From: a virus
Taxonomy: Duplodnaviria > Heunggongvirae > Uroviricota > Caudoviricetes
Virus record (IMG/VR): IMGVR_UViG_3300045988_003495
DNA: 64,000 bases
Reading direction: 5' to 3' (one strand)
In this document: positions 1 through 64,000 of the stretch, piece by piece
Position numbering within the stretch: the stretch's first letter is position 1
Layout of the letters: the number at the start of each line of letters is the position of its first letter
Made by a program: the position numbers and the translations under genes
The notes under the pieces: generated by a model
What the model was told of the DNA's origin: nothing
The model's input: only the letters and a program-made list of their open reading frames with translations
Databases searched by the model: none

Positions 1-2
1 AG

Positions 3-113
3 AAGATGGAAATTGATAAAGAGCAGAATGCTAATCAGGAGCAACAGAACGGTGCGTACCTATTGAATACTGTTGTAGATGATTTGAATAGTGGATTTTT
101 AGAGGTTCCTTAA
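3..113 (+). CDS. hypothetical protein, 3' end of a gene starting upstream of the window (5' partial)
   Basis: Open frame 3 runs from the window edge to TAA at 111-113; the next gene starts at 113. Confidence 0.25.
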   Translation, partial: KMEIDKEQNANQEQQNGAYLLNTVVDDLNSGFLEVP

Positions 114-355
114 TGACTTATGTAATTTACTCCAAAACTGGATGCCCTCAGTGCGAGACTGCAAAGAATTTTGCAAAAGCTCGTGGTATTGACCATGTTG
201 TGAGAATGTTAGGGCAGGACTATGAACTATCAGACCTGATTGATATTGCACAGATGCCAGTTCGTCAGATGCCATTCATCATGAAAACTGATGGGCAAAA
301 CCTAAAACCTGTTGGTACGCTACAGAATTTTATGGCAGAGGTGAATAATGCTTAA
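113..355 (+). CDS. glutaredoxin/NrdH-like redoxin
   Basis: 80 aa; CPQC dithiol motif near the N-terminus (SKTGCPQCETAK); sits just upstream of nrdD/nrdG. Confidence 0.6.
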   Translation: MTYVIYSKTGCPQCETAKNFAKARGIDHVVRMLGQDYELSDLIDIAQMPVRQMPFIMKTDGQNLKPVGTLQNFMAEVNNA

Positions 356-554
356 ACGCATTTGGGAAGGTTTGGTTGTTGATGCACCAGCTATTGTGAT
401 TGGTATGCTTATCGTTAACCTATTTACTGACTTTGAACAAGGTTCATTGTTTGGAGCCATGTTACTATGGGTTATCTTCGAAATATTAGAGATACAGTTA
501 GGTATCACTGAAAAACTAAGAGAACTCTTTGCAAAGTTTTCTAAAAAGATTTAA
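348..554 (+). CDS. small hydrophobic membrane protein
   Basis: 68 aa with two hydrophobic stretches; followed by a hairpin plus T-run at 562-584. Confidence 0.3.
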   Translation: MLKRIWEGLVVDAPAIVIGMLIVNLFTDFEQGSLFGAMLLWVIFEILEIQLGITEKLRELFAKFSKKI

Positions 555-561
555 AATGAAA

Positions 562-584
562 GGGTCTCTTCGGAGACCTTTTTA
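562..584 (+). terminator. intrinsic terminator-like hairpin
   Basis: gggtctc-ttcg-gagacc stem-loop followed by ttttt. Confidence 0.5.
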
Positions 585-602
585 GCATGTAAAGGGGCAA
601 TA

Positions 603-2747
603 ATGAACAAAGTACAGATTATTAAAAAGAATGGCTCACTTGAAGAACCTGATATCAAAAAAGTTTTAGCAGCAGTCACAAAGTCAGCTAACAGAGTTGG
701 TTATAAAGAGCTTCCACCAGATGTTACTCAAGCTCTTGAGTCAGCATTTATGAGGATTCTGGTAAAGTCCACTAAGCAGAATAATTTGCTAATTTCGGTA
801 AATGATATTCACAGTATTGTTGAGGGTGCTTTGGCAGAAGTCAATCACGAGATTTATGAGTCTTACTCAACATACAGAAATTACCGTAAAGAGGTTGCTC
901 AAAATTGGGATGAACTCTACCAGAAGACTAAGGATACCCTCTTCTTAGGTGACCGTGAAAATGCTAACTTTGACAGCAGTTTAATTTCTACGAAAGGTTC
1001 AATTATCCGTGGTTACCTGACTAAAGAAATCTTTAAACAGTATCATCTAACACCAGAGGAACTTGAAGCCATTGAGAAAGGCTTTATCTATATCCACGAT
1101 TTGAGAGACCTGATTTTTGGTGGTATTAACTGTTGCCTGTTTGACATTGGTAAAGTACTAAAAGGTGGCTTTGAAATGTCCGGCATTGAGTACTGTGAAC
1201 CTAAATCTGTACTGTCAGCGTTGCAGGTTATTGGTGACGTAGTACTTTCAGCAACTGCACAGCAATTTGGTGGTTTTACTTTAGCAGAGATTGATAAGGT
1301 ACTTGTACCGTATGCTAAGAAGTCTCTACGCTATCATGCTGAGAAAGCATCATCTTATGGTATTCCTAAAGAGCATTACCACAATTATGTAATGGAGCAG
1401 TTACAAATTGAACTGACTCAAGGTTTTCAGTCACTTGAGATGAAACTAAATACCGTACCTTGTAGCCGTGGTGATTTTGCATTCACAACTTTAACATTTG
1501 GTTTACTTGACTCAGATATGTCTAATGAGGATAATCGACTACAATACATGATTGCAAGTACTCTCCTAGATGTTCGTATGAATGGACAAGGTAAGAGCAA
1601 AAAACCTGTTGTATTCCCTAAACTGGTTTATATTTATGACCAGAAGAGACATGATGAAAATATCTGTCAAGGTCACCTGTACAGTAAAGCCATCGAGTGT
1701 TGCTCTAAAGCAATGTACCCAGATTTCTTAAGTGTGTCTGGTCATGGTGCTGTAGCAGAGGCTTTTGAGCGTTCTGGTAAGGTAATTTCACCGATGGGTT
1801 GCAGAGCCTTCTTATCTCCATATTTTAATGAGGATGGGAAAGAGTTTTACGTTGGTCGTGCTAACATTGGTGCTGTATCTTTGAACTTACCTATGATTTA
1901 TCAGTACGCCAAAGAGAATGGTTTAGATTTCTGGAAAGAGCTTGATAAGTACCTAGAGATGATTCGCAGCTTCCACAAGAAACGCTACGAAATGATTGCT
2001 AATATGCCAGCAAGTTCTAACCCTCTCGCATTCACACAGGGTGGTCTGTACAAAGGGAATAAGAAACCTACTGATAAGGTTGGCTGGGATATCGTGAAGT
2101 CCTTCACAGCTTCTTTTGGGGTTACTGCGCTTGATGAATTATCTGTTCTTGCTGAAGGTAAACGACTTCATGAAGTTGGAAGTTGTAGTTTTGCATACGA
2201 TGTTCTGGAATACATCAACATGAAAACTGAAGAGTTTAAAAATGAAGATGGTTTCTTATATGCAGTCTATGGCACTCCAGCAGAATCACTTTGTGGAACT
2301 CAGCTAAAACAGTTCAGAGATATGTTTGGAGTTATCAAAGGTGTTTCTGATAAGGAATACTTTACAAACAGCTTCCATATGAATGTTGCAGCAGACATCA
2401 CACCATTTGAGAAGCAGGACTTAGAAGAACCTTTCTTCCATATCTGTAGAGGTGGCAGAATCCAGTATGTAAGGGTAGCTAATCCAGAAAACTTACCAGC
2501 ACTTAAAAGCTGTATTACCAGAGGGATGTTGAAGGGTTTTTATCAGGGGCTTAACTTTGACTTAGCAATCTGTGAACATTGTGGTAACAGACCAAAGGCT
2601 GATGTTGAAGAATGTGAGGTTTGCCATTCACACGACATCTCTGTGATTAACAGGGTGTGCGGGTACTTGTCATTCACAAAAATTAAAGGTCAGTCTCGAA
2701 TGAATGACGCTAAGATGGCAGAAATCAAGGATAGGGTTTCTATGTAG
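603..2747 (+). CDS. nrdD: anaerobic ribonucleoside-triphosphate reductase (class III RNR)
   Basis: 714 aa; C-terminal glycyl-radical motif RVCGYLS preceded by Cys cluster CEHCGN...CEVCHS; RBS aggggcaataATG. Confidence 0.85.
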   Translation: MNKVQIIKKNGSLEEPDIKKVLAAVTKSANRVGYKELPPDVTQALESAFMRILVKSTKQNNLLISVNDIHSIVEGALAEVNHEIYESYSTYRNYRKEVAQNWDELYQKTKDTLFLGDRENANFDSSLISTKGSIIRGYLTKEIFKQYHLTPEELEAIEKGFIYIHDLRDLIFGGINCCLFDIGKVLKGGFEMSGIEYCEPKSVLSALQVIGDVVLSATAQQFGGFTLAEIDKVLVPYAKKSLRYHAEKASSYGIPKEHYHNYVMEQLQIELTQGFQSLEMKLNTVPCSRGDFAFTTLTFGLLDSDMSNEDNRLQYMIASTLLDVRMNGQGKSKKPVVFPKLVYIYDQKRHDENICQGHLYSKAIECCSKAMYPDFLSVSGHGAVAEAFERSGKVISPMGCRAFLSPYFNEDGKEFYVGRANIGAVSLNLPMIYQYAKENGLDFWKELDKYLEMIRSFHKKRYEMIANMPASSNPLAFTQGGLYKGNKKPTDKVGWDIVKSFTASFGVTALDELSVLAEGKRLHEVGSCSFAYDVLEYINMKTEEFKNEDGFLYAVYGTPAESLCGTQLKQFRDMFGVIKGVSDKEYFTNSFHMNVAADITPFEKQDLEEPFFHICRGGRIQYVRVANPENLPALKSCITRGMLKGFYQGLNFDLAICEHCGNRPKADVEECEVCHSHDISVINRVCGYLSFTKIKGQSRMNDAKMAEIKDRVSM

Positions 2748-2754
2748 CATACAA

Positions 2755-3312
2755 ATGAATTACGAACTGATATATAATGCAATTATTAAGAAGGCACATT
2801 CTGAAAGGGGTGTGCCTCTTACATACTACAAATGTCAAGGTAAGGGTTATGAAAGACACCATATCATACCAGTATGTCTAGGTGGCGATAAAATTAGTGG
2901 AGATAATATTGCTTTACTTACACCTAGAGAGCATTATATAGCTCATAAATTACTGGTTAAGATGTATCCAAACAATCATAAGTTATGGTTTGCATGGAAC
3001 AGGTTAGCTCATGATGGCCTAGATAGGAAAATATCATCCAGAGACTATGAAAAGGTAAGGGCTTTGAACTCGAAAGCTCTATCTATTGTGAATAAAGGTA
3101 GGGTTTTCACTGAAGAACATCGAAGACGATTAGGAGAATCTCAAATAGGCAATACAAAATCAAAAGGTTGTAAAAGGTCTATAGAAACAAGGAAGAAGAT
3201 GTCAGAAGCCGGAAAAAAGCCAAAGAAAAAGAAAACTTGCCCTCATTGTGGTATGACTGGTGGTGCTGGTAACATGACTCGATACCATTTTGACAATTGT
3301 AAGGAAAAATAA
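2755..3312 (+). CDS. HNH homing endonuclease (free-standing)
   Basis: ERHHIIPVCLGGDKISGDNIALLTPREHYIAHK HNH-type motif; basic C-terminal tail ending in CPHCG. ORF track start 2704 overlaps nrdD; in-frame ATG at 2755 just after the nrdD stop is the likelier start. Confidence 0.6.
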   Translation: MNYELIYNAIIKKAHSERGVPLTYYKCQGKGYERHHIIPVCLGGDKISGDNIALLTPREHYIAHKLLVKMYPNNHKLWFAWNRLAHDGLDRKISSRDYEKVRALNSKALSIVNKGRVFTEEHRRRLGESQIGNTKSKGCKRSIETRKKMSEAGKKPKKKKTCPHCGMTGGAGNMTRYHFDNCKEK

Positions 3313-3334
3313 CCTTATGTAAAAACTTGACAAG

Positions 3335-3721
3335 GTGGTGTGGGTCTTGATAGGCTTACATCACCTTTTTATTTGGAGTTACATTATGGACTTGTGGCTT
3401 TATGTAGCAGTTTGTGGGATTGTATGTCTGATAATCTTATTTATTCTTGGAATAATGCGATTTAGAGACATCATACAGTCAGATTTTTTGCCTGAGTTTG
3501 CCATGATAGTTGGAGTTATTACACTTTGTGTCTTGGCGGTGTTCTATTCATACAAAACTGTGATATGGATGAAGTCAAACAATTGTGTAAAAACTCATCA
3601 ACATCGTGAGGTTACTTATTTTGTGAGTGTACTTAGTGGGAACACCACTGTACTTGTCCCACAAACTTCTGTAGAGTATATTTACACATGTGATAATGGT
3701 AAAACTGTATGGTGGAATTAA
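3335..3721 (+). CDS. hypothetical membrane protein
   Basis: 128 aa with several hydrophobic helices; true start may be the internal ATG (MDLWLYVAV). Confidence 0.3.
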   Translation: MVWVLIGLHHLFIWSYIMDLWLYVAVCGIVCLIILFILGIMRFRDIIQSDFLPEFAMIVGVITLCVLAVFYSYKTVIWMKSNNCVKTHQHREVTYFVSVLSGNTTVLVPQTSVEYIYTCDNGKTVWWN

Positions 3722-3924
3722 CAATGGCAACACTCTTAAAGGTATTGACACCCACACTACACATAGTAATTTTCTTCTTTGGGGTTAGTGTTATGGTATG
3801 GGGTTTTTCTGACCCACAATGGGGTTTCTCATATCATGGTCAGATGGATTTATGGTCATGCTTCAAACCATTTTTAGGTTTAGCTATAGCATTCAGTGCA
3901 TTACCAACTAAGGTGAAATTATGA
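3709..3924 (+). CDS. hypothetical small membrane protein
   Basis: 71 aa, hydrophobic core (HIVIFFFGVSVMVWGF). Confidence 0.3.
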   Translation: MVELTMATLLKVLTPTLHIVIFFFGVSVMVWGFSDPQWGFSYHGQMDLWSCFKPFLGLAIAFSALPTKVKL

Positions 3925-4316
3925 TTAAGTTAAATCAAAAACAGTTAGAGTGGATTAAAGACTATGCCTCAGAGTGTGGCTCTTGTGAAAAGAATCACGT
4001 AAGGTACTCAACATTCCATACAGCCTTTACATTATATCTCAGCGAAAACGTTCTAGCTGATTCTGTAGAAGATGGTGTGTCATTACCTAATGAGTTACTT
4101 GATAAATTAGCTGTAGTTACTGGAACTTGGTCTGAAGAAGATGGTCATGAGTTATCTGATGATGTTGTCTTCTACAGTCTTGAAAACATTATGAATCCAG
4201 AGTATATTGCACTAATGACCTGTGCACAAGACTGTGTAATCTTGCAGGATTTCATCAAGAAACACTGCGAAGAGTTTATTACTAAACAGGTTCCTTGTCA
4301 GGTGGTGTTTGAATGA
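3921..4316 (+). CDS. hypothetical protein
   Basis: 131 aa ORF, start overlaps upstream stop (ATGA coupling). Confidence 0.4.
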   Translation: MIKLNQKQLEWIKDYASECGSCEKNHVRYSTFHTAFTLYLSENVLADSVEDGVSLPNELLDKLAVVTGTWSEEDGHELSDDVVFYSLENIMNPEYIALMTCAQDCVILQDFIKKHCEEFITKQVPCQVVFE

Positions 4317-4612
4317 GTAAAACAATTCGAAGAAAAGGTTTAAAGAACGTTCATGGACTCTACGAGTGGAGAAATGAGGTACGTAACAGAGAAAATGCTT
4401 CAGATGTCTACTTCCATTCTGATATGATGTCCAGAAAAGGTGGCTCTTACGACTTCACAAGCCAGCCTTGTAGAGAGATTAAGAAGGCCACTAAACGTCT
4501 TACAAGAACACAAATAAGGCAGCTTTCTAAGACATCCTTCTTAGATGAAGATTTTGATATTGATAGCAAGTCTCCAAAGAAAGCCGCTAAGAACACTTAT
4601 ATGTATTGGTGA
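4313..4612 (+). CDS. hypothetical protein
   Basis: 99 aa ORF, translationally coupled to the upstream gene. Confidence 0.4.
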   Translation: MSKTIRRKGLKNVHGLYEWRNEVRNRENASDVYFHSDMMSRKGGSYDFTSQPCREIKKATKRLTRTQIRQLSKTSFLDEDFDIDSKSPKKAAKNTYMYW

Positions 4613-4621
4613 GGTAACTAG

Positions 4622-5077
4622 ATGAATTACATGGAGATTCGACCATTTGATACAGCTAATGGTGAAGGGGTTCGTGTAAGCCTCTTCGTAGCTGGCTGCA
4701 AACATCACTGTGAAGGCTGCTTTAACAGGGAGTCTTGGAAGTTTAATGCTGGTAAAGTATTTACTTATGCAAACCTTTACGGAATCATTCAGCTAATGAA
4801 TGATAACGCTATCAGTGGGCTGTCAATACTTGGTGGGGAGCCTCTGGATGATAGAAATATTCAAGAGGTCACCAACATATGCAAGCGTATTAAAACTGTT
4901 TATCCAGAAAAGTCTATCTGGCTCTGGACAGGTTTTCAGTTACACGAAAAAATTCACCTAGATGTGATGAAATATGTTGACGTGGTGATTGATGGTAAGT
5001 ATGATTCATCTAAACCAACAGTTAAACCATATCGTGGTTCTGATAACCAAAACCTCTGGAGAAAAGAGTATGGGTGA
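4622..5077 (+). CDS. nrdG: anaerobic ribonucleotide reductase activating protein (radical SAM)
   Basis: 151 aa; N-terminal GCKHHCEGCFN cysteine cluster typical of glycyl-radical activases; close to nrdD. Confidence 0.8.
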   Translation: MNYMEIRPFDTANGEGVRVSLFVAGCKHHCEGCFNRESWKFNAGKVFTYANLYGIIQLMNDNAISGLSILGGEPLDDRNIQEVTNICKRIKTVYPEKSIWLWTGFQLHEKIHLDVMKYVDVVIDGKYDSSKPTVKPYRGSDNQNLWRKEYG

Positions 5078-5231
5078 CAAGGTGATTGTCAGTGGAGAGC
5101 CGAGTAAATCTCGTCGTAAAATAGGTTATCGGTAAAGGACACTTTACAATGTTCTACAGAACAAACTTAACCGTTTGTGTCACTGAAAAAGAACTTAAAA
5201 CATTTTGTGAAAAGATTGAGAGAGATATGAA

Positions 5232-5480
5232 ATGGGACTCTGGAATAGTTTTAAATCAAAAGTAAAAGCAGCACTAGCTTCATTAGGTATGCTCACTGGT
5301 GTTGATGTGACTCACCTTATGCAGAACTTCAAGATGGACGAGAAGCTGGCTAATGAGATTATGAAAAGTATCTATGTAGGCCGTGGAAAAGGTGGTAAAA
5401 AACAAGCACATCGACCAACTGGTGCAGCAGCAATTAAACGTGCAGCTAAGAAAGCTCGTAACCGTAAACGCAATAAGTAA
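5232..5480 (+). CDS. hypothetical small basic protein
   Basis: 82 aa, Lys/Arg-rich C-terminus (KKARNRKRNK). Confidence 0.4.
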   Translation: MGLWNSFKSKVKAALASLGMLTGVDVTHLMQNFKMDEKLANEIMKSIYVGRGKGGKKQAHRPTGAAAIKRAAKKARNRKRNK

Positions 5481-5491
5481 GGATAACCAAA

Positions 5492-5803
5492 ATGGAAAAG
5501 ATTTATAACACCCGTAAAATTCAGATTTCTATTCTGTGTCAGTTTATGGCTGATAAACACAATTCACATTATTGTGGCACAGGTTTCCTTACTCTTGGTG
5601 GCGGTTACATTAGCTTCAAAGAGGCTGTAAAGATGTACAATGAGCACCCTGAAGATGATAAAGAGCTTAAGCAGCTTAAACTTTCTTATGATAAGAAACG
5701 TAAGAAAATAATCTGCTTGAACAACCTTATCAAGCCAACTGAAAAGGTCTATGATGCAATTGGTGAAGAAGGTTTCTTCAAAGTATTGAAATTAGTTCAG
5801 TAA
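5492..5803 (+). CDS. hypothetical protein
   Basis: 103 aa ORF; hairpin plus T-run follows at 5818-5845. Confidence 0.4.
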   Translation: MEKIYNTRKIQISILCQFMADKHNSHYCGTGFLTLGGGYISFKEAVKMYNEHPEDDKELKQLKLSYDKKRKKIICLNNLIKPTEKVYDAIGEEGFFKVLKLVQ

Positions 5804-5817
5804 GAGTCTATGATTAG

Positions 5818-5845
5818 GGAACTGTAAAGGTTCCCTTTTTATTTT
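5818..5845 (+). terminator. intrinsic terminator
   Basis: gggaac-tgtaaag-gttccc stem-loop followed by tttttatttt. Confidence 0.55.
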
Positions 5846-5854
5846 GGAGATAAA

Positions 5855-6370
5855 ATGTATCTGTCAAACCTGAAACGTTCGGCTGCAATGTCAGTGTTAA
5901 GACTCAGCTTTGAGGAACGTCAAGAGTTCATTGACTCCCACCAATACGACCCCTCAAACTCCAATCACATGATTCTCTGGAATCGTGAGAGTACTCGTGA
6001 AAGAGTATTATTCCGATATTACCCATACTACACCATAGACAACCTGTATGAATGTTTTGTTGTGAAGAACACCATTACAGTACTTAATAAACTTTGCAGA
6101 TACACAGGTAGTCAATCCTTCACATTAGGTCACCACAAGCCTGTTACAAAAGGTGGTGAACATCACTGCGCAAACTGGTTTATCCAAACTAAAGCTGATA
6201 ACCAGAAGCAAGAAGATAGCCTTCTAAGCACTCCTAAGATGACCTATGAAGAGCAAGAGAGATATATCAAAAATAATATGCCAGATGTGCTTGACAACAA
6301 CTATACAGATTTGGCAATATCTCTCCTGTTGAAGTTTGAGACAGTTTATAGGGCAACTTACAATGGCTAA
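5855..6370 (+). CDS. hypothetical protein with possible HNH-like motif
   Basis: 171 aa; GHHKPVTKGGEHHCANW resembles an HNH core but is not conclusive by eye. Confidence 0.35.
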   Translation: MYLSNLKRSAAMSVLRLSFEERQEFIDSHQYDPSNSNHMILWNRESTRERVLFRYYPYYTIDNLYECFVVKNTITVLNKLCRYTGSQSFTLGHHKPVTKGGEHHCANWFIQTKADNQKQEDSLLSTPKMTYEEQERYIKNNMPDVLDNNYTDLAISLLLKFETVYRATYNG

Positions 6371-6641
6371 AGAGAAGTGGGAGATTCTACCATTAGTGAG
6401 TGAAGGTGGTAACGGCTGTGAGATGTACATGATACGTGGTCATGTCCCAGAACCAATTGCACTTGAGATGGTAAACAATTTTACAGATGGCTCTTACAAA
6501 GATTTAGGAGAGCCAACTATAAAGCATCAATGGGTCAAACCTGTACCAGACAGCACAGGTAACTGTAGTGTACTTTATCACGTTGTAGACCCTGCAAAAT
6601 GCAAATCTGCAATGGCAGTAACAAACATAACCTTTGATTGA
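6363..6641 (+). CDS. hypothetical protein
   Basis: ORF track 6336-6641; ATG at 6363 (MAKEKWEIL) avoids most overlap with the upstream gene. Confidence 0.3.
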   Translation: MAKEKWEILPLVSEGGNGCEMYMIRGHVPEPIALEMVNNFTDGSYKDLGEPTIKHQWVKPVPDSTGNCSVLYHVVDPAKCKSAMAVTNITFD

Positions 6642-6656
6642 TAGAGAGAGAAAACT

Positions 6657-7538
6657 ATGAAAACATCTATCCGTGTTACAGTTCATTCACCAACTAAAGG
6701 GACTCATGAAGAAGAGTTTAACATCATCCAATTTCCTTCTGGTGAGATTGGTGGACACTTTTCGCCAGAGTTTGTTGATTTCACTGCTTATGCAGCATCA
6801 TCCATCAACAATGTGATTATGATTGTAAAAGGTTATGACAAGGACACATTGTTTGCTGTGGCACTTGCTAAAGAAGCAATTGATGATTTAATTCCTCATG
6901 ATTATGCTTTAAAGACTGTCATCTTTTACTACTTACCAAATGCACGATATGACCGTCACATGTTTAAAGGCGACGCAGCAGCTTTAAAGGTTTTTGCTAA
7001 ACAGGTAAATGCAATGGGATTTGGTGCAGTCTGTGCAGTTGACCCTCACAGTTACGTTCCAGATAACCTGTTTAACTGCTTCCAGAGTATTCCTCAAAAG
7101 GAGATTGCAGTCCACTATGCAAATGACCCACTGGTTGATTACTTAGTAGCCCCAGATGCAGGTGCTGCTAAGAAGGTTGCAGAGACCGCTAAAGAGGCGG
7201 ATAAACCATATATCACAATGTCTAAGGTGCGTAACCTTAAGACTGGTGAAATTACTGGTATGCGAATCCTTGATGATGTTGATTTGACAGATAAAACCGT
7301 CATGATTCTGGATGATATCTGTGATGGTGGTCGAACCTTCATAGAAGCAGCTAGACATCTTCGTGAAGCAGGTGCAAAACGTGTGGAACTCTATGTAACA
7401 CATGGTATCTTCTCTAAAGATGTTGAAAACCTTCTTGACAATGGCATTGACCACATCTACACTACAAACTCTTTAGGGGAAGCTAAAGACCGTGGCTTAA
7501 CACATTATGGTCAAGTTACTGTAGCAAATTTGGATTAG
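6657..7538 (+). CDS. prs: ribose-phosphate pyrophosphokinase (Prs) homologue; candidate ADP-ribose pyrophosphokinase
   Basis: 293 aa; phosphoribosyltransferase-type PRPP-binding loop (VMILDDICDGGRTF); RBS gagagagaaaactATG. Confidence 0.75.
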   Translation: MKTSIRVTVHSPTKGTHEEEFNIIQFPSGEIGGHFSPEFVDFTAYAASSINNVIMIVKGYDKDTLFAVALAKEAIDDLIPHDYALKTVIFYYLPNARYDRHMFKGDAAALKVFAKQVNAMGFGAVCAVDPHSYVPDNLFNCFQSIPQKEIAVHYANDPLVDYLVAPDAGAAKKVAETAKEADKPYITMSKVRNLKTGEITGMRILDDVDLTDKTVMILDDICDGGRTFIEAARHLREAGAKRVELYVTHGIFSKDVENLLDNGIDHIYTTNSLGEAKDRGLTHYGQVTVANLD

Positions 7539-7546
7539 GTATTAAA

Positions 7547-8038
7547 ATGGATAAGGGTTACTTCGAAAAATACCTAATATACGAACCGGAGACAGGTTTA
7601 CTAATTTGGAAAGTAACCCTTTGCAATACCGCTATTGCTGGTAATGTTGCTGGCACAAGGTCTAAGAAGGGTTATATCCAAGTCCAGATAAATAAGAAGA
7701 GGTACTATGCACATAATATTGCATGGATTATGTCTGGAGGTGAGATACCAAGTGGATATGAGATAGACCACATAGACCTTGATAAATCTAATAATAAGTT
7801 GGAGAATTTAAGACTTAGCACAAAGTCACAAAATCAGAGGAATAGGGGTATATACAAGAATAATAAAACTGGTGTGAAGGGTGTAAGTTTTTGTAAACAA
7901 ACAGGTCTTTACAAAGCAAGAGTCATGCTTTACCATAAAGAATACTTTTGTGGAAGATTTAAAACGGTAGAAGAAGCAAAAGAAGCTGTAATTAAAAAGC
8001 GAATAGAACTTCATGGTGAGTTTGCAAGACATAACTAA
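7547..8038 (+). CDS. HNH homing endonuclease with AP2-like DNA-binding domain
   Basis: 163 aa; HNH_3-type core (YYAHNIAWIMSGGEIPSGYEIDHIDLDKSNNKLENLR) followed by AP2-like segment (GVKGVSFCKQTGLYKARV...GRFKTVEEA). Confidence 0.6.
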   Translation: MDKGYFEKYLIYEPETGLLIWKVTLCNTAIAGNVAGTRSKKGYIQVQINKKRYYAHNIAWIMSGGEIPSGYEIDHIDLDKSNNKLENLRLSTKSQNQRNRGIYKNNKTGVKGVSFCKQTGLYKARVMLYHKEYFCGRFKTVEEAKEAVIKKRIELHGEFARHN

Positions 8039-8056
8039 GAGAGAGAGAGATAAAAT

Positions 8057-9838
8057 ATGAGTAAGTCACTTTACGCAGTACCAGCAGGTCTTAATGCAGA
8101 TGCTTACAAGGCATCACATATATATCAGTATCCAGATGCTACGCAATATCTTATGTTGAACCTGACACCACGTAGCGACAAATGGTTTAACAGTCCATTA
8201 GCAATTGATGGTGTAGTCGCTTTTGGTATTCAACGTTTCGTTAAAGATTACTTGATAGACCACTGGAACGCCACTTTCTTTGAACGTGATAAAAAAGAAG
8301 CCATTGATGAAATCTTAGAAGTCATGAATGGTGTTCTGGGTAAAGATGCTATCGGTCGAGAGCATTGGGAAGCACTTCACGACTTAGGTTATCTACCAGT
8401 TGAAGTATACGCTGTAGAAGAAGGCACAGTTGTCCCTATGCGTGTCCCAATGATTGTCTTCCAGAACACTGTTTCAGGTTTCCATTGGGTAGCAGGTTAT
8501 CTGGAAGATGCTTTCTCTGCTGAGATTTGGAAGGCTTGCACTATTGCAACTATTGCATTGCATTACAAACGCATCTGTAAGAAGTGGGCTGACCTTACTT
8601 GTGACAACGACTTGCATCTGCCCTATCAGTGCCATGACTTTGCTATGCGTGGTATGTCAGGCTTTACTGATGACGCATTTAATGCTGTAGGTCACTTAAC
8701 CAGCTTTAAAGGAACTGACAGCTTCCCTGCTGTATACACGGCTAAACGCATCTATGGGCAGTCTTACCCAATCTCTGATATTGGTAGTTCTGTACCAGCC
8801 ACTGAACACTCTGTAATGTGTGCAAACATTGCTTGGGAAGGTGGTAATGAATTGATTGAAGATGAAAGACGCTTTAAAGGTGAGTTACAAACCTTCCGTC
8901 GTTTTTTAACAGAAACTTACCCAACTGGTATTGCAAGTATTGTTTCAGATACTTATAACTTCTGGAGAACTGTGTCAGAAATCTTACCAGCACTCCGTAA
9001 AGAAATTATGGAACGTGATGGCAAACTGGTAATTCGCCCTGACTCTGGAGACCCTGTACATATTGTCACAGGTTATAAAGCAATCCACTTAGAATGTGCT
9101 AAGAAGGCTTATTATGAGCACCTTAGTAAGCTGGAAGCCAGCGACACAATGTTGAATGCTGTTCTGAATATGAAGCTTGAAAACATCAGCTATGGTATTG
9201 CTGGATGGCTACTGTCAGAAGGCTACGAAATGGTTGTTGACAGAGAAGACTTTGAAGTTGCTGATACAGTGATGTTGAAGAACGCTTATATGGTTGGTTC
9301 TGCAAACGTTGTAACACGCCCTGTAGCAGAGATTGATGGGGCTATTAAGACCCTGTATAACATCTTCGGAGGGACTATCAACTCCAAAGGCTTTAAGGTA
9401 CTGGATGAGCATATCGGGCTTATCTATGGCGACTCTATCACGCTGGAACGTGCAAACGAAATCCTGAAGCGTCTGTATGAAATGGGTTTTGCAAGCTCTA
9501 ACGTAGTGTTTGGTGTAGGCTCTTACACTTACCAGTACATGACTCGTGACACCTTTGCATTTGCTGTCAAAGCAACTCTTGCAAGCATTGGTGGTAAAGA
9601 GATTATGCTTGCAAAAGACCCTAAAACAGATAGTGGTGTTAAGAAATCTGCCTTTGGTGGTGTAGCACCTATGTGGGATGGTGATAAGCTGAAAGCTGTA
9701 GATGGCTATGGATTCCAGAGCTTTGCAGATGCACTTGAACATCCAGCTTGTGCTCTACGCTTAGTCTTTAGTGATTCTGAGCAGTATGGTTACACATCTC
9801 TTGGTGATATTCGAAATAATATTGACAAGCAGCTTTAA
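8057..9838 (+). CDS. nadV: nicotinamide phosphoribosyltransferase (NadV/NAMPT) homologue
   Basis: 593 aa; N-terminal region and central motifs look NAMPT-like (HDFAMRGMSGFTDD, GTDSFPA), read by eye without a search. Confidence 0.75.
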   Translation: MSKSLYAVPAGLNADAYKASHIYQYPDATQYLMLNLTPRSDKWFNSPLAIDGVVAFGIQRFVKDYLIDHWNATFFERDKKEAIDEILEVMNGVLGKDAIGREHWEALHDLGYLPVEVYAVEEGTVVPMRVPMIVFQNTVSGFHWVAGYLEDAFSAEIWKACTIATIALHYKRICKKWADLTCDNDLHLPYQCHDFAMRGMSGFTDDAFNAVGHLTSFKGTDSFPAVYTAKRIYGQSYPISDIGSSVPATEHSVMCANIAWEGGNELIEDERRFKGELQTFRRFLTETYPTGIASIVSDTYNFWRTVSEILPALRKEIMERDGKLVIRPDSGDPVHIVTGYKAIHLECAKKAYYEHLSKLEASDTMLNAVLNMKLENISYGIAGWLLSEGYEMVVDREDFEVADTVMLKNAYMVGSANVVTRPVAEIDGAIKTLYNIFGGTINSKGFKVLDEHIGLIYGDSITLERANEILKRLYEMGFASSNVVFGVGSYTYQYMTRDTFAFAVKATLASIGGKEIMLAKDPKTDSGVKKSAFGGVAPMWDGDKLKAVDGYGFQSFADALEHPACALRLVFSDSEQYGYTSLGDIRNNIDKQL

Positions 9839-9852
9839 AAGTATATGATAAG

Positions 9853-9875
9853 AGGCTCCTACGGGAGCCTTTTTA
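9853..9875 (+). terminator. intrinsic terminator
   Basis: ggctcc-tacg-ggagcc followed by ttttt, just after the nadV-like gene. Confidence 0.6.
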
Positions 9876-9891
9876 ATTTCTGGAGAAGACT

Positions 9892-10227
9892 ATGAAAATC
9901 AAAGAAATGAACATCAACATTGTCTTAGAAGAACGTTGGGAGAACATCAAGAAGTCTGAAGATGGTCATAAGTTCCTCAACAAAATTTTAGTAGCAGCTA
10001 AAGAAGAACTGACTGGAAAGGTTGCAGCAGCAATCACAATAAAGGTTTGTGTAAAAGGTCTTCCACAACATCACCAGTTTGCTCTTGACGAGTTTAAAGA
10101 AAGCTTCTACAATCCAAACAAACAGATGCTTGAAAGTAACTTTGCAGTATCTACAAGCATCGTTCATGACAGAAGCTTTATCCTTTACAAAAACATGAGA
10201 GGTGAGTCATGCAAGCATATTGGATAG
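9892..10227 (+). CDS. hypothetical protein
   Basis: 111 aa ORF. Confidence 0.4.
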   Translation: MKIKEMNINIVLEERWENIKKSEDGHKFLNKILVAAKEELTGKVAAAITIKVCVKGLPQHHQFALDEFKESFYNPNKQMLESNFAVSTSIVHDRSFILYKNMRGESCKHIG

Positions 10228-10385
10228 AAATTTTACTGTCACTTGGTAGTGTAGCAATATTTGTTTGCCTTCTTTGTAAGTACTTTGCAGAACACAAAAA
10301 GTGTGACTACTGTAGCGGAGAAGGGTATACAAGAGCAGGTTGTTGCCCTATGTGTGGTGGTTCTGGTAAAATGTTTAATAAGTAA
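10209..10385 (+). CDS. small membrane protein with CxxCxGxG zinc-ribbon (below the 60 aa track cut-off)
   Basis: 58 aa read manually: MQAYWIEILLSLGSVAIFVCLLCKYFAEHKKCDYCSGEGYTRAGCCPMCGGSGKMFNK; start overlaps upstream gene end with RBS gagaggtgag. Confidence 0.35.
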   Translation: MQAYWIEILLSLGSVAIFVCLLCKYFAEHKKCDYCSGEGYTRAGCCPMCGGSGKMFNK

Positions 10386-10413
10386 TTTAACAGTAAACTG
10401 AGAGGAAAGTATT

Positions 10414-12780
10414 ATGCGCATGGTAAACGACCACGCAGAAGTGATTAAAAGTTCAACTTCTTTAGAGACGTCTCAAGCACAGATTACAATGACACCTGAG
10501 ATGTTCAGCCTTTTGAGTTCTGGTGTATATACCTTTAAAGAAAGGGCAGTGATTCGTGAACTGTCATGTAACGCAGTAGATGCTCAGAAAGAAGCTGGAA
10601 AAGAGAACATCCCATTCCATGTGCATTTACCTACTCGTTTTGAGCCTTACTTCGAAGTTCGTGATTTTGGAACTGGATTGACTCATGATAAAGTTATGAG
10701 TTTGTACCTAAACTATGGAGCTTCTACGAAGAATGACTCTAATGACTACATTGGTGCAATGGGTATCGGCTCAAAGTCACCATTTGCAATTGCTCAGTCA
10801 TTCACAGTATCTAGTTATGTTGACGGTGTTGTTAATAAGTACTCTGTTTATCTTGAGAATGGTATCCCTCAAGTAACTAAGCTGACAACTAACCAAACAA
10901 AAGAACCTAATGGTTTAGCTGTACGTGTGGCAGTTGCTGACCACCGTATCTCAAAGTTCTTTGAAGAAGCTGGGAATGTGTACTCATACTTCACTGTAAA
11001 ACCAGAAAGTAATATTGAGTACGACGATGTATTAGCAGATATGAACGTAATTGCCCGTGAAGAAGGTGTTTATGATGCCATGATTCATAAGCACAGCTGG
11101 CGTTCTAGTGATAACAGGACAGAGTTTAATGTGGTGATGGGTAACATTGCCTATCCAGTGAACATGGAAGCGTTACTTGGTGATGATTTCTTCAAAGTCT
11201 TGCCAGAGTTTTTCCGTAGGAGCGTAGACCTTGTAAACATCTACATGCCTATTGGTTCAGTTGCTATTGCAGCTTCTCGTGAAGCATTGCAGATGAATGA
11301 CACGACAAAAAATGTTATCATTGAGGCTACTAAAAAGATAACTGAAGCCATTACAAAGGATGTTATCAAGAAAGTTAATAGCCAACCTACACTCATGGAT
11401 GCTGCACAGGCTTATGCTGAGTTACGTTTGAACTCACGAGAGATGTTTAATGCTGTGTGTCCAAAGCTAGAGTGGGGTGGCGTTAAGCTTGATTCTCTGG
11501 AAGAAGAATTGCTAAACATTCGTCGTGGAATTATCTACGCAGAAGACGGCTCAGTCATTTACGAACGTGACGGTAAAGGTAATATTAAGGTTGATAGGAA
11601 CGGGAACAATATCCCTAAAGTAGATTATCTTTATGACCCAGTTGCTTATGTCAAGTTTAACTCTTTAGAGAGTAAGATTCGTGCAACAGCACTATCCTAC
11701 ACTCAAGAGGCGAGCATGTTCAACATCTTTGGTGCAATGCGCAAAAGCCAGATTGGACAGTTTTTGTTCGTGATTAATGACCGTCGAAATAAAAATGGCA
11801 CTGAGAAGACTGTTGGGCGTAACCAAATCTTGCGTGGTGCATGTCGAGACTATGCAAGTGAGTCTAGTCTGTTTCACAGATACAATGGTATTGTCTTTGT
11901 ATTCTCGACTGAAAAAGAGTTAGATGACTTAATCAATCTGCACAAACTTGATAAAAGTTTGTTAAAGATTGTGAAAATGTCTGATAAGGAGCACCATTAC
12001 CAGCGTAAAGAAGCTGTAAGAGGTGTTGTAAAACTCTGGAAAGCTGTCCCAGAAGAAGGTGTAGCTTCCTATAAAGAGGTTTCAGAAGACTTTGATACAA
12101 TTGAAGAGCCTCAGCTTTACATTAAGGCAGTTGGTGACACAGTTGATGGCGAATGTTTTTGCTCATCTCCAGAAGATGTAGCCAAGTCAGTTGCTAATGT
12201 TACAGGGAAGACAGTCTATGTTTTCCGAAAAGCAAATTGGAAAAAGATACCAGAAGACTGGATTGAAGTAGATGAGAAACTCTTGAACGATAGCTTAACT
12301 GATGTTCATTGGATTAATCATAACAGGTATATGACACGTATCTATATGAATGGTGTCCTTGACCTTACAAGCAGTTGGATTATTGCCAGAAACTTTACGT
12401 TCAATAACAGGAAGATTTCTCGTGGCTATTGCTATTCACTGGATACAAACAAAACTATCTTCCTAGAAGGTAATGAAGAGGCTGTAGAGGCAATGTTTGG
12501 TAAAATCCAGTATGTTGCTGCACCATTTGCATACACTTACACTATTAGTGTGTTGAAAACTTTGAAAGATTGTCTTGACAACGATACAAAGCTTTACAAG
12601 AAAATTAAGAAAGCTGGTGACCGTATGGTTATTAAGGTGACAAACTACCTTTCAAAAAGAAAACAAGAAAACTTCTTGCTTTCCCATTTAGATTGGAATA
12701 AAGTGTCACCCATCGAAGTGAGTAAGTTCTTAGGTTTTGATGTGAAGTGTGTTCCAGAAGGGACTACAATTTACGATTAA
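10414..12780 (+). CDS. rIIA: rIIA-like protein (GHKL ATPase-like N-terminus)
   Basis: 788 aa; Bergerat-fold-like motifs (RELSCNAVDA, VRDFGTGL, GAMGIGSKS); followed by a second large ORF as in rIIA/rIIB pairs. Confidence 0.55.
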   Translation: MRMVNDHAEVIKSSTSLETSQAQITMTPEMFSLLSSGVYTFKERAVIRELSCNAVDAQKEAGKENIPFHVHLPTRFEPYFEVRDFGTGLTHDKVMSLYLNYGASTKNDSNDYIGAMGIGSKSPFAIAQSFTVSSYVDGVVNKYSVYLENGIPQVTKLTTNQTKEPNGLAVRVAVADHRISKFFEEAGNVYSYFTVKPESNIEYDDVLADMNVIAREEGVYDAMIHKHSWRSSDNRTEFNVVMGNIAYPVNMEALLGDDFFKVLPEFFRRSVDLVNIYMPIGSVAIAASREALQMNDTTKNVIIEATKKITEAITKDVIKKVNSQPTLMDAAQAYAELRLNSREMFNAVCPKLEWGGVKLDSLEEELLNIRRGIIYAEDGSVIYERDGKGNIKVDRNGNNIPKVDYLYDPVAYVKFNSLESKIRATALSYTQEASMFNIFGAMRKSQIGQFLFVINDRRNKNGTEKTVGRNQILRGACRDYASESSLFHRYNGIVFVFSTEKELDDLINLHKLDKSLLKIVKMSDKEHHYQRKEAVRGVVKLWKAVPEEGVASYKEVSEDFDTIEEPQLYIKAVGDTVDGECFCSSPEDVAKSVANVTGKTVYVFRKANWKKIPEDWIEVDEKLLNDSLTDVHWINHNRYMTRIYMNGVLDLTSSWIIARNFTFNNRKISRGYCYSLDTNKTIFLEGNEEAVEAMFGKIQYVAAPFAYTYTISVLKTLKDCLDNDTKLYKKIKKAGDRMVIKVTNYLSKRKQENFLLSHLDWNKVSPIEVSKFLGFDVKCVPEGTTIYD

Positions 12781-12786
12781 AACGTT

Positions 12787-12815
12787 TGACAAGGGGCTTT
12801 GAAGCCCCTTAGAAT
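12787..12815 (+). promoter_or_regulatory. sigma70-like promoter with hairpin in spacer (or terminator/promoter overlap)
   Basis: TTGACA, 17-nt spacer aggggctttgaagcccc (dyad), then TTAGAAT. Confidence 0.35.
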
Positions 12816-12859
12816 ATCCTCACAAAATGATTTATTAACTAACAAGAGAGAGTAATAAG

Positions 12860-13969
12860 ATGACTACTAAAACTAAAGCACAGATTGACGCAGAAATTTA
12901 CAAACTGGTTAAAGAAGGTAAGCTGACTAAAACAGCTATTGCACAGAAATTTAATACTTCAACCCGTTCAGTCGGTCGTGCTGTAGAGCGTCATGAAGCA
13001 ACATTAAAAGGGAATAAGAAGGTAACTTCTACACCAGCTACGAAGACTTTGAAGCAAGTTGCTAAGACCTTTAAAAAGAAAGCTGACAAACCAGTTGAAA
13101 AGGTTGTTAAAGATTCTGTACAGAAAGCTCCAGTAAATAAACTGCACGAAGCTATGCAGAAAGATGACAAGATTGAGTACATGATTACTGGTGACTCTGT
13201 AATTATGACTTACGGTTCAGAATCTGAAATTGTTGAGTCTACTCATCCGAACTATCAAGAGATTGTAGTTCATGTTGTGAAAGGTGAGTTCAAGAAAGCC
13301 TTTGAACTGATGAACATTCGTAAGTCTATCGAAAACTTCACGCAGGGAGCTATCACAATCAAAGGTGATAAGCTATTCTACGGTGCTGTTGAGATGCGTT
13401 CTACTCTGGTTGACCGTATACTTCACATGATGAAGACTGGTGATAAAGGTTTTGAACGACTTGTAATGTTCTTCGAAAAACTGATGGAAAACCCATCTAA
13501 AGATTCTGTAGAACAACTTTGGGGATTCATATCTCACCTTGATGTTGAAATTGATGAAGAAGGCTACATCATTGGTTGGAAGAAAGTCTCTACTCGTGAA
13601 GGCAAGCTGGTTGACTCCCGCACCTGCAAAGTACCTAATGATTTGGGTAACATTGTAGAAATGCCACGTTGGATGGTTGATAATAACCGTAACGTGACTT
13701 GCTCTCAAGGTCTTCACGTTGGTGCTTGGGATTATGTTCGTTACTTCTCAGGTGATACAATTCTGAAGGTTCGTGTCCATCCACGAGACGTTGTATCCGT
13801 ACCAACTGATTACAACGATATGAAGATGCGCTCGTCTCGTTATGAAGTTGCAGCAATCGTTGATAATCAACGTAAAGTACTGAAAGCATGGGATGGCAAG
13901 ACTGAAGCTTTGCATGTCATCGTTGGCACTGCTGGTGAACTTATCTCTCAGCGTAAACGTGAAATCTAA
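12860..13969 (+). CDS. rIIB-like protein (assigned by position and size)
   Basis: 369 aa ORF directly after the rIIA-like gene; no motif recognised by eye. Confidence 0.4.
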   Translation: MTTKTKAQIDAEIYKLVKEGKLTKTAIAQKFNTSTRSVGRAVERHEATLKGNKKVTSTPATKTLKQVAKTFKKKADKPVEKVVKDSVQKAPVNKLHEAMQKDDKIEYMITGDSVIMTYGSESEIVESTHPNYQEIVVHVVKGEFKKAFELMNIRKSIENFTQGAITIKGDKLFYGAVEMRSTLVDRILHMMKTGDKGFERLVMFFEKLMENPSKDSVEQLWGFISHLDVEIDEEGYIIGWKKVSTREGKLVDSRTCKVPNDLGNIVEMPRWMVDNNRNVTCSQGLHVGAWDYVRYFSGDTILKVRVHPRDVVSVPTDYNDMKMRSSRYEVAAIVDNQRKVLKAWDGKTEALHVIVGTAGELISQRKREI

Positions 13970-13985
13970 TAAGTAATTTCTTAAA

Positions 13986-14010
13986 AGGCTGCTTCGGCGG
14001 CCTTTTTTAT
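13986..14010 (+). terminator. intrinsic terminator
   Basis: ggctgc-ttcg-gcggcc stem followed by tttttt. Confidence 0.55.
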
Positions 14011-14038
14011 TTGTATTTTGTGCAGAGTGCTGTATAAT
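14011..14038 (+). promoter_or_regulatory. sigma70-like promoter
   Basis: TTGTAT, 16-nt spacer, perfect TATAAT at 14033-14038; spacer contains GTGCAG. Confidence 0.45.
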
Positions 14039-14069
14039 TGTTGTCACGATAAACTAAACAGGAGAACCA

Positions 14070-14618
14070 ATGAAGAAATTGATTCTAGGTTTGTGCTTAA
14101 TGTTTACAGCACACTTATCTTATGCAGTTGACTGCCCAGAGCTATCAATTAGCCAAAAAGTAAACATGTTAAAAGCTTACCAGTATGGTGAGAACAACAT
14201 GGGTAAAGGTTGGGGTATCACTCTAGCTGCTATAGCCTTACAAGAGTCAGAGTTAGGTCTGAAGGTAGAGAATAAAAAGACACATGATTATGGTATTTTC
14301 CAGAATCACTTGAAGACTGTTGTAAAGCGTAACAAAATTAGTCCTAATGTGGCTAAAAAGAAACTCTTAAAAGACTTTAACTATGCTGCGAAGGAAACTC
14401 ACAAAGAGCTTGAGTTTTGGACAAAGGTGCATGGTCAGCCAAAGTCAAAGAAGACTTTACAAAAAGTTTTAGCATCATATAATGCTGGGTATTCGTACAA
14501 AATCCCTAAAGCTAAGAAATATTCTCAAGATGTCTATAACAACATGAAAGTCATTGCTCAATGTGAATTTGCAACAAACATTTCTAAGGTAAACCATGAA
14601 AAAATTAAAAAAGTCTGA
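14070..14618 (+). CDS. secreted protein, possible lytic transglycosylase-like
   Basis: 182 aa; N-terminal signal peptide MKKLILGLCLMFTAHLSYA; IALQESELG...DYGIFQ resembles an SLT catalytic region (weak). Confidence 0.4.
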   Translation: MKKLILGLCLMFTAHLSYAVDCPELSISQKVNMLKAYQYGENNMGKGWGITLAAIALQESELGLKVENKKTHDYGIFQNHLKTVVKRNKISPNVAKKKLLKDFNYAAKETHKELEFWTKVHGQPKSKKTLQKVLASYNAGYSYKIPKAKKYSQDVYNNMKVIAQCEFATNISKVNHEKIKKV

Positions 14619-15291
14619 TGAAGTACTGTGTCATGCTTACGACTTACATCCTCATGAGTTAGGTCTTGATTCCTGTGTATGGACTCCAGAACAGTGTAGG
14701 GATTTTGAAGACACTGCAAGAGAAGTTGTATGTTCACTCGAAGAGTTCCACACATCAGAGCCAATTGTGAATGTTGTAGATAAAGAGACTGGACAAACTA
14801 TAGGTGTAAGTCGTGATAGCTTAGTCATAGTCAATAAAGACCTTGTAGAAAAAGGTAACCTCATCTTAGCAGATATTGATGGTGTTCTTACAAATTTTAA
14901 TCACGAAGATTGCTCAACGGAATTGACTGATGGGTCATTCTCACAGTACACTAATCTTCTTGACTCTGTAAGAGCAAAACCAACGTATGTCTTTAGTATT
15001 ATTGATGCAATTGCTAATCATGCTGCCATTGGACTCTTGACAGCGAGAGGTGAATCTCAGAGAATACCTACTGAGATGTTTTTAAGGCACAACATAGAGC
15101 ATGACTACATGCTTTTTATGCGTGGTTTTGGAACTAACTCTATAAGTGCAGAAAGTTTGAAAGTGAGGATGATTCAGTCTTGCATCCTGCCTTACTTTAA
15201 TATAGTATGTTTTATAGAAGACACAGAGAAGAATGTGCAGAAGGTGAACAGAATCCTTCCACACATTAAAACCATGTTAGTTAAACATTGA
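14596..15291 (+). CDS. HAD-superfamily phosphatase-like protein
   Basis: 231 aa; motif I-like DIDGVLT, then GLLTARGE and FIEDTEKN consistent with HAD motifs II-IV; could be a nucleotidase or 3'-phosphatase. Confidence 0.35.
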   Translation: MKKLKKSDEVLCHAYDLHPHELGLDSCVWTPEQCRDFEDTAREVVCSLEEFHTSEPIVNVVDKETGQTIGVSRDSLVIVNKDLVEKGNLILADIDGVLTNFNHEDCSTELTDGSFSQYTNLLDSVRAKPTYVFSIIDAIANHAAIGLLTARGESQRIPTEMFLRHNIEHDYMLFMRGFGTNSISAESLKVRMIQSCILPYFNIVCFIEDTEKNVQKVNRILPHIKTMLVKH

Positions 15292-15301
15292 GAGAAAACT
15301 T

Positions 15302-15766
15302 ATGAACAATATCATTACGGTAGCACTGGACGATACGGTAAACAAATCTGCAATAGTTCGTAAAATGATTCAAGGTAACTTTGAAGGTAAAATTTTTCGT
15401 GCTGTTAATGTAAAAGCTGATGGCAGCATTCGTGAATATCGTGCATTATTGAATGTTAAAAAACACGTAAAAGGTGCTGGTTCAACTACTGCACACAAAG
15501 AAAACCTGATGACTATCTATGATATGGGCAAGGCTTCAGAGTTAGGTGCTGAAGGTATCGTTAAAGAAGGTGCTCCGTATCGCTCTTTCAATCTGGAAAC
15601 TACTCTTATGCTTTCCTTTACAAGTGGTTCTAAAACAATCACTTATCTCTTTACTGATGCTGCAACGGTATCTGCTATTAAGGATAGCACTGTCAAAGCT
15701 GGCGTAGTTGCTGCTGCAAAAGCTTCTTCGATGGCTGCGAATATCCTTGCTAAAGTCCTCGGTTAA
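15302..15766 (+). CDS. hypothetical protein
   Basis: 154 aa; followed by a strong terminator. Confidence 0.45.
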   Translation: MNNIITVALDDTVNKSAIVRKMIQGNFEGKIFRAVNVKADGSIREYRALLNVKKHVKGAGSTTAHKENLMTIYDMGKASELGAEGIVKEGAPYRSFNLETTLMLSFTSGSKTITYLFTDAATVSAIKDSTVKAGVVAAAKASSMAANILAKVLG

Positions 15767-15777
15767 GGTTAAGATAC

Positions 15778-15802
15778 AGGCTCCTTCGGGAGCCTTTTTC
15801 AT
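15778..15802 (+). terminator. intrinsic terminator
   Basis: ggctcc-ttcg-ggagcc followed by ttttt. Confidence 0.6.
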
Positions 15803-15818
15803 TTTAGGAGATTGTTAA

Positions 15819-16166
15819 ATGACATTTAAAGAGTTCTGTCAAGCTACTTTCATAATTGTTTTCTTAGTTGGTGCAGGTGTCTGGGGAGGATACTCTTACA
15901 GAGACTATCAAGTTGCTGAAACTGAGCTAAATAATGAGAAACTAATAAGTGTTGCTAAAGATGCTTATCAGGAAGGTTTAGCCACACTCAGCACCAATTA
16001 CAAAAATGATTTGAAAGATGTGCTTGCTAAGAATAAGCATACAAAAGAGGTACTAACATATGAAAAAACTAAGCCAGAGTTTTATAATGTTTGTGTTACT
16101 GATAATTATGTCAGGGTGTTCAACGAACAAAGTGAACAGTACATTCAAAAACTCCCAAGTAAGTGA
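15819..16166 (+). CDS. i-spanin (Rz)-like protein: N-terminal TM anchor plus periplasmic helical domain
   Basis: 115 aa; single N-terminal TM (FIIVFLVGAGVWGGY), remainder predicted helical/charged. Confidence 0.35.
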   Translation: MTFKEFCQATFIIVFLVGAGVWGGYSYRDYQVAETELNNEKLISVAKDAYQEGLATLSTNYKNDLKDVLAKNKHTKEVLTYEKTKPEFYNVCVTDNYVRVFNEQSEQYIQKLPSK

Positions 16167-16329
16167 GAGTGACAAGTACACCCAAGAAGAATCACGGTAT
16201 ATCATCAAAGGCAACACAGGCAGCGATGTAGCAGCAGCCCTTGAGTTCTATCGTGACGGCTTTTACCAGTGCACAATCAAAGCTAACAACCTTATTGACA
16301 TGATTTTATTAGGGAATAAGCAGCAATGA
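16060..16329 (+). CDS. o-spanin (Rz1)-like lipoprotein, out of frame within the 3' end of the upstream gene
   Basis: 89 aa; lipoprotein signal with lipobox (LLIIMSGCS); overlaps 15819-16166 by about 107 nt in another frame. Confidence 0.35.
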   Translation: MKKLSQSFIMFVLLIIMSGCSTNKVNSTFKNSQVSESDKYTQEESRYIIKGNTGSDVAAALEFYRDGFYQCTIKANNLIDMILLGNKQQ

Positions 16330-16595
16330 CAGAGAATCAAGATACTTTTTACGTAGAAGGGTACTTACTGTTACCACGACCAAAAGAGACTTATATGCGA
16401 ATTGATTTCTCACCAACCATTATGGATAATGTGATGTGCCATATCTTTATGCAAGGTGTCACAGCACAGCTTAAACATGTTGGTAAAGAGTGCAAAATAA
16501 AGGTTGACACTCATCCAGAAATCAAAGAGAATCACTACACATGGTTCTTACCAGATTCTAAAGAAATCTTAGCAGTTCTAAAAACGAGGAAGTAA
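16326..16595 (+). CDS. hypothetical protein
   Basis: 89 aa ORF, ATGA-coupled. Confidence 0.4.
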   Translation: MTENQDTFYVEGYLLLPRPKETYMRIDFSPTIMDNVMCHIFMQGVTAQLKHVGKECKIKVDTHPEIKENHYTWFLPDSKEILAVLKTRK

Positions 16596-16597
16596 CT

Positions 16598-16921
16598 ATG
16601 CAGATTAATGGAAGAGAATTTGTAGCCGTTTACTACGAGAAGGATAAAGAGGTTGGTGTAGCACAAGTAACCTACGGCAACGGTAAGTGGTTATATGGAA
16701 CAATAGCAGTAGTAGGGACAAGGAGTGATACAAAAACCTTTAAAGATTGTGTTGACCTTCTTGAAGAATCCATCCAGAATCATTGGTGTCTGATATGGAT
16801 GACTGACAACGAAGTGATGGAGCGTTTCAAAAAGATTGATATCAACATTGACAGTATTGAGCATGTTGATTTATATGAACTGACCGAAAAGGTAAACTAT
16901 GAAAGCTATAGAGGTAATTGA
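16598..16921 (+). CDS. hypothetical protein
   Basis: 107 aa ORF. Confidence 0.4.
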   Translation: MQINGREFVAVYYEKDKEVGVAQVTYGNGKWLYGTIAVVGTRSDTKTFKDCVDLLEESIQNHWCLIWMTDNEVMERFKKIDINIDSIEHVDLYELTEKVNYESYRGN

Positions 16922-17126
16922 CAAAGATACTGGAGAAGTCACGTCAGCATGTGTTTTCGTGAGTCACGACACAGTGATACCATTTTACAGCCTCGACAGT
17001 TTTAGTTTTACAGGGACAACTCCAGAGGAATACTTTGAAGACCTCACCTTTGCCAGAATTTCCATAAACACATTCTATAAATGCTTCTATGATGAAGGTA
17101 AAGAATTACGAGAAACTGAACTATAA
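16899..17126 (+). CDS. hypothetical protein
   Basis: 75 aa ORF. Confidence 0.35.
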   Translation: MKAIEVIDKDTGEVTSACVFVSHDTVIPFYSLDSFSFTGTTPEEYFEDLTFARISINTFYKCFYDEGKELRETEL

Positions 17127-17138
17127 GGTATATATTAT

Positions 17139-17339
17139 ATGGCTGACTTCTGCAAAGACTGTTCTATCGAAATGTTCGGACGTGATACAGGTGACTTAAA
17201 AGGTCTCGTCACTGAAGATGACTTTAAAGCTGGTTATGCGATTCCAGTAATCTGTGAAGGCTGTGGGTGTATCTGGGTAGACCACGAAGGGCAACGTGTA
17301 AAGCCTTCAGAAGATAAAGAATCTTGGGAGAGATGTTAA
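17139..17339 (+). CDS. small Cys-rich (zinc-binding?) protein
   Basis: 66 aa; CKDC...CEGCGC cysteine pairs. Confidence 0.35.
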   Translation: MADFCKDCSIEMFGRDTGDLKGLVTEDDFKAGYAIPVICEGCGCIWVDHEGQRVKPSEDKESWERC

Positions 17340-18125
17340 ATGGGTATTGTAAAAATCATCAAAGGTGATATCTTTGACGCCTTTGATAAAGGTAAGTTTG
17401 ACATCATTGGTCATGGTTGTAACTGTATGAATTTAATGGGTGCAGGTATTGCAGCAACTATTTCTAAGCGTTATCCAAAAGTGTATGATACTGACACAGA
17501 AGTTTACCTGTTTGCAGGTGGCATTCGTCACAAACCCTGTGAAAATTTACTAGGTAATTTCTCTGTAGCACGTTTAAAACAAGGCCGTATAGCTAACCTT
17601 TACACCCAACTTCATACTGGTAAAGATGCCCGATACAGTGCTTTAGAGTCATCCTTGAAACAGCTTAACAGATACTGTGAAGTTAACCAGTTGAAGAAAG
17701 TTGGTCTACCTATGATTGGTGCAGGTATCGGTGGACTTGACCCTCAAGCTGTCACAGTTATCATTAATCAGGTGATGAAGAGTGTAGATGTTTATCTGTA
17801 TGTCTATGAAGCAAAAATGTATAATGAGTTACACTCAGGTTGGAAAAACTACTGTGAACCAGAATACTTTGCAGGTGTAGTTGTGTTCACAGATAACGCA
17901 GTTACCCTCTTCAGACGAAGAAAAGGTAAGATACATCAAAGTAACCCTCCGGTTGAAAAGATGTCTCTAAGTAACGCTCTAGTTACCCACCTGTCGAAGA
18001 GCAATCACAGAATTGCAGTAACATTTGGCAGTGATGCAGATGCTTATATCTATGCAAGAACTGATGAGGATATTGAGTTAATCCTCTCTTCACCAGAACT
18101 TACCTTCTTAGACGCAAAGAACTAA
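17340..18125 (+). CDS. macro-domain protein (ADP-ribose binding/processing) with C-terminal extension
   Basis: 261 aa; canonical macro signatures GDIFDAF...DIIGHGCNC and MGAGIAATIS in the N-terminal 60 aa. Confidence 0.7.
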   Translation: MGIVKIIKGDIFDAFDKGKFDIIGHGCNCMNLMGAGIAATISKRYPKVYDTDTEVYLFAGGIRHKPCENLLGNFSVARLKQGRIANLYTQLHTGKDARYSALESSLKQLNRYCEVNQLKKVGLPMIGAGIGGLDPQAVTVIINQVMKSVDVYLYVYEAKMYNELHSGWKNYCEPEYFAGVVVFTDNAVTLFRRRKGKIHQSNPPVEKMSLSNALVTHLSKSNHRIAVTFGSDADAYIYARTDEDIELILSSPELTFLDAKN

Positions 18126-18187
18126 GAAACTTCGTAGTATATTCACAATAGACTAAGCCTTTCTTATCTGGTAAATTTTTCAGGTAA

Positions 18188-18400
18188 GGAGGGCTTTTTC
18201 ATTTCAGATTTGTGCAGGTAGAGTTCTGTAGAGAAATCTATAGAGAAAATTTTGAACTCCAAAGAGAAAATTCATTTTCAAACTGTGCAGGTAATCTCCA
18301 AAGGGTTTTTTCATTTTCAAAACGTGCAGAGAAAAATCAGGTCGGGCAAGAAAAATCATTTTAGAATTGTGCAGGTAGGTGGGGGTAGGTGGGACTGTCG
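18188..18400. repeat. four direct repeats (iteron-like) sharing core tCATTTtcAaAnTGTGCAGGTA, plus tandem gtaggtggg x2
   Basis: Copies near 18200, 18272, 18312 and 18353, spaced about 40-70 bp apart, in a 500-bp non-coding gap. Confidence 0.6.
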
Positions 18401-18554
18401 CCATTTCTCACAAGGCTACCACATCTGAAAATAAAAGTCAACAGAAAAATTTGTAGCGGATTGAAAAATAATTCTTGATTGTAGTTCTGTTTTGTGGTAG
18501 TCGCGCGCACCCGTTTCATTACAATTTTTGCAAAAAATATTTTTAAAAATTTTC

Positions 18555-18583
18555 TTGACTCTTTGAACTGGGTTATCTAATAT
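18555..18583 (+). promoter_or_regulatory. sigma70-like early promoter
   Basis: TTGACT (18555-18560), 17-nt spacer, TAATAT (18578-18583); preceded by an AT-rich tract (18520-18554). Confidence 0.55.
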
Positions 18584-18635
18584 TTGCATCAGACGGGGCG
18601 ACAAGCTCAACAACCTTAAACTAGGAGATTCAAAA

Positions 18636-19019
18636 ATGGCATATCGTGCACCTAAATTCATCAACAAAGACAACTTTCGCAACGCACTGGAGAAGTCACT
18701 TGATGAAAATTTTAAAGGTAACATTATCGTTGTTCACGCATTCAATTTTAAGTATGATGTAAACGGGAATAGAATCAACCATTACACGGCAACCATGTTA
18801 GATGGTACACTTTCAAGTGAAAAAGCCGTACTAAATGCACTGGCAGGACGTGGAAAGGTATTAGTAAGATGTGATAAGAGACGTTATCAGGGCGGTGCAT
18901 ATGGTTATGATGATGCTGTTTACCATCTTGAAAATATGGGCTATCAAGTAGAAAAAGCTGGAGCATCACAAATCATCGGCAGTGATGGTTATGTAACTAT
19001 CTTCAAAATTAACAAATAA
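18636..19019 (+). CDS. hypothetical early protein
   Basis: 127 aa; RBS aggagattcaaaaATG shared with the downstream early-gene family. Confidence 0.5.
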   Translation: MAYRAPKFINKDNFRNALEKSLDENFKGNIIVVHAFNFKYDVNGNRINHYTATMLDGTLSSEKAVLNALAGRGKVLVRCDKRRYQGGAYGYDDAVYHLENMGYQVEKAGASQIIGSDGYVTIFKINK

Positions 19020-19031
19020 AGTACTTTACAA

Positions 19032-19060
19032 GGGGCTTATAGTTCGATAAAGTAAGCCCC
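19032..19060 (+). repeat. conserved 5'-leader hairpin (ggggcttatagttcgataaagtaagcccc), member of a dispersed early-gene cassette family
   Basis: Identical copies at 21273-21301 and 22406-22434; close variants near 19413 and 22070; a second hairpin family (ggggagggaatgaccttcccc) near 20743, 21796, 23365 and 23925. Confidence 0.6.
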
Positions 19061-19105
19061 AGATAAAGAGCTTTACTACTCAATCCTAAATTGGAGAACT
19101 TAAAA

Positions 19106-19399
19106 ATGGCTATTATCAAAAACGTTGTAATTACTGCAAAGACTCGTGATGACGCTCGCGTTATGGCTAAAAAGTTATGCGGTAAAGTGGTTGACAACGG
19201 AAAACAATCTGCTGTAAGGTGGGGCGTGAAGGTTGATAAACAGTTGAAGTTAAAAAATTCACCGATAAACCTTTTTACATGTGTAAACACTATCGGGAAG
19301 ACAAATGTATACACGAAAAAGGCATACATTAGACGCGTAGCATTAACATCCCCCATTCGTACAATGAGAAGTTATGCAAAGCTGAAAATTAACAAATAA
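19106..19399 (+). CDS. hypothetical early protein
   Basis: ORF track begins at TTG 19091; ATG 19106 has the conserved RBS ttggagaacttaaaaATG. Confidence 0.5.
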   Translation: MAIIKNVVITAKTRDDARVMAKKLCGKVVDNGKQSAVRWGVKVDKQLKLKNSPINLFTCVNTIGKTNVYTKKAYIRRVALTSPIRTMRSYAKLKINK

Positions 19400-19484
19400 A
19401 GTACTTTACAGGGGGCTTAAAAGTTGATATCTTAAGCCCCAGATAAAGAGCTTTACTACTCAATCCTAAATTGGAGATTCAAAA

Positions 19485-19997
19485 ATGAAAACTGTAGACG
19501 CTACCTTTGAAGTTGTAAAAGAAAAATTCACTATTATTTATGAAGCTGTCAATTGCTTTGAAGCAAGCCATAATCTTGATAATTGGAAGTTTACAGATGA
19601 CCATCAAGGCGGCGTGACTGTTAAAAATCCTAACTGTCAGCGTAATGAATTTAAATATGCAATCCCTTTACATTACAGCCTTAAACAGCTTTCAAGTGAC
19701 TATGCAAAACAAGGCCGTGAGAATCCATCGAAAGAGGCTTACACGAGCTTACAGAAAGAACTAGAAAGAGATTTAGAGGCTTCAGAGTATAACCTTGCCG
19801 CGAAAGTTGTGGATGCAAACGGTAGCACGGTTTTAGAAAGTTTTTATCTTGGTTATGCTTTCGATTGGTGCTATCGTGACGGCGATGATTTAGAGGATAG
19901 ACTAAAAGAAGAGGTGAACAACGCAGACGCAGAATCTGAAGTATTAGAACGTTTGGAATCGTTGAAAGACTCAGTGATGAATATCTTTAAGAACTAA
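19485..19997 (+). CDS. hypothetical early protein
   Basis: 170 aa, conserved leader and RBS upstream. Confidence 0.5.
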   Translation: MKTVDATFEVVKEKFTIIYEAVNCFEASHNLDNWKFTDDHQGGVTVKNPNCQRNEFKYAIPLHYSLKQLSSDYAKQGRENPSKEAYTSLQKELERDLEASEYNLAAKVVDANGSTVLESFYLGYAFDWCYRDGDDLEDRLKEEVNNADAESEVLERLESLKDSVMNIFKN

Positions 19998-20089
19998 ATA
20001 GATTCCTTTACACGGGGTTATCAAGCTGGTAGGATAGCCCCAGATAAAGAGATTTATCAAATAAAGCCCTTAAACTAGGAGATTCTAAA

Positions 20090-20386
20090 ATGAAATTATC
20101 AAATAAAGTCCGTGAAAATTTAAGCAAGTTACTTAATAAAATTGATTTCATTGAAACATCAAGGAATAGTCATGATGTTATGGAATGGTTACACGGAAAA
20201 ATCAAAGGCCGTCGTGTAGTGATTTGCTTATGGAACAGTTGCAGGGAGTATAAAAAACCTGTATTGCAAGTCAATATTTATGATGATACTTTTAAAAGTC
20301 CTGTAAAATCTAAAAGCGATTTATTAGAATCCTATGAGATAACTGTAAATGGCAAAGTATCACGTAAAGAGGAAACACCATGTTAA
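20090..20386 (+). CDS. hypothetical early protein
   Basis: 98 aa, conserved RBS. Confidence 0.45.
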   Translation: MKLSNKVRENLSKLLNKIDFIETSRNSHDVMEWLHGKIKGRRVVICLWNSCREYKKPVLQVNIYDDTFKSPVKSKSDLLESYEITVNGKVSRKEETPC

Positions 20387-20712
20387 TGACTGGTATCACT
20401 GCAATCATTGCCATTTTCGCTCTATATAAGGCATATAAAGCCTATAATCTAGCAAATAAGGCAACCACCCAGCAGGTTAGCAATAGCCTTGTAGAAAGAT
20501 TTCTAGGGCGTTTAAGTGATGAGCAAATAAAGCGGCTAGAGATGAGCTTCAGATATAAAGCGAAAACCTATCAGATAAGTGACATCTTCAAAGATAATTT
20601 TCAGTTAGTTGATGATTATAATTCTCTGATAAATGCTTTAAATGTCAGTGACTTAAAAGACTACTACGCTGTAATTGTTCAAGAATTGAGCAAACGAAAA
20701 CAAAACTGTTGA
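20380..20712 (+). CDS. hypothetical early protein (N-terminal TM)
   Basis: 110 aa; hydrophobic N-terminus (ITAIIAIFALY). Confidence 0.45.
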   Translation: MLMTGITAIIAIFALYKAYKAYNLANKATTQQVSNSLVERFLGRLSDEQIKRLEMSFRYKAKTYQISDIFKDNFQLVDDYNSLINALNVSDLKDYYAVIVQELSKRKQNC

Positions 20713-20737
20713 CACTGGTTTTTAGATAGATTAAATT
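20709..20737 (+). promoter_or_regulatory. sigma70-like early promoter
   Basis: TTGACA, 17-nt spacer, TAAATT; near-identical copy at 21762-21790. Confidence 0.5.
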
Positions 20738-20802
20738 ACACATCAACGGGGAGGGAATGACCTTCCCCACTAAATAAAGCCCTTAAACTAGGAGATTCAA
20801 AA

Positions 20803-20961
20803 ATGTTTTGTGCAGGTGATAAAGTTGTCTGGAATGATATAGATGACGGTTTATGTACGAAAGTTGTTGTTATCTTAGAAATTGATTATATCACTGGTGT
20901 TGCAACTGTAGCAGATAATGATATAATCTTTGATGTCTTAATTAGTGAACTGTCAAAATAA
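20803..20961 (+). CDS. hypothetical early protein (52 aa, below track cut-off)
   Basis: Translated manually: MFCAGDKVVWNDIDDGLCTKVVVILEIDYITGVATVADNDIIFDVLISELSK; preceded by conserved leader hairpin and RBS. Confidence 0.4.
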   Translation: MFCAGDKVVWNDIDDGLCTKVVVILEIDYITGVATVADNDIIFDVLISELSK

Positions 20962-20987
20962 AATCCTTAAACTAGGAGATTCTGAAA

Positions 20988-21260
20988 ATGTATACTACTA
21001 ACAACGGTCGCACTTTAAACGTAACCCTGCGTCACTATGTGAATGGTGTGATGCACTTTGATGATTTACAAGCTGAGCAACACATCTTAAATTGGCAAGT
21101 TGCAGGACTCCAAAAAACTGCTACAGGATACGGGAAAAAGATTCCAACCAGTTGGAAAGTATACTACAAAGGACGTTTGCGCAGAATTTATCAAGACGTG
21201 CAAAGCAATAGCGCATCGAGTTACATTATAGTAAAAGGCAAAAAACTGCATTTAATGTAA
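20988..21260 (+). CDS. hypothetical early protein
   Basis: 90 aa, conserved RBS. Confidence 0.45.
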   Translation: MYTTNNGRTLNVTLRHYVNGVMHFDDLQAEQHILNWQVAGLQKTATGYGKKIPTSWKVYYKGRLRRIYQDVQSNSASSYIIVKGKKLHLM

Positions 21261-21346
21261 AGCACTTTACAAGGGGCTTATAGTTCGATAAAGTAAGCCC
21301 CAGATAAAGAGCTTTACTACTCAATCCTAAATTGGAGAACTTAAAA

Positions 21347-21751
21347 ATGGCTATTAATAACCGTGAATTATCAATTTTAAAAGCACGTTTGACCGTTAAC
21401 CGGATTAATGTTATCACGTCATCAGCACCAGATGAAACACTGCAAAACATTATTGGGAAGATTCAAAGTGTTATCTTAGACGTTGAAAGCGTAAAAAACT
21501 CATTGACTGACGTTGCAGCAGGTATCACGCTAGACGGTGCACAACATGAAATGGCCGACATGTTAGGCAAATCTAAGGTAATGAATAAAGAGTTAGATTT
21601 GAAAATGTTCCGATTTGCTGTTAAAGTGTGGTTATCTGTCGAGTATGATGCTAACTTTGCAATCGCTGACTTTTTTGCCACTTGGTTGCAGCGTAATTTG
21701 GCAAATCACGATTTCCGTAATATCTGCGATGCAATTTATGCAGAACTATAA
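21347..21751 (+). CDS. hypothetical early protein
   Basis: ORF track begins at TTG 21332; ATG 21347 carries the conserved RBS. Confidence 0.5.
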   Translation: MAINNRELSILKARLTVNRINVITSSAPDETLQNIIGKIQSVILDVESVKNSLTDVAAGITLDGAQHEMADMLGKSKVMNKELDLKMFRFAVKVWLSVEYDANFAIADFFATWLQRNLANHDFRNICDAIYAEL

Positions 21752-21761
21752 AAAATTTTTG

Positions 21762-21790
21762 TTGACACTGATTTTTAGATAGGCTAAATT
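21762..21790 (+). promoter_or_regulatory. sigma70-like early promoter
   Basis: TTGACA, 17-nt spacer, TAAATT, followed by leader hairpin. Confidence 0.5.
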
Positions 21791-21853
21791 ACACATCAAC
21801 GGGGAGGGAATGACCTTCCCCACTAAATAAAGTCCTAAACTGGAGATTCAAAA

Positions 21854-22057
21854 ATGGCTATTATTAATGGTTTAACCATTGAAACTACACACATCAAAGA
21901 TATCAAAGTTGGTGATATAGTCCTTTCCCACGGCGTAGAAAAAACTGTCACTGCAAAGGATATCAAAGAGGATTCTTTCATGGGTAGGACTCTCTTCGGT
22001 GATTCTTATTGCTTAGGCTATCTTGCAGTTTTAAAAGTTGTCAAAAATAACAAATAA
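21854..22057 (+). CDS. hypothetical early protein
   Basis: 67 aa, conserved RBS. Confidence 0.45.
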   Translation: MAIINGLTIETTHIKDIKVGDIVLSHGVEKTVTAKDIKEDSFMGRTLFGDSYCLGYLAVLKVVKNNK

Positions 22058-22144
22058 AGTACTTTACAAGGGGCTTAAAAGTTGATAACTTAAGCCCCAG
22101 ATAAAGAACTTTACCACTAAATCCTAAACTGGAGATTCTAAAAA

Positions 22145-22393
22145 ATGATGAACTACTTTAACATTCCCGATACCTGTAGATTATTGACACAAGAAGAAAA
22201 TTTGGGTAAACCTTTCATTTACCACATGCCAGATAACACGGCAAAAACTTATAGTTACAATGTTAACCGTTTCACCGCATACGCTGCAAAGAACGGCTAT
22301 AGGTTGGTTACTCAAAAAGTAATGCTGGTTACAACTGCTGGCGAGATTCCTACAGTTGCAGTCAAACTAGTTTTCTCAAAGAAAGTTAAATAA
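22145..22393 (+). CDS. hypothetical early protein
   Basis: 82 aa, conserved RBS. Confidence 0.45.
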   Translation: MMNYFNIPDTCRLLTQEENLGKPFIYHMPDNTAKTYSYNVNRFTAYAAKNGYRLVTQKVMLVTTAGEIPTVAVKLVFSKKVK

Positions 22394-22480
22394 AGCACTT
22401 TACAAGGGGCTTATAGTTCGATAAAGTAAGCCCCAGATAAAGAGCTTTACCACTCAATCCTTAAACTAGGAGATTCAAAA

Positions 22481-23023
22481 ATGAAATGTTATCACGGAAC
22501 TACTCAAGAAAATTTCCTCAACCTGATTAATAACGGTGATAAACCATCAGGCGCATGGAATTGTTCGGATATGGACGGCAATTTTTACGTGTATCCAGAA
22601 AATAAAATCTATGGCGACGATGATGAAGAGATAACATCGGAGGGCATTCAGCAAGCTCTAGGGAACGCCACTATTACGGCGGCCTTCCAGATGAAAACCC
22701 AAAATATTGTTATCTTAGAACTCGATATTCCAGATGATGAGCTAAATGATGATTATTCTTGTGATAATATGTCGAGTGTAGCAAGTTTTACAGAGTACTT
22801 TGATGTAAACTGGATTAAAAAGGTCTATACAACAGAGTTTAACGCTATGTATTCGCCTTTTTGTCTTCCTTCACTGGATAACCCAAATATGAACTATCTT
22901 GATGAGACATTAGAACTACTTGCTAAAAGTGTTCAACAGTCGGACAGTATTCAGGTTTTTTGTGACATCATAGATACACTGACAGGAAACATTGCAGAAG
23001 AGGATTTAAAGAGCTTTTTCTAA
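22481..23023 (+). CDS. hypothetical early protein (acidic)
   Basis: 180 aa, conserved RBS. Confidence 0.5.
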   Translation: MKCYHGTTQENFLNLINNGDKPSGAWNCSDMDGNFYVYPENKIYGDDDEEITSEGIQQALGNATITAAFQMKTQNIVILELDIPDDELNDDYSCDNMSSVASFTEYFDVNWIKKVYTTEFNAMYSPFCLPSLDNPNMNYLDETLELLAKSVQQSDSIQVFCDIIDTLTGNIAEEDLKSFF

Positions 23024-23054
23024 AAACCTATGCAATCACCTTATAGACACTAAT

Positions 23055-23078
23055 CAGCCCCTTGTAGGGGCTTTTAGA
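23055..23078 (+). terminator. intrinsic terminator-like hairpin
   Basis: agcccct-tgt-aggggct followed by ttt. Confidence 0.45.
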
Positions 23079-23089
23079 GGGCTTAAATC

Positions 23090-23323
23090 ATGCTTACAAC
23101 CGTTTACCTCATCCTTTCTATTTGTAACGGTCATTCATGCGATTTTAAAGGGCTTGAAGAGTTTACAGGAAGTAAAGAAAATGCTATTCAAGTTTGCCAG
23201 ATAGCAAGGAAAGACTATCCCGCTAGTGATGATATACAATGTTACTTTAAGACAGAAGATGACGACGGAATCTATTTCGACAGTGTTGACGGTAAATATG
23301 AAATTATCATTGAAAAAGACTAG
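23090..23323 (+). CDS. hypothetical early protein
   Basis: 77 aa ORF. Confidence 0.45.
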   Translation: MLTTVYLILSICNGHSCDFKGLEEFTGSKENAIQVCQIARKDYPASDDIQCYFKTEDDDGIYFDSVDGKYEIIIEKD

Positions 23324-23415
23324 ACAAGCCCGATAAAAGTCTGTAAATTGTCAATCAACGGGGAGGGAATGACCTTCCCCACTAAGTAAAGTCCTTAAAC
23401 TAGGAGATTCTAAAA

Positions 23416-23757
23416 ATGGCTTATGTAACCGTAATTACCGATAAAGCTGGCGCATCTTGGTCAACTCAGGTTAGTGATAAGATGTCACCTATGCAGTGCC
23501 TAAAATACTTTGAACAGTGGAACAAAGGCGAGGACACAAGCCCCTTTCAAGTGATGCAGATTATCCATGTAGATAACGAAGGGAATAAAACGGTTTTAAA
23601 TAGTGAGTACTACGCAAGCCGTTTTGAAACGAGAAGTAAAACAATGAAGCTTTTACGTGAATCCGGTTATGCCCATATCGCCGCGTTAATCTGGGATGAC
23701 CTGCTAAAAAACCAACGTATCAGCTATGTAAAACCTGAAAAAATATTCATCAGTTAA
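23416..23757 (+). CDS. hypothetical early protein
   Basis: 113 aa, conserved leader/RBS. Confidence 0.5.
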   Translation: MAYVTVITDKAGASWSTQVSDKMSPMQCLKYFEQWNKGEDTSPFQVMQIIHVDNEGNKTVLNSEYYASRFETRSKTMKLLRESGYAHIAALIWDDLLKNQRISYVKPEKIFIS

Positions 23758-23979
23758 TCAATAACTTACAAAAAACTTTTAAAAAAGTGTTGACAATACC
23801 CCTTGACATTGGTAACTTTGTTCGAGGGGGTTTATCTAAAAGGGATTCACTTAAAAGATTCTTTATAGATAAGCTCAAAAAATTACTTGCAATCAACTAT
23901 CAAAACAAGTAAATTACTAATCAACGGGAAGGCAATAACCTCCCCACTAAATAAAACCCTTAAACTAGGAGATTCAAAA

Positions 23980-24228
23980 ATGGCAACTATCCGCGCTACT
24001 GTCAATGCCTATGGCTGTTATACTCTGGACGTTAAATTCGATATTGGTGGAACTGATGAGTGTTTTTCATTAGTGAAGACAGTTATCAAACAAGTTATTC
24101 CAGATTATAACCCTACTGATGACTTCTGGAAAGATGCTGTAAAAGAGGCATTAAACGACGAGCATCACTATCATTACTGGGGTGACTTGATTGTTTCCCT
24201 GTACTACAATAAACAAGGTTACAACTAA
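23980..24228 (+). CDS. hypothetical early protein
   Basis: ORF track 23887-24228; ATG 23980 follows the conserved RBS ggagattcaaaaATG. Confidence 0.45.
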   Translation: MATIRATVNAYGCYTLDVKFDIGGTDECFSLVKTVIKQVIPDYNPTDDFWKDAVKEALNDEHHYHYWGDLIVSLYYNKQGYN

Positions 24229-24266
24229 TCGACGCAGCGGGGCTAAATAGCCCCAGATACCTCAAC

Positions 24267-24292
24267 AGCCCCTATTTAAAGGGGCTTTTTTA
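24267..24292 (+). terminator. intrinsic terminator closing the rightward early region
   Basis: agcccc-tatttaaa-ggggct followed by tttttt; a second hairpin sits at 24239-24254. Confidence 0.6.
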
Positions 24293-24636
24293 CGTCTATT
24301 GAATCCTTATACAATCCCTTTCCTTTCCTTTCCAGAATCTTACTAGACCTTAAAAGCAATAACTCTATAGTCTACTCTATAACCTCTTATCAAATCAACT
24401 TAAATATAAGCCCATAACCCGAAAGGGAAGGGCAACCGTTTAAACGCTCTATAAAGCTCTATAACAGCCTTATCAACCTAACTTAAGGGATTGCATTAAC
24501 TCACCCTTAAAAGCCCTTTATAAAGCTTCTCAGAGACTTAAAAGAATCTTATAAGGGTGTAAGCTTTATCGTCTCGTTAGTTATCTTGTGAATATCTAAA
24601 AAGGGCTTGTTAGTGTCTTAAAAGTATGTTATAGGG

Positions 24637-24698
24637 GCTATAAAGTTACGTAAAAGAGGCTATAAAGTTACGTAAAAGAGGCTATAAAGTTACGTAAA
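24637..24698. repeat. tandem direct repeat, 22-bp unit gctataaagttacgtaaaagag x about 2.8
   Basis: Units at 24637-24658 and 24659-24680, partial third at 24681-24698. Confidence 0.8.
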
Positions 24699-24759
24699 TA
24701 CTAGCCCCCTTAACATTCTCTTAACAATTTCTTAACAATCCCTACATAGTTATGCTTTT

Positions 24760-25800
24760 AAGGCACTTGTTAGCAACTTGTTAGCCCCTTGTTAAATCTC
24801 TGTTAAGACCACGTAAAAGCCTTGTAAGAGTCTTTGACATAGCCTTAAAAGCTCCTGTAAAGCCCTATAAAGAGCTATCTGTACAGTTGGGGTGTAACTA
24901 CTAGGAAGAGACTTAAAAGGGGCTATACAGAGCTATAGAGAGCTTTTAAGAGGTATGTTTAAGGAATCACTAAGAAAGGAAAGGGAACGATAAGAAAAGA
25001 GATAGTGACCATGTTAATAGCTTGTTAAAAAGATTAAACACTTGTTAGAGACTTGTTAATTATCTTAACAAAATAACTCTTAAAAATTAACTTGTTAGCT
25101 CTTGTTAGTCATCTGTTAAGAGACTATAAAGACCATGTATCGACTGTTAAGAACTTGTTACAACCTTGTTAGTTCTGTTAAGAGTCTGTTAAGACCTCTG
25201 AAGAGATGTTAAGAAGGTGTAAGGACTGTTAAGAGATTGTTAAGGATATTTTAAAATTTTGCAAAGTACTTGTAAGGGAGCTGTTAAGGGCTACCAAGCA
25301 GATATACACCCTAATCAGATATTTTTCAGTTCCTTCAAAGACCCTAAAAAATGACTTGACAGTCTTATTTTATAAAAATTTTAAAATTCTGAATAATTAC
25401 CTAGACAGTCTTTTAAAAATACAGGTAGAAACAGGCTTATAAGATACCTTGTTAATACCGTGTTAGACCTTGTGAGATAAGGTCTGTAAAGATATTCCTG
25501 TTAAGTTTGTTAAAACAGTCTATATAGAGGCTTAGTAACACCTAGTGAACACCTATAGAGAGTGTCATAGCTTACATAGAGATTAAGAGGTGTATAGGAG
25601 CTTCTAAGAGTGTGTAGAGAGATGGTTAAGATGATTGTATAGGTTGTTTAGAAGGCTTGTTAGAAGAGTGTTTAGATGGCTATTTAGAAGGGCTATACAG
25701 AGGGCTATTAAGACCACTAGATAGTTACTAAGATACTATATAGTACTATATAACTATATAGAGAGTAAGATTAAGAAGATTGTTAAGAAGGATAGATATT
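24760..25800. repeat. dense array of short motifs TGTTA(A/G) (cTTGTTAG / cTGTTAAG), about 30 copies
   Basis: For example cttgttagcaacttgttagccccttgttaaatctctgttaag and gactgttaagaacttgttacaaccttgttagttctgttaagagtctgttaagacc; no ORF of 60 aa or more in any frame. Confidence 0.7.
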
Positions 25801-25859
25801 TTATTCACATATGATGGTGACCCAGAGGTTGGGACAACCGATAAAATTTTATAAAAATT

Positions 25860-25883
25860 AAAAAGCCCCCAATTAAGGAGGCT
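25860..25883 (-). terminator. intrinsic terminator for the leftward gene block
   Basis: On the minus strand: agcctcc-ttaatt-gggggct followed by ttttt, just after the stop of 25895-26518. Confidence 0.45.
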
Positions 25884-25894
25884 CTTAAGATATT

Positions 25895-26518
25895 TTAAAT
25901 CAGTGTTTCCAGAACTGTTTTCAATGATGACTTAGTTGTCTGGTAAAAATGAGTGAACCCATTATTGTTATCGAATATCTGCATCATGATATCATCTCCC
26001 TTGATTGGGTACACTCGGATATCATAGTGAAACCCATTAAAGACAGCAGAACCATTACAGAACACACTAAAGTCAGCCACTGAGATATACTCTTCATGTC
26101 CTGTGATTTTTATACAAACACCTTTACTCGGTCTCTTAGGGTTGATATCTTCCATCACAGACATACTCTGTCCACCAAGAGATATCATAGTGACCACTTT
26201 ACGGTTCTTCTGTTTAAAGTACATCTTAACTTTCTGCAAAGTGTCTTCATAGAACGGATAAGACTTCTCTACAAATATTCCTTCAAGTGGCTCTTTACCA
26301 TTTTCAACTTCTCTGGTATGTCGTACTGCAAAGATAATTTGTTGGAACCAGTCAAGATTTTCTTCGGAGAGTGCTTCTCGAACATCACTCCAGTCAAGGA
26401 CTAGGTAGTTACCTTCAACATCTTTTAAGTTATCTTTTTCCATATCTATCACACCATTATCGTAAAACTTGATATTCTGGTACTGCGAATTTATTACTAT
26501 TGTTCTTGATGAGGTCAT
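25895..26518 (-). CDS. hypothetical protein
   Basis: 207 aa ORF; overlaps the upstream gene by about 60 nt so the true start may be an internal Met. Confidence 0.4.
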   Translation of the reverse strand: MTSSRTIVINSQYQNIKFYDNGVIDMEKDNLKDVEGNYLVLDWSDVREALSEENLDWFQQIIFAVRHTREVENGKEPLEGIFVEKSYPFYEDTLQKVKMYFKQKNRKVVTMISLGGQSMSVMEDINPKRPSKGVCIKITGHEEYISVADFSVFCNGSAVFNGFHYDIRVYPIKGDDIMMQIFDNNNGFTHFYQTTKSSLKTVLETLI

Positions 26519-26921
26519 CTTCTGAAACTAAAAATGTAATCCCACATAAGTGTCTGTAACGACTATCATACTCGAATATCTTAAACAGATATTTACCATC
26601 ATGATAAACCTGTTGCACTTCACCTTCTGCAACAATCTCGCCTGTAATAAAATTTTTTAGTTTATACACATTACCAACTTTAGGTACTGTTTTCATCTCA
26701 GGCTCTTTTAGTGCTACACCTATTTTTGCATCACCGAGTAAATGAGAACTCTCAAAAGCTACGTGTTTCATATAAGCTTCTGAACATTCCCAAATAAAAC
26801 AATGTACAAGAATCTTAGCAGCATGTCTTGAACAGTTCAACTTATCACAGATTTCTGTGTACATCTCATCTTTAGTCGAGTTGTCAAGCATTGCTCTTTG
26901 TACTATCTCTTTAACCTTCAT
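26457..26921 (-). CDS. hypothetical protein
   Basis: 154 aa ORF in a tightly packed leftward operon. Confidence 0.4.
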   Translation of the reverse strand: MKVKEIVQRAMLDNSTKDEMYTEICDKLNCSRHAAKILVHCFIWECSEAYMKHVAFESSHLLGDAKIGVALKEPEMKTVPKVGNVYKLKNFITGEIVAEGEVQQVYHDGKYLFKIFEYDSRYRHLCGITFLVSEDDLIKNNSNKFAVPEYQVLR

Positions 26922-27339
26922 AAGCTCTCCGAATAACCCTATTAAGCATCTCTAAAGTCAGCTTTCCAGATTCTAAATGCGGCATAACAAGCTTTAAAGC
27001 TTTTTCAACATCATGCACAACATCTATTATACCTTCTTCATAGGCTTCTACAAGGATATCTTTTACGTTTTGTTGGTTATCTTTTTGTGGTATTGCTAGA
27101 CGCATATTAAACTCATTTGCTTGAGGGTGGTCACTACCACGCCAGTAACCATCTTTGTTAAAGCTGATGTAGTCACCGTGGTAAAAGTGTACACCATTAG
27201 CTTTAAACTTCTCCAGCACAAGGCATTGAATTGGGTATTCAGTATTCCACTCCCTGACTCCTATAACCTTCACTGTTGCGATGTACTCCTGTGTTTTTGC
27301 ATCTATGATGTCAAGTTCTTGACCAGCAATGATTTGCAT
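26911..27339 (-). CDS. hypothetical protein
   Basis: 142 aa ORF. Confidence 0.4.
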   Translation of the reverse strand: MQIIAGQELDIIDAKTQEYIATVKVIGVREWNTEYPIQCLVLEKFKANGVHFYHGDYISFNKDGYWRGSDHPQANEFNMRLAIPQKDNQQNVKDILVEAYEEGIIDVVHDVEKALKLVMPHLESGKLTLEMLNRVIRRAYEG

Positions 27340-27392
27340 ATTCGCTACCTTCTAAGTTTCTACAAAGGGGCTATCAAGTAACCCCTAAGTTA

Positions 27393-27629
27393 TTACTCAG
27401 ACTTTTCAGTCTTCTTATCGGATTTCTTACTAGTCTTCTTCTCAGCCTTCTGCTCAGCCTTCTGCTCAGGTTCCTTCTCAGAAGTTGCCTTGATAACCAT
27501 ATCAAGAAGCTCTGATAAGTCACTCTTCAGCAAAGTAACAGGCTGCTCGTTGTAGAAGTTTTTGTCAAGATAAACTTTGAACTCTTCTATAGAAGGAAAT
27601 CCAAAAATTGGTACAGGTGTCTTAATCAT
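27393..27629 (-). CDS. hypothetical protein with Lys/Glu-rich tail
   Basis: 78 aa; C-terminal EQKAEQKAEKKTSKKSDKKTEKSE. Confidence 0.35.
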   Translation of the reverse strand: MIKTPVPIFGFPSIEEFKVYLDKNFYNEQPVTLLKSDLSELLDMVIKATSEKEPEQKAEQKAEKKTSKKSDKKTEKSE

Positions 27630-27705
27630 TACTTAGTCTCTCCATAGGCATCTTTTAAGATTGCCTTGTTAATCATTTCAGCGATTGCAAAACGAACACA
27701 TACAG

Positions 27706-28239
27706 CTATAATTGTAGGTTGCATTCTTTACTTACCTCTTCAAGTTTAACCTCAGAGTCCTTAAGTCGTTTCTTATGAACCCTGAACCTCATTAGTGAGA
27801 TGATGATACCAGCTAAAGGAACAGCATACAAGTACCAAACATCATGTACCTTTGCAGTAATCTGTGTAATGGTCAAGTCTTGAGCTATACAACTGATTGC
27901 TGAGACTGCCAGTAACATTGCTAAGAAGAACGCCAGTACCATAACAATACTTAGGCAGCCTCTGGCATGGTGTTCATGCTTAATACACTTGTTCTTTTCG
28001 TCAACAACCCTGTTGTAGTCGTTTGTAAAGTCTCTGTAGAAAGCTTTCAAGTATTCTTGAGTGTAGCCTTCAAAGCAACCTGTACCGTACCAATAATCAC
28101 CGCCAAAATGTGCTATGATACCGGTATCTCCATTCGGTTTGGTTACTCTAAGAGAAGTATGATGACCAGTCTTCTGGTAATCTATTTTGTATCTTTCTTC
28201 GTAAATCATTTTCCAACCCCTCTCAATCGTTTGTTCCAC
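27706..28239 (-). CDS. hypothetical membrane protein (two C-terminal TM helices)
   Basis: 177 aa; LSIVMVLAFFLAMLLAVSAISCIA and VWYLYAVPLAGIIISLM. Confidence 0.4.
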   Translation of the reverse strand: MEQTIERGWKMIYEERYKIDYQKTGHHTSLRVTKPNGDTGIIAHFGGDYWYGTGCFEGYTQEYLKAFYRDFTNDYNRVVDEKNKCIKHEHHARGCLSIVMVLAFFLAMLLAVSAISCIAQDLTITQITAKVHDVWYLYAVPLAGIIISLMRFRVHKKRLKDSEVKLEEVSKECNLQL

Positions 28240-28424
28240 TCAAGGTCAACAAGTCTTTGCAGGACTTTCCCTCTAGGTGTTACACCTTTTAAATCTGCAT
28301 CGTAGCAACGGTAAAAGTCACCTTCAGCGTGTTTACCATAACATTTTCTGATATTCTGGCTCCTACGATACTGCTCTAACAGGGATAGTTTGTAGTAATC
28401 TTCAACTGTAGTTAACTTTTTCAT
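28206..28424 (-). CDS. hypothetical protein
   Basis: 72 aa ORF overlapping neighbours at both ends. Confidence 0.3.
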   Translation of the reverse strand: MKKLTTVEDYYKLSLLEQYRRSQNIRKCYGKHAEGDFYRCYDADLKGVTPRGKVLQRLVDLEWNKRLRGVGK

Positions 28425-28966
28425 TCTTTCACCATAGCATTTCTGAACTGGCGTTGTGTTTCTCTTGTAATTTCGTTTGGAGTAAACCCTGCTTTTAGCA
28501 TATCTCTGAAAAGAACTTCTAAATGGTTCCTCTCAATGATGTAAATAGCATTCTGAGTAGCTGTTTTACGCTCCTTCAGGTCACTACTAAGCTCTTCGCA
28601 CTTGCTGGTAAGTTCTGTGTCAACTTTCTTATAGACTGGCATAACATGTGCGTAGCAACCTTTATTAGTCTCCATGAAAAATTTAAAAGATTCTTCAGAG
28701 TCCTTTAGAGCAATCCCTATAAAGTTTTTGTAAGCACCTGTGAAAGATAAGGAATCAATCTCAGCAGTTGAGTATACAGTCCCTGCACACAGTCTTGCAG
28801 AAATACTGAATGTGTGGTTTGGTGTTGTGTCAAAGTCTAAGTTCTTCAGCGGTCGGAAATAAACTGTACCATTGTGCGAGATGTGTGTTACAACAGCCTC
28901 AACACTCTTTGAAGGATTCTGTTTAACATACAAAATAATTTTATCGTGTTCTTTCACTTTAGCCAT
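28421..28966 (-). CDS. hypothetical protein
   Basis: 181 aa ORF. Confidence 0.4.
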   Translation of the reverse strand: MAKVKEHDKIILYVKQNPSKSVEAVVTHISHNGTVYFRPLKNLDFDTTPNHTFSISARLCAGTVYSTAEIDSLSFTGAYKNFIGIALKDSEESFKFFMETNKGCYAHVMPVYKKVDTELTSKCEELSSDLKERKTATQNAIYIIERNHLEVLFRDMLKAGFTPNEITRETQRQFRNAMVKE

Positions 28967-29038
28967 ATCTATTCTCCAGAAACTAAAAAGGGAACTACCT
29001 CTCGATAGCTCCCATCATAGTCAATATTGTATACTCGG

Positions 29039-29620
29039 TCAAGAGTATTTTTTAGGCAGCAATGCACTACGCTTGTTACTCTCTTCACTCAATAGTGCAA
29101 TGAAGTCATCACTTTTACCTTTCCACGGGCTGAATGAAGGGATATGTTCACGGATAGCCTCGATAACCGTCTTAAGTGCCGTGTTCTTCATCCACCAATC
29201 AGAATCTGCTGATGCCACCACGTAGTATCCACCGTCATCAGTTAAAATTGGCTCTGAAATACATGGTGAAATCAAAGTGGTGATAATTGAACCATTGTTC
29301 ATGTAGTATGTGCGTTTCATAACCTTTTCAAGAAGCTTGTGAAGGTCGCCAAACAATGTTACAAGTTCTTTGTGGTCAATATCTTTTTCGAGGTTTGCTC
29401 GATACTTCAATAGTGCAGCATCAACCTCTCTGTCATTGAACTTGAAATATTGAACCTCTTCAACAAGGCAAACACTGATATTGTTGACATTCATAGTCAA
29501 CTTGCAAACTTTTACAGGAGAGTTGATATTTGGTTGAAAAAGTGCAATACAACCTTCAATATTTCCAAAATGTTGTACCAGTGTTACTTGTGGAGTGATA
29601 TTCTGTTGCTCTTCGGACAT
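29039..29620 (-). CDS. hypothetical protein
   Basis: 193 aa ORF. Confidence 0.4.
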   Translation of the reverse strand: MSEEQQNITPQVTLVQHFGNIEGCIALFQPNINSPVKVCKLTMNVNNISVCLVEEVQYFKFNDREVDAALLKYRANLEKDIDHKELVTLFGDLHKLLEKVMKRTYYMNNGSIITTLISPCISEPILTDDGGYYVVASADSDWWMKNTALKTVIEAIREHIPSFSPWKGKSDDFIALLSEESNKRSALLPKKYS

Positions 29621-29964
29621 TACAGTTTCCTCATTAAATACTTTTTAAGTTGTGTGTTAGGTTTCTCAAAAACTTCTATAGAAGATATCTTGACAGATTC
29701 ACCACGCATACCAGTATGTTTGAATATGTAGTACTCTAACATACCTATGTACTTTGCTGGTAAGTCATGCTTGACATACACCGTCACAGAATCTTCAAAC
29801 TCAACGACCTTTGTACCATCTTTGTAGTTAAACTCTTTAGGATGGTTGTAGTTGTCTATGTCGTACATTAAAAAGAGTCTTTTACGTTGTAAGTCAAGCT
29901 TATTTGTTAAAGACTCTTTGATATCTGAGAAGTTTTTGTAAACTGTGACATGGAGCTTACTCAT
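29620..29964 (-). CDS. hypothetical protein
   Basis: 114 aa ORF. Confidence 0.4.
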   Translation of the reverse strand: MSKLHVTVYKNFSDIKESLTNKLDLQRKRLFLMYDIDNYNHPKEFNYKDGTKVVEFEDSVTVYVKHDLPAKYIGMLEYYIFKHTGMRGESVKISSIEVFEKPNTQLKKYLMRKL

Positions 29965-30250
29965 CGTTAAACTCTCTGACGAAGAAATAGTTGACTTTGT
30001 TATTACCTACCATAAGGTCAAAGCAGGTATTCTCAAAAGGTTTGTTGTAGGCATCATAAGAAGTATATGAGTCAGCTACTTGTTTAGTATTGAGCTTTTT
30101 ACTTGATGGGTTTAAGAGGCCACCATACAGCTTCTTGATAGCCTCTTCTACAACAGACCAGATAATTTCGTCAGTAATTTCTTCGTACAGGTCAAGTTCA
30201 CGCTCTAGTGAGAAGTCACAAATAGGGAAAACAACCTGTACTTTACTCAT
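29957..30250 (-). CDS. hypothetical protein
   Basis: 97 aa ORF. Confidence 0.4.
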   Translation of the reverse strand: MSKVQVVFPICDFSLERELDLYEEITDEIIWSVVEEAIKKLYGGLLNPSSKKLNTKQVADSYTSYDAYNKPFENTCFDLMVGNNKVNYFFVREFNDE

Positions 30251-30648
30251 TAACGAATCACCTGTGAGACTTGAATTGCTTCAGTTACTGACAAGTCACC
30301 TACTTTCTCTTCTTTGATAAAAGTGAAGGTGAGTTCAACAGGCTCTTGCTCTTCTTGCTCAACTGGAATGCCATTAAGCTCATCGCGGATTGATTGAGTT
30401 GTCCAGTCTTCTCCACCATCTGGATAATGGATGGCGTAACGAGGAAACTCCATATCATACCAGCCAAATACAGGACAACCATCTTCATCATCTCGCATTC
30501 TGCGAAGGGTGCTACCTGAGCCTGTAAAGCGAAGACTAATATTCCCATTACACTCAAAAATCACTGCGTCGGCAAGTCCAGCATCTTCTCGACCATCATG
30601 ACCAAATGTGTCCACCTTTACTTGGATATCTCTAACATCTTTATTCAT
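30250..30648 (-). CDS. hypothetical protein
   Basis: 132 aa ORF. Confidence 0.4.
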   Translation of the reverse strand: MNKDVRDIQVKVDTFGHDGREDAGLADAVIFECNGNISLRFTGSGSTLRRMRDDEDGCPVFGWYDMEFPRYAIHYPDGGEDWTTQSIRDELNGIPVEQEEQEPVELTFTFIKEEKVGDLSVTEAIQVSQVIR

Positions 30649-31039
30649 AAAAACCTCTCTCTGCTTGTTCGATTTTCGCTTTTAGAACTTCACACCGTTC
30701 AATGTGATATCTGGCTTCATGCTCATGTGTCGCCAAAGTTCTTTCAAGAATGGTTTTATAGTAACCTGCAAGCTGCTCTCTTGTCAATGGGTTCTCTGAA
30801 ATAATATCGAGACCACTTTCACCTAGAGTATTAAACTGCCCATGTTCATTTACATGATAAGTTTCAAACTTGAATAAACCGTTATTAGCAGCCTCAATAG
30901 GTGAGAGTTCAACCAACTCAACAGTGAACATTGTATGCACCCTATCACCAACTGTAACAATGTTACTTCCAATGATGCGTACAAGCGAACCATTACGAGT
31001 GTACTTAAAAGTCCCAAAGTCACTAGCCCAAAGCTTCAT
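30641..31039 (-). CDS. hypothetical protein
   Basis: 132 aa ORF; terminator-like hairpin downstream. Confidence 0.4.
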   Translation of the reverse strand: MKLWASDFGTFKYTRNGSLVRIIGSNIVTVGDRVHTMFTVELVELSPIEAANNGLFKFETYHVNEHGQFNTLGESGLDIISENPLTREQLAGYYKTILERTLATHEHEARYHIERCEVLKAKIEQAERGFYE

Positions 31040-31052
31040 AGTTTTTCTCCTT

Positions 31053-31080
31053 AGAAAATAAAAAGGCTCCCGAAGGAGCC
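31053..31080 (-). terminator. intrinsic terminator (minus strand) after the lysozyme gene
   Basis: Plus strand reads aaaataaaaa-ggctcc-cgaa-ggagcc; on the minus strand the hairpin is followed by a T-run. Confidence 0.55.
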
Positions 31081-31090
31081 TATGAAGATA

Positions 31091-31555
31091 TTACTTTGGG
31101 TATACACTGTCAAGATAAATGTCAGCTTCCATTCTACGTCTGTTTTTCAGGCCGTTTGAAGTGACCTTCTTACCTTTGACTGTAACCTTGTTCCACCACT
31201 GCATAGCTTCTGCACAACCGACCTTATTACCAGCATTGTGGCGCTTGATAAATGTGGAATCCTGCATAGCTGTGATACCGATGTTGTATGTTTCACTTAC
31301 AAGTGCATCAAACTCGTTCTGAGAAGTTGGAACCTTGATGGCTTTATTCACTGCTGCAACGAATTTTTCAACATCTGCAAGAAGATACTGTTCAGCTTGT
31401 TCAGCAGTAATTTTCATACCCATCTTAACAGGTTTTCCGTCAATACGGATTGTTCCATAACCGATTGTTGGGATTCCGGCAGAGTCTTCGTAAGCCTCTA
31501 ACTTCAGACCTTCAAAGAACTTAATAGCCTCTAAACCTTTTCTTGAGAGTTGCAT
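31091..31555 (-). CDS. endolysin, T4 lysozyme-like (GH24)
   Basis: 154 aa; N-terminal GLEAIKFFEGLKLEAYEDSAGIPTIGYGT matches the phage lysozyme catalytic region (Glu...Asp...Thr). Confidence 0.75.
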   Translation of the reverse strand: MQLSRKGLEAIKFFEGLKLEAYEDSAGIPTIGYGTIRIDGKPVKMGMKITAEQAEQYLLADVEKFVAAVNKAIKVPTSQNEFDALVSETYNIGITAMQDSTFIKRHNAGNKVGCAEAMQWWNKVTVKGKKVTSNGLKNRRRMEADIYLDSVYPK

Positions 31556-32187
31556 TATGCCTCCCCTGCTGGATTAACTGTAACTGTTGCTGCGTTAGAT
31601 GTTACAGAACCACCTGCACCAGTAACTACACAAGTGTATCTTCCTGCATCAGCAGTGGTTGCACCTTCTTTGGTGTAAGTTGCAGTAGTTGCATCGAGGA
31701 TATCTTCCTCACCTTTCTTCCACTGGTAACCTGTTGCACCTGTTGCCACAACATTCAGTGTTAATGTCTCACCTTCAGTGATTTCTTGATTGGTTGGCTG
31801 CTGAGTGATTGATGGTGGCTTGATAGCATCCTTCAACTTAGCATTCAACATTGAGAATGGTTTAACTCTTGCCAGCCATTCACAATAAACTGTATCAACA
31901 TCTTTACCATTGATAATTGCATATTGTAAGTCCATGAAGAAGTCAGAAGTTCTCATTTGAGCACCAACGCTGTAAAGCAACTCATCACTAAATGGAACTT
32001 TGTAGTCTGGTTTGTAGTCAAACTTCTCAACTTCTGCGATATCAGCTTCAGGCCAATACGAACTATAGGTGAGTGGTAAAATAGCCTCTTGATATGTTCT
32101 AAAATCATATCTCTTACCAGCCTTTACATTTGCAATGAAGCCCTTCACAAACTCTTTGAAGTCTGGGTAAGTCTTTGCTTTAATCAT
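31555..32187 (-). CDS. hypothetical protein with C-terminal Ig-like domain; paralogue of 32184-32555
   Basis: 210 aa; C-terminus ITQQPTNQEITEGETLTLNVVATGATGYQWKKGEE...RYTCVVTGAGGSVTSNAATVTV is Ig-like; N-terminal domain aligns with the next gene. Confidence 0.5.
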   Translation of the reverse strand: MIKAKTYPDFKEFVKGFIANVKAGKRYDFRTYQEAILPLTYSSYWPEADIAEVEKFDYKPDYKVPFSDELLYSVGAQMRTSDFFMDLQYAIINGKDVDTVYCEWLARVKPFSMLNAKLKDAIKPPSITQQPTNQEITEGETLTLNVVATGATGYQWKKGEEDILDATTATYTKEGATTADAGRYTCVVTGAGGSVTSNAATVTVNPAGEA

Positions 32188-32555
32188 TTCTTTTTAGCCT
32201 CTAAATGTGCGTTTAGTCTAAAATAACCTTTGTGATGCGGAGATACATCACCAACAACAATACCTTTAACCTTATAACCTTTACCAATTACATACTGGAT
32301 ATCCATAAGGAATCTTCCAAGACCAACAATATGGAACATCGGATATAATAGATTCTCAGAGTCTGGAATATTGATTTCAGGTTTGTAGGTGCGTTGTTCG
32401 CTTGTTGGTGTAATATCTTCTTCAGGCCATTTACTGAGTCTCCATGTCAAAGGTGTTGGGATAACATCATTAAGGTTGTACCTTTCACCATTTTGCACGG
32501 AATTGATATAGGATTGTAGGAAGCAATAAAAGTCTTTTGCACTCTTAGCTTTCAT
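32184..32555 (-). CDS. hypothetical protein, paralogue of the N-terminal domain of 31555-32187
   Basis: 123 aa; shared pattern K.F..F......V..G.RY...LP.T....WPE.DI...YKP....P.S..LLY...F.MD.QY.I..GK. Confidence 0.45.
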   Translation of the reverse strand: MKAKSAKDFYCFLQSYINSVQNGERYNLNDVIPTPLTWRLSKWPEEDITPTSEQRTYKPEINIPDSENLLYPMFHIVGLGRFLMDIQYVIGKGYKVKGIVVGDVSPHHKGYFRLNAHLEAKKK

Positions 32556-32602
32556 TAAATATCCTTATAAATAGTTAAAGGGGCATCAGCCCCTATTCAC
32601 AC

Positions 32603-33196
32603 TTAAGCTTTGGTCTTAAGTAGGTTCTTAAGTTTTTTAAGATTCATACTCTCATCAAACTTAAAACCAAATCCATTGACATAATCAATGAACTCGGATT
32701 TCTTACTGAGTGACAATGCGTAACTCATATCAAAGTTCTTACTTGTTTCTGCGTCTGGACTAGAGTTCACATCAAATGAAATTTCTGTAGGCTCTTGTTT
32801 ACTTTTTCTCATATTATCAACCAACAAACATGTATAGTTTGCTGGATAGAAATTTACACTACCATCAACGTAGCTGTATTTATTATTATTATGGATAAGG
32901 TTGGAAAATACCTTAAGGAATGTTTCTGAGTCGTGGCAAACAAGTTTGAATTGGCTGCTCTCTCCAAGTGCAACTAATGAGTACGGACTTTCACTATCGA
33001 AGTCATAGTTTGGATTCGATGTCGTCACTGTTACACGCATCAAGTTATTAGCAATAGTCTTCTGTTTAAAAGAATTTTGAACATAGTGAAGACCTCTCTC
33101 ACACTGATTGACTAGCTCTTTAAGTAGGTCATTTGCATATGGTGAATTAATTGATACAGAGCCATCACTATTGTAATTAAAACTTACTGTTAACAT
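32603..33196 (-). CDS. hypothetical protein
   Basis: 197 aa ORF. Confidence 0.4.
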   Translation of the reverse strand: MLTVSFNYNSDGSVSINSPYANDLLKELVNQCERGLHYVQNSFKQKTIANNLMRVTVTTSNPNYDFDSESPYSLVALGESSQFKLVCHDSETFLKVFSNLIHNNNKYSYVDGSVNFYPANYTCLLVDNMRKSKQEPTEISFDVNSSPDAETSKNFDMSYALSLSKKSEFIDYVNGFGFKFDESMNLKKLKNLLKTKA

Positions 33197-33423
33197 TTTT
33201 CAGTTCTCCTGCGATTTATAATTTTGCTGCAATAGAGAAACGAAGTAAACTCACTGGAAGAAACCATTAAGTGTTGTTCACTAGATTGAGCCATTGCCCT
33301 GAAATACATTCCAGTCAAAGCATCATAGTGACTATTCTTTCCAATTGAGGTTATATAGCCATGACTCTTTGCAGTTTGATATAAATCTATAATATCTGCG
33401 ATTTCTAATTGGGAACTACACAT
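33190..33423 (-). CDS. hypothetical protein
   Basis: 77 aa ORF, first gene of the leftward block. Confidence 0.3.
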   Translation of the reverse strand: MCSSQLEIADIIDLYQTAKSHGYITSIGKNSHYDALTGMYFRAMAQSSEQHLMVSSSEFTSFLYCSKIINRRRTEKC

Positions 33424-33611
33424 AGATAATCCTCTTGTCTTCTGTAATTTTGAAAGAACAGGTACAGACCAATTTCAGAGGATGAATAGTAGATTAACTC
33501 TACCCTTTTTGATTCCTTACAGTGATTGGTATTCTTACCTTTCTTCGGTTTATTTGATTTTCTCATTAAGTCTCCTTTGTAGAACAAGGCAGACCTACAG
33601 CTTTAAGTAAG

Positions 33612-33640
33612 ATGGTACAGTAATCCATACAACAAGTCAA
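33612..33640 (-). promoter_or_regulatory. candidate sigma70-like promoter for the leftward block
   Basis: Minus strand reads TTGACT, 17-nt spacer, TACCAT; divergent from plus-strand promoter candidates at 33664-33700. Confidence 0.35.
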
Positions 33641-33815
33641 GAACTATTGCAAGTTAAAAAAGTTGTTGACAAAGTACTTGACAAGGTGTAGGCTTATAAA
33701 TACTTAGAAGATAACTTAAAAGGTTCCTCTAAAAAGGCTATTTAAACAGATATCTTTCTGGATATCTATCTTTTATCTTAAAAGCCTTTTAAGAGGTCTT
33801 ATAAGAGGCATACCA

Positions 33816-34187
33816 ATGAAAAACAGAACAAACAAAGGCCAGTTTAAAAAAGGCCAGTCTGGAAACCCATCTGGAAGACCAAAAGGCTCTCGTAACAAAA
33901 GCTCACTCGTAAAAGCTCAACTGACCATTGATAATTCTGCTGAGTTCGCTGCAAAGCTGTTTGAGGCGATTGTTACAAGGGACGCGGCTAAGCTTGCAGA
34001 GTTCGGTTTAAACACAGATGACGTAACCATCAAGAGCATGATTGAGGTCGGTAAAACTATCTTTACTCACTCAGCAGGTGAGATGAAAGCACTTGCAGCA
34101 GACACTAAGAAGACTCCTGATAATGGTGGTCAACAACAGACAGATAACAAACCAACGTTCTCTGCTGTAGCGACTCTCAAAAAATAA
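33816..34187 (+). CDS. hypothetical protein with N-terminal GNPSGRPKG motif
   Basis: 123 aa; basic N-terminus KKGQSGNPSGRPKGSRNK. Confidence 0.45.
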   Translation: MKNRTNKGQFKKGQSGNPSGRPKGSRNKSSLVKAQLTIDNSAEFAAKLFEAIVTRDAAKLAEFGLNTDDVTIKSMIEVGKTIFTHSAGEMKALAADTKKTPDNGGQQQTDNKPTFSAVATLKK

Positions 34188-34199
34188 TTTTAAAAGATG

Positions 34200-34229
34200 T
34201 TGACAGACTCTACAGAGTTGCTCTAAAGT
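34200..34229 (+). promoter_or_regulatory. sigma70-like promoter embedded in a dyad (operator-like)
   Basis: TTGACA (34200-34205), 18-nt spacer, TAAAGT; inverted repeat TGACAGACT...AGTCTGTCA spans the promoter. Confidence 0.45.
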
Positions 34230-34268
34230 CTGTCACATCAAACAACAAATGAGAGAAGAGAGTAAAAT

Positions 34269-35684
34269 ATGAGCGAATTATTTAAACATGCGCACCTTCA
34301 TGCAGGTCGAACTGAAAATGGTGCTGTAAACCATACTTCATCAATGTCTGCTCTTGTAGACTTTTACAAAGCTGCTGGTTCAAGCCGTAGCAATGTAGAA
34401 ATCTTACCAGACCTGTTCTACAAAGCTTTGCGTGAGGATGTTGATGTTGCAGTCCGTATTTTACTGCATATGCGAGATGTACGAGAAGGTATGGGTGAGC
34501 GTAAAGCCTTCAGAACTGTTTTGCTTCAAGCAATTGAAGACAAAGTTTTAGAGCCTACACAGGTTCTTCGCATTATGGATAAGATTGCAGAGCTTGGTCG
34601 CTTTGATGACTTCAAAATCTTTGTAGGTACTCGTTTCGAGACAGATGCCTTCAAACATTTAGAAGCAGCATTACTAGACCCTGCAACAGCAGGTTTAGCA
34701 GCTAAGTGGTTACCACGAGTCAAACCACGTCATAAGCAGTTTGTAAAACGTTTCTGCAAGTTTGCCAACTTGAGTGAGAAAGAGTACCGCACACTGTTGT
34801 CTGCACTATCTGATACAGTTGAGCAAAAAATCTCTGCTAATGAGTTTGGTAAGATTGACTACAGCAAGATTCCTTCACTTGCTGCTGCACGTTACCAAAA
34901 ACTGTTTAACCGTAAGGATGGAGAACGCTACAAAGCTTACATTGAGTCTTTATCAAAGGGCGAGGCTAAGATTAATGCTGGTGCTGTTTACCCATACGAT
35001 GTGATTAAATCTGTCAAGCATGGTAATGCAGATGTTGCCAATGAGCAGTGGAAAGCACTACCAAACTGGATGGCAGAAGGTGAGAACATCTTGTGTATGA
35101 CTGATGTTTCAGGCTCAATGTCTTGGGTGAATCTTGGTTCAATCACTGCCCTTGATATTGGTGTATCACTTGCCTTGTATGTAGCAGAACGTAATACAGG
35201 TTGCTTTAAGGATGAGTTAATGGTTTATTCAACAAACCCTTACTTCATCGAACTGAGTGGTGATTTACGAAACCGCCATCGTCAGGTGATGCGACATGTT
35301 GAATATGGCTCAACTAACCTACAAGCAGCTTTTGACCGCATTCTTGAGGTAGGTAAGAGAAACAACTTGACTCAGAAAGATATGCCAAGTAAGCTTATCA
35401 TCTTCTCCGATATGGAGTTCAATCAGGTTGATGGAGCTAACGGTCGTACAAACTTTGAAGCAATTCAGAGTAAGTACAAAAAAGCTGGATACGAGATGCC
35501 ACAACTGGTATTCTGGTACTTAGCAAACCGTAATGGTACTTGCGAAGTGTCTGTTAAGGATAACGGTGTAGCGATGGTATCTGGTTTCTCTCCAGCCACT
35601 TTAAAAGCTCTGATTGGTGGTGAGAAGTTTGACCCAATCAGCGTAATGCTCAAAGCAGTAATGATTGACCGTTATATCTGGTAA
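34269..35684 (+). CDS. vWA-domain protein with alpha-helical N-terminal domain (TROVE/Ro60-like architecture?)
   Basis: 471 aa; MIDAS-like motif CMTDVSGSMSW then IIFSDMEF in the C-terminal half; helical N-terminal half of about 270 aa. Confidence 0.55.
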   Translation: MSELFKHAHLHAGRTENGAVNHTSSMSALVDFYKAAGSSRSNVEILPDLFYKALREDVDVAVRILLHMRDVREGMGERKAFRTVLLQAIEDKVLEPTQVLRIMDKIAELGRFDDFKIFVGTRFETDAFKHLEAALLDPATAGLAAKWLPRVKPRHKQFVKRFCKFANLSEKEYRTLLSALSDTVEQKISANEFGKIDYSKIPSLAAARYQKLFNRKDGERYKAYIESLSKGEAKINAGAVYPYDVIKSVKHGNADVANEQWKALPNWMAEGENILCMTDVSGSMSWVNLGSITALDIGVSLALYVAERNTGCFKDELMVYSTNPYFIELSGDLRNRHRQVMRHVEYGSTNLQAAFDRILEVGKRNNLTQKDMPSKLIIFSDMEFNQVDGANGRTNFEAIQSKYKKAGYEMPQLVFWYLANRNGTCEVSVKDNGVAMVSGFSPATLKALIGGEKFDPISVMLKAVMIDRYIW

Positions 35685-35702
35685 AAAGTTTTAAAAAGGG
35701 TA

Positions 35703-35731
35703 TTGACAATGTGTTTGATACCCTTTAATAT
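35703..35731 (+). promoter_or_regulatory. sigma70-like promoter with flanking dyad
   Basis: TTGACA, 17-nt spacer, TAATAT; GGGTAT...ATACCC inverted repeat flanks the -35 and spacer. Confidence 0.5.
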
Positions 35732-35793
35732 GTTCTACATAGAAACGAAACGAGAGCTTTTCTAAGATACTGAAAAATATTTTAAAAAAGTTC

Positions 35794-35823
35794 TTGACAA
35801 CCACTAAAAAATAATGTTAAAGT
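35794..35823 (+). promoter_or_regulatory. sigma70-like promoter driving the tRNA cluster
   Basis: TTGACA (35794-35799), 18-nt spacer, TAAAGT; ACCACT...AGTGGT dyad overlaps; first tRNA starts about 25 nt downstream. Confidence 0.5.
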
Positions 35824-35848
35824 GGTTACATAGAGTTTGAAAAGTTTA

Positions 35849-35924
35849 TCTCTGTTTAGCTCAGCTTGGTAGAGCGTTCCGTTTGGGGCGGTAAGGCCGG
35901 AGGTTCAATTCCTCCAACAGAGAC
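35849..35924 (+). tRNA. tRNA-Pro (anticodon TGG)
   Basis: Manual fold: acceptor tctctgt/acagaga, T-arm ggagg-ttcaatt-cctcc, anticodon loop tttgggg. Confidence 0.65.
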
Positions 35925-35933
35925 CAAATTAAT

Positions 35934-36008
35934 GTTCCAGTAGACAAAATGGTATAGTCACCACTCTTTCAAAGTGGATATTTGAGGGTTCAAATCCCTT
36001 CTGGAACG
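35934..36008 (+). tRNA. tRNA-Glu (anticodon TTC)
   Basis: Acceptor gttccag/ctggaac, T-loop ttcaaat, anticodon stem-loop ccact-ctttcaa-agtgg; CCA encoded. Confidence 0.65.
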
Positions 36009-36103
36009 CCAGTTTTGACAGAAGACCAATTACAGCAAACTTAATCTTATTCATCTGAAGGTAAATCGGACAAAGAAGAGATTTGGTCTGGTCATTAAGA
36101 ATT

Positions 36104-36176
36104 GCGGGTATAGAGAAAGGGCGTCTCACATGTCTCATTAGCATGGTATCGGCAGGTTCGACTCCTGCACCCGCCT
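36104..36176 (+). tRNA. tRNA with CAT anticodon (Met or Ile2)
   Basis: T-arm gcagg-ttcgact-cctgc; anticodon loop ctcatta; acceptor pairing imperfect at the 5' end. Confidence 0.45.
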
Positions 36177-36256
36177 CCAAATTTACAGAAGACCGTATGC
36201 AGCAACAAACTACTTTTTGCGGATAAAAGAAAAAACACGGTCTGGCAATGTATTAA

Positions 36257-36330
36257 GGTTAGGAAGCACATAAGGTATGTGCGGTCGCCTGTTAAGCGAA
36301 TGGCACAGGGTTCGAATCCCTGACTAACCG
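36257..36330 (+). tRNA. tRNA-Asn (anticodon GTT)
   Basis: Anticodon loop ctgttaa; T-arm caggg-ttcgaat-ccctg; CCA encoded. Confidence 0.65.
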
Positions 36331-36342
36331 CCAAATTTAAAT

Positions 36343-36427
36343 GTGTCGTTATCCCGTAGATGGTAGCGGTGGGGACTGTAAATCCCTTGTCATTGAGACT
36401 CGGTAGGTTCGACTCCTACACGGCACA
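36343..36427 (+). tRNA. tRNA-Tyr (anticodon GTA), long variable arm
   Basis: 85 nt; anticodon stem-loop gggga-ctgtaaa-tccct; T-arm gtagg-ttcgact-cctac. Confidence 0.65.
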
Positions 36428-36452
36428 CCAACACTTAGCGAGATACTTAGTT

Positions 36453-36854
36453 ATGAGAGATGAAGTATACAAATCACAACTTGGTATGAGTTTGGGAACT
36501 GCACAAAACAGACTAGTAAAAGATTTGCTATTCGATTTTATATGTAAGACAAATCAAAATAGATGTTTTCAGTGCGGAAAAGAAATGACTAGGGATGATT
36601 TCTCTATCGAGCATAAGACTCCGTGGAGACACAAAGATAATGCAAAAGAACTTTTCTTTTCACTAGATAACATTTCTTATAGCCACCTGCGTTGCAACAT
36701 GAAAGCAGCCAGACCAGCACAGATTTATGATAGAAAGCCTAAGCCAATTAAACACGGCACTGCACACAGCTACTCTAAAGGTTGCAGATGTGATGAGTGT
36801 AGGCTGGCTAAGAATGCTGAGGGTAGGAAGCACTATAACCCCAGAAAGGCGTAG
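36453..36854 (+). CDS. HNH homing endonuclease inside the tRNA cluster
   Basis: CFQCGKEM...FSIEHKTPW...SHLRCNMKAA...CRCDEC; ORF track start 36360 overlaps tRNA-Tyr, in-frame ATG at 36453 is the likelier start. Confidence 0.6.
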   Translation: MRDEVYKSQLGMSLGTAQNRLVKDLLFDFICKTNQNRCFQCGKEMTRDDFSIEHKTPWRHKDNAKELFFSLDNISYSHLRCNMKAARPAQIYDRKPKPIKHGTAHSYSKGCRCDECRLAKNAEGRKHYNPRKA

Positions 36855-36886
36855 GAAGAAGTATTTAAGAAATGGCACATAGTTTT

Positions 36887-36959
36887 GGGGTATTAGTTTA
36901 GACGGTGAAAATACGGGATTATCTCTCCTGAGCCGCGAGTTCGATTCTCACATACCTCG
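36887..36959 (+). tRNA. tRNA with atypical anticodon loop (ttatctc, apparent anticodon ATC; Asp-like?)
   Basis: Good acceptor (ggggtat/atacctc), D-arm and T-arm (gcgag-ttcgatt-ctcac), but A34 and T37 are unusual; Asp is otherwise absent from the cluster. Confidence 0.4.
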
Positions 36960-37110
36960 CCAATTTTGAGAGGGCTATTTAGCCCCTCCCTTAAAGAGTT
37001 CTTACGAGTATCCTTTAAAGGAGCAGAAGACCAAATACAGCAAGTTACTTAAAATTTCAAGCCAATTCAATTTTGAAAAATTTAAAACTTGGTCTGGCTC
37101 AACAAATTTA

Positions 37111-37242
37111 CAGAAGACCGTTTACAGCAAAACTTAAACAATCTATTTCTCGGTAAAGAAAAGGCGAAGGTTCGATTCCTTCACTCGGCAGATGTCGAGT
37201 TGGTGTAATGGTAGCACTTAAGATGATAAACAACGGTCTGGT
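37111..37242 (+). ncRNA. circularly permuted tRNA-like module enclosed by an AGACCGTT/AACGGTCT helix (candidate Y-RNA-like RNA)
   Basis: Order along the strand: T-arm gaagg-ttcgatt-ccttc (37166-37182), acceptor-like hairpin actcggc-agat-gtcgagt (37183-37200), tg, D-arm-like gtgtaatggtagcac (37203-37217); 8-bp closing helix 37115-37122 with 37232-37239. Confidence 0.35.
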
Positions 37243-37392
37243 AATTATCTTTGCAGTAGCTTATGTGGCTAATTATGTCGTCCCATGAGTGCCGATGAAT
37301 TTCCTTAGCATGATTCTAGATTAGCTTAGTAGGAAATGACTCTACAGACCCTTTAGCAAGGTCTGCGTAGGTTACTGCAAAGGCAATTTAAT

Positions 37393-37465
37393 GGAAGTGT
37401 AGCAGAATGGTGATGCGGCAGACTTTTAATCTGACAGGCGATGGGTTCGAATCCCTCCACTTCTA
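37393..37465 (+). tRNA. tRNA-Lys (anticodon TTT)
   Basis: Acceptor ggaagtg/cacttct, anticodon loop cttttaa, T-loop ttcgaat (short T-stem), CCA encoded. Confidence 0.6.
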
Positions 37466-37472
37466 CCAAAAT

Positions 37473-37546
37473 GGTTCAGTCGCAGATAAGGTAATGCAGG
37501 GGTCTCATAAGCCCTATGAATGTGGGTTCGATTCCCATCTGAACCT
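37473..37546 (+). tRNA. tRNA with CAT anticodon (Met or Ile2)
   Basis: Acceptor ggttcag/ctgaacc, anticodon loop ctcataa, T-arm gtggg-ttcgatt-cccat, CCA encoded. Confidence 0.6.
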
Positions 37547-37551
37547 CCAAT

Positions 37552-37623
37552 TGTGGGTTAGCATAAATGGTAATGCAAACGGCTGATAACCGTTAGAAGA
37601 GGGTTCGATACCCTCACCTACAA
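37552..37623 (+). tRNA. tRNA-Ile (anticodon GAT)
   Basis: D-arm gcat-aaatggta-atgc, anticodon stem-loop aacgg-ctgataa-ccgtt, T-arm gaggg-ttcgata-ccctc, CCA encoded. Confidence 0.7.
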
Positions 37624-37641
37624 CCAATTTCAATAAAGTTG

Positions 37642-37670
37642 TTGACATTGATACGTGACTACTTTATAGT
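37642..37670 (+). promoter_or_regulatory. sigma70-like internal promoter in the tRNA cluster
   Basis: TTGACA, 17-nt spacer, TATAGT. Confidence 0.5.
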
Positions 37671-37874
37671 AACCTTAGTTTTCGTTGCGTAGCGTCTATT
37701 TTGCAAATTTAAAATAAATGCAAACGACAATGTTTTTCTGGCAGTAGCTTGATAGGCTAAACACCAGTGAGGTCTTCCAATCCCTCATCAAAGAATTTGG
37801 CGTACTAGCCCACGGTATGATTAATAAGGTGGGCATCTTTAAGGGCTTTCTAAGAGAGTCTTTAAAGATAATTA

Positions 37875-37953
37875 CGGGGCGTATCTCAGCTGTCTTCTAA
37901 ACAGCCGTTAACCGAGTAAGTGGAGTATGCGGGTTCGAGTCCTGCCGCCTCGA
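37875..37953 (+). tRNA. tRNA-like gene, internal arms atypical (possible anticodon TCT, Arg)
   Basis: Clear acceptor (cggggcg/cgcctcg) and T-arm (gcggg-ttcgagt-cctgc) with CCA; gctgt-cttctaa-acagc hairpin would give TCT but leaves no room for a normal D-arm. Confidence 0.35.
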
Positions 37954-38099
37954 CCAATTTAGTTAGCAGATTACTTAGACGACCTAAGCGGGTCTTCCTG
38001 TAGGGAGGTGGTCTGTATCTCATGTTTTCCAGAACATGTAAATAATCTGAGAAGGGGCTTTACAGTGTTGCGAAAATACGGTAAGCTTCGAATTATAGT

Positions 38100-38179
38100 G
38101 TGGGACGATGTTAAGACTCTAAGGCATGAGCAACGGCCTCCAAAACCGTTTCAAAGGGGTTCAACTCCTCCGTCCCATG
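38100..38179 (+). tRNA. tRNA-like gene, possible Trp (anticodon CCA), 80 nt
   Basis: Acceptor gtgggac/gtcccat, T-loop ttcaact, anticodon loop candidate ctccaaa; D-arm region longer than standard. Confidence 0.4.
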
Positions 38180-38195
38180 CCAAAGTCTTATTAGG

Positions 38196-38283
38196 GGTAG
38201 GTAGCGGCTAATGGCAGCCAAACAGTCTTGAAAACTGTTGCCACTGTAGAGATACGGTGAGGGTTCGACTCCTTTACTTACCG
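38196..38283 (+). tRNA. tRNA-Ser (anticodon TGA), long variable arm
   Basis: 88 nt; anticodon stem-loop acagt-cttgaaa-actgt; variable arm about 20 nt; T-loop ttcgact. Confidence 0.65.
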
Positions 38284-38541
38284 CCTAATAAGATTTAAAG
38301 CCAAGCTTCATTCGGATGTTGCTTTGGTATCCCTCGTGTATTGTCGTACACGCACAGTAAAGCACCTAGTAGGTGTCACGGAGAAGAGATAATATCAAGC
38401 TCTCCAAAGGTTCTAGTCACCGGATTAAACAAGACTATGCAAAGACCAAATTAGGTCTTTTTAGAGGGCTTCTAAGGTTATTACAGCTTGTTGTGGAACC
38501 TTGTTGCTTAGGTTCTTAGAAGTTCTCTAAAAAGATTTAAT

Positions 38542-38616
38542 GGGAGATTGACGGTAATTGGTAAACCTACCATCCTTAGAAGTTGGTGTTTGAGGGTTCG
38601 AATCCCTTGTCTCCTA
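38542..38616 (+). tRNA. tRNA with anticodon TAG (Leu-type anticodon on a short-variable-arm scaffold)
   Basis: Acceptor gggagat/gtctcct, anticodon loop cttagaa, T-arm gaggg-ttcgaat-ccctt, A73, CCA encoded; 75 nt. Confidence 0.45.
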
Positions 38617-38626
38617 CCAAATTAAT

Positions 38627-38699
38627 GCAGGTGTAGCAAAATGGTTATGCGGCTGACTCTTAATCAGTAAGACGATGGGTTCAATTCCCTCCACCTGTA
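38627..38699 (+). tRNA. tRNA-Lys (anticodon CTT)
   Basis: Anticodon stem-loop gctga-ctcttaa-tcagt; T-loop ttcaatt; CCA encoded. Confidence 0.65.
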
Positions 38700-38708
38700 C
38701 CAAACATT

Positions 38709-38781
38709 GGGGATGTAGTTTACATGGTTAAAACATAAGTTTTGCAAACTTAAGTACAGGGTTCAATTCCCTGCTTCTCCA
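38709..38781 (+). tRNA. tRNA-Ala (anticodon TGC)
   Basis: Anticodon stem-loop taagt-tttgcaa-actta; T-arm caggg-ttcaatt-ccctg; CCA encoded. Confidence 0.65.
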
Positions 38782-38790
38782 CCAATTAGT

Positions 38791-38862
38791 GCATCCATAG
38801 TTTAAACGGGAAAATTACAGTCTTCCAAACTGAGGTTGAGGGTTCGATTCCCTCTGGATGCT
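38791..38862 (+). tRNA. tRNA-Gly (anticodon TCC)
   Basis: Acceptor gcatcca/tggatgc; anticodon loop cttccaa; T-arm gaggg-ttcgatt-ccctc; CCA encoded. Confidence 0.65.
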
Positions 38863-38872
38863 CCAAATTAAT

Positions 38873-38945
38873 GCTCCTATCGTATAATTGGCTATTACGG
38901 TTGCCTTGTAAGCAACTTATCAGGGTTCGAATCCTTGTGGGAGCA
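38873..38945 (+). tRNA. tRNA-Thr (anticodon TGT)
   Basis: Anticodon stem-loop gttgc-cttgtaa-gcaac; T-arm caggg-ttcgaat-ccttg; CCA encoded. Confidence 0.7.
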
Positions 38946-39034
38946 CCAATTCAGAGGCCAAGTGAAAGACCGCTGGTGTCAACTGAAGACCGTAACAAAT
39001 TCCACGGAGTTGAGTTAGCGGCACAACTTCAGAC

Positions 39035-39106
39035 CTCTTTCATACTCGCTTAGTTTATATGGTAAAACACCACCCTTACAAGATGAAGAAAAAGGTTCAA
39101 GTCCTT
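39035..39106 (+). tRNA. tRNA, probable Val (anticodon TAC)
   Basis: Acceptor actcgct/agtgagt, T-arm aaagg-ttcaagt-ccttt, anticodon loop cttacaa with two mismatches in the anticodon stem. Confidence 0.45.
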
Positions 39107-39110
39107 TAGT

Positions 39111-39185
39111 GAGTACCATGTTCCAGTATCCCAATTGGCAGAGGATGCAAGCTCAAACCTTGTACTAGTGACGGTTCGAATCCGT
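39111..39185 (+). tRNA. tRNA with anticodon CAA (Leu-type anticodon, short variable arm)
   Basis: Acceptor gttccag/ttggaac, anticodon stem-loop gcaag-ctcaaac-cttgt, T-arm gacgg-ttcgaat-ccgtc, A73, CCA encoded. Confidence 0.5.
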
Positions 39186-39193
39186 CTTGGAAC

Positions 39194-39266
39194 ACCAATT
39201 TTGCAGGATTAGTTCAAATGGATAGAGCAACAGTCTACGAAGCTGTTAATAGGGGTTCGAATCCCT
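39194..39266 (+). tRNA. tRNA-Arg (anticodon ACG)
   Basis: Anticodon stem-loop acagt-ctacgaa-gctgt; T-arm agggg-ttcgaat-ccctt; CCA encoded. Confidence 0.7.
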
Positions 39267-39297
39267 TATCCTGCGCCAATTTAAAGAGGCTATTTAG

Positions 39298-39855
39298 ATG
39301 AGATATTTGAAGTATGCTTCATGGATTTTCCTAGCTTTACTAGAACCATTTGCAGCAACCCTAGCAGTCATCTTAGCACCTTTCGTAGTTCCATTCTACA
39401 GTGAGAAGAAAGGGCATCTACCTTTTGGATTCAGATGGATGGAGACCTATGACAACCCGATTGATGGTGATGAAGGCCACGTTAAAAGATGGGCTAAGAT
39501 TAGAAAGATTGGTAAGCTGGGTGTCTACATGCAGAGAGTCGGATGGCTCTGGAGAAACAAAGCTTATAACTTCTCTTACCATGTATTAGGAAGAGATGTA
39601 AAAGATGTTACTAAGTGGAAAGGTAATATCAACGTAAGTTCTGACCCTGAAGATAATCAGACTGGTTATCTCCTAATGTGGAATAGCAATGCTTGGGGAT
39701 TATTTGCTTTTATCCCATCAATTAAAGTCTTTGGTAAACAGTTTTACTGGAGAATTTATATTGGATGGAAACTAAAAAGCGTTGTCCCAGAAGAAAGAGC
39801 ATTCTCAAGGGAAAGAGTTATGTTGGCATTCTTTATTCATCCACTGAGAAAGTAA
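39298..39855 (+). CDS. hypothetical membrane protein encoded inside the tRNA cluster
   Basis: 185 aa; N-terminal hydrophobic region (WIFLALLEPFAATLAVILAPFVVPF); Trp-rich. Confidence 0.35.
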   Translation: MRYLKYASWIFLALLEPFAATLAVILAPFVVPFYSEKKGHLPFGFRWMETYDNPIDGDEGHVKRWAKIRKIGKLGVYMQRVGWLWRNKAYNFSYHVLGRDVKDVTKWKGNINVSSDPEDNQTGYLLMWNSNAWGLFAFIPSIKVFGKQFYWRIYIGWKLKSVVPEERAFSRERVMLAFFIHPLRK

Positions 39856-39863
39856 AGATTTAA

Positions 39864-39936
39864 AGGGGATTAGTTTACAAGGTTAAAACCTCGGTCTTTG
39901 AAATCGAAGAAGTTGGTTCAATTCCAACATCCCCCA
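39864..39936 (+). tRNA. tRNA-Gln (anticodon TTG)
   Basis: Anticodon stem-loop tcggt-ctttgaa-atcga; T-arm gttgg-ttcaatt-ccaac; A1-C72 mismatch; CCA encoded. Confidence 0.6.
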
Positions 39937-39941
39937 CCAAT

Positions 39942-40017
39942 GCTCCATTACTCCAATTGGCAGAGAGGCCAGACTTAAAATCTGTGTTATGTATCGGTTC
40001 GAATCCGATATGGAGTA
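39942..40017 (+). tRNA. tRNA with anticodon TAA (Leu-type anticodon, short variable arm)
   Basis: Acceptor gctccat/atggagt, anticodon stem-loop ccaga-cttaaaa-tctgt, T-arm atcgg-ttcgaat-ccgat, A73, CCA encoded. Confidence 0.5.
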
Positions 40018-40027
40018 CCAAATTTAG

Positions 40028-40100
40028 CGGTATAGCATAACTGGCAATGCAACAGTCTCTGAAGCTGTCCTATTAAGGTTCAAATCCTTATGCCGCTGCC
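40028..40100 (+). tRNA. tRNA-Gln (anticodon CTG)
   Basis: D-arm gcat-aactggca-atgc; anticodon stem-loop acagt-ctctgaa-gctgt; T-arm taagg-ttcaaat-cctta; CCA encoded. Confidence 0.6.
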
Positions 40101-40133
40101 ACTTCTAAGGGTTCTTACGAGAGTCCTTAAATG

Positions 40134-40206
40134 TGGCCTTATCATAAACGGTAATGACCTATGCTGTGAACATGGTCTATGCGGGTTCAAATCCCGTAGG
40201 TCACCC
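40134..40206 (+). tRNA. tRNA-His (anticodon GTG)
   Basis: Anticodon stem-loop ctatg-ctgtgaa-catgg; T-arm gcggg-ttcaaat-cccgt; discriminator C73; CCA encoded. Confidence 0.65.
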
Positions 40207-40215
40207 CAATTTATA

Positions 40216-40289
40216 GTCCAAGTAGCTTATATGGTTAAAGCGCGTGTCTGAAAAACATGAGAAGAGGGTTCAAATCCCACTGGACTACC
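40216..40289 (+). tRNA. tRNA-Phe (anticodon GAA)
   Basis: Acceptor tagtcca/tggacta; anticodon stem-loop cgtgt-ctgaaaa-acatg; T-loop ttcaaat. Confidence 0.55.
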
Positions 40290-40307
40290 AATTTCAAAGG
40301 TGCTTAA

Positions 40308-41041
40308 TGAAAGAGATGACAGAACAAGGTAAGGAGATTTTTAATCTCTTAAAAACCGGTAAAGGGTTTTCTAACCCACTTATTACTGGTGCAGCAGTTC
40401 TCGGTGGAACCGTAGCTGCCTCTACATCACTTGTAAACTCTATTAGTTCTGTAACAGACCCTACAATGAAGGATAAACTTGTTGCTGCTGGACTTACAAC
40501 AGTCCTTCTAAACAGCTTTACAACAAGCCTGACAAGCACTACAGCAACTACTAAGACCCTAACAGACTATGGTCAAAAATCTATTGATGAGTTTTCATCA
40601 CGTATGCAGGTAGCAAAGGGATACTCCAATGTTATGGGTGCAGCAGGAGAACAAGTTGGTTGTACACCATTCAGTGGTATTATGGGTGTTGCTACAGAGT
40701 ATGGTCAGCAAGCTATTGACACTATTAATAATGCACTAGATGGCGTTAACGATGTATTAAGTGACTTACAAGATGCTATTGATAAGGGTCTTGATACTGT
40801 TTCTGATTTAGCTAACCAAGCTGTTAGTAAGATTAATGAAGGTATCTCAAAGATTACAGCTTATGCAGATGAAGTTGTGCAGATGATTGAAGAAGAAGCT
40901 GCCCTTATTGCAGAGTACCTTAAAACGAATATCAATGGGTTCTTAGCAGGTATCTTACCAGACTGGTTTGATGATGCTTGTAAAACTGGTGTAATTGACA
41001 CTATTGCAACACCAGAAATGAAGAACGCATTACAGAAATAA
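40308..41041 (+). CDS. hypothetical Ser/Thr-rich protein
   Basis: ORF track start 40244 overlaps tRNA-Phe; ATG at 40308 (MKEMTEQGKE) is the likelier start. Confidence 0.4.
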
Positions 41042-41042
41042 T

Positions 41043-41132
41043 GGAAGATTAACCCTAAAAGGTAAGGGAGCAGTTTGCTAAACTGCCAGTAGCTGAGAAA
41101 TCGGTGTACCAGTTCAAGTCTGGTATCTTCCT
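41043..41132 (+). tRNA. tRNA-Ser (anticodon GCT), long variable arm
   Basis: 90 nt; anticodon stem-loop gcagt-ttgctaa-actgc; T-arm accag-ttcaagt-ctggt; CCA encoded. Confidence 0.7.
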
Positions 41133-41140
41133 CCAATTTT

Positions 41141-41213
41141 GAATCCGTGACAGAAATGGATATGTGCCTGTCTGCAAAACAGGTTTATAAGGGTTCAAGT
41201 CCCTTCGGATTCT
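41141..41213 (+). tRNA. tRNA-Cys (anticodon GCA)
   Basis: Anticodon stem-loop cctgt-ctgcaaa-acagg; T-arm aaggg-ttcaagt-ccctt; CCA encoded. Confidence 0.7.
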
Positions 41214-41255
41214 CCAAGTTATTTTACTCTCTCTCTCAATTAAAATAATAATAAT

Positions 41256-41316
41256 GCCCTGCTATAAGTATTCTTCCTTTCGCTACCGAAGAGTATTTTT
41301 AGACAGGGCTTTTTTA
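41256..41316 (+). terminator. intrinsic terminator closing the tRNA cluster
   Basis: Long hairpin gccctg...cagggc followed by tttttt. Confidence 0.55.
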
Positions 41317-41440
41317 CAGAGTTATACTTTATAGGAAGACTTATACAGTATGTCTCTGACGTACATTGTGGTTTCTCCTTGACGGTCTCTGTGCCGTCTT
41401 TTTTAAGGGGAAACAAGATTAATTATTTGGAGAAAACATA

Positions 41441-41641
41441 ATGAGCGAGAACGTTTATAAAGAACTTTATGAAGCTAACAAGAAGTTAGAGTTTATGCAG
41501 AATACTATCATGGCAATTGCAGATAGATTGTCTGTAGCAACAGGTATTGATATTAAAGAAGCATCTATGGATGCACTTCTTGATGCTGTTGATGCAAAGT
41601 TCGAAGTTAAGAAAGAAGAGACTGCTACAGACTCTGAATAA
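41441..41641 (+). CDS. hypothetical small protein upstream of terminase
   Basis: 66 aa; RBS tggagaaaacataATG. Confidence 0.4.
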   Translation: MSENVYKELYEANKKLEFMQNTIMAIADRLSVATGIDIKEASMDALLDAVDAKFEVKKEETATDSE

Positions 41642-41662
41642 TTCTATTTGCGGAGGCGCTTA

Positions 41663-43264
41663 ATGGACTTAAATACTGTTAAGCAGAAGCGAGTGGAAGA
41701 TGTTAGGAAAGTCCTAGCTGGAGAGTTGGGGCTTTCTGATGAAGTAAAAGAAATTATTAAATCATTCGGTAAAGACCCCTCTAAATTCCTTCCAACTCAA
41801 ATTCTGACTTTATTAAGATACACACCAGACCAAGTTCGCCTCATCTTTAAATTGATGACTGATAAGAACTATGTAGCCCCTCAGCCGGGTTCTCAAGAGG
41901 TGTTTTTAAATACTAATGCTGACTTGGTTTTATATGGTGGTGCTGCTGGTGCTGGTAAAACTGCTGCATTGTTAATGGACTCTTTAAGGTTTATTGAAGA
42001 CCCTAACTATAATGCTGTATATTTCCGTCGAAATACAACACAGTTACAAGGTGGTTTATGGCCTGCTGCAAAGAAACTATTTGGTAAGTTTGGTGGGGTT
42101 CCTCATGAGCAGAAGATGACTATCACATTCCCTTCTGGGGCAACTATCAAGTTCACCTACCTAGAACTTGAAAAGCACGCTGAAGGTCATCAGGGTATTG
42201 AATACTCAGCTATTTACTTTGACGAAGGTACACACTTCTCTGCTTCACAGATTTCATACCTACAAACCCGTCTACGTTCTGGTGCTGAAGGTGATTCATA
42301 CATGAAGATTTCCATGAACCCAGACAGAGACCACTTTATTTACGATTGGGTAGAGCCATTCTTAGATGAAGAAGGCTATCCAGACCCTGAAAAGTGTGGT
42401 CGTATTCGTTGGTATGTAATGAATGATGGTGTGATGGTTTCTGATTGGGAGAGAGACAAGATTCTTGAAATGTTCCCTCTTGAGATTCCTCAAACATACA
42501 CCTTTATCTCTGGTACGATTGATGATAACCCAATTCTTGACTTCTTAGAACCAAAGTATCGCGGTAAGCTTGAAAACAACACCCCTGTAAACGTTGCAAG
42601 ACTTCGTTTCGGTAACTGGAAGGCTCGTGCAGAAGGTTCGAACTATTGGCAAAGACAATGGTGTGAGATTGTTGATTCACTCCCAGAAGATGTATTTGAT
42701 GTTAGAGCATGGGACTTAGCAGCAACTTTACCATCTGAGGTTAACCCTAATCCAGACTGGACAGCAGGTGTTAAGATGGGTAAATCTAAAAAAGACGGTT
42801 GCTATTATATCATTGATGTAGTAAGATTTAGAGATAGACCCTCTGGAGTCGAAACACAAATTAATTTGACTGCTGAAAGTGACGGTAAGCGAACTGGTAT
42901 TTTTATCCCTCAAGACCCAGGCGCTGCTGGTAAATCCTACGCAACATCCCTCATCAGGAAACTTGCCGAGAAAGGCTATCGTGCAAGAGCTAAACCAACA
43001 AATAAAGATAAAGTTACCCGCTTTGCGGGATTTTCTGCTGCTTCTGAAGCTGGACTTGTAAAAGTCTTGAGAGGTAGTTGGAATGAAGCTTATTTTCAAG
43101 AGCTTGAAGGCTTTTGTGGTGATGGCAAAACTAAAGATGACCAAGTGGATGCTACCAGTGATGCTTTCAACAGTCTTAACGAAGTTAAATTATTCAAGCC
43201 ACCATCAATGGGTGCTCACACAGACTTAGTGAGAGGAAACCCATATGAGGGGCTTAGACGTTGA
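41663..43264 (+). CDS. terL: terminase large subunit
   Basis: Walker A LYGGAAGAGKT; ORF track starts at TTG 41648, but ATG 41663 follows RBS ggagg. Confidence 0.85.
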   Translation: MDLNTVKQKRVEDVRKVLAGELGLSDEVKEIIKSFGKDPSKFLPTQILTLLRYTPDQVRLIFKLMTDKNYVAPQPGSQEVFLNTNADLVLYGGAAGAGKTAALLMDSLRFIEDPNYNAVYFRRNTTQLQGGLWPAAKKLFGKFGGVPHEQKMTITFPSGATIKFTYLELEKHAEGHQGIEYSAIYFDEGTHFSASQISYLQTRLRSGAEGDSYMKISMNPDRDHFIYDWVEPFLDEEGYPDPEKCGRIRWYVMNDGVMVSDWERDKILEMFPLEIPQTYTFISGTIDDNPILDFLEPKYRGKLENNTPVNVARLRFGNWKARAEGSNYWQRQWCEIVDSLPEDVFDVRAWDLAATLPSEVNPNPDWTAGVKMGKSKKDGCYYIIDVVRFRDRPSGVETQINLTAESDGKRTGIFIPQDPGAAGKSYATSLIRKLAEKGYRARAKPTNKDKVTRFAGFSAASEAGLVKVLRGSWNEAYFQELEGFCGDGKTKDDQVDATSDAFNSLNEVKLFKPPSMGAHTDLVRGNPYEGLRR

Positions 43265-43280
43265 TAGCTAGGTGAGAAGA

Positions 43281-44747
43281 ATGGCAGATATTACAGAAAC
43301 ACAAGAAAGCTTACCACCATTTAGAATGGGTGAAGTAGGTTCTTTGGGTCTGAAGGTTAAGAATGGAAGAATCTATGAAGAACCTCGTCAGGCACTAAGG
43401 TTCCCTGAAAGTATTAAAACTTTCCAATTAATGATGCGTGACCCTGCTGTAGCAGCATCTGTAAATATTATTAAGATGTTTGTCAGAAAAGTCAACTGGA
43501 GATTCGTACCTCCAAAGGGAAAAGAGCAAGACCCTAAAATGCTTGAGAGAGCAGACTTCTTTAATTCTTTAATGGATGACATGGAGCATGATTGGGCAGA
43601 TTTTATTAATTCTGTAATGTCATTCTGCACTTATGGGTTCTGTGTTAACGAGAAAGTTTATAAGAAGCGTCAGGGTAAAAAAGGAAAGTACCAGTCAAAA
43701 TTTGATGATGGTCTAATTGGATGGGCTAAATTACCAATCAGAAACCAATCAACACTTGATAAGTGGTATTTTGACGAAGACTTTAGAAAAGTTACTGGTG
43801 TCAGACAGAATCTGAGAAATGTTTCACATATTGCTGGAGCAATTAATCTTGGAGAAAGACCACTAACAAGAAAACTTCCACGAGCTAAATTCATGCTGTT
43901 TAAGTATGATGATGAATATGGAAACCCAGAAGGTCGTTCACCATTACTTAATGCCTATGTACCGTGGAAGTATAAAGTTCAGATTGAAGAGTACGAAGCT
44001 GTTGGTGTTTCAAGAGACTTGGTAGGTATGCCAAAGATTGGTTTACCACCAGATTATCTGGATGAAAATGCAGAACCTGAAAAGAAAGCTTTCGTACAAT
44101 ACTGCAAAACTGTTGTTAATGATATGATTGCTAATGACAGAGCAGGTTTAATCTGGCCTAGATATATTGACCCAGACACTAAAGAGGATATTTTTGAGTT
44201 CTCATTAGTTTCTAGACAGGGTGCTAAAGCATACGATACAGGTTCTATTATTGACAGATATTCCAAGCAGATTATGATGGCATTTATGTCAGATGTTCTT
44301 GCTATGGGTCAGTCAAAATATGGTTCATTCTCTCTTGCAGATTCTAAGACAAGCTTACTAGCAATGTCAGTAGATATTCTGCTGAAGCAAATTAAGAACG
44401 TAATTAACCGTGATTTAGTTGCACAGACTTATGCTCTTAATATGTGGGACGATGAAGAACATGTACAAATCACATATGATGATATCGAAACCCCAGACCT
44501 TGAAGTAATTGGTTCTTATATCCAGAAGACTGTTGCAGTAGGTGCTTTGGAAGTTGACAAAGAGCTATCTAACAAGCTTAGAGAGCATATTGGTCTTCCT
44601 CCTGCTGATGAGTCTCAGCCAGTATCTGAAAAGCTTTCTCCAAATAGCCAAAGCCGTTCAGGAGATGGTTATAAGACCGCTGGAGAAGGTACTGCAAAGA
44701 CACCTTCAGCAAAAGACCCAAGCACAGCAAATAAGGCAAATAAATAA
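43281..44747 (+). CDS. portal protein
   Basis: About 489 aa ORF directly after terL (track start GTG 43272, ATG 43281 preferred); assigned by position, size and acidic C-terminus. Confidence 0.65.
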   Translation: MADITETQESLPPFRMGEVGSLGLKVKNGRIYEEPRQALRFPESIKTFQLMMRDPAVAASVNIIKMFVRKVNWRFVPPKGKEQDPKMLERADFFNSLMDDMEHDWADFINSVMSFCTYGFCVNEKVYKKRQGKKGKYQSKFDDGLIGWAKLPIRNQSTLDKWYFDEDFRKVTGVRQNLRNVSHIAGAINLGERPLTRKLPRAKFMLFKYDDEYGNPEGRSPLLNAYVPWKYKVQIEEYEAVGVSRDLVGMPKIGLPPDYLDENAEPEKKAFVQYCKTVVNDMIANDRAGLIWPRYIDPDTKEDIFEFSLVSRQGAKAYDTGSIIDRYSKQIMMAFMSDVLAMGQSKYGSFSLADSKTSLLAMSVDILLKQIKNVINRDLVAQTYALNMWDDEEHVQITYDDIETPDLEVIGSYIQKTVAVGALEVDKELSNKLREHIGLPPADESQPVSEKLSPNSQSRSGDGYKTAGEGTAKTPSAKDPSTANKANK

Positions 44748-45247
44748 TGGCTGAAGTTATCTCTATTTCAAATGCTACACGAGTGCATTCGTATAGAGGT
44801 GTTCTTATTATCACTGACAAATTATCTGTAGAGGCTGGCTCAAGGGTCAGCCTTTCAGGTTATGTAAGTGATGGTGGAGCCTCTGACGTTTTCACTATTT
44901 GCAGGTTACTTGATGCACCAATGAGTGGAAAACCGTTTATTTCAGGAAATTGTAGTGAAATTGTTAAAATTCCATTTGACAGTTCATGCCTTTTGGGTGT
45001 AAAGTTATATAACTGCGAGAATAAACGTATCAATGTTAATAGCATTGAAGCCGCTTTCATTACCCTCGACACTGCATTTCAATCTCCAATGACAGTTAAT
45101 AAAGAAACAAACAGACTTGAATACATTTTTTCACAAAATGATTACAAAGTACTTGTCAAAGGCAAAGTATATGATATGATTGTAAATGTGGTAGATGAAT
45201 CTGGTAACCATTCAACAGTCCTTAAACAAAAAGTAAGGTTTAATTAA
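44747..45247 (+). CDS. hypothetical head-module protein
   Basis: 166 aa, ATGA-coupled to the portal gene. Confidence 0.4.
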   Translation: MAEVISISNATRVHSYRGVLIITDKLSVEAGSRVSLSGYVSDGGASDVFTICRLLDAPMSGKPFISGNCSEIVKIPFDSSCLLGVKLYNCENKRINVNSIEAAFITLDTAFQSPMTVNKETNRLEYIFSQNDYKVLVKGKVYDMIVNVVDESGNHSTVLKQKVRFN

Positions 45248-45579
45248 TGGGAACATTAACTATTGATGGTAAGAATAAAATCCTCGCCACGCTAACCCCA
45301 ACGACTATTATTTTACACAATGTAGACCCAACGGCAGACCCTACAGCAAATAAGGTTACTCAGCCAGTGGCTATTTATTTTTCTGAACCGGATAATGGCT
45401 TAATTGCCTCAGAAGACACAGTTAATATTACTGTTCCAGCTTCTGCAACGGTCTCACACTATAGCTTGTGGGATGCTAACGATAAATGCGTGGCAACTGG
45501 TGCTCTTAGCAAACCTCAATTCTTTGCTGAAGAAGGTATCTATGTTATCTCTTCAGTCTCTGTAGATTTAAACAAATAG
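45247..45579 (+). CDS. hypothetical head-module protein
   Basis: 110 aa ORF. Confidence 0.4.
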   Translation: MGTLTIDGKNKILATLTPTTIILHNVDPTADPTANKVTQPVAIYFSEPDNGLIASEDTVNITVPASATVSHYSLWDANDKCVATGALSKPQFFAEEGIYVISSVSVDLNK

Positions 45580-45590
45580 GGTGAGTAAAA

Positions 45591-46937
45591 ATGAGTTCGA
45601 ATATCTTCAGACTTGCTGATAGATTATTCAACCAACCTTTACTAGCCACTGAATCATTAGCTCACTCAGCAGCAACTTATGTGAATAACAGATTGCTGGG
45701 TGATGTCCAAGCAGCAGTAAACTTTGATAAACCCAAAGGTGAAGCAAGAAGTCTTTTAAAAGTGAAAGATAACATTGCTATTATCCCTATTATGGGTGGT
45801 TTAACCCATCGTATGACATTCATTGATGCAATGTGTACAGGTGGATTAAGCTCTTATGAAGGTTTGCGTAGAGGCTTTGACGAAGCTTTAGCAGATGAGT
45901 CAATCAAGACTATTGTTCTGCATATTGATTCTGGTGGTGGTGAAGCTTCAGGTTGCTTTGAATTAGCACGTCACATTATGGCTTCAAGAGGCCAAAAGAA
46001 AATTATTGCTTATGTAGATGAGTTCGCTTGTTCCGCTGCATACGCTCTTGCATCTTCTGCTGAAGAAATTATTGCATCACCAGATGCAGATGTTGGTTCT
46101 ATTGGTGTAATTATGGTTCATCAGGAATTAACTAAGGCATTTGAAAAGAATGGCGTAACAATTAACGTCATCAAAGCTGGTGAGTTTAAAGGTATGGGTT
46201 CACCATTCCAAGCACTCTCAGAAGAAAGCAAAGAAAGACTTCAAAAGAGAATTAATGATACCTACGCAACCTTTACAGGTTTTGTAGCTGAATCTCGTAA
46301 TCTCTCTGAAGAAGCTGTAAAGAATACTGAGGCGAATGTTTATTCTGCTCAGGAAGCTCTTGAACTTGGTTTAATTAACTCAATCATGTCTCAAGATGAT
46401 TTCTTAAATTACTTACAAGGTTCTGAAGAGGCTCCTGTAAGTTTAAACGTTAACAATTCAGGTGAAGAAATGACTGAACAAGAAAAGCAAGAACTAGAAG
46501 CTTTGCGTCTTCAGGTTGCTCAAATGAAAGCTAAAGAACAGGAAGCTGCTTTGTCAGATTTGACTAATAAGATTTCTGCTTCTGCTGAAGCTTTTGGATT
46601 TGATGCAAAAGAAGCTGCAACGACTATTTTAGGTGCTGGTCTTGACAACCCTCTGAGTGTTCTGTTTATGAATGCTATGGAAGGTGCTAACCAGAAACTT
46701 AATGAAACTATCGCGTCCCATGCTTCTGCAATGGAAGAAAAAGAATCAGAAATTACCAAGTTGAAAGAGACTGCTGGTGCTGTTCTTGAACATTCCAACG
46801 CTATGGAAGAAGTGGGTAATGACGGCGAAGCTGATTTGGTTGAAGAAGAAAAAGAACCAGCTAAGAATGCTTCCGAAGACACCGCTGAACAACGCAAACT
46901 GGCTCTCCAGAATGCTCTAAAATCTCTTATCAAATAA
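45591..46937 (+). CDS. prohead serine protease (S49/ClpP-like) fused to scaffold-like C-terminal domain
   Basis: 448 aa; IVLHIDSGGGEASG...YVDEFACSAAYALASSAEEIIASPDADVGSIGV; C-terminal 150 aa acidic and predicted coiled-coil. Confidence 0.7.
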   Translation: MSSNIFRLADRLFNQPLLATESLAHSAATYVNNRLLGDVQAAVNFDKPKGEARSLLKVKDNIAIIPIMGGLTHRMTFIDAMCTGGLSSYEGLRRGFDEALADESIKTIVLHIDSGGGEASGCFELARHIMASRGQKKIIAYVDEFACSAAYALASSAEEIIASPDADVGSIGVIMVHQELTKAFEKNGVTINVIKAGEFKGMGSPFQALSEESKERLQKRINDTYATFTGFVAESRNLSEEAVKNTEANVYSAQEALELGLINSIMSQDDFLNYLQGSEEAPVSLNVNNSGEEMTEQEKQELEALRLQVAQMKAKEQEAALSDLTNKISASAEAFGFDAKEAATTILGAGLDNPLSVLFMNAMEGANQKLNETIASHASAMEEKESEITKLKETAGAVLEHSNAMEEVGNDGEADLVEEEKEPAKNASEDTAEQRKLALQNALKSLIK

Positions 46938-46948
46938 GGAACACAATA

Positions 46949-47326
46949 ATGGCATATCAAGGTTTTACTAAGTTAGGTAAAAGAGAACCTCTGAATGATA
47001 TCATTCTTTGGGAACAGGTTACCCCAACAGGCCACTCTCGTAAAGAGTACACTCCAGTTGCTTCAACAGAATACCGTGTAGGTGAAGTTCTGAAAGCAGA
47101 TGGTACTAAGGTTACAGCAGGGCAAGAAGCTCAGGCTGATTCAGTATGTATCGTTAACTTTTATGCAGACTCACAACTGTCTTATCATGGTCAGTTGAAA
47201 GTGGTAGGCATCTACCGCGATGCAGAACTGAAAGACATGCTTACTCTTGAAGCAAGTGTTAATGCTGATAGTGTTAAGGCAGCTCTGGCTGCTAAAGGTA
47301 TTGATTTCGTACCAACTGGCCTGTAA
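46949..47326 (+). CDS. hypothetical head protein (possible decoration protein)
   Basis: 125 aa ORF between protease/scaffold and major capsid genes. Confidence 0.35.
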   Translation: MAYQGFTKLGKREPLNDIILWEQVTPTGHSRKEYTPVASTEYRVGEVLKADGTKVTAGQEAQADSVCIVNFYADSQLSYHGQLKVVGIYRDAELKDMLTLEASVNADSVKAALAAKGIDFVPTGL

Positions 47327-47359
47327 TAACAATAATAAGACATTCTGGAGAATTTTACA

Positions 47360-48466
47360 ATGTTGACTAATTCTGAAAAAAGCAGATTTTTCCTTGCTGA
47401 CCTGACTGGCGAAGTCCAGTCTATCCCAAATACTTATGGGTATATTTCCAACTTAGGTCTGTTCCGTTCAGCACCAATCACCCAAACTACTTTCCTGATG
47501 GACTTGACTGATTGGGATGTTAGCTTGCTTGATGCGGTAGACCGTGATAGCCGTAAAGCAGAGACTAGCGCACCTGAGCGTGTTCGTCAAATCAGCTTCC
47601 CAATGATGTACTTCAAAGAAGTTGAAAGCATCACTCCTGATGAGATTCAGGGTGTACGTCAGCCAGGAACTGCAAACGAACTGACTACTGAAGCTGTAGT
47701 ACGTGCTAAGAAGCTGATGAAGATTCGTACCAAGTTCGATATTACTCGTGAGTTCCTGTTTATGCAAGCTCTGAAGGGTAAAGTTGTTGATGCTCGTGGT
47801 ACTCTATACGCTGACCTGTACAAGCAGTTCGACGTTGAGAAGAAGACTGTTTACTTCGACCTTGCCAACCCTAATGCTGACATCGACGCTTCTATCGAAG
47901 AACTGCGTATGCACATGGAAGACGAAGCTAAGACTGGCACTGTAATCAACGGCGAAGAAATTCACGTAGTTGTTGACCGTGTATTCTTCAGCAAACTGGT
48001 TAAGCATCCTAAGATTCGTGACGCTTATCTTGCACAGCAGACTCCGCTGGCTTGGCAACAGATTACTGGTTCTCTGAGAACTGGTGGTACTGACGGCGTT
48101 CAGGCTCATATGAACACCTTCTACTACGGTGGTGTTAAGTTTGTCCAGTACAACGGTAAGTTCAAAGACAAGCGTGGTAAGGTTCACACTTTGGTGGGCA
48201 TTGATGGTGTAGCAGCAACTGTTGGTGTTGGTCATGCCTTCCCTAACGTATCTATGCTGGGTGAAGCTAACAACATCTTCGAAGTGGCATATGGCCCATG
48301 TCCTAAGATGGGTTACGCAAATACACTTGGTCAGGAACTGTACGTATTCGAATACGAAAAAGACCGTGACGAAGGTATTGACTTCGAAGCTCACTCTTAC
48401 ATGCTGCCATACTGTACTCGTCCTCAGTTGCTGGTAGATGTTTGCGCTGACGCTAAAGGCAAATGA
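47360..48466 (+). CDS. major capsid protein
   Basis: 368 aa; follows protease/scaffold and small head gene; assigned by position and size. Confidence 0.6.
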   Translation: MLTNSEKSRFFLADLTGEVQSIPNTYGYISNLGLFRSAPITQTTFLMDLTDWDVSLLDAVDRDSRKAETSAPERVRQISFPMMYFKEVESITPDEIQGVRQPGTANELTTEAVVRAKKLMKIRTKFDITREFLFMQALKGKVVDARGTLYADLYKQFDVEKKTVYFDLANPNADIDASIEELRMHMEDEAKTGTVINGEEIHVVVDRVFFSKLVKHPKIRDAYLAQQTPLAWQQITGSLRTGGTDGVQAHMNTFYYGGVKFVQYNGKFKDKRGKVHTLVGIDGVAATVGVGHAFPNVSMLGEANNIFEVAYGPCPKMGYANTLGQELYVFEYEKDRDEGIDFEAHSYMLPYCTRPQLLVDVCADAKGK

Positions 48467-48487
48467 TATTCTTAAGGAGGGTTATGA

Positions 48488-48937
48488 ATGTGTTATACAG
48501 GCGACCCAGCCAATAACCCTCTTGATAGAGTAAGAATCCTCTGCACAGACACCAATAATGATGAAATTCTTATTGAACAGTCTGTGCTAGAGTGGTTCTA
48601 TCTAGAATCTGGAAAGGATGAAAAGAAAGCAGCCATCAAAGCTCTTAAATATTTACTCTTTCAAGTAGCCAAGATGGGAGATGAGAAGGTTGGTGGTGTT
48701 TATTTACGTAACTCTTCCAGATTCAAGTCTCTGAAAGCTGTTTATGACGACCTTGTTAAAAGCTCTGTTTCAGGACTACCCTATGCAGGTGGTATTAATC
48801 AGTGTGATATTGACATGCGTCGTCAAAATCCTTGCTCTGTCAAGAAATACACAGAATATGGTGATGCTGCCAGATACGAAGGCAGAGATTACTGCAACCG
48901 TGTTAATGGCGTATTTATTATCGAGCGAGATGAATAA
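48488..48937 (+). CDS. head-tail joining protein (hypothetical)
   Basis: 149 aa ORF after the capsid gene. Confidence 0.4.
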   Translation: MCYTGDPANNPLDRVRILCTDTNNDEILIEQSVLEWFYLESGKDEKKAAIKALKYLLFQVAKMGDEKVGGVYLRNSSRFKSLKAVYDDLVKSSVSGLPYAGGINQCDIDMRRQNPCSVKKYTEYGDAARYEGRDYCNRVNGVFIIERDE

Positions 48938-49419
48938 TGGTTAAAAGGGTTATTCACCCCGCTAGAGCAAAATTAGTCGGGGCTATGAAGAACTTGCAGA
49001 CGGCTAATGCTCAAGTTGGGTATTTTCAAGAACAAGGTCAACATAGCTCTGGTTTTTCTTATCCTGCTTTAATGTATTTACAAGAAGTTATTGGGGTTCC
49101 TTCAGCTTCTGGTAAAGTATATCGTAGGTTGTTTGAAATCACTATGATGCTAAACAGACAGACCTTGTTAGAGCAGACTAAGAAGAATCTATATAAGCAA
49201 CTTAGCAGTCTCAACACAGACCCTTCAGATACCTTAGAAGCATTTGCAAAGAATGCTCAAAAGGCAATTAAAAGAGGTTTTGGTAATTCTGCTATTCTCC
49301 CTCCTAACGCACCTTCCACAGTCAAGAAAAAAGGCTTTAATGCACCTCTTGTTGAGACAGGTGACTTAAGGGATAACCTTGCTTATAAAATTTCTACTAA
49401 GAAGGGTATTAAAAAATGA
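48937..49419 (+). CDS. head-tail joining protein (hypothetical)
   Basis: 160 aa, ATGG-coupled. Confidence 0.4.
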   Translation: MVKRVIHPARAKLVGAMKNLQTANAQVGYFQEQGQHSSGFSYPALMYLQEVIGVPSASGKVYRRLFEITMMLNRQTLLEQTKKNLYKQLSSLNTDPSDTLEAFAKNAQKAIKRGFGNSAILPPNAPSTVKKKGFNAPLVETGDLRDNLAYKISTKKGIKK

Positions 49420-49817
49420 GGCTCTTAAACAGACACAGCTTTGTAGTAAAGCGTAAAGTCTCTGAAGACGGTTATTATAACGATGATGGTGATTGGGTAG
49501 CTTCACAAGATATTGTAGAGGTTAACTGTAAAGGTAATATCCAGCCATATATCAAAGGTTCTGTAAAGAACGGTACACAGATTGCTTTACCGGAAGGTAT
49601 TAGACTTACCGATACAAGAATCCTGTATACCACATATAAGCTTAGAACTTCAGATGATGTAGAGTGGAATGAGTCTGATATTGTTATGATTGATGGTCAT
49701 GAGTATGAAGTATTTATGACTATGGATTGGTCACAGCAATTAGCCCATACGTCCCATTATGAATATATCATTATTAGAAGGGATAAAATGAATGCAGTTA
49801 GAAACAGCAGAACTTGA
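49416..49817 (+). CDS. head-tail joining / tail completion protein (hypothetical)
   Basis: 133 aa ORF. Confidence 0.4.
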   Translation: MRLLNRHSFVVKRKVSEDGYYNDDGDWVASQDIVEVNCKGNIQPYIKGSVKNGTQIALPEGIRLTDTRILYTTYKLRTSDDVEWNESDIVMIDGHEYEVFMTMDWSQQLAHTSHYEYIIIRRDKMNAVRNSRT

Positions 49818-50391
49818 AAAAGGTCTAGTTAGAACCTTAGTGGATGTTATTGGTCACAGACTAGCTCGTGATAAAAATAATAGACCAAACGTAATTAGAG
49901 CTTACCCTTCTGATAACTCAAATGACAAAGGTTTAAAACCTGACCAGCCATTTATTACCGTATATTGTCAAGATGCTGCAACACCTTATGGTTGGGTTCT
50001 TGATAAGTTTGTTGAGGATGATGTAGTTTGCTACAGAATTGCTTTTCAGATTCCTGTATTAATTACGGTAAATGGTAAAGGTGCTCACAGTATTATGCTT
50101 GAGCTTAAACAACGATTAGAGATGAGTTCAGTCAGAGATTTAATCCTTGAAGAAACAGGAGCTACAGTATTAGACACTGGAGCTATCCCAAATGACTATA
50201 CTTATCTTAATACAGATTTCGAAAATTCTGCGCCTCTTGTTGTAACTCTTGTAAAAAACTCAGTCCTGAAGGATGAACGTGGAAGTATTATTGAGCGTGT
50301 CATTGTTGATGGTGAGTTGGTTTATGAAGAAGGACAAGAGCCACCAGAATATACTATCCATCTAGATGTAGACTCCAAAGGGGTAAAATAA
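49792..50391 (+). CDS. tail completion / sheath-stabiliser protein (hypothetical)
   Basis: 199 aa ORF. Confidence 0.4.
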   Translation: MQLETAELEKGLVRTLVDVIGHRLARDKNNRPNVIRAYPSDNSNDKGLKPDQPFITVYCQDAATPYGWVLDKFVEDDVVCYRIAFQIPVLITVNGKGAHSIMLELKQRLEMSSVRDLILEETGATVLDTGAIPNDYTYLNTDFENSAPLVVTLVKNSVLKDERGSIIERVIVDGELVYEEGQEPPEYTIHLDVDSKGVK

Positions 50392-51744
50392 ATGTGGAAT
50401 CCAATTGTTAATGTAGATATTACATTGAACACCGCAGGAACTACAAGAGAAGGTTTTGGTTTGCCACTATTCTTAGCTTCAACAGATAACTTTGAAGAAA
50501 GAGTACGCGGTTACACTTCCTTAACTGAAGTTGCTGAAGATTTCGATGAGAATACTGCTGCATATAAGGCTGCTAAACAACTTTGGAGTCAGACTCCTAA
50601 AGTAACTCAGCTTTATATTGGTAGACGTACTATGCAGTACACTGTATCAATTCCTGATACCGTTACCGAAAGTACAGACTACTCAATTACTGTAGCTGTT
50701 GGCGGTGGAATTTCTCAACCATACCAGTACACATCAAAAAGCTCAGACACTGCTGAGAAAGTTTTGCAACAGTTTAAAACACAGATTGAAGCTGACCCAA
50801 CAATCAAAGATAAGGTTTCTGTGAATGTAACTGGTAGTGCTGGTTCTGCCACAATGATTATTACCAAAGCTGGTGATAATGACTTTGTGAAAGTAACAAC
50901 CACAGCACAGACTGTATATATTGCAAGTACAACTGCCGATACAGCATCAACTGCTCTGGCAGCCATTGAAGCTTATTCTACCGACTGGTATTTCATTGCA
51001 GCAGAAGACAGAACTCAACAGTTTGTCTTAGCAATGGCTTCTGAGATTCAGGCTCGTAAGAAAATCTTCTTCACTGCTAACTCTGATGTATCAGCACTAC
51101 AAGGCACAGAATTAAACAGTGCAAATGATGTTCCAGCACAGCTTGCTAAGAGTATGTACACTCGCACAGTTTGCCTGTGGCATCACACAGCAGCAGAAGA
51201 CTATCCAGAAATGGCATACATTGCTTATGGTGCTCCATACGATGCAGGGTCAATTGCTTGGGGTAATGCTCAGTTGACTGGTGTAGCTGCTTCTCTACAG
51301 CCAGCTAATAAGAGACCTCTGACAAGTATTCAGAAGTCAGCTTTAGATGCACGTCACTGTAACTTTATTGACCTTGATGGTGGTGTTCCAGTGGTTCGTA
51401 GAGGGATTACTTCTGGTGGGGAATGGATTGATATCATCCGTGGTGTTGACTGGTTAGAATCAGACCTGAAAACTTCTCTGAGAGACTTGCTAATTAACCA
51501 GAAGGGTGGTAAGATTACTTATGATGATACTGGTATTACCCGTATTCGTCAAGTCATTGAAACCTCTCTACAAAGAGCAGTCAACAGAAACTTCCTGTCA
51601 TCTTACACAGTTAATGTTCCTAAAGCCTCTCAAGTTGCTTTGGCAGACAAGAAAGCTCGTATCCTGAAAGATGTTACCTTCTCAGGTATCTTAGCAGGGG
51701 CTATCTTGGATGTTGACTTGAAAGGTACAGTGGCTTACGAATAA
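50392..51744 (+). CDS. tail sheath protein (probable)
   Basis: 450 aa ORF immediately followed by a 148 aa ORF, a strong terminator and a chaperone pair; sheath/tube pattern. Confidence 0.5.
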   Translation: MWNPIVNVDITLNTAGTTREGFGLPLFLASTDNFEERVRGYTSLTEVAEDFDENTAAYKAAKQLWSQTPKVTQLYIGRRTMQYTVSIPDTVTESTDYSITVAVGGGISQPYQYTSKSSDTAEKVLQQFKTQIEADPTIKDKVSVNVTGSAGSATMIITKAGDNDFVKVTTTAQTVYIASTTADTASTALAAIEAYSTDWYFIAAEDRTQQFVLAMASEIQARKKIFFTANSDVSALQGTELNSANDVPAQLAKSMYTRTVCLWHHTAAEDYPEMAYIAYGAPYDAGSIAWGNAQLTGVAASLQPANKRPLTSIQKSALDARHCNFIDLDGGVPVVRRGITSGGEWIDIIRGVDWLESDLKTSLRDLLINQKGGKITYDDTGITRIRQVIETSLQRAVNRNFLSSYTVNVPKASQVALADKKARILKDVTFSGILAGAILDVDLKGTVAYE

Positions 51745-51759
51745 TAGAGGTAAATTGGA

Positions 51760-52206
51760 ATGGCTATGTATCAGCAATATTCCCCTAAAGACGTTGTATG
51801 TAGCTGGAACGGCATTGCTATTGAAGGCTTTGCTCCAGACTCATTCTTGCGTCTACAGAGAACATCACCACTTGTGACACCAGTTGTTGGTGCAGGTGGT
51901 CAGGTTGCTCTGACAAGAAATGCAGACAAGACAGGTACTATTGAGATTGAGCTAATGCAGACTTCTCTCTCTAACCAGATGCTTTCTGCAATTCAAGCTA
52001 AACAAGACAATATGGAACTTGAAGAAGATATCTCTTCTAACTTCGTAATCTACGACCCATCAGGCTCTGTTCTGGCAACTGGTATTAACGCTTGGTTGCA
52101 GGAATTACCACAGGTTGAACTTGGTCGTGACCAGAACTCTAAGACTTGGATTTTTGGTTGTGAGAAGCTAGACTATACTTCTACAATTCCAGCGTCAAGT
52201 GTTTAA
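51760..52206 (+). CDS. tail tube protein (probable)
   Basis: 148 aa; followed by terminator 52218-52252. Confidence 0.5.
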   Translation: MAMYQQYSPKDVVCSWNGIAIEGFAPDSFLRLQRTSPLVTPVVGAGGQVALTRNADKTGTIEIELMQTSLSNQMLSAIQAKQDNMELEEDISSNFVIYDPSGSVLATGINAWLQELPQVELGRDQNSKTWIFGCEKLDYTSTIPASSV

Positions 52207-52217
52207 TAAATCCTATA

Positions 52218-52252
52218 AGGGGGAGACTTTAAAAGGTCTTCCCCTTTTTTGT
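52218..52252 (+). terminator. intrinsic terminator after the tube gene
   Basis: gggggagac-tttaaaag-gtcttcccc followed by tttttt. Confidence 0.65.
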
Positions 52253-52279
52253 TTCTTTTAAAAGTATTAAGGAATCACA

Positions 52280-52678
52280 ATGAAAACAGAATCTAGAGTA
52301 ATTAACGGCAAGAAAGTAAATATCGTTCTGCTTGGGGCAAGAGATGGTATTAAGATGTCTATGAAGTTGGGTAAAATTGTTGTTCCAACTTTTGCACAGA
52401 TGCTATCAAGTCTGACTGACAAGGGTAAGAAAGAAGCTCCAACGGTTCCATTTAAAGAACTTGTTGAAGCTTGTTTTGACAGAATTGAAGAAATTAACCT
52501 TGAAGAAATGGCTACCCTGTTATTTCAAGGGGCAACTGTTGATGACTTCCCACTTAATATTGATACGTACTTCCAAGCAAACTATGGTGAATTTATTGAT
52601 TACTTAGCATTTGCGCTGGAGGCAAACTTCGGAAGTTTTTTCGAAGCAAGCATTTTCAAAAGCCTAACTTCTCAGTAA
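52280..52678 (+). CDS. tail assembly chaperone (G-like)
   Basis: 132 aa ORF just upstream of tape measure; contains slippery heptamer near its 3' end. Confidence 0.5.
   Translation: MKTESRVINGKKVNIVLLGARDGIKMSMKLGKIVVPTFAQMLSSLTDKGKKEAPTVPFKELVEACFDRIEEINLEEMATLLFQGATVDDFPLNIDTYFQANYGEFIDYLAFALEANFGSFFEASIFKSLTSQ
52636..52642 (+). other. candidate -1 programmed frameshift site (slippery heptamer T_TTT_TTC)
   Basis: Heptamer is in X_XXY_YYZ phase with ORF 52280-52678; the -1 frame from 52642 runs without a stop into ATG 52681 and the 52681-52920 ORF. Confidence 0.5.
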
Positions 52679-52680
52679 AC

Positions 52681-52919
52681 ATGGGTAACACTCTACAGAC
52701 ACCACTAACTGATGCTGCTGTAGAGGCAACCTATGAAGAAGCAGACGAGATGAAATTTGTGCTTGCTATTTATGGTATGGAAGGGTGTAAAGAAACACTT
52801 GACCAACTCTTTGCTATGACATTCTCTGATTTATTATCATTGAGACAATTTCTTGAAATTCAGAGGTCGTATAAAGAGGAAATTGCTTACAACGAACTTA
52901 GAAGAGCAGGAAAAATGTA

Positions 52920-52920
<1 letters not shown>
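52681..52920 (+). CDS. tail assembly chaperone extension (GT-like; possibly made only as frameshift fusion)
   Basis: 79 aa ORF in the -1 frame relative to 52280-52678, ending by ATG-overlap with the tape measure start. Confidence 0.4.
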
Positions 52921-60915
<7,995 letters not shown>

Positions 60916-60917
60916 TA

Positions 60918-62090
60918 ATGGCAGTAGGTGAAATTCAAATTAGTGCCTTGCCTCAAGCAGCCTTACCAATTGACCTTAGTGATATCTTCCATCTTAAGCA
61001 GGGTATTGAGGATAAGAGGTGTACTCTTGAGCAATTACTTGCTCCACACTCAAGCCTAAGAAATAACCCACATGGTGTTACTAAAACACAAATTGGTTTA
61101 GATAACGTTATCAATGCTCTTCAGTTAGTTGCTGCAAATAACTTATCAGATATTGTTAATGTAGCTGAGGCAAGAGCAAATCTACAGATTATGTCTTCAG
61201 AAGAGGTTAATAATCTTGTCCAACAACATATCAAAGACAAGAGTAACCCACACAATACAACTAAGGCACAGGTAGGGTTGAGTAATGTCCAGAACTGGAC
61301 AACATCTAACCTTTATAACGAAGATGCAGATAAGTACGCTACAGCAAGAGCAGTAAATAACTTGTACAAGGCTGTTCAGGCTTCTTATCCAGTTGGCACT
61401 ATCCATCTTTCTATGAACTCTGCAAACCCCTCTACATATTTAATTTGTGGAGGTACTTGGGAGTTAGTTTCAAAAGGTAGGGCATTGGTTGGTTATGACT
61501 CTGACACAAGACCAGCAGGTTCTGTATTTGGTGCTCCAACTGTTACTTTGTCAGTTAATAACATGCCTCAACATTCACACTCCGTGTCTCTTAGTGGTGG
61601 TGGACATACCCACAACGCCACTGTGTCAATTTCAGCTTTTGACTATGGAACTAAGGCTACCAACTCTTTTGACTATGGAACAAAAGAGACTAATACAACA
61701 GGTAACCATACACACAACGTATCAGGTAATACAAGCACAAATGGCACTCACAACCATGATGTGTACCCTAGAGAAAATGATGGTACTGGTAATGCTGTAG
61801 CTGACTCTGATGGTGGTGGTGCATGGAGAACATCAAGGACATCCAGTGACGGTGCACACTCACACAGTTTTAGCGTTACATCTGGTGCATCTGGTAACCA
61901 CAGCCACGCAGTTGGTATTGGTGCTCACAGCCACACAGTCGGTATTGGTTCACATACACATAGTGGCACTGTGGTAGTTTCTTCTTCTGAGCATACACAT
62001 AGTGGCAATACAAATAGTGTTGGTGGAGGTCAGGCGGTTAGTATTGAGCAGCCATCCTTCGTCCTGTATGTATGGCAGAGAACAGCTTAA
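60918..62090 (+). CDS. tail fibre protein with His-rich (HxH) repeats
   Basis: 390 aa; C-terminal half rich in GHTHN, GNHTHN, GTHNHD, GAHSHS, GNHSHA, GAHSHT, GSHTHS, EHTHS motifs and Gly/Ser/Thr. Confidence 0.6.
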   Translation: MAVGEIQISALPQAALPIDLSDIFHLKQGIEDKRCTLEQLLAPHSSLRNNPHGVTKTQIGLDNVINALQLVAANNLSDIVNVAEARANLQIMSSEEVNNLVQQHIKDKSNPHNTTKAQVGLSNVQNWTTSNLYNEDADKYATARAVNNLYKAVQASYPVGTIHLSMNSANPSTYLICGGTWELVSKGRALVGYDSDTRPAGSVFGAPTVTLSVNNMPQHSHSVSLSGGGHTHNATVSISAFDYGTKATNSFDYGTKETNTTGNHTHNVSGNTSTNGTHNHDVYPRENDGTGNAVADSDGGGAWRTSRTSSDGAHSHSFSVTSGASGNHSHAVGIGAHSHTVGIGSHTHSGTVVVSSSEHTHSGNTNSVGGGQAVSIEQPSFVLYVWQRTA

Positions 62091-62100
62091 TTTCTTTACA

Positions 62101-62121
62101 GGGGCTTGAAAGCCCCTTTTT
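62101..62121 (+). terminator. intrinsic terminator
   Basis: ggggcttgaaagcccc followed by ttttt. Confidence 0.6.
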
Positions 62122-62136
62122 AGAGGAAAATTTATA

Positions 62137-64000
62137 ATGGCAGATTACAAGTTGAGTGAACTAAACTCAATCGATACAATCCGTTCAGATGACCTTCTTC
62201 ATGTCAGAGTTAAAAAGAGACCTGAAATGCTTGGCGATGAAGACCGTCGAATGACCTATCAAGATTTCTTAGCATCTTTTAAACTAGAAAGATTTGTTCA
62301 GATTGCTGGTAGCACTATGACGGGTGACTTAGGAATTGTTAAGCTACTTTACGGTGGCAAGGCTGTATTCGACCCTACAGGCTCTTCTGAGATTACTGTT
62401 GGGAATGTTTTAAAGACTTTTAAAATCAACGCAAAAGGCCTTAAACTAACTATTGCAGACGCTTCAAGGTCGGCAACTGTTTATCATACTTTGAATAAGC
62501 CAAGCCCTAATGAACTTGGGATGAGAACTAATGAAGAGAATGACGCAAGGTATGCAAGACTAGCCGTGAATAATACCTTTAGAGGTACTCAAGCTATCCT
62601 CTCTGACAATGAAGCGCTCATTATTAAAAATATCACTCAAGGTGCTCCACTCTATCTTCGTGGTCAAGATGCAGATGGTACTAACAGATGGTATCTAGGT
62701 AATGATAATAGGGGTACAAATAATCTTGTATTGAAGAATGTAAAGTCTGACGTTTCAATTGCTATTTTAGAGAATTTGGTGACAGTCAACAGAACTCTTC
62801 AAATTGCTGGCCAAGTTCAGCCTTCAAGTTTTGCTAACTTAGATGCTAGGTATTTTACCCAGACAGCAGCTAATCAGAGATTTGCGCAGTTAGCTGGTAA
62901 TAACACTTTTACTGGTACTAACACTTTCTCTAATTTTGTTGCTAAGAAGAATGCTGAAGCCATCACTCTGCAAAATGTGGACACTGCTCCCTCTTTATAT
63001 ATCCGAGCAAGAAAGTCAGATGGGAATTATAAGTGGTACATTGGTAATGACGGTGATGAGAACATTTTAAAAATCTATAACTATCTAACAAAAACACAAG
63101 TCTCACTAGGTAACACTATTGCCATGAGCAAAACAGTTCAAATTGATGGTCAAGTACAACCTTCTGATTGGACTAACATTGATTCTAGATATATTCCGGC
63201 AGCCACTTTGAGTAATCTCCCTAAACTTAATGTTGCTAATACTTTCACAAATGTGCAGACTATTGTATCAGATAATGAAGGTCTAGTATTAAGGAGCTTA
63301 ACACAGGGACAGCCACAATATATCCGTGGTGTTGATACTGCGAATGTATCTAGGTGGTGGCTGGGCGTAGGAACTGCTAATTCTAACGTGGTAACCTTGA
63401 GCAACAGCTTTTCAGGCACTCAAATTTCCCTAGAGCCAACATTGGTTAGTATGAATAAGAATCTGTATATTAATGGGCAGGTTCAACCACAAAATTGGTC
63501 TAACTTAGATGCTAGATACTTTGTTAAGACTCAGTTATTAAATCAATCTTTGATGACTGCATCTGTAGATAATCTTGGACACCCTTCAGCATTTAATCTT
63601 GGGTATTCAGGTTTTGTCAGAAACAATGCGGTTACTAGTGGACTGAAAGAATTGGCAATTCATGTTGCTCACTCTAATAAGACTGCTGCACATGCAAGAG
63701 GAATCTCTTTTGTGTATGGCTCAAATGGACTGGCAACATTTACCTATGCCTATGACAAAAATGGTGACTATGCCGGAGAAGCACAGATTTATACAACTGA
63801 TTTTAAACCAACTCCTTCAGATATTGGTGCATACACTAAAGCTGAAACTGACCAGAAGATTGCACAGGCAGTAAGTGACTCTACAGACCTTAACAAAATC
63901 TATCCAGTAGGTATTGTAACGTGGTTTAACAGTAACGTTAACCCTAATACAGCACTTCCTGGGCTAACTTGGACGTACCTGAACAATGGTGTTGGCAGAA
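62137..64000 (+). CDS. tail fibre / receptor-binding protein with internal repeat modules (3' partial)
   Basis: Open frame from ATG 62137 to the window edge (not in the ORF track because no stop is reached); repeated modules each ending in GQVQP(S/Q).W(T/S)N(I/L)D(S/A)RY(I/F). Confidence 0.55.
   Translation, partial: MADYKLSELNSIDTIRSDDLLHVRVKKRPEMLGDEDRRMTYQDFLASFKLERFVQIAGSTMTGDLGIVKLLYGGKAVFDPTGSSEITVGNVLKTFKINAKGLKLTIADASRSATVYHTLNKPSPNELGMRTNEENDARYARLAVNNTFRGTQAILSDNEALIIKNITQGAPLYLRGQDADGTNRWYLGNDNRGTNNLVLKNVKSDVSIAILENLVTVNRTLQIAGQVQPSSFANLDARYFTQTAANQRFAQLAGNNTFTGTNTFSNFVAKKNAEAITLQNVDTAPSLYIRARKSDGNYKWYIGNDGDENILKIYNYLTKTQVSLGNTIAMSKTVQIDGQVQPSDWTNIDSRYIPAATLSNLPKLNVANTFTNVQTIVSDNEGLVLRSLTQGQPQYIRGVDTANVSRWWLGVGTANSNVVTLSNSFSGTQISLEPTLVSMNKNLYINGQVQPQNWSNLDARYFVKTQLLNQSLMTASVDNLGHPSAFNLGYSGFVRNNAVTSGLKELAIHVAHSNKTAAHARGISFVYGSNGLATFTYAYDKNGDYAGEAQIYTTDFKPTPSDIGAYTKAETDQKIAQAVSDSTDLNKIYPVGIVTWFNSNVNPNTALPGLTWTYLNNGVGR

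Follow-up and report, generated by a model that had tools for sequence, protein, structure and literature searches.

The window analysed here, a 64,000-nucleotide stretch of DNA, derives from a Felixounavirus, that is, a Felix O1-like myovirus phage, and carries at 24293-25859 a 1.57-kb interval that the initial annotation described as free of open reading frames (ORFs) of 60 aa or more and insulated by convergent terminators. Both descriptions were borne out. The longest ORFs within the interval encode 31 aa (25259-25354, plus strand) and 37 aa (25604-25717, minus strand), and a terminator scan identified a Rho-independent terminator on each side (Table 1). The left terminator is identical in sequence to t23 (gcccctatttaaaggggctttttt) in the Felix O1 terminator table and bears a terminator annotation in ASO1A; the right one is likewise annotated in ASO1A, wV8 and Moogle. 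A similarity search with the region matched 257 phage records, mostly from Felixounavirus. The interval corresponds to the convergence region of genes 23 and 24, where relatives carry the direct terminal repeat (DTR) of their virion DNA.

The repeat content of the interval is far above chance. Thirty of the window's 134 matches to TGTTAR (both strands) fall within 24608-25786, in agreement with the approximately 30 TGTTA(A/G) copies noted initially; 26 lie on the plus strand and four on the minus strand, and their density is ~19 per kb in the interval versus 1.7 per kb elsewhere in the window. The "several" copies of CTTAAAAG and CTATAAAG amount to six each in the region. When we compared 8-mer counts in the region with those elsewhere in the window, counting both strands, the enriched 8-mers included CTTGTTAG (eight in the region, six elsewhere; ~91x), CTGTTAAG (eight and seven; ~80x), CTATAAAG (six and six; ~68x) and CTTAAAAG (six and 15; ~30x). 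Motifs of the CTTAAAAG class are also found in intergenic elements elsewhere in the genome and are therefore not specific to this junction. The remaining repeats listed at the outset were recovered as well: a CCTTT tract (x3.4 at 24317-24333), a perfect 22-bp tandem repeat, and, by direct reading, the GACAGTCTT direct repeat pair (25358-25366 and 25405-25413). Each unit of the 22-bp tandem contains the palindrome TTACGTAA, and its copy number varies in our alignment from one to two in SP116 and phiSUSP1 to ~9 in FO1a.

Table 1 Predicted features of the interval and the terminase gene (positions in the window)
Feature	Position	Strand	Basis and remarks
Rho-independent terminator	24267..24292 (24267-24286 + T-run)	+	Terminator scan; closes rightward early-gene block
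Pre-DTR non-coding flank, predicted unique right end of virion DNA	24293..24701		Motif map
Outer boundary-element copy TGTTATAGGGGCTA	24627..24640	+	Pattern search; inverted repeat I8
22-bp tandem GGCTATAAAGTTACGTAAAAGA, 2.9 copies	24636..24698		Tandem Repeats Finder, 100% matches; abuts left DTR boundary
Predicted DTR, 596 bp	24702..25297		Homology to UAB_69 annotated DTR
Left-terminus boundary element	24702..24715	-	Pattern search; plus strand TAGCCCCCTTAACA = minus strand TGTTAAGGGGGCTA
Three TGTTAA sites, 11-bp spacing	24710..24737	-	Site positions; just within left terminus
Four YTGTTAR sites, exactly 11 bp apart	24767..24806	+	Site positions; conserved in alignment
Main TGTTAR array	25012..25243	+	14 plus-strand TGTTAR, one TGTTAC, one minus-strand copy
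Right-terminus boundary element TGTTAAGGGCTA	25282..25293	+	Pattern search; inside invariant block TGTTAAGGGCTACCAAGCAGATATACA
GCAGATATACA, directly outside right DTR boundary	25298..25308		Invariant in 11/11 aligned phages
Post-DTR non-coding flank, predicted unique left end of virion DNA	25298..25859		Motif map
Conserved A+T-rich block TATTTTATAAAAATTTTAAAATTCTGAATAATTA, GACAGTCTT direct repeat on either side	25356..25413		Sequence reading
Rho-independent terminator	25861..25886	-	Terminator scan; closes leftward gene block
Large terminase subunit (TerL)	41648..43264	+	PHROG 979, E = 7e-234

A structured non-coding RNA had been listed among the candidate roles of the interval, and short hypothetical ORFs are annotated here in several GenBank records. 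Moreover, certain 200-nt windows have more stable predicted folds than shuffled controls (z down to -4.25); low folding z-scores are, however, expected from the inverted motif copies and palindromes. An Rfam scan at E values up to 1 returned only a sub-threshold Phe-leader match on a terminator, and a promoter scan found promoter-like sites at chance frequency (10 versus 9.1 expected). The terminators on both sides face inward, and conservation across relatives is carried by short motif cores rather than by paired columns. We also rejected the two longest ORFs as genes, since neither is conserved: both are disrupted in relatives by stops, frameshifts or lost start codons, and no ORF of at least 40 aa in the interval is common to these relatives. 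Overall, it is highly improbable that the interval encodes a structured RNA or small proteins, and the short coding gene that the initial annotation had allowed for as a competing explanation finds no counterpart in the relatives.

The same annotation proposed a packaging site or physical genome end, and this role is strongly supported by the mapped DTR that relatives carry in the homologous interval. The annotated 618-bp DTR of UAB_69 can be aligned along its whole length with 24702-25297, at 90.4% identity. In the Ro111lw record, 613 bp are repeated exactly at the two ends and map to 24704-25295, and the same boundaries form the starting points of the H12 and pEP20 records. Two further DTRs have been determined in published work: 608 bp in UAB_Phi87, by Bal31 digestion and run-off sequencing (PMC4837284), and 581 bp in Pr103Blw, by PhageTerm (PMC8303462). 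The DTRs of UAB_Phi87, UAB_69, Ro111lw and Pr103Blw share with the one predicted here the same locus and flanking genes, 80-95% nucleotide identity, and identical boundary sequences. Because assembly collapses the two virion copies into one, the window holds a single copy, and the DTR of this phage is accordingly predicted by homology.

By comparison with homologous ends that are mapped or coincide with record termini in two genera, we place the left end of the virion DNA at ~24702-24704 and the right end at ~25295-25297, the exact termini varying by 2 nt between sources (24702/25297 versus 24704/25295). The ends in UAB_69, Ro111lw, H12 and pEP20 agree within these 2 nt, as fixed, sequence-defined and non-permuted termini, and a repeat of the same sequence at both ends is seen in homologues from Ro111lw (613 bp) and M7 (444 bp). 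We considered a headful pac site, with its permuted and imprecise ends, and rejected it on the fixed ends of the relatives. The overlaps between record ends in REP10 (77 bp) and PC79-13 (127 bp) lie off the DTR boundaries, and we interpret them as assembly overlaps rather than physical repeats. The locus matches a mapped DTR and shares its conserved boundary sequences. We are highly confident that the DTR and the genome ends are located here, and the broader reading, in which the interval is a concatemer junction comprising the DTR and cis-acting signals for end processing, is probable.

In our alignment of 11 phages from three genera, both DTR boundaries fall in invariant blocks, and conservation within the region peaks there. 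The non-coding region as a whole is 74-86% identical between genera, versus ~70% nucleotide and ~50% amino acid identity for the flanking genes. The pre-DTR flank, which contains motifs of the CTTAAAAG/CTATAAAG class together with conserved blocks, is 79-86% identical in nucleotide sequence to Mooglevirus and Suspvirus, exceeding the identity of the flanking genes. The post-DTR flank contains further TGTTA pairs, CTATATAG palindromes and the A+T-rich block, whose TATTTTATAAAAATTT core is invariant across the alignment; it is 74-78% identical across genera and 96% identical within Felixounavirus. Absence or lack of conservation in relatives had been named as the observation that would speak against function; the region is instead found in all relatives examined, which favors a function, and its boundaries appear from this alignment to be under selection.

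Each predicted terminus is marked by a short boundary element. The pattern TGTTA-N-GGG-N-CTA (12-14 nt) matches three times in the 64 kb, versus 0.14 matches expected, and all three matches lie at or beside the DTR boundaries, with their orientation inverted between the left and right ends. The left-terminus element retains the exact pattern in nine of the 11 aligned sequences, its TAGCCC half is invariant in all 11, and the DTR of Kolesnikvirus M7 begins at the homologous TTAGCCAC. The outer copy and the opening 14 nt of the DTR make up an inverted repeat that brackets the 22-bp tandem; single-stranded DNA across the left boundary is computed to form a hairpin with a dG of -20 kcal/mol (z = -3.0). 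At the right terminus, the predicted cut position lies 2-4 nt downstream of the element, and in phiEa21-4 and M7 the DTR is directly followed by G(C/T)AGATATACA. The two elements are not perfectly symmetric, differing by a 2-nt indel and, in the offset of the cut, by 2-4 nt. A search with the 12-mer TGTTAAGGGCTA allowing two mismatches missed the left boundary because of this indel and looked like chance, which the gapped pattern resolved. We observed no covariation between the left and right elements among the aligned phages: single-base variants in phiSUSP1 and ESh20 are unmatched at the other end.

The TGTTA sites are regularly spaced. On the plus strand, 14 of the 27 successive gaps measure 9-12 bp, 11 of them exactly 11 bp; random placement gives 2.5 gaps of 9-12 bp, and none of 5000 trials reached 14. 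Fourier analysis over the whole interval showed no peak above shuffles and no significant long-range phase coherence, and we claim the phasing as local because only the nearest-neighbor spacing is significant. In the main array, sites are spaced by 9-11 or 20-22 bp. The minus-strand sites at the left terminus and the plus-orientation sites near the right terminus together form an inverted repeat of 19-37 nt (I1, I10). Columns of the TGTTA core are 0.93-0.96 identical, versus 0.73-0.83 for the spacers (Mann-Whitney p = 3e-10 within the DTR). The arrays look like protein-binding sites; this footprint on the cores is compatible with the protein-binding array suggested by the initial annotation, while the accompanying idea that such an array titrates a phage or host factor is not indicated.

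As an independent test, we examined the same gap in Erwinia phages of the distant genus Kolesnikvirus. Megablast with the region gave no match to phiEa21-4, and the syntenic ORF-free gap of this phage nonetheless holds the same TGTTAAG array, with 17 copies of TGTTAA (24x), nine copies of TGTTAAGA versus five elsewhere, and boundary-like strings. From motifs alone, we predicted the phiEa21-4 DTR at 17026-17475. In the M7 record, a 444-bp sequence is repeated exactly at the two ends; it starts at the homologous TTAGCC and stops just before GTAGATATACA, confirming the motif-based prediction of ends in Kolesnikvirus. The same start point is used by at least 10 Kolesnikvirus records. M7 and phiEa21-4 thus share with our phage the position in the gene order, a TGTTAAG array with inverted halves, and the boundary strings (TAGCC on the left; AA followed by G(C/T)AGATATACA on the right). 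They differ in DTR length (444 bp versus 596 bp here) and in the pre-DTR flank, where CTTCTAA(G/A) motifs take the place of CTTAAAAG and CTATAAAG.

These comparisons bear on whether the repeats might be neutral by-products of slippage or recombination at genome ends, with no sequence-specific function. The copy number of the 22-bp tandem does vary widely among phages, and the CCTTT tract is not conserved, as such an origin would allow. The region is, however, better conserved than the flanking coding genes, the TGTTA cores bear a selective footprint, and the same motif persists in Kolesnikvirus despite surroundings that have diverged beyond megablast detection. Taken together, these observations leave neutrality with very little probability.

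If the arrays are functional, they could instead be iterons of a replication origin in or beside the terminal repeat, with the phased TGTTA sites serving to bind an initiator that would open the DNA at the conserved A+T-rich block (25365-25400). In being direct, oriented and spaced by 11 or 22 bp, the sites resemble the iterons of plasmids and phages, although phased direct repeats such as these are not specific to origins. The conserved A+T-rich block, with direct repeats on either side, would be a candidate unwinding element if the interval held an origin; a single match to the DnaA box (TTATTCACA) occurs at 25801-25809; and the interval is predicted from the terminator and promoter scans to be transcriptionally silent and insulated. 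Yet DnaA boxes occur at chance frequency (four in the window versus 4.3 expected), and this one is not conserved in Mooglevirus or Suspvirus. There is no adjacent initiator-like gene, the neighboring ORFs matching only PHROGs of "unknown function", and the replication genes of Felix O1 lie far from the interval. GC skew here merely tracks the direction of transcription. Finally, the array lies mostly inside the DTR and is oriented symmetrically to the two termini, an arrangement that fits end recognition better than an origin. We consider an origin unlikely, both as the role of the arrays and in the specific form of an initiator melting the A+T-rich block, and note that it could coexist with a function at the ends.

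A second alternative gives the arrays a role in protecting or organizing the DNA ends, through binding of a phage or host protein, rather than in directing the terminase; examples would be shielding from RecBCD after injection or an injection-control signal. Reading inward from either virion end, one encounters the same TAGCCC..TTAACA followed by phased CTTAACA sites. The 7-bp repeat and 4-bp spacer of the array would also match the geometry of tandem sites for winged-helix regulators, such as the pho box. Against this, we found no candidate protein, and conserved strings such as GCAGATATACA extend outside the DTR on both sides. Conservation outside the DTR fits a cutting signal read on the concatemer, whereas a protein binding the ends of mature DNA needs none. 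Protection or organization of the ends in this way, whether by RecBCD shielding or injection control, seems improbable.

The window encodes a TerL (Table 1). Its putative membership of the Felix O1-type clade of DTR terminases follows the published clustering (PMC4837284). We recognized no small terminase subunit in the window. A 66-aa ORF upstream of TerL was considered for this role; it matches PHROG 4397 ("function unknown"), and we rejected it as a DNA binder because it is strongly acidic. Likewise, our search yielded no candidate for the DNA-binding partner of the arrays.

A model of end formation can be drawn from these elements. In replicating concatemers, the DTR would occur once per genome unit, and in packaged DNA it would be present at both ends. 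The locally phased, oriented TGTTA(A/G) sites, about one per helical turn, may act as a platform onto which a sequence-specific protein, conserved across Ounavirinae, is loaded; once bound, this protein would flag the DNA for end recognition. TerL, with a partner, would recognize TGTTA-N-GGG-N-CTA, oppositely oriented at the two boundaries, and could cut or nick opposite strands there; strand-displacement synthesis would then duplicate the repeat, following the T7 paradigm. We regard the CTTAAAAG/CTATAAAG-class motifs, together with the 22-bp palindromic tandem at the left boundary, as putatively accessory elements that possibly form a hairpin during processing. We rate a specific role of the arrays in packaging or end recognition at slightly less than even odds. 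We tentatively extend this model to an end-recognition system common to Ounavirinae and suited to DTR myoviruses in which a small terminase is not recognizable: a protein would polymerize on the one-site-per-turn array and position a nuclease on the oppositely oriented boundary elements, opposite strands would be nicked and the 600-bp repeat duplicated, and the palindromic tandem on the left may be a primer or processing intermediate. Our literature search found no description of such a system in Ounavirinae.

Overall, the interval is real and functional, yet mostly ordinary, in that the feature it contains has already been mapped in close relatives. Published papers on these relatives already establish that the terminal repeat exists and where it lies, so the gain is incremental. 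The published descriptions of Felix O1-like DTRs that we found give the repeat length only and do not include a boundary element, a phased array or conservation beyond the genus. What is new here is modest anatomical detail: the anatomy of the boundaries, the conservation and spacing of the TGTTA cores, and their recurrence in Kolesnikvirus. Our literature search located neither a Felixounavirus transcriptome nor a paper on the ends of M7, and the searched passages of the PhageMaP preprint on Bas63 hold nothing on the homologous interval.

Felix O1-like phages are widely used in typing and biocontrol of Salmonella and E. coli, and their cis-acting packaging signals are relevant to engineering, to the risk of plasmid transduction, and to synthetic rebooting. 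With the predicted ends, the genome can be drawn in virion orientation, starting at ~24702 on the left and closing on the right with a second copy of 24702-25297; this corrects the genome length by ~600 bp and reveals which genes adjoin the ends. Moreover, the conserved array and boundary element provide a testable DNA target for finding the recognition protein that is missing for this terminase type.

The T7 concatemer junction offers an architectural parallel. In T7, oriented heptamers (CCTAAAG, CTTAAAG and CATAAAG) are found within the 160-bp terminal repeat and to its left and right, where they make up the flanking SRL and SRR arrays. Here, too, the junction is non-coding and contains a short exact DTR, with strand-oriented motifs ending in TAAAG or TTAAG inside the repeat and on both sides. 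The likeness is one of architecture only, and we found no sequence homology: the motif here is TGTTAAG, its spacing is 11 bp versus ~13 bp in T7, and the repeat is ~4 times longer. In the T7 model, site-specific cuts are made at both boundaries and the repeat is duplicated, and the same processing would be expected here. We know of no established function for the T7 arrays. T7 relies on its own RNA polymerase, which pauses at the junction (PMC3276506). Felix O1, in contrast, has no RNA polymerase gene, and the junction here is shielded from transcription by terminators. Twort-like and SPO1-related staphylococcal phages offer a second parallel, having a short inverted element at both boundaries of a long terminal repeat, as here; they belong to an unrelated group, with repeats of several kb and an element of different sequence.

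The initial annotation described a region packed with short iterated motifs, free of ORFs of 60 aa or more and closed off by convergent terminators, and our analysis bears this out. The longest frames in 24293-25859 are only 31 and 37 aa, terminators lie at 24267-24286 (plus strand) and 25886-25861 (minus strand), and every listed repeat is present. TGTTA(A/G) has 134 matches in the window, 30 of which fall in 24608-25786 (26 on the plus strand), and CTTGTTAG, CTGTTAAG, CTATAAAG and CTTAAAAG are 30- to 90-fold denser in the interval than in the remaining window. Tandem Repeats Finder reports CCTTT x3.4 and a perfect 22-bp tandem x2.9, and GACAGTCTT occurs at 25358 and 25405. Among plus-strand TGTTA neighbors, 14 of 27 gaps measure 9-12 bp, where random placement would give 2.5. 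That the interval encodes small ORFs or a non-coding RNA is not supported: relatives carry disrupted versions of the two longest ORFs, a search for the short coding gene that might have explained the region revealed no ORF of at least 40 aa common to them, and the suggested structured RNA found no support either.

A total of 257 phage records match the interval (75-95% identity), almost all of them from Felixounavirus, Suspvirus or Mooglevirus of the subfamily Ounavirinae, and the window carries the Felix O1-like hallmarks of a 25-tRNA cluster and a typical large terminase subunit (TerL). Its left terminator is identical in sequence to Felix O1 t23, and the Felix O1 counterpart of the interval is the convergence of transcription units 97-131/1-23 and 40-24. 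The tRNA cluster is locally unlike that of close relatives: at 36887-36962 ARAGORN predicts a tRNA-Asp whose anticodon, ATC, is unusual, whereas in the relative ASO1A a tRNA-Asp(GTC) is annotated immediately behind tRNA-Tyr, a position at which no tRNA is called in the window.

Judged by homology, the center of the interval is the virion DNA's direct terminal repeat (DTR); four agreeing lines from relatives support the proposed role as a packaging site or physical genome end. In Salmonella phage UAB_69, a DTR of 618 bp is annotated in GenBank within the homologous interval, and its full length aligns with window 24702-25297. Both ends of the Ro111lw record bear the identical 613-bp sequence, whose left edge falls at window 24704 and whose right edge falls at ~25295; the records for H12 and pEP20 begin at these DTR boundaries as well. 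In the close relative UAB_Phi87, Bal31 digestion and run-off sequencing mapped the ends of a 608-bp DTR (Bardina et al, PMC4837284), and PhageTerm gave 581 bp for Pr103Blw (PMC8303462). The window therefore contains a collapsed version of the junction, and homology to the mapped ends shows that virion DNA would be cut at ~24702 and ~25297, with the intervening 596 bp present at both ends. GenBank record GU169904.1 (Staphylococcus phage SA1, 147 kb) contains a Felix O1-type DTR region at 135882-136465 (89% identity) and is probably chimeric or contaminated; in KP869113.1 (E. coli O157 typing phage 15), the 596-bp DTR query hits a 971-bp stretch (1266-2236) in three pieces, which suggests that part of the DTR region has been duplicated or expanded in this phage.

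Segments of the predicted junction and copies of the boundary element
Feature	Position	Strand	Remark
Right-end flank	24293-24701		
Boundary element, outer copy	24627	+	
Single DTR copy	24702-25297		
Boundary element, left terminus	24702	-	First 14 nt of DTR
Boundary element, right terminus	25282	+	Ends 2-4 nt before right terminus
Left-end flank	25298-25859		

In an alignment of the window and ten relatives, drawn from three genera, both DTR boundaries fall within the region's most conserved blocks: GTTACGTAAA../TAGCCCCCTTAACATT.TCTTAACAA..TCTTAACAA on the left and TGTTAAGGGCTACCAA/GCAGATATACA on the right (slash, boundary), the latter invariant in all eleven sequences. A boundary element, TGTTA-N(1-2)-GGG-N(0-2)-CTA, has exactly three matches in the 64-kb window against 0.14 expected, a number reached in only 1 of 100 shuffled controls. 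Reading inward, either virion end opens with the same element, after which CTTAACA sites come at intervals of one helical turn. The outer and left-terminus copies form an inverted repeat enclosing the 22-bp tandem, each unit of which contains the palindrome TTACGTAA and whose copy number among relatives ranges from 1-2 to about 9; as single-stranded DNA, a hairpin spanning the left boundary has a computed dG of -20 kcal/mol (z = -3.0). Just outside the right boundary lie two copies of CAGATAT (25299-25322; GCAGATATACA ... CAGATATTTTT). This motif recurs at 33745-33768, where the first gene running rightward past the 33.7-kb switch region has the palindrome ACAGATATCTTTCTGGATATCT in its 5' leader, and may be a common protein-binding site.

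The five columns of the TGTTA core are 0.93-0.96 identical across the eleven sequences, against 0.73-0.83 for inter-site spacers (Mann-Whitney p = 3e-10 inside the DTR). The comparison with related phages proposed initially shows the interval kept across genera at 74-86% nucleotide identity, above the ~70% of the two flanking genes; the right flanking protein retains only ~50% amino-acid identity between genera. A small conserved hairpin, CCC-GAAA-GGG, lies in the flank before the DTR at 24411-24436 and is replaced at that position in ASO1A by another hairpin, CCCC-AGAAA-GGGG, suggesting that structure rather than sequence is kept. At 25175-25196 and similar sites, CTGTTAAGAGTCTGTTAAGA comprises direct repeats of 7 bp separated by 4 bp, which would match the geometry of binding sites for OmpR/PhoB-type winged-helix regulators (pho box CTGTCATAWAWCTGTCAY).

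The Kolesnikvirus Erwinia phage phiEa21-4 is absent from megablast matches to the interval. At the equivalent gene-order position it has an ORF-free gap (16472 to ~17900) with 17 copies of TGTTAA (24-fold) and nine of TGTTAAGA versus five elsewhere, minus copies on the left, plus copies on the right, and spacings of 11, 20 or 22 bp. Strings similar to both Felixounavirus boundaries predicted a DTR at 17026-17475. The record of its relative M7 carries an exact 444-bp repeat at both ends, starting at TTAGCCAC, the homologous position, and ending immediately before GTAGATATACA, and the starts of ten or more Kolesnikvirus records lie no more than 5 nt from the predicted left end; the motifs thus predicted these ends blind, and successfully. 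Motif and cut-site context are therefore kept across four genera while the sequence between is replaced. Together with conservation of the TGTTA core and of the interval between genera, this contradicts the view that the repeats are neutral debris. The phiEa21-4 pre-DTR flank (16560-16930) carries CTTCTAA(G/A) repeats (TTCTAA x12) rather than the CTTAAAAG/CTATAAAG class, so the flank motif has been exchanged and the TGTTAAG array retained.

In contrast to TGTTAAG, CTTAAAAG is not junction-specific, being enriched between genes throughout the genome: of the 15 copies outside the interval, 8 are intergenic, with sites at 19416, 22074 (also 13980, 23850) and 33715-33793. Two copies lie within a repeated ~57-bp hairpin element (GGGGCTTAAAAGttgatatCTTAAGCCCCagataaag), in agreement with a reported Felix O1 direct repeat of 57 bp, and three accompany CTTTTAAG and CTTATAAG in the divergent-promoter switch region near 33.7 kb.

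The repeats are phased and an A+T-rich block (25365-25400) is conserved, which would also fit an iteron-type replication origin in or beside the terminal repeat. We consider this less likely: the array is symmetric about the termini, no initiator gene is adjacent, and the lone perfect DnaA-box match (TTATTCACA, 25801-25809, near the interval's right edge) is not kept in Mooglevirus or Suspvirus, the number of such boxes in the window being no higher than chance. A role of the array in end protection or injection control is possible, though without specific support.

That Felixounavirus has a DTR, and where it lies, is already known. The Felix O1 genome paper went no further than inferring short terminal repeats and left the interval undescribed (PMC3185647). 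The boundary element, the selective footprint on phased TGTTA sites and their Ounavirinae-wide conservation appear undescribed in the published accounts examined, and offer a modest, testable lead.

In the textbook model of T7, opposite strands are cut and the terminal repeat is duplicated through displacement synthesis. By analogy, replication here would yield concatemers with one DTR per junction, terminase (TerL, 41648-43264) would act on two oppositely oriented boundary elements to cut opposite strands, and displacement synthesis would duplicate the repeat. The phased TGTTA array may be the assembly platform for a candidate sequence-specific protein; no small terminase is recognizable, and the ORF of 66 aa that precedes TerL is acidic. 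In T7 it is the phage's own RNA polymerase that reads the junction (PMC3276506), whereas Felix O1 lacks an RNA polymerase gene and terminators shield the window's junction from transcription. The likeness is one of architecture, T7 having oriented CCTAAAG, CTTAAAG and CATAAAG heptamers within and flanking its 160-bp repeat.

What the first reader, a model, noticed from the sequence alone, without database searches (positions are those of the whole stretch)
34269..35684. Helical-domain plus vWA protein at the head of the tRNA/ncRNA cluster: Ro60-like architecture?
This 471-aa protein has an alpha-helical N-terminal half and a C-terminal von Willebrand A domain with a MIDAS-like DxSxS motif (DVSGSMS). 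That is the same domain order as Ro60/Rsr RNA-binding proteins (TROVE then vWA). It lies directly upstream of a region dense in tRNAs, stem-loop RNAs and a permuted tRNA-like element, so an RNA-chaperone or RNA-quality-control role is an attractive but unproven hypothesis.
Basis: inference. Interest (0 to 1): 0.6.

Follow-up and report, generated by a model that had tools for sequence, protein, structure and literature searches.

The report
Phage Ro60-like protein with partner RNAs
This Felix O1-type phage gene encodes a distant relative of the RNA-binding Ro60 ring protein, and unannotated small RNAs of one conserved design (one tRNA-like, three short) lie just downstream; the same gene-plus-RNA pairing recurs in very diverse phages, which points to a large overlooked branch of Ro60/Y-RNA particles.

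Summary

What I could not find described is the RNA side. Four unannotated + strand elements sit between the tRNAs: E1 36019-36093, E2 36186-36247, E3 37024-37099, E4 37111-37243. All share a closing helix followed by UWCAGCAA and a 3' CUG. E4 carries a permuted tRNA-like module, like bacterial YrlA Y RNAs.

A covariance model finds such elements next to DUF2828 genes in 61 of 77 viral loci and 53 of 80 bacterial-assembly loci. Every hit is on the gene strand and the helix covaries strongly. In 80 control loci, six of the eight weak hits lay in the only locus with a DUF2828 gene.

The short form closely resembles Dictyostelium Class I RNAs. Binding between protein and RNA is inferred, not shown.

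The parts
34200..34229 (+). sigma-70-like promoter match (TTGACA, 18 nt spacer, TAAAGT) 40 nt upstream of the Ro60-like gene
   Evidence: consensus match only; promoter-like sites are not enriched over shuffles in this region
34269..35684 (+). Ro60-like protein gene, 471 aa (Pfam DUF2828 + DUF7788; PHROG 850 'RNA-binding protein'); 97% identical to Bas63 gp130
34269..35078 (+). N-terminal alpha-helical repeat domain (aa 1-270), equivalent to the TROVE ring in the whole-chain superposition; invariant basic residues R40, R69, R72, R78, R111, K146, R208
   Evidence: Modelled alone it gives no specific fold match.
35079..35684 (+). vWA domain with intact MIDAS: D279/S281/S283 (nt 35103-35117), T349 (nt 35313-35315), D381 (nt 35409-35411)
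   Evidence: (weak Pfam vWA_Ro60 match in 6 of 36 members)
36019..36093 (+). E1, short Y-like RNA between tRNA-Glu and tRNA-Met: helix AGACCAA/UUGGUCU, then UUACAGCAA, 3' G; an outer 4-bp helix UGAC/GUCA extends it to 36016-36094
   Evidence: 24.6 bits; not in the model's training set
36186..36247 (+). E2, short Y-like RNA filling the gap between tRNA-Met (ends 36179) and tRNA-Asn (starts 36257)
   Evidence: 23.0 bits
37024..37099 (+). E3, short Y-like RNA; outer helix GAGC/GCUC covaries with those of E1 and E4
   Evidence: 25.6 bits
37111..37243 (+). E4, long YrlA-like RNA: closing helix 37115-37122/37232-37239, motif UACAGCAA 37123-37130, variable-arm hairpin, T-arm 37166-37182, closed acceptor-like hairpin 37183-37200, D-arm 37203-37217
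   Evidence: 80.1 bits; was in the training set; compensatory changes against Moogle
35850..41216 (+). tRNA cluster (25 ARAGORN tRNAs) in which E1-E4 are embedded; promoter-like sites at 35703 and 35794
33816..34187 (+). DUF5681 gene, first gene of the + strand block; always precedes the Ro60-like gene in Ounavirinae (context only, role unknown)

Best explanation
The gene encodes a highly diverged Ro60 homologue: a helical-repeat ring closed by a vWA/MIDAS domain. The four unannotated RNAs E1-E4 in the adjacent tRNA cluster are its cognate Y-like RNAs. Proposed mechanism, with each step marked. (1) E1-E4 are transcribed with the tRNAs and cut out by the tRNA-processing enzymes. This is inferred from E1 and E2 exactly filling gaps between tRNAs. 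(2) The protein binds the conserved module shared by all copies: a 7-8 bp terminal helix (A)G-R-W-U-N-N, the unpaired UWCAGCAA directly 3' of its 5' strand, and the 3' CUG. This is inferred by analogy with Ro60 binding the stem plus CGAA/GGUCCGA motif of Y RNAs. (3) The variable module (a tRNA-like domain in E4, A-rich loops in E1-E3) recruits or occludes host RNA-handling factors such as PNPase or tRNA-binding enzymes, so the particle re-routes host RNA decay and surveillance in the phage's favour. This is inferred from Deinococcus/Salmonella Rsr and Thermus phage phiLo Ro60. One outcome has been shown experimentally for the 97%-identical Bas63 gp130: it protects against the Ppl defence. The protein alone transfers that protection to T7, so the anti-Ppl activity does not strictly need the phage RNAs.

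For: RNAs in the window: four exact CAGAAGACC...GGUCUGG elements occur only in the tRNA cluster and only on the + strand. Their termini are conserved while their interiors vary across Felixounavirus, Bas63 and Moogle. The E4 fold has the YrlA module order.

Generality: model R1 gives 249 hits in 77 DUF2828 loci, all on the gene strand. After removing tRNA overlaps, 61 of 77 loci carry an element, 44 of them within 500 nt of the gene. Of 38 loci with no tRNA at all, 24 have an element within 500 nt.

Covariation: the closing helix is 98% paired and all 7 pairs show double changes; covariation score 0.37 against 0.09 for shuffles and 0.04-0.07 for slid partners (seed alignment).

Control: 80 unrelated viral loci (723 kb) gave 8 hits. 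Six were in the only locus that happens to carry a DUF2828 gene, on its strand and just upstream.

Independent set: in 80 bacterial-assembly loci with 33-43% identical homologues, 114 hits were all on the gene strand; 53 loci carry an element and 49 have one within 600 nt.

Rfam YrlA gives sub-threshold hits on two long forms (E 1e-6 and 8e-6).

Function: Bas63 gp130 counters Ppl (PMC11482910). The Sf14 homologue is classed as a middle gene (PMC12482277).
Against: No binding, expression or processing data exist for E1-E4; the protein-RNA partnership rests on gene linkage and analogy. The N-terminal 230 residues show no sequence-profile similarity to TROVE. The N-terminal domain modelled alone has no significant Foldseek match. 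The canonical Ro-binding motif (GNCGAA/CGAA) is absent; a different motif sits in its place. gp130 alone rescues T7 on a Ppl host (PMC11482910 section 9), so at least that function does not need the phage RNAs. The closing helix and the T-arm were selection criteria for the seed alignment, so their pairing statistics are inflated. Alignments fitted to the model lean towards its structure. Same-strand orientation is partly expected in co-directional phage gene blocks. Tandem tRNAs give false positives up to about 38 bits and had to be filtered out.
Confidence: 0.68

Rival explanations
1. The protein acts on its own as a protein-protein inhibitor, for example with its MIDAS site clamping an acidic residue of the Ppl defence protein. 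The neighbouring RNAs are a functionally separate feature of phage tRNA/tmRNA islands, such as decoys, processing spacers or regulators.
For: gp130 alone, expressed from a plasmid or from the T7 genome, restores T7 plaquing on a Ppl host (PMC11482910). MIDAS is invariant, and vWA/MIDAS domains are typical protein-binding modules (one search hit list: midasin, Ku80, Rpn10, integrins). Many elements sit inside tRNA clusters.
Against: Elements lie within 500 nt of the gene in 24 of 38 loci that have no tRNA at all, and within 600 nt in 49 of 80 bacterial-assembly loci. None was found in 79 control loci without the gene. Linkage this tight across 33-99% protein identity is hard to explain without functional coupling. 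The whole-chain Ro60 fold implies RNA binding.
Confidence: 0.15
2. The RNA motif is a cis-regulatory leader or trailer of the DUF2828 mRNA (autoregulation, attenuation or mRNA stabilisation), not a separate trans-acting RNA.
For: In many loci a single short element lies 20-60 nt after the stop codon or 13-120 nt before the start codon.
Against: In the window the four copies are 0.3-1.6 kb downstream, behind separate promoter-like sites and between tRNAs. L023 has five copies 6 kb from the gene. Arrays of 2-4 copies with different helices are common. The position flips between upstream and downstream in different clades. The long forms carry a full tRNA-like module, as free-standing YrlA RNAs do. 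No U-tract terminators follow them.
Confidence: 0.08
3. The likeness to Ro60 is convergent or superficial: a generic vWA protein with an unrelated helical-repeat domain, for example a MoxR-type co-chaperone or an assembly factor.
For: Pfam TROVE is not detected. The N-terminal domain alone matches only generic helical repeats. Sequence identity to Ro60 is 11-16%.
Confidence: 0.07

Closest known systems
Bacterial Ro60 (Rsr) with YrlA/YrlB Y RNAs (Salmonella Typhimurium, Deinococcus radiodurans; Chen et al. 2014, PMC4201824)
   Same: Ring-plus-vWA protein with MIDAS. One or more small RNA genes lie within a few kb on the same strand. There is a long RNA whose internal module is a permuted tRNA (variable arm, T-arm, closed acceptor stem, D-arm) closed by a 5'/3' stem, plus shorter RNAs that lack the tRNA module. 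A conserved purine-rich motif sits on the 5' side, next to the stem.
   Different: The protein belongs to a different Pfam family (DUF2828, not TROVE) and the N-terminal 230 aa are not alignable by profile. The RNA motif is UWCAGCAA instead of GNCGAA. The Rfam YrlA model scores at most 38 bits against a gathering score of 69 and does not hit E4 at all. No RtcB/RtcA neighbours were seen. Chen et al. searched only genomes annotated with TROVE, so this family was outside their survey.
Thermus phage phiLo Ro60 with Yrl1/Yrl2 (PMC12135203; PDB 9kop, 9l5y)
   Different: phiLo Ro60 is a recognisable TROVE protein and its Yrl RNAs carry the CGAA motif. Binding and PNPase effects are shown there and untested here.
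Bas63 (Escherichia phage JohannRWettstein) gp130 (PhageMaP preprint, PMC11482910)
   Same: The same gene: 97% identical, same position after a DUF5681 gene and before tRNA-Pro. It is described as structurally Ro60-like and as a counter to the Ppl defence.
   Different: The preprint only speculates that some annotated tRNAs might be Y RNAs. The candidate partner RNAs found here are not annotated tRNAs. They lie in the gaps, two of them under small minus-strand 'hypothetical protein' calls bas63_0137/0138.
Dictyostelium Class I RNAs (Rfam RF01414; Kjellin et al. 2021, PMC7919456)
   Same: They work like the short form at the level of design. They are about 60 nt, with a 6-8 bp terminal stem of free sequence and compensatory changes. 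A conserved 5' G pairs with the C of a 3' CUG(U). An unpaired ..UUACAGCAA follows directly after the 5' stem strand, then an A/U-rich variable body. The genes are clustered. Class I is the best non-tRNA, non-YrlA Rfam match on the short forms (30.8 and 28.1 bits).
   Different: The scores are below the gathering score of 41.5. Class I RNAs are eukaryotic, have their own DUSE promoter and are reported as unique to Dictyostelia. Their known binder is the RRM protein Rnp1A/CIBP. I could not test whether dictyostelids encode a DUF2828 protein.
Generic vWA/MIDAS proteins (midasin MIDAS domain, Ku80 vWA, Rpn10, integrin I domains)
   Different: They align only to residues of about 270-450. None shares the N-terminal ring or any RNA linkage.

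Membership tests
Ro60 / Rsr (TROVE + vWA RNA-binding ring) | Whole-chain fold: helical-repeat ring closed by a C-terminal vWA domain | tested here: met
Ro60 / Rsr (TROVE + vWA RNA-binding ring) | TROVE domain recognisable by sequence (Pfam PF05731) | tested here: not met
   No PF05731 hit for the protein or any of 36 homologues, even at E <= 10. HHalign to a 33-sequence TROVE profile aligns only residues 233-451, that is the last TROVE helix plus the vWA domain.
Ro60 / Rsr (TROVE + vWA RNA-binding ring) | N-terminal domain on its own has the TROVE fold | tested here: inconclusive
Ro60 / Rsr (TROVE + vWA RNA-binding ring) | Intact MIDAS (DxSxS, T, D) in register with that of Ro60 | tested here: met
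   D279, S281, S283, T349 and D381 are invariant. They align with Ro60 D376/S378/S380, T445 and D469.
Ro60 / Rsr (TROVE + vWA RNA-binding ring) | Y RNA gene(s) beside the protein gene on the same strand | tested here: met
   E1-E4 lie 0.3-1.6 kb downstream. 61 of 77 viral and 53 of 80 bacterial-assembly loci carry an element, all on the gene strand. The control was negative.
Ro60 / Rsr (TROVE + vWA RNA-binding ring) | Physical binding of Y RNA and of misfolded RNA 3' ends; tethering of PNPase | not testable with these tools
   Needs RIP/EMSA/structure work.
YrlA Y RNA (Rfam RF02553) | 5'/3' closing stem around a permuted tRNA-like module in the order V, T-arm, closed acceptor stem, D-arm | tested here: met
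   E4 fold. 19-sequence alignment with T-arm and D-arm covariation. The YrlA model aligns to positions 24-84 of L023 elements with the same bracket pattern.
YrlA Y RNA (Rfam RF02553) | Score at or above Rfam's gathering score (69 bits) | tested here: not met
   Best scores 38.0 and 34.8 bits on L023. No hit on E4 at E <= 10. None at gathering score in 7 loci.
YrlA Y RNA (Rfam RF02553) | GNCGAA(N)G motif near the 5' end (presumed Rsr site) | tested here: not met
   Replaced by U(A/U)CAGCAA in 148 non-redundant elements. Motif definition taken from PMC4201824.
Dictyostelium Class I RNA (Rfam RF01414) | Short terminal stem of free sequence with compensatory changes; conserved 5' G pairing with the C of the 3' CUGU | tested here: met
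   Helix 98% paired, 7 of 7 pairs with double changes, G-C at pair 2 in 113 of 121 sequences. The 3' end is C-U|G-(A/U). Definition from PMC7919456.
Dictyostelium Class I RNA (Rfam RF01414) | Unpaired 11-nt motif CCUUACAGCAA directly after the 5' stem strand | tested here: met
   Positions 4-11 read U 0.89, A/U 0.57/0.37, C, A 0.85, G, C, A 0.97, A 0.91. C6, G8 and C9 were the search anchor. Positions 1-3 are not conserved.
Dictyostelium Class I RNA (Rfam RF01414) | Rfam gathering score (41.5 bits); dictyostelid genome with a DUSE promoter | tested here: not met
   30.8 and 28.1 bits. The elements are in phage and bacterial DNA.
Pfam DUF2828 + DUF7788 (PIRSF 'UCP015417, vWA') | Both Pfam domains above their gathering scores | tested here: met
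   DUF7788 148 bits (cut-off 27.1); DUF2828 104 bits (cut-off 29). All 36 aligned members match both.
Anti-Ppl counter-defence protein (Bas63 gp130) | Orthology to the tested protein | tested here: met
   458 of 471 residues identical, same synteny.
Anti-Ppl counter-defence protein (Bas63 gp130) | Protects the phage from Ppl | not testable with these tools
   Shown for Bas63 and T7 in PMC11482910; not tested for this phage.

The most novel reading that the evidence does not exclude
DUF2828-vWA proteins and the 'stem + UWCAGCAA + CUG' RNAs form a large, previously unrecognised sister branch of the Ro60/Y-RNA world (8752 protein clusters at 50% identity). The Class I RNAs of dictyostelid social amoebae, an abundant orphan RNA class known since 2004 and thought to be unique to that lineage, would be its eukaryotic members. 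This predicts that a dictyostelid (or amoeba-virus-derived) DUF2828-type Ro60-like protein is their missing partner. Pfam DUF2828 does occur in eukaryotes and in mimivirus-like sequences.
Probability: 0.3. Interest if true: 0.9.

Novelty: new variant of a known kind. Interest (0 to 1): 0.74.

Why it matters
Ro60/Y-RNA particles are a classic RNA-surveillance system, but surveys of prokaryotic and phage versions have followed the TROVE annotation only. If the DUF2828 family is a second, much larger phage-centred branch with its own Y-like RNAs, several things follow.

- It gives thousands of 'RNA-binding protein / hypothetical' phage genes a concrete, testable mechanism.
- It names four unannotated RNAs in every Felix O1-type phage, including phages used for typing and therapy.
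- It supplies the missing RNA component for a protein already shown to defeat the Ppl defence. That gives a handle on how Ppl is triggered or evaded.
- It ties the protein to phage tRNA/tmRNA islands.
- It offers the first candidate relatives, and a candidate protein partner, for Dictyostelium Class I RNAs.

Tried and rejected
1. Sequence searches of the PDB with the protein and with its family profile found nothing relevant. Only fold comparison and HHalign see Ro60.

3. A reverse test scanned viral contigs for AAAG(N7)TTNCAGCAA(N30-60)CTGA. It says nothing about how often the RNA occurs without the gene. The fetched loci were reused as a negative control.

4. T4 rnaC/rnaD (species 1 and 2 stable RNAs in the T4 tRNA cluster) were tested as possible members and rejected. 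The only hits there are tandem-tRNA artefacts.

5. The weak Rfam permuted-tmRNA hit at 37569-37752 was first considered as a misread YrlA-like RNA. It is a separate thing, a tmRNA-like tag template.

6. freshwater-1 RNA, found in one DUF2828 array, is a different motif.

7. The conserved neighbours (ClpP, DnaJ, tmRNA in one clade) include no RtcB or RNA ligase, so an Rtc-type RNA-repair operon is not supported.

8. Supplementary tables of Chen 2014 and the paper Avesson 2011 are not held.

9. No eukaryotic sequence collection was available to check for a Dictyostelium DUF2828 gene.
Full report
**Observation**

The ORF at 34269-35684 (+) exists as described: ATG start, 471 aa. The window is a Felix O1-type myovirus. 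The 3-kb stretch around the gene is 96-97% identical to many Felixounavirus genomes, and the gene itself is present in 251 phage records across Ounavirinae. It is followed after 165 nt by 25 tRNA genes, all on the + strand. Pfam assigns DUF2828 (residues 172-264) and DUF7788 (275-455). PHROGs assigns phrog_850 'RNA-binding protein' at E 1e-183.

In an alignment of 36 homologues down to 43% identity, D279, S281, S283, T349 and D381 are invariant. So are many basic residues in the N-terminal half.

**The protein**

An AlphaFold2 model built on that alignment is confident (pLDDT 87, pTM 0.87). It has about 17 helices followed by an alpha/beta domain.

- Foldseek against the PDB returns, as its 11 best hits, only Ro60 structures: Xenopus and human Ro60, Deinococcus Rsr and Thermus phage phiLo Ro60. 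All are aligned over the full length (E 3e-9 to 2e-7, TM 0.5-0.66). Generic vWA proteins start at E 1e-3.
- Plain sequence searches of the PDB see nothing.
- HHalign of the family profile against a 33-sequence TROVE+vWA profile gives 92.5% probability (E 5e-7) for residues 233-451 against Ro60 314-537. That covers the last TROVE helix (VYPYDV aligned with IHPFHIL) and the whole vWA domain, with the MIDAS residues in register (a 3-sequence profile gave 82.6%).
- Six of 36 members weakly match Pfam 'vWA_Ro60'.

Against membership: Pfam TROVE is never detected and the first 230 residues do not align by profile. The N-terminal domain modelled alone finds only generic helical repeats (best E 0.19).

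I therefore call the protein a highly diverged Ro60 homologue by architecture. It is not a member of the TROVE family as currently defined.

**What was already known**

RefSeq and PHROGs already label the gene 'RNA-binding protein'. A 2024 preprint (PMC11482910) studied Bas63, a Felixounavirus whose gp130 is 97% identical and syntenic to this ORF.

- It reports 'high structural similarity to Ro60'.
- It shows that deleting gene 130 sensitises the phage to the Ppl defence.
- It shows that gp130 alone rescues T7 on a Ppl host.
- It speculates that some annotated tRNAs might be Y RNAs.

A canonical TROVE Ro60 from Thermus phage phiLo binds two adjacent Y-like RNAs and attenuates host PNPase (PMC12135203).

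**The RNAs in the window**

Reading the gaps between the tRNAs revealed four + strand elements that share 5' CAGAAGACC(N3)U(A/G)CAGCAA and 3' (N)GGUCUGG:

| Element | Coordinates |
|---|---|
| E1 | 36019-36093 |
| E2 | 36186-36247 |
| E3 | 37024-37099 |
| E4 | 37111-37243 |

The 9-mer CAGAAGACC occurs exactly four times in 64 kb, all here and all on the + strand. Each element folds into a 7-8 bp helix (AGACCNN/NNGGUCU). This is flanked by an asymmetric internal loop and an outer 4-bp helix whose sequence covaries between copies: UGAC/GUCA, GAGC/GCUC, UUAC/GUAA.

E1 and E2 exactly fill the spaces between tRNA-Glu, tRNA-Met and tRNA-Asn, so tRNA processing would release them.

E4 additionally encloses a long variable-arm hairpin, a canonical T-arm (GAAGGUUCGAUUCCUUC), a closed acceptor-like hairpin, UG, and a D-arm (GUGUAAUGGUAGCAC). 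This is the 5'-stem / V / T / acceptor / D / 3'-stem order that defines bacterial YrlA Y RNAs.

The four elements are present with conserved termini and variable interiors in other Felixounavirus genomes, in Bas63 and in the separate genus Mooglevirus. In Moogle the acceptor-like hairpin of E4 is replaced by a different but still paired sequence. They are unannotated, or overlaid by tiny minus-strand 'hypothetical' ORFs.

**Generality**

I fetched 80 viral contigs encoding homologues at 39-99% identity. ARAGORN finds tRNAs or tmRNAs in about half of them, always on the gene's strand and often directly adjacent.

A scan for T-arms outside tRNAs uncovered the same permuted tRNA-like design beside the gene in many unrelated contigs. 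The helix sequence differs from contig to contig, but the unpaired U-N-C-(A/C)-GCAA after the 5' strand and a G after the 3' strand are always there.

Nineteen such elements align well. In that alignment U, C, G, C, A of the motif and the 3' G are invariant. The helix, T-arm and D-arm are 92.6% paired, against 62% in shuffles and 32-45% with slid partners. There are 94 double-change cells against 27. The helix and the T-arm were selection criteria; the D-arm was not.

A covariance model (R1) run on the window plus 76 loci (1.37 Mb, both strands) gives 249 hits at E <= 1, every one on the gene strand. Besides the long forms there are many 55-75-nt short forms made of just the helix, the motif and an A-rich loop.

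After removing anything that overlaps a tRNA:

- 61 of 77 loci carry at least one element.
- 44 have one within 500 nt of the gene (16 upstream, 28 downstream).
- 30 have one within 150 nt.
- Among 38 loci with no tRNA at all, 24 have an element within 500 nt.

In the 150-sequence model alignment the closing helix is 98% paired and all seven pairs show double changes. For example, one pair reads CG 35, AU 34, GC 30, UA 10.

**Controls and independent data**

Eighty unrelated viral loci (723 kb) had been fetched by a loose sequence pattern, so they even contain the motif by construction. They give only eight R1 hits at E <= 1. Six of these are in L160, the one control locus that happens to carry a DUF2828 gene, on its strand and immediately upstream. 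The other two are marginal.

Eighty loci from bacterial genome assemblies and MAGs (Clostridia, Chloroflexota, Bacteroidales and others; 33-43% protein identity) were not used to build the model. They give 114 hits at E <= 0.1, all on the gene strand. Of these loci, 53 carry an element and 49 have one within 600 nt, mostly in short arrays just upstream.

Tandem tRNAs are a known source of false positives, up to 38 bits in T4, and were filtered out. T4's rnaC and rnaD are not members.

**Comparison with known RNA families**

No Rfam family reaches its gathering score on these elements. Two give meaningful sub-threshold hits.

YrlA (RF02553) matches two long forms at 38.0 and 34.8 bits (E 1e-6 and 8e-6; gathering score 69). 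It aligns exactly to the anticodon-stem / V / T / acceptor / D core. The outer, presumably protein-binding part differs: canonical Y RNAs carry GNCGAA/CGAA next to the stem, and these carry UWCAGCAA.

Unexpectedly, the short forms are hit by the Dictyostelium Class I RNA model (RF01414) at 30.8 and 28.1 bits (gathering score 41.5).

- Rfam Class I consensus: GaUcuC-CUUACAGCAA-(A/U-rich)-GagAuC-UG
- Phage/bacterial consensus: (A)GgaUcg-uUaCAGCAA-(A-rich)-cgAucC(U)-G

The published definition of Class I RNAs (PMC7919456) is:

- about 60 nt;
- a 6-bp terminal stem with compensatory changes;
- an invariant 5' G pairing with the C of a 3' CUGU;
- an unstructured 11-nt motif right after the 5' stem strand, with C6, C9, A10 and A11 invariant;
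- clustered genes.

Apart from the first three motif positions, this fits the 148 non-redundant elements here. Those RNAs have no known mechanism and were reported as unique to Dictyostelia. Pfam DUF2828 occurs in plants and in mimivirus-like sequences. I could not test whether dictyostelids have the protein, so this is a lead, not a finding.

**Mechanism**

Shown:
- the fold resemblance and the intact MIDAS;
- conserved, covarying RNA elements tightly linked to the gene;
- a counter-defence phenotype of the orthologue (from the literature).

Inferred:
- the protein binds the shared helix + UWCAGCAA + CUG module;
- the RNAs are excised by tRNA-processing enzymes;
- their variable modules engage host RNA-handling factors, as Y RNAs do for Ro60 and PNPase.

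Because gp130 alone protects T7 from Ppl, the RNAs are not strictly needed for that activity. They may broaden or regulate the particle, or host RNAs may substitute.

The rivals are each less consistent with the linkage and multi-copy data. They are: a protein-only MIDAS inhibitor with unrelated RNAs, a cis-regulatory leader or trailer, and a convergent fold.

**Verdict**

The added value is a specific, widely conserved and apparently undescribed class of Y-like RNAs that accompanies this very large protein family (8752 clusters at 50% identity), together with the resemblance to Class I RNAs. I rate it a new variant of a known kind of system, with interest 0.74.

Noticed in passing
window 37720-37752 (+), promoter-like site 37642-37670: A tmRNA-like tag template: GCAAACGACAAUGUUUUUCUGGCAGUAGCUUGA = ANDNVFLAVA-stop (compare E. 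coli ANDENYALAA). It is identical in six other Felixounavirus loci. Rfam permuted-tmRNA scores 32 bits and tmRNA 15 bits, both below threshold. ARAGORN calls no tmRNA and no obvious tRNA-like domain belongs to it. Several other DUF2828 phage clades carry full tmRNA genes nearby (L023 8605-9054, L055 12619-13092).
   Followed up: partly
window 37875-37953 and 38102-38176 (+): Two odd tRNA-like genes that ARAGORN misses in the window. The first is a tRNA-Arg(UCU)-like sequence with almost no D-arm and a long variable arm (Rfam tRNA 31 bits; called tRNA-Arg in related genomes). The second is a tRNA-like element with an enlarged anticodon loop containing CCA (tRNA-Sec model, 23 bits).
   Followed up: no
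window 36887-36962 (+): The tRNA-Asp has anticodon AUC (A34) and a U at position 37, instead of the usual GUC and a purine. This might relate to evasion of anticodon nucleases.
   Followed up: no
window 36360-36854 (+): The HNH homing-endonuclease ORF, as listed, starts inside tRNA-Tyr (36343-36430). The PHROG match begins at residue 35, so the true start is probably downstream of the tRNA.
   Followed up: no
window 33816-34187 (+): A DUF5681 protein gene (123 aa, basic N-terminus) always directly precedes the Ro60-like gene in Ounavirinae (Bas63 0129, Moogle 86). It is not among the conserved neighbours in other clades.
   Followed up: partly
window 37253-37272 and 37741-37760 (+): The repeat GCAGUAGCUU(A/G)N(A/G)NGGCUAA occurs just after E4 and again at the end of the tmRNA-like tag frame. 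It is unexplained.
   Followed up: no
L228 1007-1068 (Micavibrio MAG contig): A freshwater-1 RNA (Rfam RF02979, 82.7 bits, above gathering score) sits in the same array of tRNAs and Y-like elements just upstream of a DUF2828 gene. It is an orphan sRNA motif that may belong to the same kind of island.
   Followed up: no
L036, L037, L044, L047, L052, L056 and related viral loci: In one large low-GC phage clade the DUF2828 gene lies within a few kb of ClpP-like and DnaJ-like genes and a tmRNA gene. This suggests a translation/proteostasis island.
   Followed up: partly
L284 (Citrobacter phage Moogle NC_027293) 5582-9341: The record annotates its tRNA genes on the strand opposite to the neighbouring genes, and opposite to the orientation ARAGORN finds for the homologous tRNAs in the window. 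This is probably a strand error in the record.
   Followed up: no
L028 15696-15922: A group I intron (Rfam, 71.5 bits) lies 4 kb downstream of a DUF2828 gene in an unrelated viral contig.
   Followed up: no

What the first reader, a model, noticed from the sequence alone, without database searches (positions are those of the whole stretch)
36018..38460. Family of AGACC...GGTCT stem elements scattered through the tRNA cluster
At least six intergenic sites share a stem built from AGACC(A/G)(A/T) and its complement (A/T)(T/C)GGTCT, several with the further shared 5' context cAGAAGACC...ACAGCAA: 36023-36089, 36190-36243, 37028-37095, 37115-37239 (which encloses the permuted tRNA-like module), 37345-37365 and 38440-38460. 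They enclose 6 to 110 nt. Such conserved helices could be processing sites, small stable RNAs, or homing-endonuclease or recombination targets.
Basis: seen in the sequence. Interest (0 to 1): 0.5.

Follow-up and report, generated by a model that had tools for sequence, protein, structure and literature searches.

The report
Phage Y-like RNAs beside Ro60-like gene
Four of the six flagged hairpins are copies of a small structured RNA, one of them a tRNA mimic, that sits next to a Ro60-like RNA-binding protein gene in hundreds of unrelated phages, so they are most likely that protein's partner RNAs, an RNA family I could not find described.

Summary
Four sites (36016-36094, 36183-36249, 37021-37100, 37108-37244, + strand) share one design. 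A 7-8 bp closing helix (AGACCRW/WYGGUCU) is followed by 3 nt, an invariant CAGCAA box, a variable insert, the 3' strand and an invariant G. The other two sites (37345-65, 38440-60) are ordinary short hairpins inside other structures.

The gene just upstream of the tRNA cluster (34269-35684; Pfam DUF2828+DUF7788) models as a Ro60 ring plus vWA domain; its top 11 PDB matches are all Ro60.

The same RNA design, with different but always complementary helix sequences, lies beside homologues of this gene in phages of Listeria, Staphylococcus, Bacillus, Mycobacterium, Campylobacter and Yersinia hosts, and in metagenomic contigs. It is almost always on the gene's strand. A covariance model trained only on unrelated phages picked exactly these four sites as its top hits in the 64-kb window.

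Element 4 and many long forms elsewhere enclose a T arm, a closed acceptor-like hairpin and a D arm, which is the YrlA topology.

Best reading: Y-RNA-like partner RNAs of a divergent phage Ro60, co-transcribed with the tRNAs. Binding is inferred, not shown. They lack the canonical Y-RNA motif, fail the Rfam YrlA model, and I found no description of them.

The parts
34269..35684 (+). Gene for a 471-aa Ro60-like protein (HEAT-repeat ring plus vWA domain with a DVSGSM MIDAS motif). It is the proposed protein partner of the RNAs and, by synteny, the orthologue of Bas63 gp130.
   Evidence: Pfam DUF2828 + DUF7788, no TROVE hit. PHROG 850 'RNA-binding protein'. AF2 model pLDDT 87.5, pTM 0.88. Top 11 Foldseek PDB hits are all Ro60/Rsr/phage phiLo Ro60, E 4e-9 to 1e-6, TM up to 0.64. 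Bas63 gp130 is described in 10.1101/2024.10.10.617714.
35703..35823 (+). Two sigma-70-like promoters (35703-35731 and 35794-35823) ahead of tRNA-Pro. They are the likely start of the transcript that carries elements 1-4.
   Evidence: Consensus scan gives 10/12 matches for each. No + strand terminator-like site was found between them and the next strong + strand promoter at 37642. These are consensus matches only.
36016..36094 (+). Element 1 (short form). Outer helix 36016-19/36091-94; AGA loop; inner helix AGACCAA 36023-29 / UUGGUCU 36083-89; spacer UUA; box CAGCAA 36033-38; invariant G 36090. It lies between tRNA-Glu and tRNA-Met.
   Evidence: Model R2, built only from unrelated phages, scores it 38.5 bits, E 1.3e-5, the best hit in the window.
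36183..36249 (+). Element 2 (short form). Inner helix AGACCGU 36190-96 / ACGGUCU 36237-43; spacer AUG; box CAGCAA 36200-05; G 36244. It lies between tRNA-Met and tRNA-Asn.
   Evidence: R2 scores it 28.0 bits, E 2.4e-3. Its outer helix covaries among relatives: TTAC/GTAA versus TTGC/GCAA.
37021..37100 (+). Element 3 (short form). Outer helix GAGC/GCUC; inner helix AGACCAA 37028-34 / UUGGUCU 37089-95; spacer AUA; box CAGCAA 37038-43; G 37096.
   Evidence: R2 scores it 30.1 bits, E 8.7e-4.
37108..37244 (+). Element 4 (long form, tRNA mimic). It has the same closing helix (AGACCGUU 37115-22 / AACGGUCU 37232-39), box (37125-30) and G (37240). Inside are a V-like hairpin 37142-64, a T arm 37166-82 (GAAGG-UUCGAUU-CCUUC), a closed acceptor-like hairpin 37183-37200 (ACUCGGC-AGAU-GUCGAGU), U8 and G9, and a D arm 37203-17 (GUGU-AAUGGUA-GCAC).
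   Evidence: Fold -33.4 kcal/mol, z -2.1. R2 aligns both ends across a 70-nt insertion: 17.9 bits, E 0.37, the 4th best hit in the window. The acceptor-like hairpin covaries fully with phage Moogle, ACCCUUC/GAAGGGU. The same T -> closed hairpin -> D order is seen in about 10 unrelated loci.

Best explanation
The four CAGAAGACC...GGUCUGG elements are small non-coding RNAs of a widespread phage family. They are the Y-RNA-like partners of the Ro60-like protein encoded just upstream at 34269-35684.

Proposed mechanism:
- They are transcribed on the + strand together with the tRNAs, from the promoters near 35700-35820.
- They are released when the flanking tRNAs are processed (RNase P at the downstream tRNA 5' end, 3' trimming at the upstream tRNA).
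- The closing helix (A:U, G:C, R:Y, then four free but paired positions), the CAGCAA box 3 nt after it and the G after the 3' strand form the constant module that the Ro60-like ring recognises.
- The insert is a variable effector module. In elements 1-3 it is an A-rich loop. In element 4 it is a tRNA-shaped domain with T arm, closed acceptor stem and D arm but no anticodon loop. This would tether the protein to tRNA-recognising or RNA-decay/repair enzymes, as YrlA and Yrn1 do for bacterial Rsr.
- The particle plausibly acts in RNA surveillance or counter-defence during infection.

Shown here: the RNA family, its structure, its strand, its genetic linkage to the gene, and the Ro60 fold of the protein.
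Inferred: transcription and processing, physical binding, and function.
For: 1. Protein. The AF2 model (pLDDT 87.5) matches only Ro60 structures at the top of the PDB search, over its full length. Homologues are annotated 'Ro-like RNA binding protein' in mycobacteriophages.

2. Linkage in viral contigs. A sequence-plus-complementarity scan gave 86 hits on the gene strand, 17 on the opposite strand, and 9 and 2 in reversed-sequence controls; it covered 75 non-Felixounavirus viral-contig loci encoding homologues plus the window itself. Model R1 gave 72 hits at E<=1, 70 of them on the gene strand. Of the 69 hits outside the window, 54 lie within 500 nt of the gene.

3. Linkage in very different phages. 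The same design lies next to the gene in Listeria, Staphylococcus, Bacillus, Mycobacterium, Campylobacter, Yersinia and Citrobacter phages, where the proteins are only 29-85% identical.

4. Independent replication. In 80 loci from bacterial genome and MAG contigs, R2 gave 76 hits at E<=0.1. All 76 are on the gene strand, in 53 of the 80 loci.

5. Clean membership test. R2 contains no Felixounavirus-like sequence. In a filter-free scan of the whole window it ranks the four elements 1st to 4th, and the next hit is noise at E 2.4.

6. Structure. Helix positions 4-7 take nearly every sequence but stay paired: 221 of 224 cells in 32 rows outside the 25-sequence seed alignment (though several were first found by the complementarity scan). 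CAGCAA is invariant in 53-56 of 56 rows, and the 3' G in 55 of 56. RNAalifold on an unfitted alignment recovers the closing helix and the T stem.

7. tRNA-mimic module in YrlA order in the window and about 10 other loci. Rfam YrlA gives sub-threshold hits on such long forms (28.7-38.9 bits).

8. Operon-like layout. Krypton555 has gene -> short -> long -> short -> a hairpin with U-tract that I read by eye as an intrinsic terminator (no terminator scan was run on this locus). In several phages a mini-element abuts the gene's Shine-Dalgarno sequence, as expected of an autoregulatory operator for an RNA-binding protein.

9. Literature. Bas63, of the same genus, has a Ro60-like gp130 directly upstream of its tRNAs. 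It counters the Ppl defence, and the authors guessed that Y RNAs hide among the tRNA genes.
Against: - There is no expression, end-mapping or binding data for any of these RNAs.
- The canonical Ro-binding motifs (GGUCCGA in metazoa, GNCGAAN0-1G in bacteria) are absent from the 5' strand.
- The Rfam YrlA model does not hit element 4 even at E<=10 in a 161-nt search. The Y_RNA model does not hit either.
- The protein is a different Pfam family (DUF2828/DUF7788) from TROVE, so its RNA-binding mode may differ from Ro60's.
- In the window the elements lie 330-1,560 nt downstream of the gene, behind their own promoters, so co-regulation with the gene is not guaranteed.
- About a third of homologue loci gave no hit with the short-form models. 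Some of these have short flanks or long forms only.
- Seed sequences were chosen by complementarity, so pair counts on the seed alignment are circular. The strand and reversed-sequence controls, and the independent locus sets, are the real tests.
Confidence: 0.72

Rival explanations
1. The elements are cis-acting operators or UTR elements. Their only role is autoregulation or stabilisation of the Ro60-like gene's mRNA, or of the polycistronic transcript. They are not trans-acting partner RNAs.
For: In many loci a compact copy sits 5-15 nt before the Shine-Dalgarno sequence and start codon of the gene (L009, L013, L048, L054, L060, L061, L070). In Vibrio phage XZ1 (L083) the copy's 3' strand overlaps the start codon itself. 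Most hits lie within 500 nt of the gene on the same strand.
Against: In the window and in Moogle the four copies lie among tRNAs, behind separate promoters and up to ~1.5 kb from the gene. Loci carry 2-4 paralogues with different inserts, including full tRNA mimics, which an operator would not need. This reading still implies that the protein binds the motif, so it complements the main explanation more than it competes with it.
Confidence: 0.1
2. This is a real structured RNA family, but it is bound by something other than the Ro60-like protein (host PNPase, Hfq, RNase, or another phage protein). The gene linkage would then reflect only a shared pathway or shared regulation.
For: No binding data exist. 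The canonical Ro-binding motif is absent. The loops are A-rich and sometimes carry repeated AGCAA motifs, which could be sites for single-strand RNA-binding proteins.
Against: Linkage to this one gene persists across phages of hosts in at least four bacterial phyla, while the neighbouring genes differ. The mini-element at the gene's ribosome-binding site is the classic signature of binding by the encoded protein.
Confidence: 0.08
3. The elements are spacer hairpins that serve as processing or stability signals for the tRNA cluster: entry sites or barriers for RNase E, RNase P, RNase III or exonucleases.
For: In the window they occupy tRNA-sized slots between tRNA genes on the tRNA strand. The outer helix would protect the ends.
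Against: The same family lies next to the gene in loci where ARAGORN finds no tRNA at all (L008, L010, L019, L043, L050, L056). Most inter-tRNA spacers in this cluster are 2-10 nt and carry no such element. An invariant single-stranded CAGCAA box and a tRNA-mimic insert are not needed for processing.
Confidence: 0.06
4. The elements are DNA-level inverted repeats: homing-endonuclease or recombination targets, or MITE-like mobile elements.
For: An HNH endonuclease ORF sits inside the cluster at 36453-36854 and is variably present among relatives. The loops of elements 1 and 2 differ between strains.
Against: The strand bias is strong: 70 of 72, and 76 of 76. G-U pairs occur in the helices and would be A-C mismatches on the other strand. 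The asymmetric box and the 3' G are not palindromic. All four elements are present with or without the HNH ORF. Helix sequences differ in nearly every phage, which is incompatible with a shared nuclease site.
Confidence: 0.02

Closest known systems
Bacterial Y RNAs YrlA/YrlB with Rsr (Ro60), e.g. the Salmonella rsr-yrlBA-rtcBA operon (Chen et al. 2014, PMC4201824; Rfam RF02553)
   Same: - Several small RNAs are encoded beside a Ro60-fold gene on the same strand.
- The 5' and 3' ends pair into a stem that carries a conserved motif.
- One paralogue holds a tRNA-like domain in the order V, T arm, closed acceptor stem, D arm. Shorter paralogues, like YrlB, lack it.
- An RtcB ligase gene lies ~1.3 kb downstream in Listeria phage LP-064.
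   Different: - The protein belongs to Pfam DUF2828+DUF7788, not TROVE.
- The conserved RNA signature is an AGR helix, 3 nt, CAGCAA, and a G after the 3' strand. It is not GNCGAAN0-1G.
- The YrlA model scores 28.7-38.9 bits on relatives' long forms (threshold 69), aligns only through the tRNA-like part, and misses window element 4 altogether.
- In the window the RNAs are embedded in a tRNA cluster.
Thermus phage phiLo Ro60 with Yrl1/Yrl2 (PMC12135203; PDB 9KOP, 9L5Y)
   Same: A phage-encoded Ro60-fold protein with two adjacent Y-like RNAs. It is the best structural match to the window protein (E 3.8e-9). It was proposed to hijack host PNPase.
   Different: Sequence identity is only 16%. The phiLo RNAs were picked by a CGAA motif in an internal bulge, and neither a CAGCAA box nor a tRNA-like domain is reported for them.
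Bas63 (Felixounavirus) gp130, a Ro60-like counter of the Ppl defence (preprint 10.1101/2024.10.10.617714)
   Same: Same genus and same position directly upstream of the tRNA cluster, so it is almost certainly the orthologue. The authors proposed that Y RNAs partner with it.
   Different: They only speculated that some annotated tRNA genes might be Y RNAs. No RNA was identified. The candidates found here lie in the gaps between the tRNA genes.
Metazoan Y RNAs
   Same: Modular design: a terminal stem that binds Ro60 plus a variable loop that recruits other factors, with several paralogues per genome.
   Different: The conserved GGUCCGA/bulged-C helix is absent. Transcription and processing context differ. 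The Rfam Y_RNA model gives no hit.
Circularly permuted tRNA genes and two-piece tmRNA
   Same: Element 4 has the 3' half of a tRNA (T arm, 3' acceptor strand) before the 5' half (5' acceptor strand, D arm).
   Different: The acceptor stem is closed by a 4-nt loop with no CCA end. There is no anticodon arm, because the closing helix takes its place. There is no tag reading frame. This is the YrlA topology, not a gene for a functional permuted tRNA.

Membership tests
Y RNA (functional class: ncRNA partner of a Ro60 protein) | Encoded adjacent to, or co-occurring with, a Ro60 orthologue | tested here: met
   The upstream gene has the Ro60 fold. The RNA design co-occurs with homologues of this gene, on the gene's strand, in three independent sets of loci. 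The protein is DUF2828-type, not TROVE-type.
Y RNA (functional class: ncRNA partner of a Ro60 protein) | 5' and 3' ends pair into a stem that carries a conserved protein-binding module, with a variable internal loop or module | tested here: met
   The closing helix is supported by compensatory changes in nearly every phage. The box and the G are invariant. Inserts range from about 20 to 170 nt.
Y RNA (functional class: ncRNA partner of a Ro60 protein) | Canonical Ro-binding sequence (GGUCCGA in metazoa; GNCGAAN0-1G near the 5' end in bacteria) | tested here: not met
   The 5' strands read (C)AGAAGACC... in the window and WAGRNNNN elsewhere. The only GNCGAAG string in the window elements (GGCGAAG, 37163-37169) lies at the base of the T arm of element 4 and is not kept even in close relatives (GGAGAAG in L001).
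Y RNA (functional class: ncRNA partner of a Ro60 protein) | Physically bound by the Ro60 protein in vivo | not testable with these tools
   This needs RIP/CLIP or EMSA.
YrlA (Rfam RF02553) | Covariance-model score at or above the gathering threshold (69 bits) | tested here: not met
   No hit on the window at the gathering threshold, at E<=10 over 5.8 kb, or at E<=10 over 161 nt around element 4. Long forms in other loci score 38.9, 38.3 and 28.7 bits.
YrlA (Rfam RF02553) | tRNA-like domain: T arm, closed acceptor-like hairpin and D arm in that order, with tRNA invariants | tested here: met
   Element 4 has the T loop UUCGAUU, a 7-bp closed hairpin with 0 nt after the T stem, U8 and G9, and a 4-bp D stem whose loop carries A14, G18, G19 and A21. 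The acceptor-like hairpin covaries with Moogle.
tRNA gene | Cloverleaf with anticodon arm and free acceptor end | tested here: not met
   ARAGORN calls none of the four elements. The Rfam tRNA model gives only a truncated 15.7-bit match to the T arm and 3' acceptor strand of element 4.
Intrinsic terminator (considered for 38440-38460) | G+C-rich hairpin followed by a U-run that is free to act as a release signal | tested here: not met
   AAAGACC-N6-GGUCUUU plus UU looks terminator-like. However, the scan did not call it, and the U-run is the 5' strand of an 87-nt hairpin, 38455-38541 (z -5.6).

The most novel reading that the evidence does not exclude
A large, previously unrecognised class of phage ribonucleoproteins. 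A divergent Ro60-like ring (DUF2828/DUF7788) has thousands of detectable homologues in public protein data, including about 710 deposited phage genomes. It would work with its own family of modular scaffold RNAs, defined by an AGR helix, a CAGCAA box and a 3' G. These RNAs carry interchangeable effector modules (tRNA mimics, A-rich loops and other conserved inserts). The particle would act in RNA surveillance or repair, or as a counter-defence (Ppl in Bas63), and the protein would autoregulate through a miniature copy of the motif at its own ribosome-binding site.
Probability: 0.45. Interest if true: 0.8.

Novelty: new variant of a known kind. Interest (0 to 1): 0.68.

Why it matters
Ro60 and Y RNA particles are known in animals, some bacteria and a few phages, but the DUF2828-type Ro60-like proteins have no known RNA partner. 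These proteins are common in phages infecting E. coli, Salmonella, Listeria, Staphylococcus, Campylobacter, Vibrio and Mycobacterium.

- **Concrete candidates.** In Bas63 this protein is already linked to escape from a defence system, and its authors could only guess that Y RNAs hide among the tRNAs. The elements found here are testable candidates with a simple sequence and structure signature.
- **Ready experiments.** The invariant box, the G and the helix give obvious mutagenesis targets.
- **Annotation.** Model-based searches could annotate hundreds of phage genomes. In at least one inspected record (Staphylococcus phage S-CoN_Ph16) a tiny 'hypothetical protein' ORF is annotated over such an element, and no inspected record annotates these elements as RNA.
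- **tRNA clusters.** Some of the non-tRNA 'spacers' in large phage tRNA clusters would be explained.

Tried and rejected
- **Rfam.** Scans at the gathering threshold and at permissive E-values gave no family for the four elements. The only match was a chance-level 19.7-bit one to a Dictyostelium RNA.
- **PDB by sequence.** Sequence and profile searches of PDB with the protein found nothing. Only the fold search revealed Ro60.
- **All six sites as one family.** Rejected. The two extra hairpins fail the model and belong to other structures.
- **A locus that seemed to share the motif.** L057 has CAGAAGACC just after the gene, but it lies inside what reads as a reverse-strand coding region with no box or partner strand. 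It is a chance match.
- **K-turn or loop-E reading of the constant module.** No G-A tandem is in the right place. I checked this by eye only.
- **Pair counts on the seed alignment.** Pairing is 100%, but this is circular because the seeds were picked by complementarity. I do not use it as evidence.
- **Model for the long forms.** A MAFFT alignment of 11 long forms was too ragged in the acceptor and D regions to build a good model. RNAalifold recovered only the closing helix and the T stem.
- **Literature.** Searches for DUF2828, Ro-like, Bas63 and phage Y RNA found no description of these RNAs. The supplement of Chen 2014 that lists phage YrlA candidates is not held, so some overlap with their mycobacteriophage hits cannot be excluded.


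Full report
**What the window is.** The region matches Felix O1-like phages of E. coli and Salmonella (genus Felixounavirus) at 92-97% identity. It carries a + strand cluster of 25 tRNA genes, 35850-41216. An HNH endonuclease ORF sits inside the cluster at 36453-36854.

**Checking the observation.** All six sites exist.
- CAGAAGACC and GGTCTGG each occur exactly four times in 64 kb, always as a pair.
- AGAAGACCNNNNNCAGCAA matches four times without mismatch. Shuffles gave a mean of 0.75 even with two mismatches allowed.
- By contrast AGACC occurs 84 times and GGTCT 54 times, and 14 such pairs lie within 140 nt of each other. A bare 5-bp AGACC/GGTCT stem is therefore unremarkable.

Folding shows a common architecture in the four elements. 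An inner 7-8 bp helix AGACCRW/WYGGUCU has innermost pairs that covary (AA:UU versus GU:AC). Outside it is an AGA/G internal loop, then an outer 4-bp helix that also covaries (UGAC/GUCA, GAGC/GCUC, UUAC/GUAA). In element 2 the outer helix has an A-C mismatch in this window. Relatives have perfect TTAC/GTAA or TTGC/GCAA pairs at that position.

The other two sites are different things. The hairpin at 37345-37365 has UAGCAA rather than CAGCAA and is one arm of a separate ~135-nt structure, 37248-37383 (MFE -48.7 kcal/mol, z -4.1). The T-run after the 38443-38458 hairpin is the 5' strand of an 87-nt hairpin, 38455-38541 (z -5.6).

**The neighbouring gene.** The last protein gene before the cluster, 34269-35684 on the + strand, matches Pfam DUF2828 and DUF7788 and PHROG 850, 'RNA-binding protein'. 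Sequence searches of PDB find nothing.

An AlphaFold2 model built on 38 homologues has pLDDT 87.5 and pTM 0.88. Its eleven best Foldseek matches in PDB are all Ro60: Thermus phage phiLo Ro60, Xenopus Ro60 with and without RNA, human Ro60/La complexes, and Deinococcus Rsr. These matches are full length, with E from 4e-9 to 1e-6 and TM up to 0.64. Generic vWA domains follow only at E > 1e-3. The protein is therefore a Ro60-like HEAT ring plus a vWA/MIDAS domain (DVSGSM).

Homologues occur in 710 deposited phage genomes, including Escherichia, Salmonella, Mycobacterium (annotated 'Ro-like RNA binding protein'), Vibrio, Listeria, Staphylococcus, Campylobacter, Enterococcus and Bacillus phages. They also occur in thousands of metagenomic proteins.

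**The RNA family beyond this phage.** I fetched 80 viral contigs encoding homologues. In many of them a tRNA cluster starts right after the gene.

A distant relative, L006 (protein 48% identical), has four analogous elements. Three of them have different stems but the same box:
- AGAGCAC-auu-CAGCAA...GUGCUCU
- AGGACAC-uuu-CAGCAA...GUGUCCU
- a long AGAGCAGU-uu-CAGCAA...[T arm etc.]...ACUGCUCU

The fourth (7668-7745) is a variant whose stems are arranged differently.

I then ran a mechanical scan over the 75 non-Felixounavirus loci plus the window (915 kb in all). It looked for a 7-nt stem, a 3-nt gap, CAGCAA, and the complement within 200 nt. It gave 86 hits on the gene's strand, 17 on the other strand, and 9 and 2 in reversed-sequence controls.

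A covariance model (R1) built from 25 short forms found 72 hits at E<=1, 70 of them on the gene strand. Of the 69 hits outside the window, 54 lie within 500 nt of the gene.

The model also finds the design in deposited genomes of very different phages:
- Listeria LP-064: two copies just upstream of the gene.
- Staphylococcus S-CoN_Ph16: three copies just downstream.
- Bacillus PK-3, Campylobacter F365, Yersinia P778 and Citrobacter Moogle.
- Mycobacterium Krypton555.

None of these records annotates the elements as RNA. In the Staphylococcus record a tiny 'hypothetical protein' ORF (4471-4560) is annotated over one element (4479-4550).

In Krypton555 the layout is gene, short element, long tRNA-like element, short element, then a hairpin with U-tract that I read by eye as an intrinsic terminator; no terminator scan was run on that locus.

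**Consensus from 56 hits.** Helix position 1 is A:U in about 46 of 56 rows. Position 2 is G:C in 51 of 56. Position 3 is R:Y. Positions 4-7 take almost any sequence but stay paired (221 of 224 cells in 32 rows outside the 25-sequence seed, though several of those rows were first found by the complementarity scan). A 3-nt spacer (N-U-W) follows, then CAGCAA (each position conserved in 53-56 of 56 rows; CCGCAA is a rare variant). A G follows the 3' strand in 55 of 56 rows. G-U pairs occur in the helices, which fits an RNA read from this strand.

**Two non-circular tests.**
1. Model R2 was built only from 29 elements of unrelated phages, with no Felixounavirus, L006 or Moogle sequence. Run without filters over the whole window, it ranks the four elements first to fourth, all on the + strand: 38.5, 30.1, 28.0 and 17.9 bits, with E of 1.3e-5, 8.7e-4, 2.4e-3 and 0.37. 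The last spans a 70-nt insertion. The next hit is noise at E 2.4.
2. In a fresh set of 80 homologue loci from bacterial genome and MAG contigs (Clostridia, Bacteroidales, Chloroflexi, Rickettsiales and others), R2 gives 76 hits at E<=0.1. All 76 are on the gene strand, in 53 of the 80 loci, mostly 20-400 nt upstream of the gene.

**The tRNA-like member.** Element 4 (37108-37244) keeps the closing helix, box and G. Inside it are:
- a V-like hairpin;
- a T arm (GAAGG-UUCGAUU-CCUUC);
- directly after it, a 7-bp hairpin closed by AGAU, whose strands are the 3' and 5' acceptor strands;
- U8 and G9;
- a D arm with A14, G18, G19 and A21.

In Moogle the acceptor-like hairpin is ACCCUUC/GAAGGGU instead of ACUCGGC/GUCGAGU, while the T and D arms are kept. 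The same order (T, closed hairpin, D) inside the same closing module occurs in L006, L009, L023, L037, L059, L068 (twice), L077 and Krypton555.

This is exactly the topology described for bacterial YrlA (PMC4201824). Rfam's YrlA model gives sub-threshold hits on such long forms: 38.9, 38.3 and 28.7 bits against a threshold of 69. The alignment runs through the tRNA-like part only, and the closing helices are marked as non-pairing. The model does not hit window element 4 at all.

Other long forms carry different conserved inserts. The family therefore looks modular: one constant module plus exchangeable inserts.

**How it most likely works.**
- *Shown:* the family, its structure and strand, its linkage to the gene, and the Ro60 fold of the protein.
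- *Inferred, transcription:* the RNAs are transcribed with the tRNAs. Promoter-like sites lie at 35703 and 35794, and the scan called no + strand terminator-like site before the next promoter at 37642.
- *Inferred, processing:* they are freed by tRNA processing at their flanks.
- *Inferred, binding:* the Ro60-like protein binds them through the constant module. The inserts recruit other factors, as in the Rsr-Y RNA-PNPase machine.
- *A further hint of direct binding:* in many phages a miniature element sits immediately before the gene's Shine-Dalgarno sequence. In Vibrio phage XZ1 its 3' strand overlaps the start codon. This is the usual layout of an autoregulatory operator.
- *Functional context:* Bas63, of the same genus, has a Ro60-like gp130 directly upstream of its tRNAs that counters the Ppl defence. 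The authors speculated that some annotated tRNAs are Y RNAs. In Listeria phage LP-064 an RtcB ligase gene lies ~1.3 kb downstream, which echoes the bacterial rsr-yrlBA-rtcBA operon.

**Rivals.**
- tRNA-processing signals: unlikely, because the elements flank the gene in loci where no tRNA was found.
- DNA-level targets for the HNH enzyme or for recombination: unlikely, given the strand bias, the G-U pairs, the asymmetric conserved parts and independence from the HNH insertion.
- A purely cis-regulatory role, or a different binding partner: cannot be excluded without experiments.

**Comparison and novelty.** The elements work like Y RNAs (YrlA and YrlB), but they fail two membership tests for the described families: the canonical Ro-binding motif and the Rfam models. 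Their protein is also a different Pfam family from TROVE.

Phage Y-like RNAs are known next to canonical Ro60 genes in mycobacteriophages, CcrColossus, Bacillus phage G and Thermus phiLo. I found no description of the CAGCAA-box family or of RNA partners for DUF2828-type proteins. The phage supplement of Chen 2014 is not available here, so some overlap with their mycobacteriophage hits is possible.

I rate this a new variant of a known kind. My confidence that the RNA family and its linkage to the gene are real is about 0.95. My confidence in the whole explanation, including binding by the Ro60-like protein, is 0.72.

Noticed in passing
window 37248-37383 and about 37741-37874: Two further non-tRNA structured stretches in the cluster share the start GCAGUAGCUU..GGCUAA. 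The first folds into a four-way junction closed by an ~18-bp stem (MFE -48.7, z -4.1); the second has z -3.6. No Rfam family matches them. One arm of the first (37345-37365: CAGACC-cuu-UAGCAA-GGUCUG) resembles a miniature of the constant module, but this may be chance.
   Followed up: partly
window 38455-38541: An 87-nt, nearly perfect long hairpin (MFE -33.6, z -5.6) just before tRNA-Leu. Its function is unknown.
   Followed up: no
window 37569-37752 and 37684-37873: Sub-threshold Rfam matches to permuted tmRNA (32.4 bits, threshold 47, E 7.7e-4) and to tmRNA (15.4 bits). They overlap tRNA-Ile and the following spacer.
   Followed up: no
window 37875-37953 and 38102-38176: tRNA-like sequences that ARAGORN did not call. 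Rfam tRNA scores the first at 31.2 bits, above the 29-bit threshold. The second gets a weak tRNA-Sec-type match of 23 bits. Moogle annotates a tRNA-Arg at what appears, from its place in the gene order, to be the equivalent of the first.
   Followed up: no
window 36887-36962: ARAGORN reports the tRNA-Asp with anticodon AUC (A at position 34) rather than the usual GUC.
   Followed up: no
window 36453-36854: An HNH endonuclease ORF (PHROG 23251) lies between tRNA-Tyr and tRNA-Asp. Most relatives lack it: they cover only 58-60% of a query spanning it. This points to a mobile insertion.
   Followed up: partly
L086 1429-1980 (Listeria phage LP-064): A ROOL RNA-like match (87.4 bits, threshold 99.1, E 2.8e-16) lies ~1 kb upstream of the Ro60-like gene. 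An RtcB-like ligase and a phosphohydrolase lie ~1-1.5 kb downstream. Together these form an RNA-repair-type neighbourhood.
   Followed up: no
L009 1759-1806, L013 2854-2906, L048 ~5902-5960, L060, L061, L070, L083 2959-3011: A miniature copy of the element ends 5-15 nt before the Shine-Dalgarno sequence and start codon of the Ro60-like gene. In Vibrio phage XZ1 (L083) its 3' strand overlaps the start codon itself. This may be an autoregulatory operator.
   Followed up: partly
window 33816-34187: A small DUF5681 protein gene lies directly upstream of the Ro60-like gene. A small gene sits in the same position in Moogle and Yersinia phage P778. I did not test whether it belongs to the system.
   Followed up: no
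L010, L015, L019, L045, L056 short forms: Several short-form loops carry one or two extra AGCAA or CGCAA repeats after the CAGCAA box. These could be additional single-strand binding sites.
   Followed up: no

Follow-up and report, generated by a model that had tools for sequence, protein, structure and literature searches.

SegB of phage T4, an endonuclease of the GIY-YIG type, has been shown experimentally to be a homing endonuclease of a phage tRNA gene cluster, and it recognizes a motif in the tRNA T-arm (PMC2330249). In Felix O1-like phages, the gene for tRNA-Asp exists in more than one form. Felix O1 and most Felixounaviruses (at least 165 records) carry a resident tRNA-Asp(GTC) with the canonical loop CTGTCAC (A37), which lies 6 nt after tRNA-Tyr (as it also does in phage bumzen) and is not accompanied by an HNH gene. 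A different tRNA-Asp(GTC), linked to an HNH homing-endonuclease gene, is found in Salmonella phages pSJ21, BPS17W1 and 35FD and in Escherichia phage SME50 (annotated tRNA-Asp-GTC). As for the function of such tRNAs, five strong determinants (G73, G34, U35, C36 and C38) set their aspartate identity, and in bacteria those in the anticodon are the strongest (PMC9976931). A wobble A is known from bacterial tRNA-Arg(ACG), in which it becomes inosine through TadA, an enzyme highly specific for the loop of tRNA-Arg2 (CUACGAA) that is blocked in Escherichia coli by changes at positions 32, 37 and/or 38, and from an engineered M. jannaschii tRNA with the anticodon AUC, which in E. coli decoded GAU, with GAC, GAA and GAG below detection (PMC11066159). 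Finally, it has been proposed that changes in the anticodon loop allow phage tRNAs to escape host tRNases such as colicin E5, whose targets are the tRNAs for Tyr, His, Asn and Asp; these changes lie outside the anticodon and recur in phage groups (PMC10264068).

The window analyzed here, the whole stretch of 64,000 nucleotides, comes from a Felix O1-like myovirus (Ounavirinae), and in its tRNA region it was about 94 to 95% identical to more than 250 records of Felixounavirus and Suspvirus. ARAGORN detected 25 tRNA genes between positions 35850 and 41216. With tRNA-Asp included, they cover 19 amino acids, without a tRNA-Trp, so that Asp is not, as the original prediction had it, the only amino acid otherwise missing from the cluster. 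The features that matter for the locus are the following, all of them on the plus strand.

36343..36430 (+), tRNA-Tyr(GTA), called by ARAGORN and identical in 7/7 relatives
36453..36854 (+), HNH homing-endonuclease open reading frame of 133 aa, phrog_23251, from its translation and a PHROG match
36839..36842 (+), CCCC run with a private +1 C insertion, a gap in 13/13 aligned relatives
36887..36962 (+), tRNA-Asp gene (HNH-linked allele) with encoded CCA, from ARAGORN, Rfam, orthologues and covariation
36907..36907 (+), private change in the D-loop, from T or C to G; relatives also vary here
36919..36925 (+), anticodon loop TTATCTC in the Rfam alignment, with the anticodon ATC at 36921-36923
36950..36950 (+), private G64A, which turns the T-stem pair C50-G64 into a C.A mismatch, from orthologue comparison and cmscan

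In a scan for promoters and terminators, sites were no commoner than expected by chance, and the stretch from tRNA-Tyr to tRNA-Asp had none, so we can only infer that the tRNA cluster is co-transcribed. The cluster also contains a tRNA-like element at 37875-37953 (+), which Rfam RF00005 matched with 31.2 bits and ARAGORN did not call. The acceptor stem and the T-arm can be recognized in it, as can an anticodon arm whose loop is CUUCUAA (UCU, Arg-like); only 4 nt take the place of the D-arm, and the variable region holds an insert of roughly 20 nt. Phages SME50 and radambza share this element, in whose anticodon stem they show a double compensatory change, and in other relatives the slot is taken by a normal tRNA-Arg(tct). 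Just upstream, at 37569-37873 (+), subthreshold matches to the Rfam families tmRNA_permuted (32.4 bits, gathering score 47) and tmRNA (15.4 bits) overlap tRNA-Ile and the sequence downstream from it, and they are probably tRNA-like noise.

ARAGORN called the gene of interest as tRNA-Asp(atc) at 36887-36962 (+), with the encoded CCA inside the call, and Rfam RF00005 matched positions 36887-36959, the very ones at which a tRNA with the loop ttatctc had originally been predicted, with 47.1 bits (gathering score 29). The Rfam alignment gives an anticodon stem CGGGA/UCCUG and a loop UUAUCUC, in which U33, A34 (36921), U35, C36, U37 (36924) and C38 can be assigned, so the ATC anticodon and the pyrimidine at position 37 of the original prediction are both real. 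Nearly all tRNAs have an anticodon loop of seven nucleotides in which position 33 is U and position 37 a purine, without this being strictly defining; the window tRNA has the seven nucleotides and the U33, with U instead of a purine at 37. GTC was looked for under alternative registers and folds of the window tRNA and was not found. ARAGORN and Rfam agree on a single register, which rules out a GTC anticodon obtained through another fold, and GTC, the finding that would have spoken against the prediction, is seen in the orthologues only. Rfam families other than tRNA had no match at the locus. The minimum free energy fold was not a cloverleaf for the window allele, for any of the orthologues or for the Felix O1-type allele. 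Since evidently functional relatives also miss the cloverleaf, this kind of folding is uninformative here, and covariation and fixed-structure energies were used in its place.

The gene directly upstream of tRNA-Asp matched the PHROG profile phrog_23251 ("HNH endonuclease") with 226.7 bits over profile positions 1 to 131 of 142. Pfam gave no match to the window protein, and the Seunavirus homologue gave HNH at a subthreshold level only. In relatives, the open reading frame has 142 aa and ends at a TAG equivalent to window positions 36880-36882. The extra C (CCC to CCCC) shifts the frame of the window gene to a terminus ...NPRKA*, by which the conserved basic tail ERRRKKYLRNGT is lost; the last 12 of the 142 residues are gone, among them the invariant R133, Y137, R139 and G141, while 13/13 aligned relatives remain in frame. 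Across the genomes that have it, this tRNA-Asp allele lies 4 to 7 nt downstream of the HNH gene, between tRNA-Tyr and tRNA-Lys, and in the window it starts 4 nt past the point where the HNH gene of relatives ends (36882). The window thus shares with pSJ21, BPS17W1, 35FD and SME50 the order Tyr-HNH-Asp-Lys, T37, C38, G73, G10.U25, a 4-nt variable loop and an encoded CCA, and it differs from them in A34, A64, one D-loop change and the frameshift in the adjoining gene.

Together, the HNH gene and its tRNA-Asp form a cassette of roughly 530 bp found in a minority of Felix O1-like phages (23 Ounavirinae records carry the HNH gene with the window-type allele). Genomes that are otherwise collinear differ in whether they have the HNH gene, and tRNA-Tyr can be taken as the upstream boundary of the cassette because homology with endonuclease-free relatives stops at its 3' CCA. 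Salmonella phage BPSELC-1 and Escherichia phage HK3 have neither the HNH gene nor a tRNA-Asp and show a clean junction from tRNA-Tyr to the flank (…CACCAATTTTGAG…), as if the sequence between the two CCAs had been deleted. At least two genomes therefore have no tRNA-Asp, the verified ones being these two only; the junction query used for counting was confounded by BLAST pieces joined across the tRNA. The resident Felix O1 tRNA-Asp(GTC) occupies the same slot after tRNA-Tyr and shares the downstream flank from the CCA on, but it is only 56 to 57% identical to the HNH-linked allele, whose closer kin is the tRNA-Asp of Seunavirus NINP13076 (Vequintavirinae), with 78 to 79% identity. In NINP13076, this tRNA-Asp directly follows the gene of a homologous HNH protein (47% aa identity, E=3e-41). 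The association is also seen further afield. A tRNA gene lies within about 130 nt of a phrog_23251-type HNH gene in 10/14 IMG/VR loci, three of which have a tRNA-Asp(GTC) within 11 nt downstream, and in contig L033 a tRNA-Asp(GTC) comes directly after the HNH gene, as in NINP13076. Members of the family are located by tRNA genes in unrelated phages, and the hosts of the tblastn matches range from Pseudomonas to Vibrio and Bacillus. The phrog_23251 HNH gene appears to bring its own tRNA-Asp allele along, and the pattern of the cassette is that of a tRNA-cluster homing endonuclease, homing by the HNH enzyme being suggested by analogy with SegB. The two systems have in common a free-standing endonuclease among phage tRNA genes, its presence or absence between relatives and the co-inheritance of neighboring tRNAs, although SegB is a GIY-YIG enzyme and the putative homing enzyme of the window is an HNH enzyme with a frameshifted gene.

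To separate old from new among the oddities of the loop, we compared the window with 20 orthologues, of which 18 come from GenBank genomes and one each from another IMG/VR contig and a metagenome contig; they represent seven alleles. The window tRNA-Asp is 96% identical over 76 nt to the HNH-linked tRNA-Asp(GTC) of relatives and belongs to the same allele by its slot, its spacing and an identity of at least 90% to the other alleles. The anticodon loop of the orthologues was (T/C)TGTCTC in 20/20, that is, with G34 and T37 throughout, and G64 was likewise present in 20/20, while A34 and A64 occur in the window alone. The Seunavirus homologue has the canonical loop CTGTCAC. Judged from this alignment, T37 is a fixed lineage trait of the Ounavirinae allele, older than A34, and its presence in all 20 orthologues makes it compatible with function; it is kept while the surrounding cassette diverges to 77% identity. 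By the same comparison, A34 is a G-to-A substitution confined to a single genome. A 40-mer centered on A34 had no match in the phage collection, and scans with N at position 34 matched G34 copies only in IMG/VR, a single G34 copy in metagenomes and nothing at all in GTDB genomes. The original prediction had listed both features of the loop as unusual, and both exist, but they are not equivalent, one being fixed in 20/20 and the other private, so the alignment to tRNA-Asp of related phages that it proposed as a check separates them. Pyrimidine 37 is rare yet not unique within the phage of the window. The tRNA-Met(CAT) gene at 36103-36179 (+), with the loop CTCATTA, has a pyrimidine at this position as well, and a tRNA-Met with pyrimidine 37 has likewise been reported from the related phage Sf14 (PMC12482277).

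Across eight distinct alleles, standard pairs made up 98.2% of the pair cells of the cloverleaf, and five pairs showed double-sided compensatory changes. None of 500 shuffles reached the observed pairing values, and in slid controls pairing collapsed to 29 to 69%. This covariation shows that the cloverleaf is real and that the HNH-linked tRNA-Asp allele is under structural selection in relatives. Against this background, the window copy has three private substitutions with respect to its orthologues (G34A, G64A and one D-loop change). At pair 50-64, six alleles have C-G and the Seunavirus copy has A-U; the pair is broken in the window only, where cmscan flags it as nonstandard. With the cloverleaf held fixed, the predicted energy is -12.0 kcal/mol for the window compared to -17.4 kcal/mol, a predicted cost of 5.4 kcal/mol, the whole of which would be regained by restoring G64 alone. 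The Rfam score falls from 55.4 bits for the G34/G64 allele to 47.1 bits. The change at 36907 is probably neutral, to judge from the variability of the site. On the other hand, the window tRNA keeps the determinants G73 (before the CCA), U35, C36 and C38, as well as G10.U25 and the encoded CCA, and pair 2-71 is G.U in every allele of the lineage, so that its deviation from G2-C71, a minor determinant, is not specific to the window. What has been lost compared to the orthologues is one identity element (G34, with A at 36921 against G in 20/20) and one stem pair (50-64), in a gene that still scores 47 bits.

There are three private changes in the 76 nt of tRNA-Asp (3.9%), compared to five in the other tRNAs (1,800 nt) and 20 outside the tRNAs (4,096 nt). 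The excess in tRNA-Asp over a background of 0.3 to 0.5% has an uncorrected P of about 0.005. Relaxed constraint alone cannot raise the substitution rate beyond the neutral one, and to this extent the excess counts against a decaying copy. Its weight is reduced, however, by the number of tRNAs tested (25), by the equal count in tRNA-His and by the hypervariability of one of the Asp sites. Most tRNAs of the window have zero to three base differences from the seven relatives that cover the full region. The tRNA-His at 40133-40208 (+) also has three private substitutions compared to these seven, but its stem changes, C28T and A49G, create G.U wobbles only, whereas the Asp change breaks a pair.

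With regard to charging and decoding, the fact that G34 is a strong determinant for aspartyl-tRNA synthetase (AspRS) (PMC9976931) suggests that A34 should cut charging markedly, and A34 would also remove the guanine that is exchanged for queuosine. Conversion of A34 to inosine by TadA was rejected on the sequence of the loop. The wobble A is shared with bacterial tRNA-Arg(ACG), but the loop UUAUCUC of the window tRNA-Asp differs from that of the tRNA-Arg(ACG) of the window itself (CTACGAA) at positions 32, 35, 36, 37 and 38, within the range of changes that block the enzyme (PMC11066159). Since AUC reads only GAU in E. coli, a charged window tRNA would serve GAU only. The comparison with the engineered M. 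jannaschii tRNA extends to the wobble A and the reading of GAU, although that tRNA, unlike the one of the window, is charged by an orthogonal synthetase independent of G34 (PMC11066159). GAU makes up 62 to 63% of the Asp codons of the phage. However, the six other NNY-box tRNAs of the window keep G34 under a similar bias toward T-ending codons (55 to 65%), which indicates that there is no general drive to A34, and codon usage is a weak candidate as its driver.

Several explanations of the window copy have to be weighed against each other. The lesions might not exist in nature: A34, A64 and the extra C could be errors of sequencing or assembly, or mutations acquired in laboratory passage, of a phage whose natural genome has GTC and an intact HNH gene. 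All of them are indeed singletons, found in no other record; the three fall within about 110 bp, and the frameshift comes from one base added to a homopolymer run, a classic type of error. Nevertheless, the 26 structural genes located between 41.3 and 62.1 kb (6,802 codons) contain no frameshift and no stop when compared with ULIM9, and the private branch of the window is ordinary in size (28 substitutions in about 6 kb, compared to 22 to 116 in relatives) and balanced in its spectrum (20 transitions, 8 GC>AT and 12 AT>GC). These observations make general sloppiness or mutagenesis unlikely, and both error-prone assembly as a general explanation and a signature of hypermutation were rejected. 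As substitution errors, moreover, seldom survive in a consensus, we regard an artefactual origin of the three lesions as unlikely. A role outside translation, as a tRNA-derived regulatory RNA or decoy, had been offered as one option in the original prediction and seems hardly credible. The unusual loop, with a T37 conserved across the lineage, is all that speaks for it. G73, the encoded CCA and the whole cloverleaf have been kept, with compensatory changes, as would be expected of a translating tRNA; the window-specific changes are found in no relative, and the locus matched no other Rfam family.

It could also be supposed that the change is adaptive and that tRNA-Asp(AUC) works as a GAU specialist, either by escaping nucleases of the colicin E5 type, which recognize G34 or Q34 followed by U35, or by pairing with GAU in Watson-Crick fashion. 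The majority share of GAU among Asp codons, the ability of AUC to read GAU in E. coli (PMC11066159), the proposed evasion of host tRNases through anticodon-loop changes (PMC10264068) and a density of private changes nominally above background are all in keeping with it, and the lineage-wide T32/T37, in a loop that differs from that of the host, could be viewed in the same way as the nuclease-evading phage tRNAs. In the window, unlike in those, it is the anticodon itself that is altered, in one genome and together with a structural lesion. An allele of this kind would lack G34, a strong AspRS determinant, and it sits beside a frameshifted gene and carries the stem-breaking G64A in the same copy. 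The tRNAs for Tyr, His and Asn, the other targets of nucleases of this type, keep loops of the form CTGTNAA in the window, and those of Tyr and Asn equal the host loops tabulated for Sf14 (PMC12482277), so escape by Asp alone would leave translation unrescued. G34 is, in addition, retained in the other NNY-box tRNAs mentioned above. We find an adaptive origin rather improbable. Its most complete version, a working and selected tRNA-Asp(AUC) charged well enough by the host AspRS, with unmodified A34 and U37, reading GAU and invisible to both nucleases and queuosine modification, is very doubtful; if true, it would be a rare case of a naturally occurring A34 tRNA for a two-codon box.

The explanation that best accommodates these results, to which we give a probability of roughly 0.68, is that the window has a recently damaged, dispensable copy of a phage tRNA-Asp(GUC) gene, orthologous to those of its relatives. 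This gene would travel with the free-standing HNH gene in a cassette inserted between tRNA-Tyr and tRNA-Lys. In the window, the RNA is probably still produced as part of the transcript of the tRNA cluster and would function poorly or not at all, A34 having taken away a strong AspRS determinant together with the substrate base for queuosine, and the C50.A64 mismatch weakening the T-arm; whatever tRNA-Asp(AUC) might be charged would decode GAU alone. The phage would tolerate an impaired tRNA because the host tRNA-Asp reads both Asp codons, and the existence of relatives without any tRNA-Asp indicates that loss of its function should be tolerated. The cassette is apparently in the degeneration phase of the life cycle of a homing element. 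The private mutations are probably disabling, although a score far above the tRNA threshold and the retention of most determinants and of the CCA speak against an impaired copy, and the gene is no wreck. That the HNH gene is damaged need not mean that the tRNA is damaged too. The pseudogene suggested in the original prediction, understood as a pseudogene or impaired copy, is the best fit among its three options. Its divergent tRNA-Asp is correct as to descent, since all orthologues have GTC, and fits less well than an impaired copy. The C50.A64 mismatch, the linkage to an HNH homing endonuclease and the frameshift in the HNH gene had not been part of it.

The gene itself is a known one, annotated as tRNA-Asp in many relatives, and its setting, a phage tRNA cluster with a homing endonuclease in it, is of a known kind as well. 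The case illustrates how a point mutation in a single genome can give an exotic look to an ordinary phage tRNA gene, a question that comparison with orthologues settles quickly. Should the A34 tRNA turn out to be functional, it would provide a natural test of decoding by unmodified A34 and of the tolerance of AspRS for the loss of G34. As it stands, the finding matters little in itself and leaves two by-products of modest value: HNH genes of the phrog_23251 family adjoin tRNA genes in unrelated phages, the one here appearing to carry its own tRNA-Asp allele in parallel to T4 SegB, and the HNH-linked tRNA-Asp allele retains a pyrimidine at position 37 across many isolates under structural selection.
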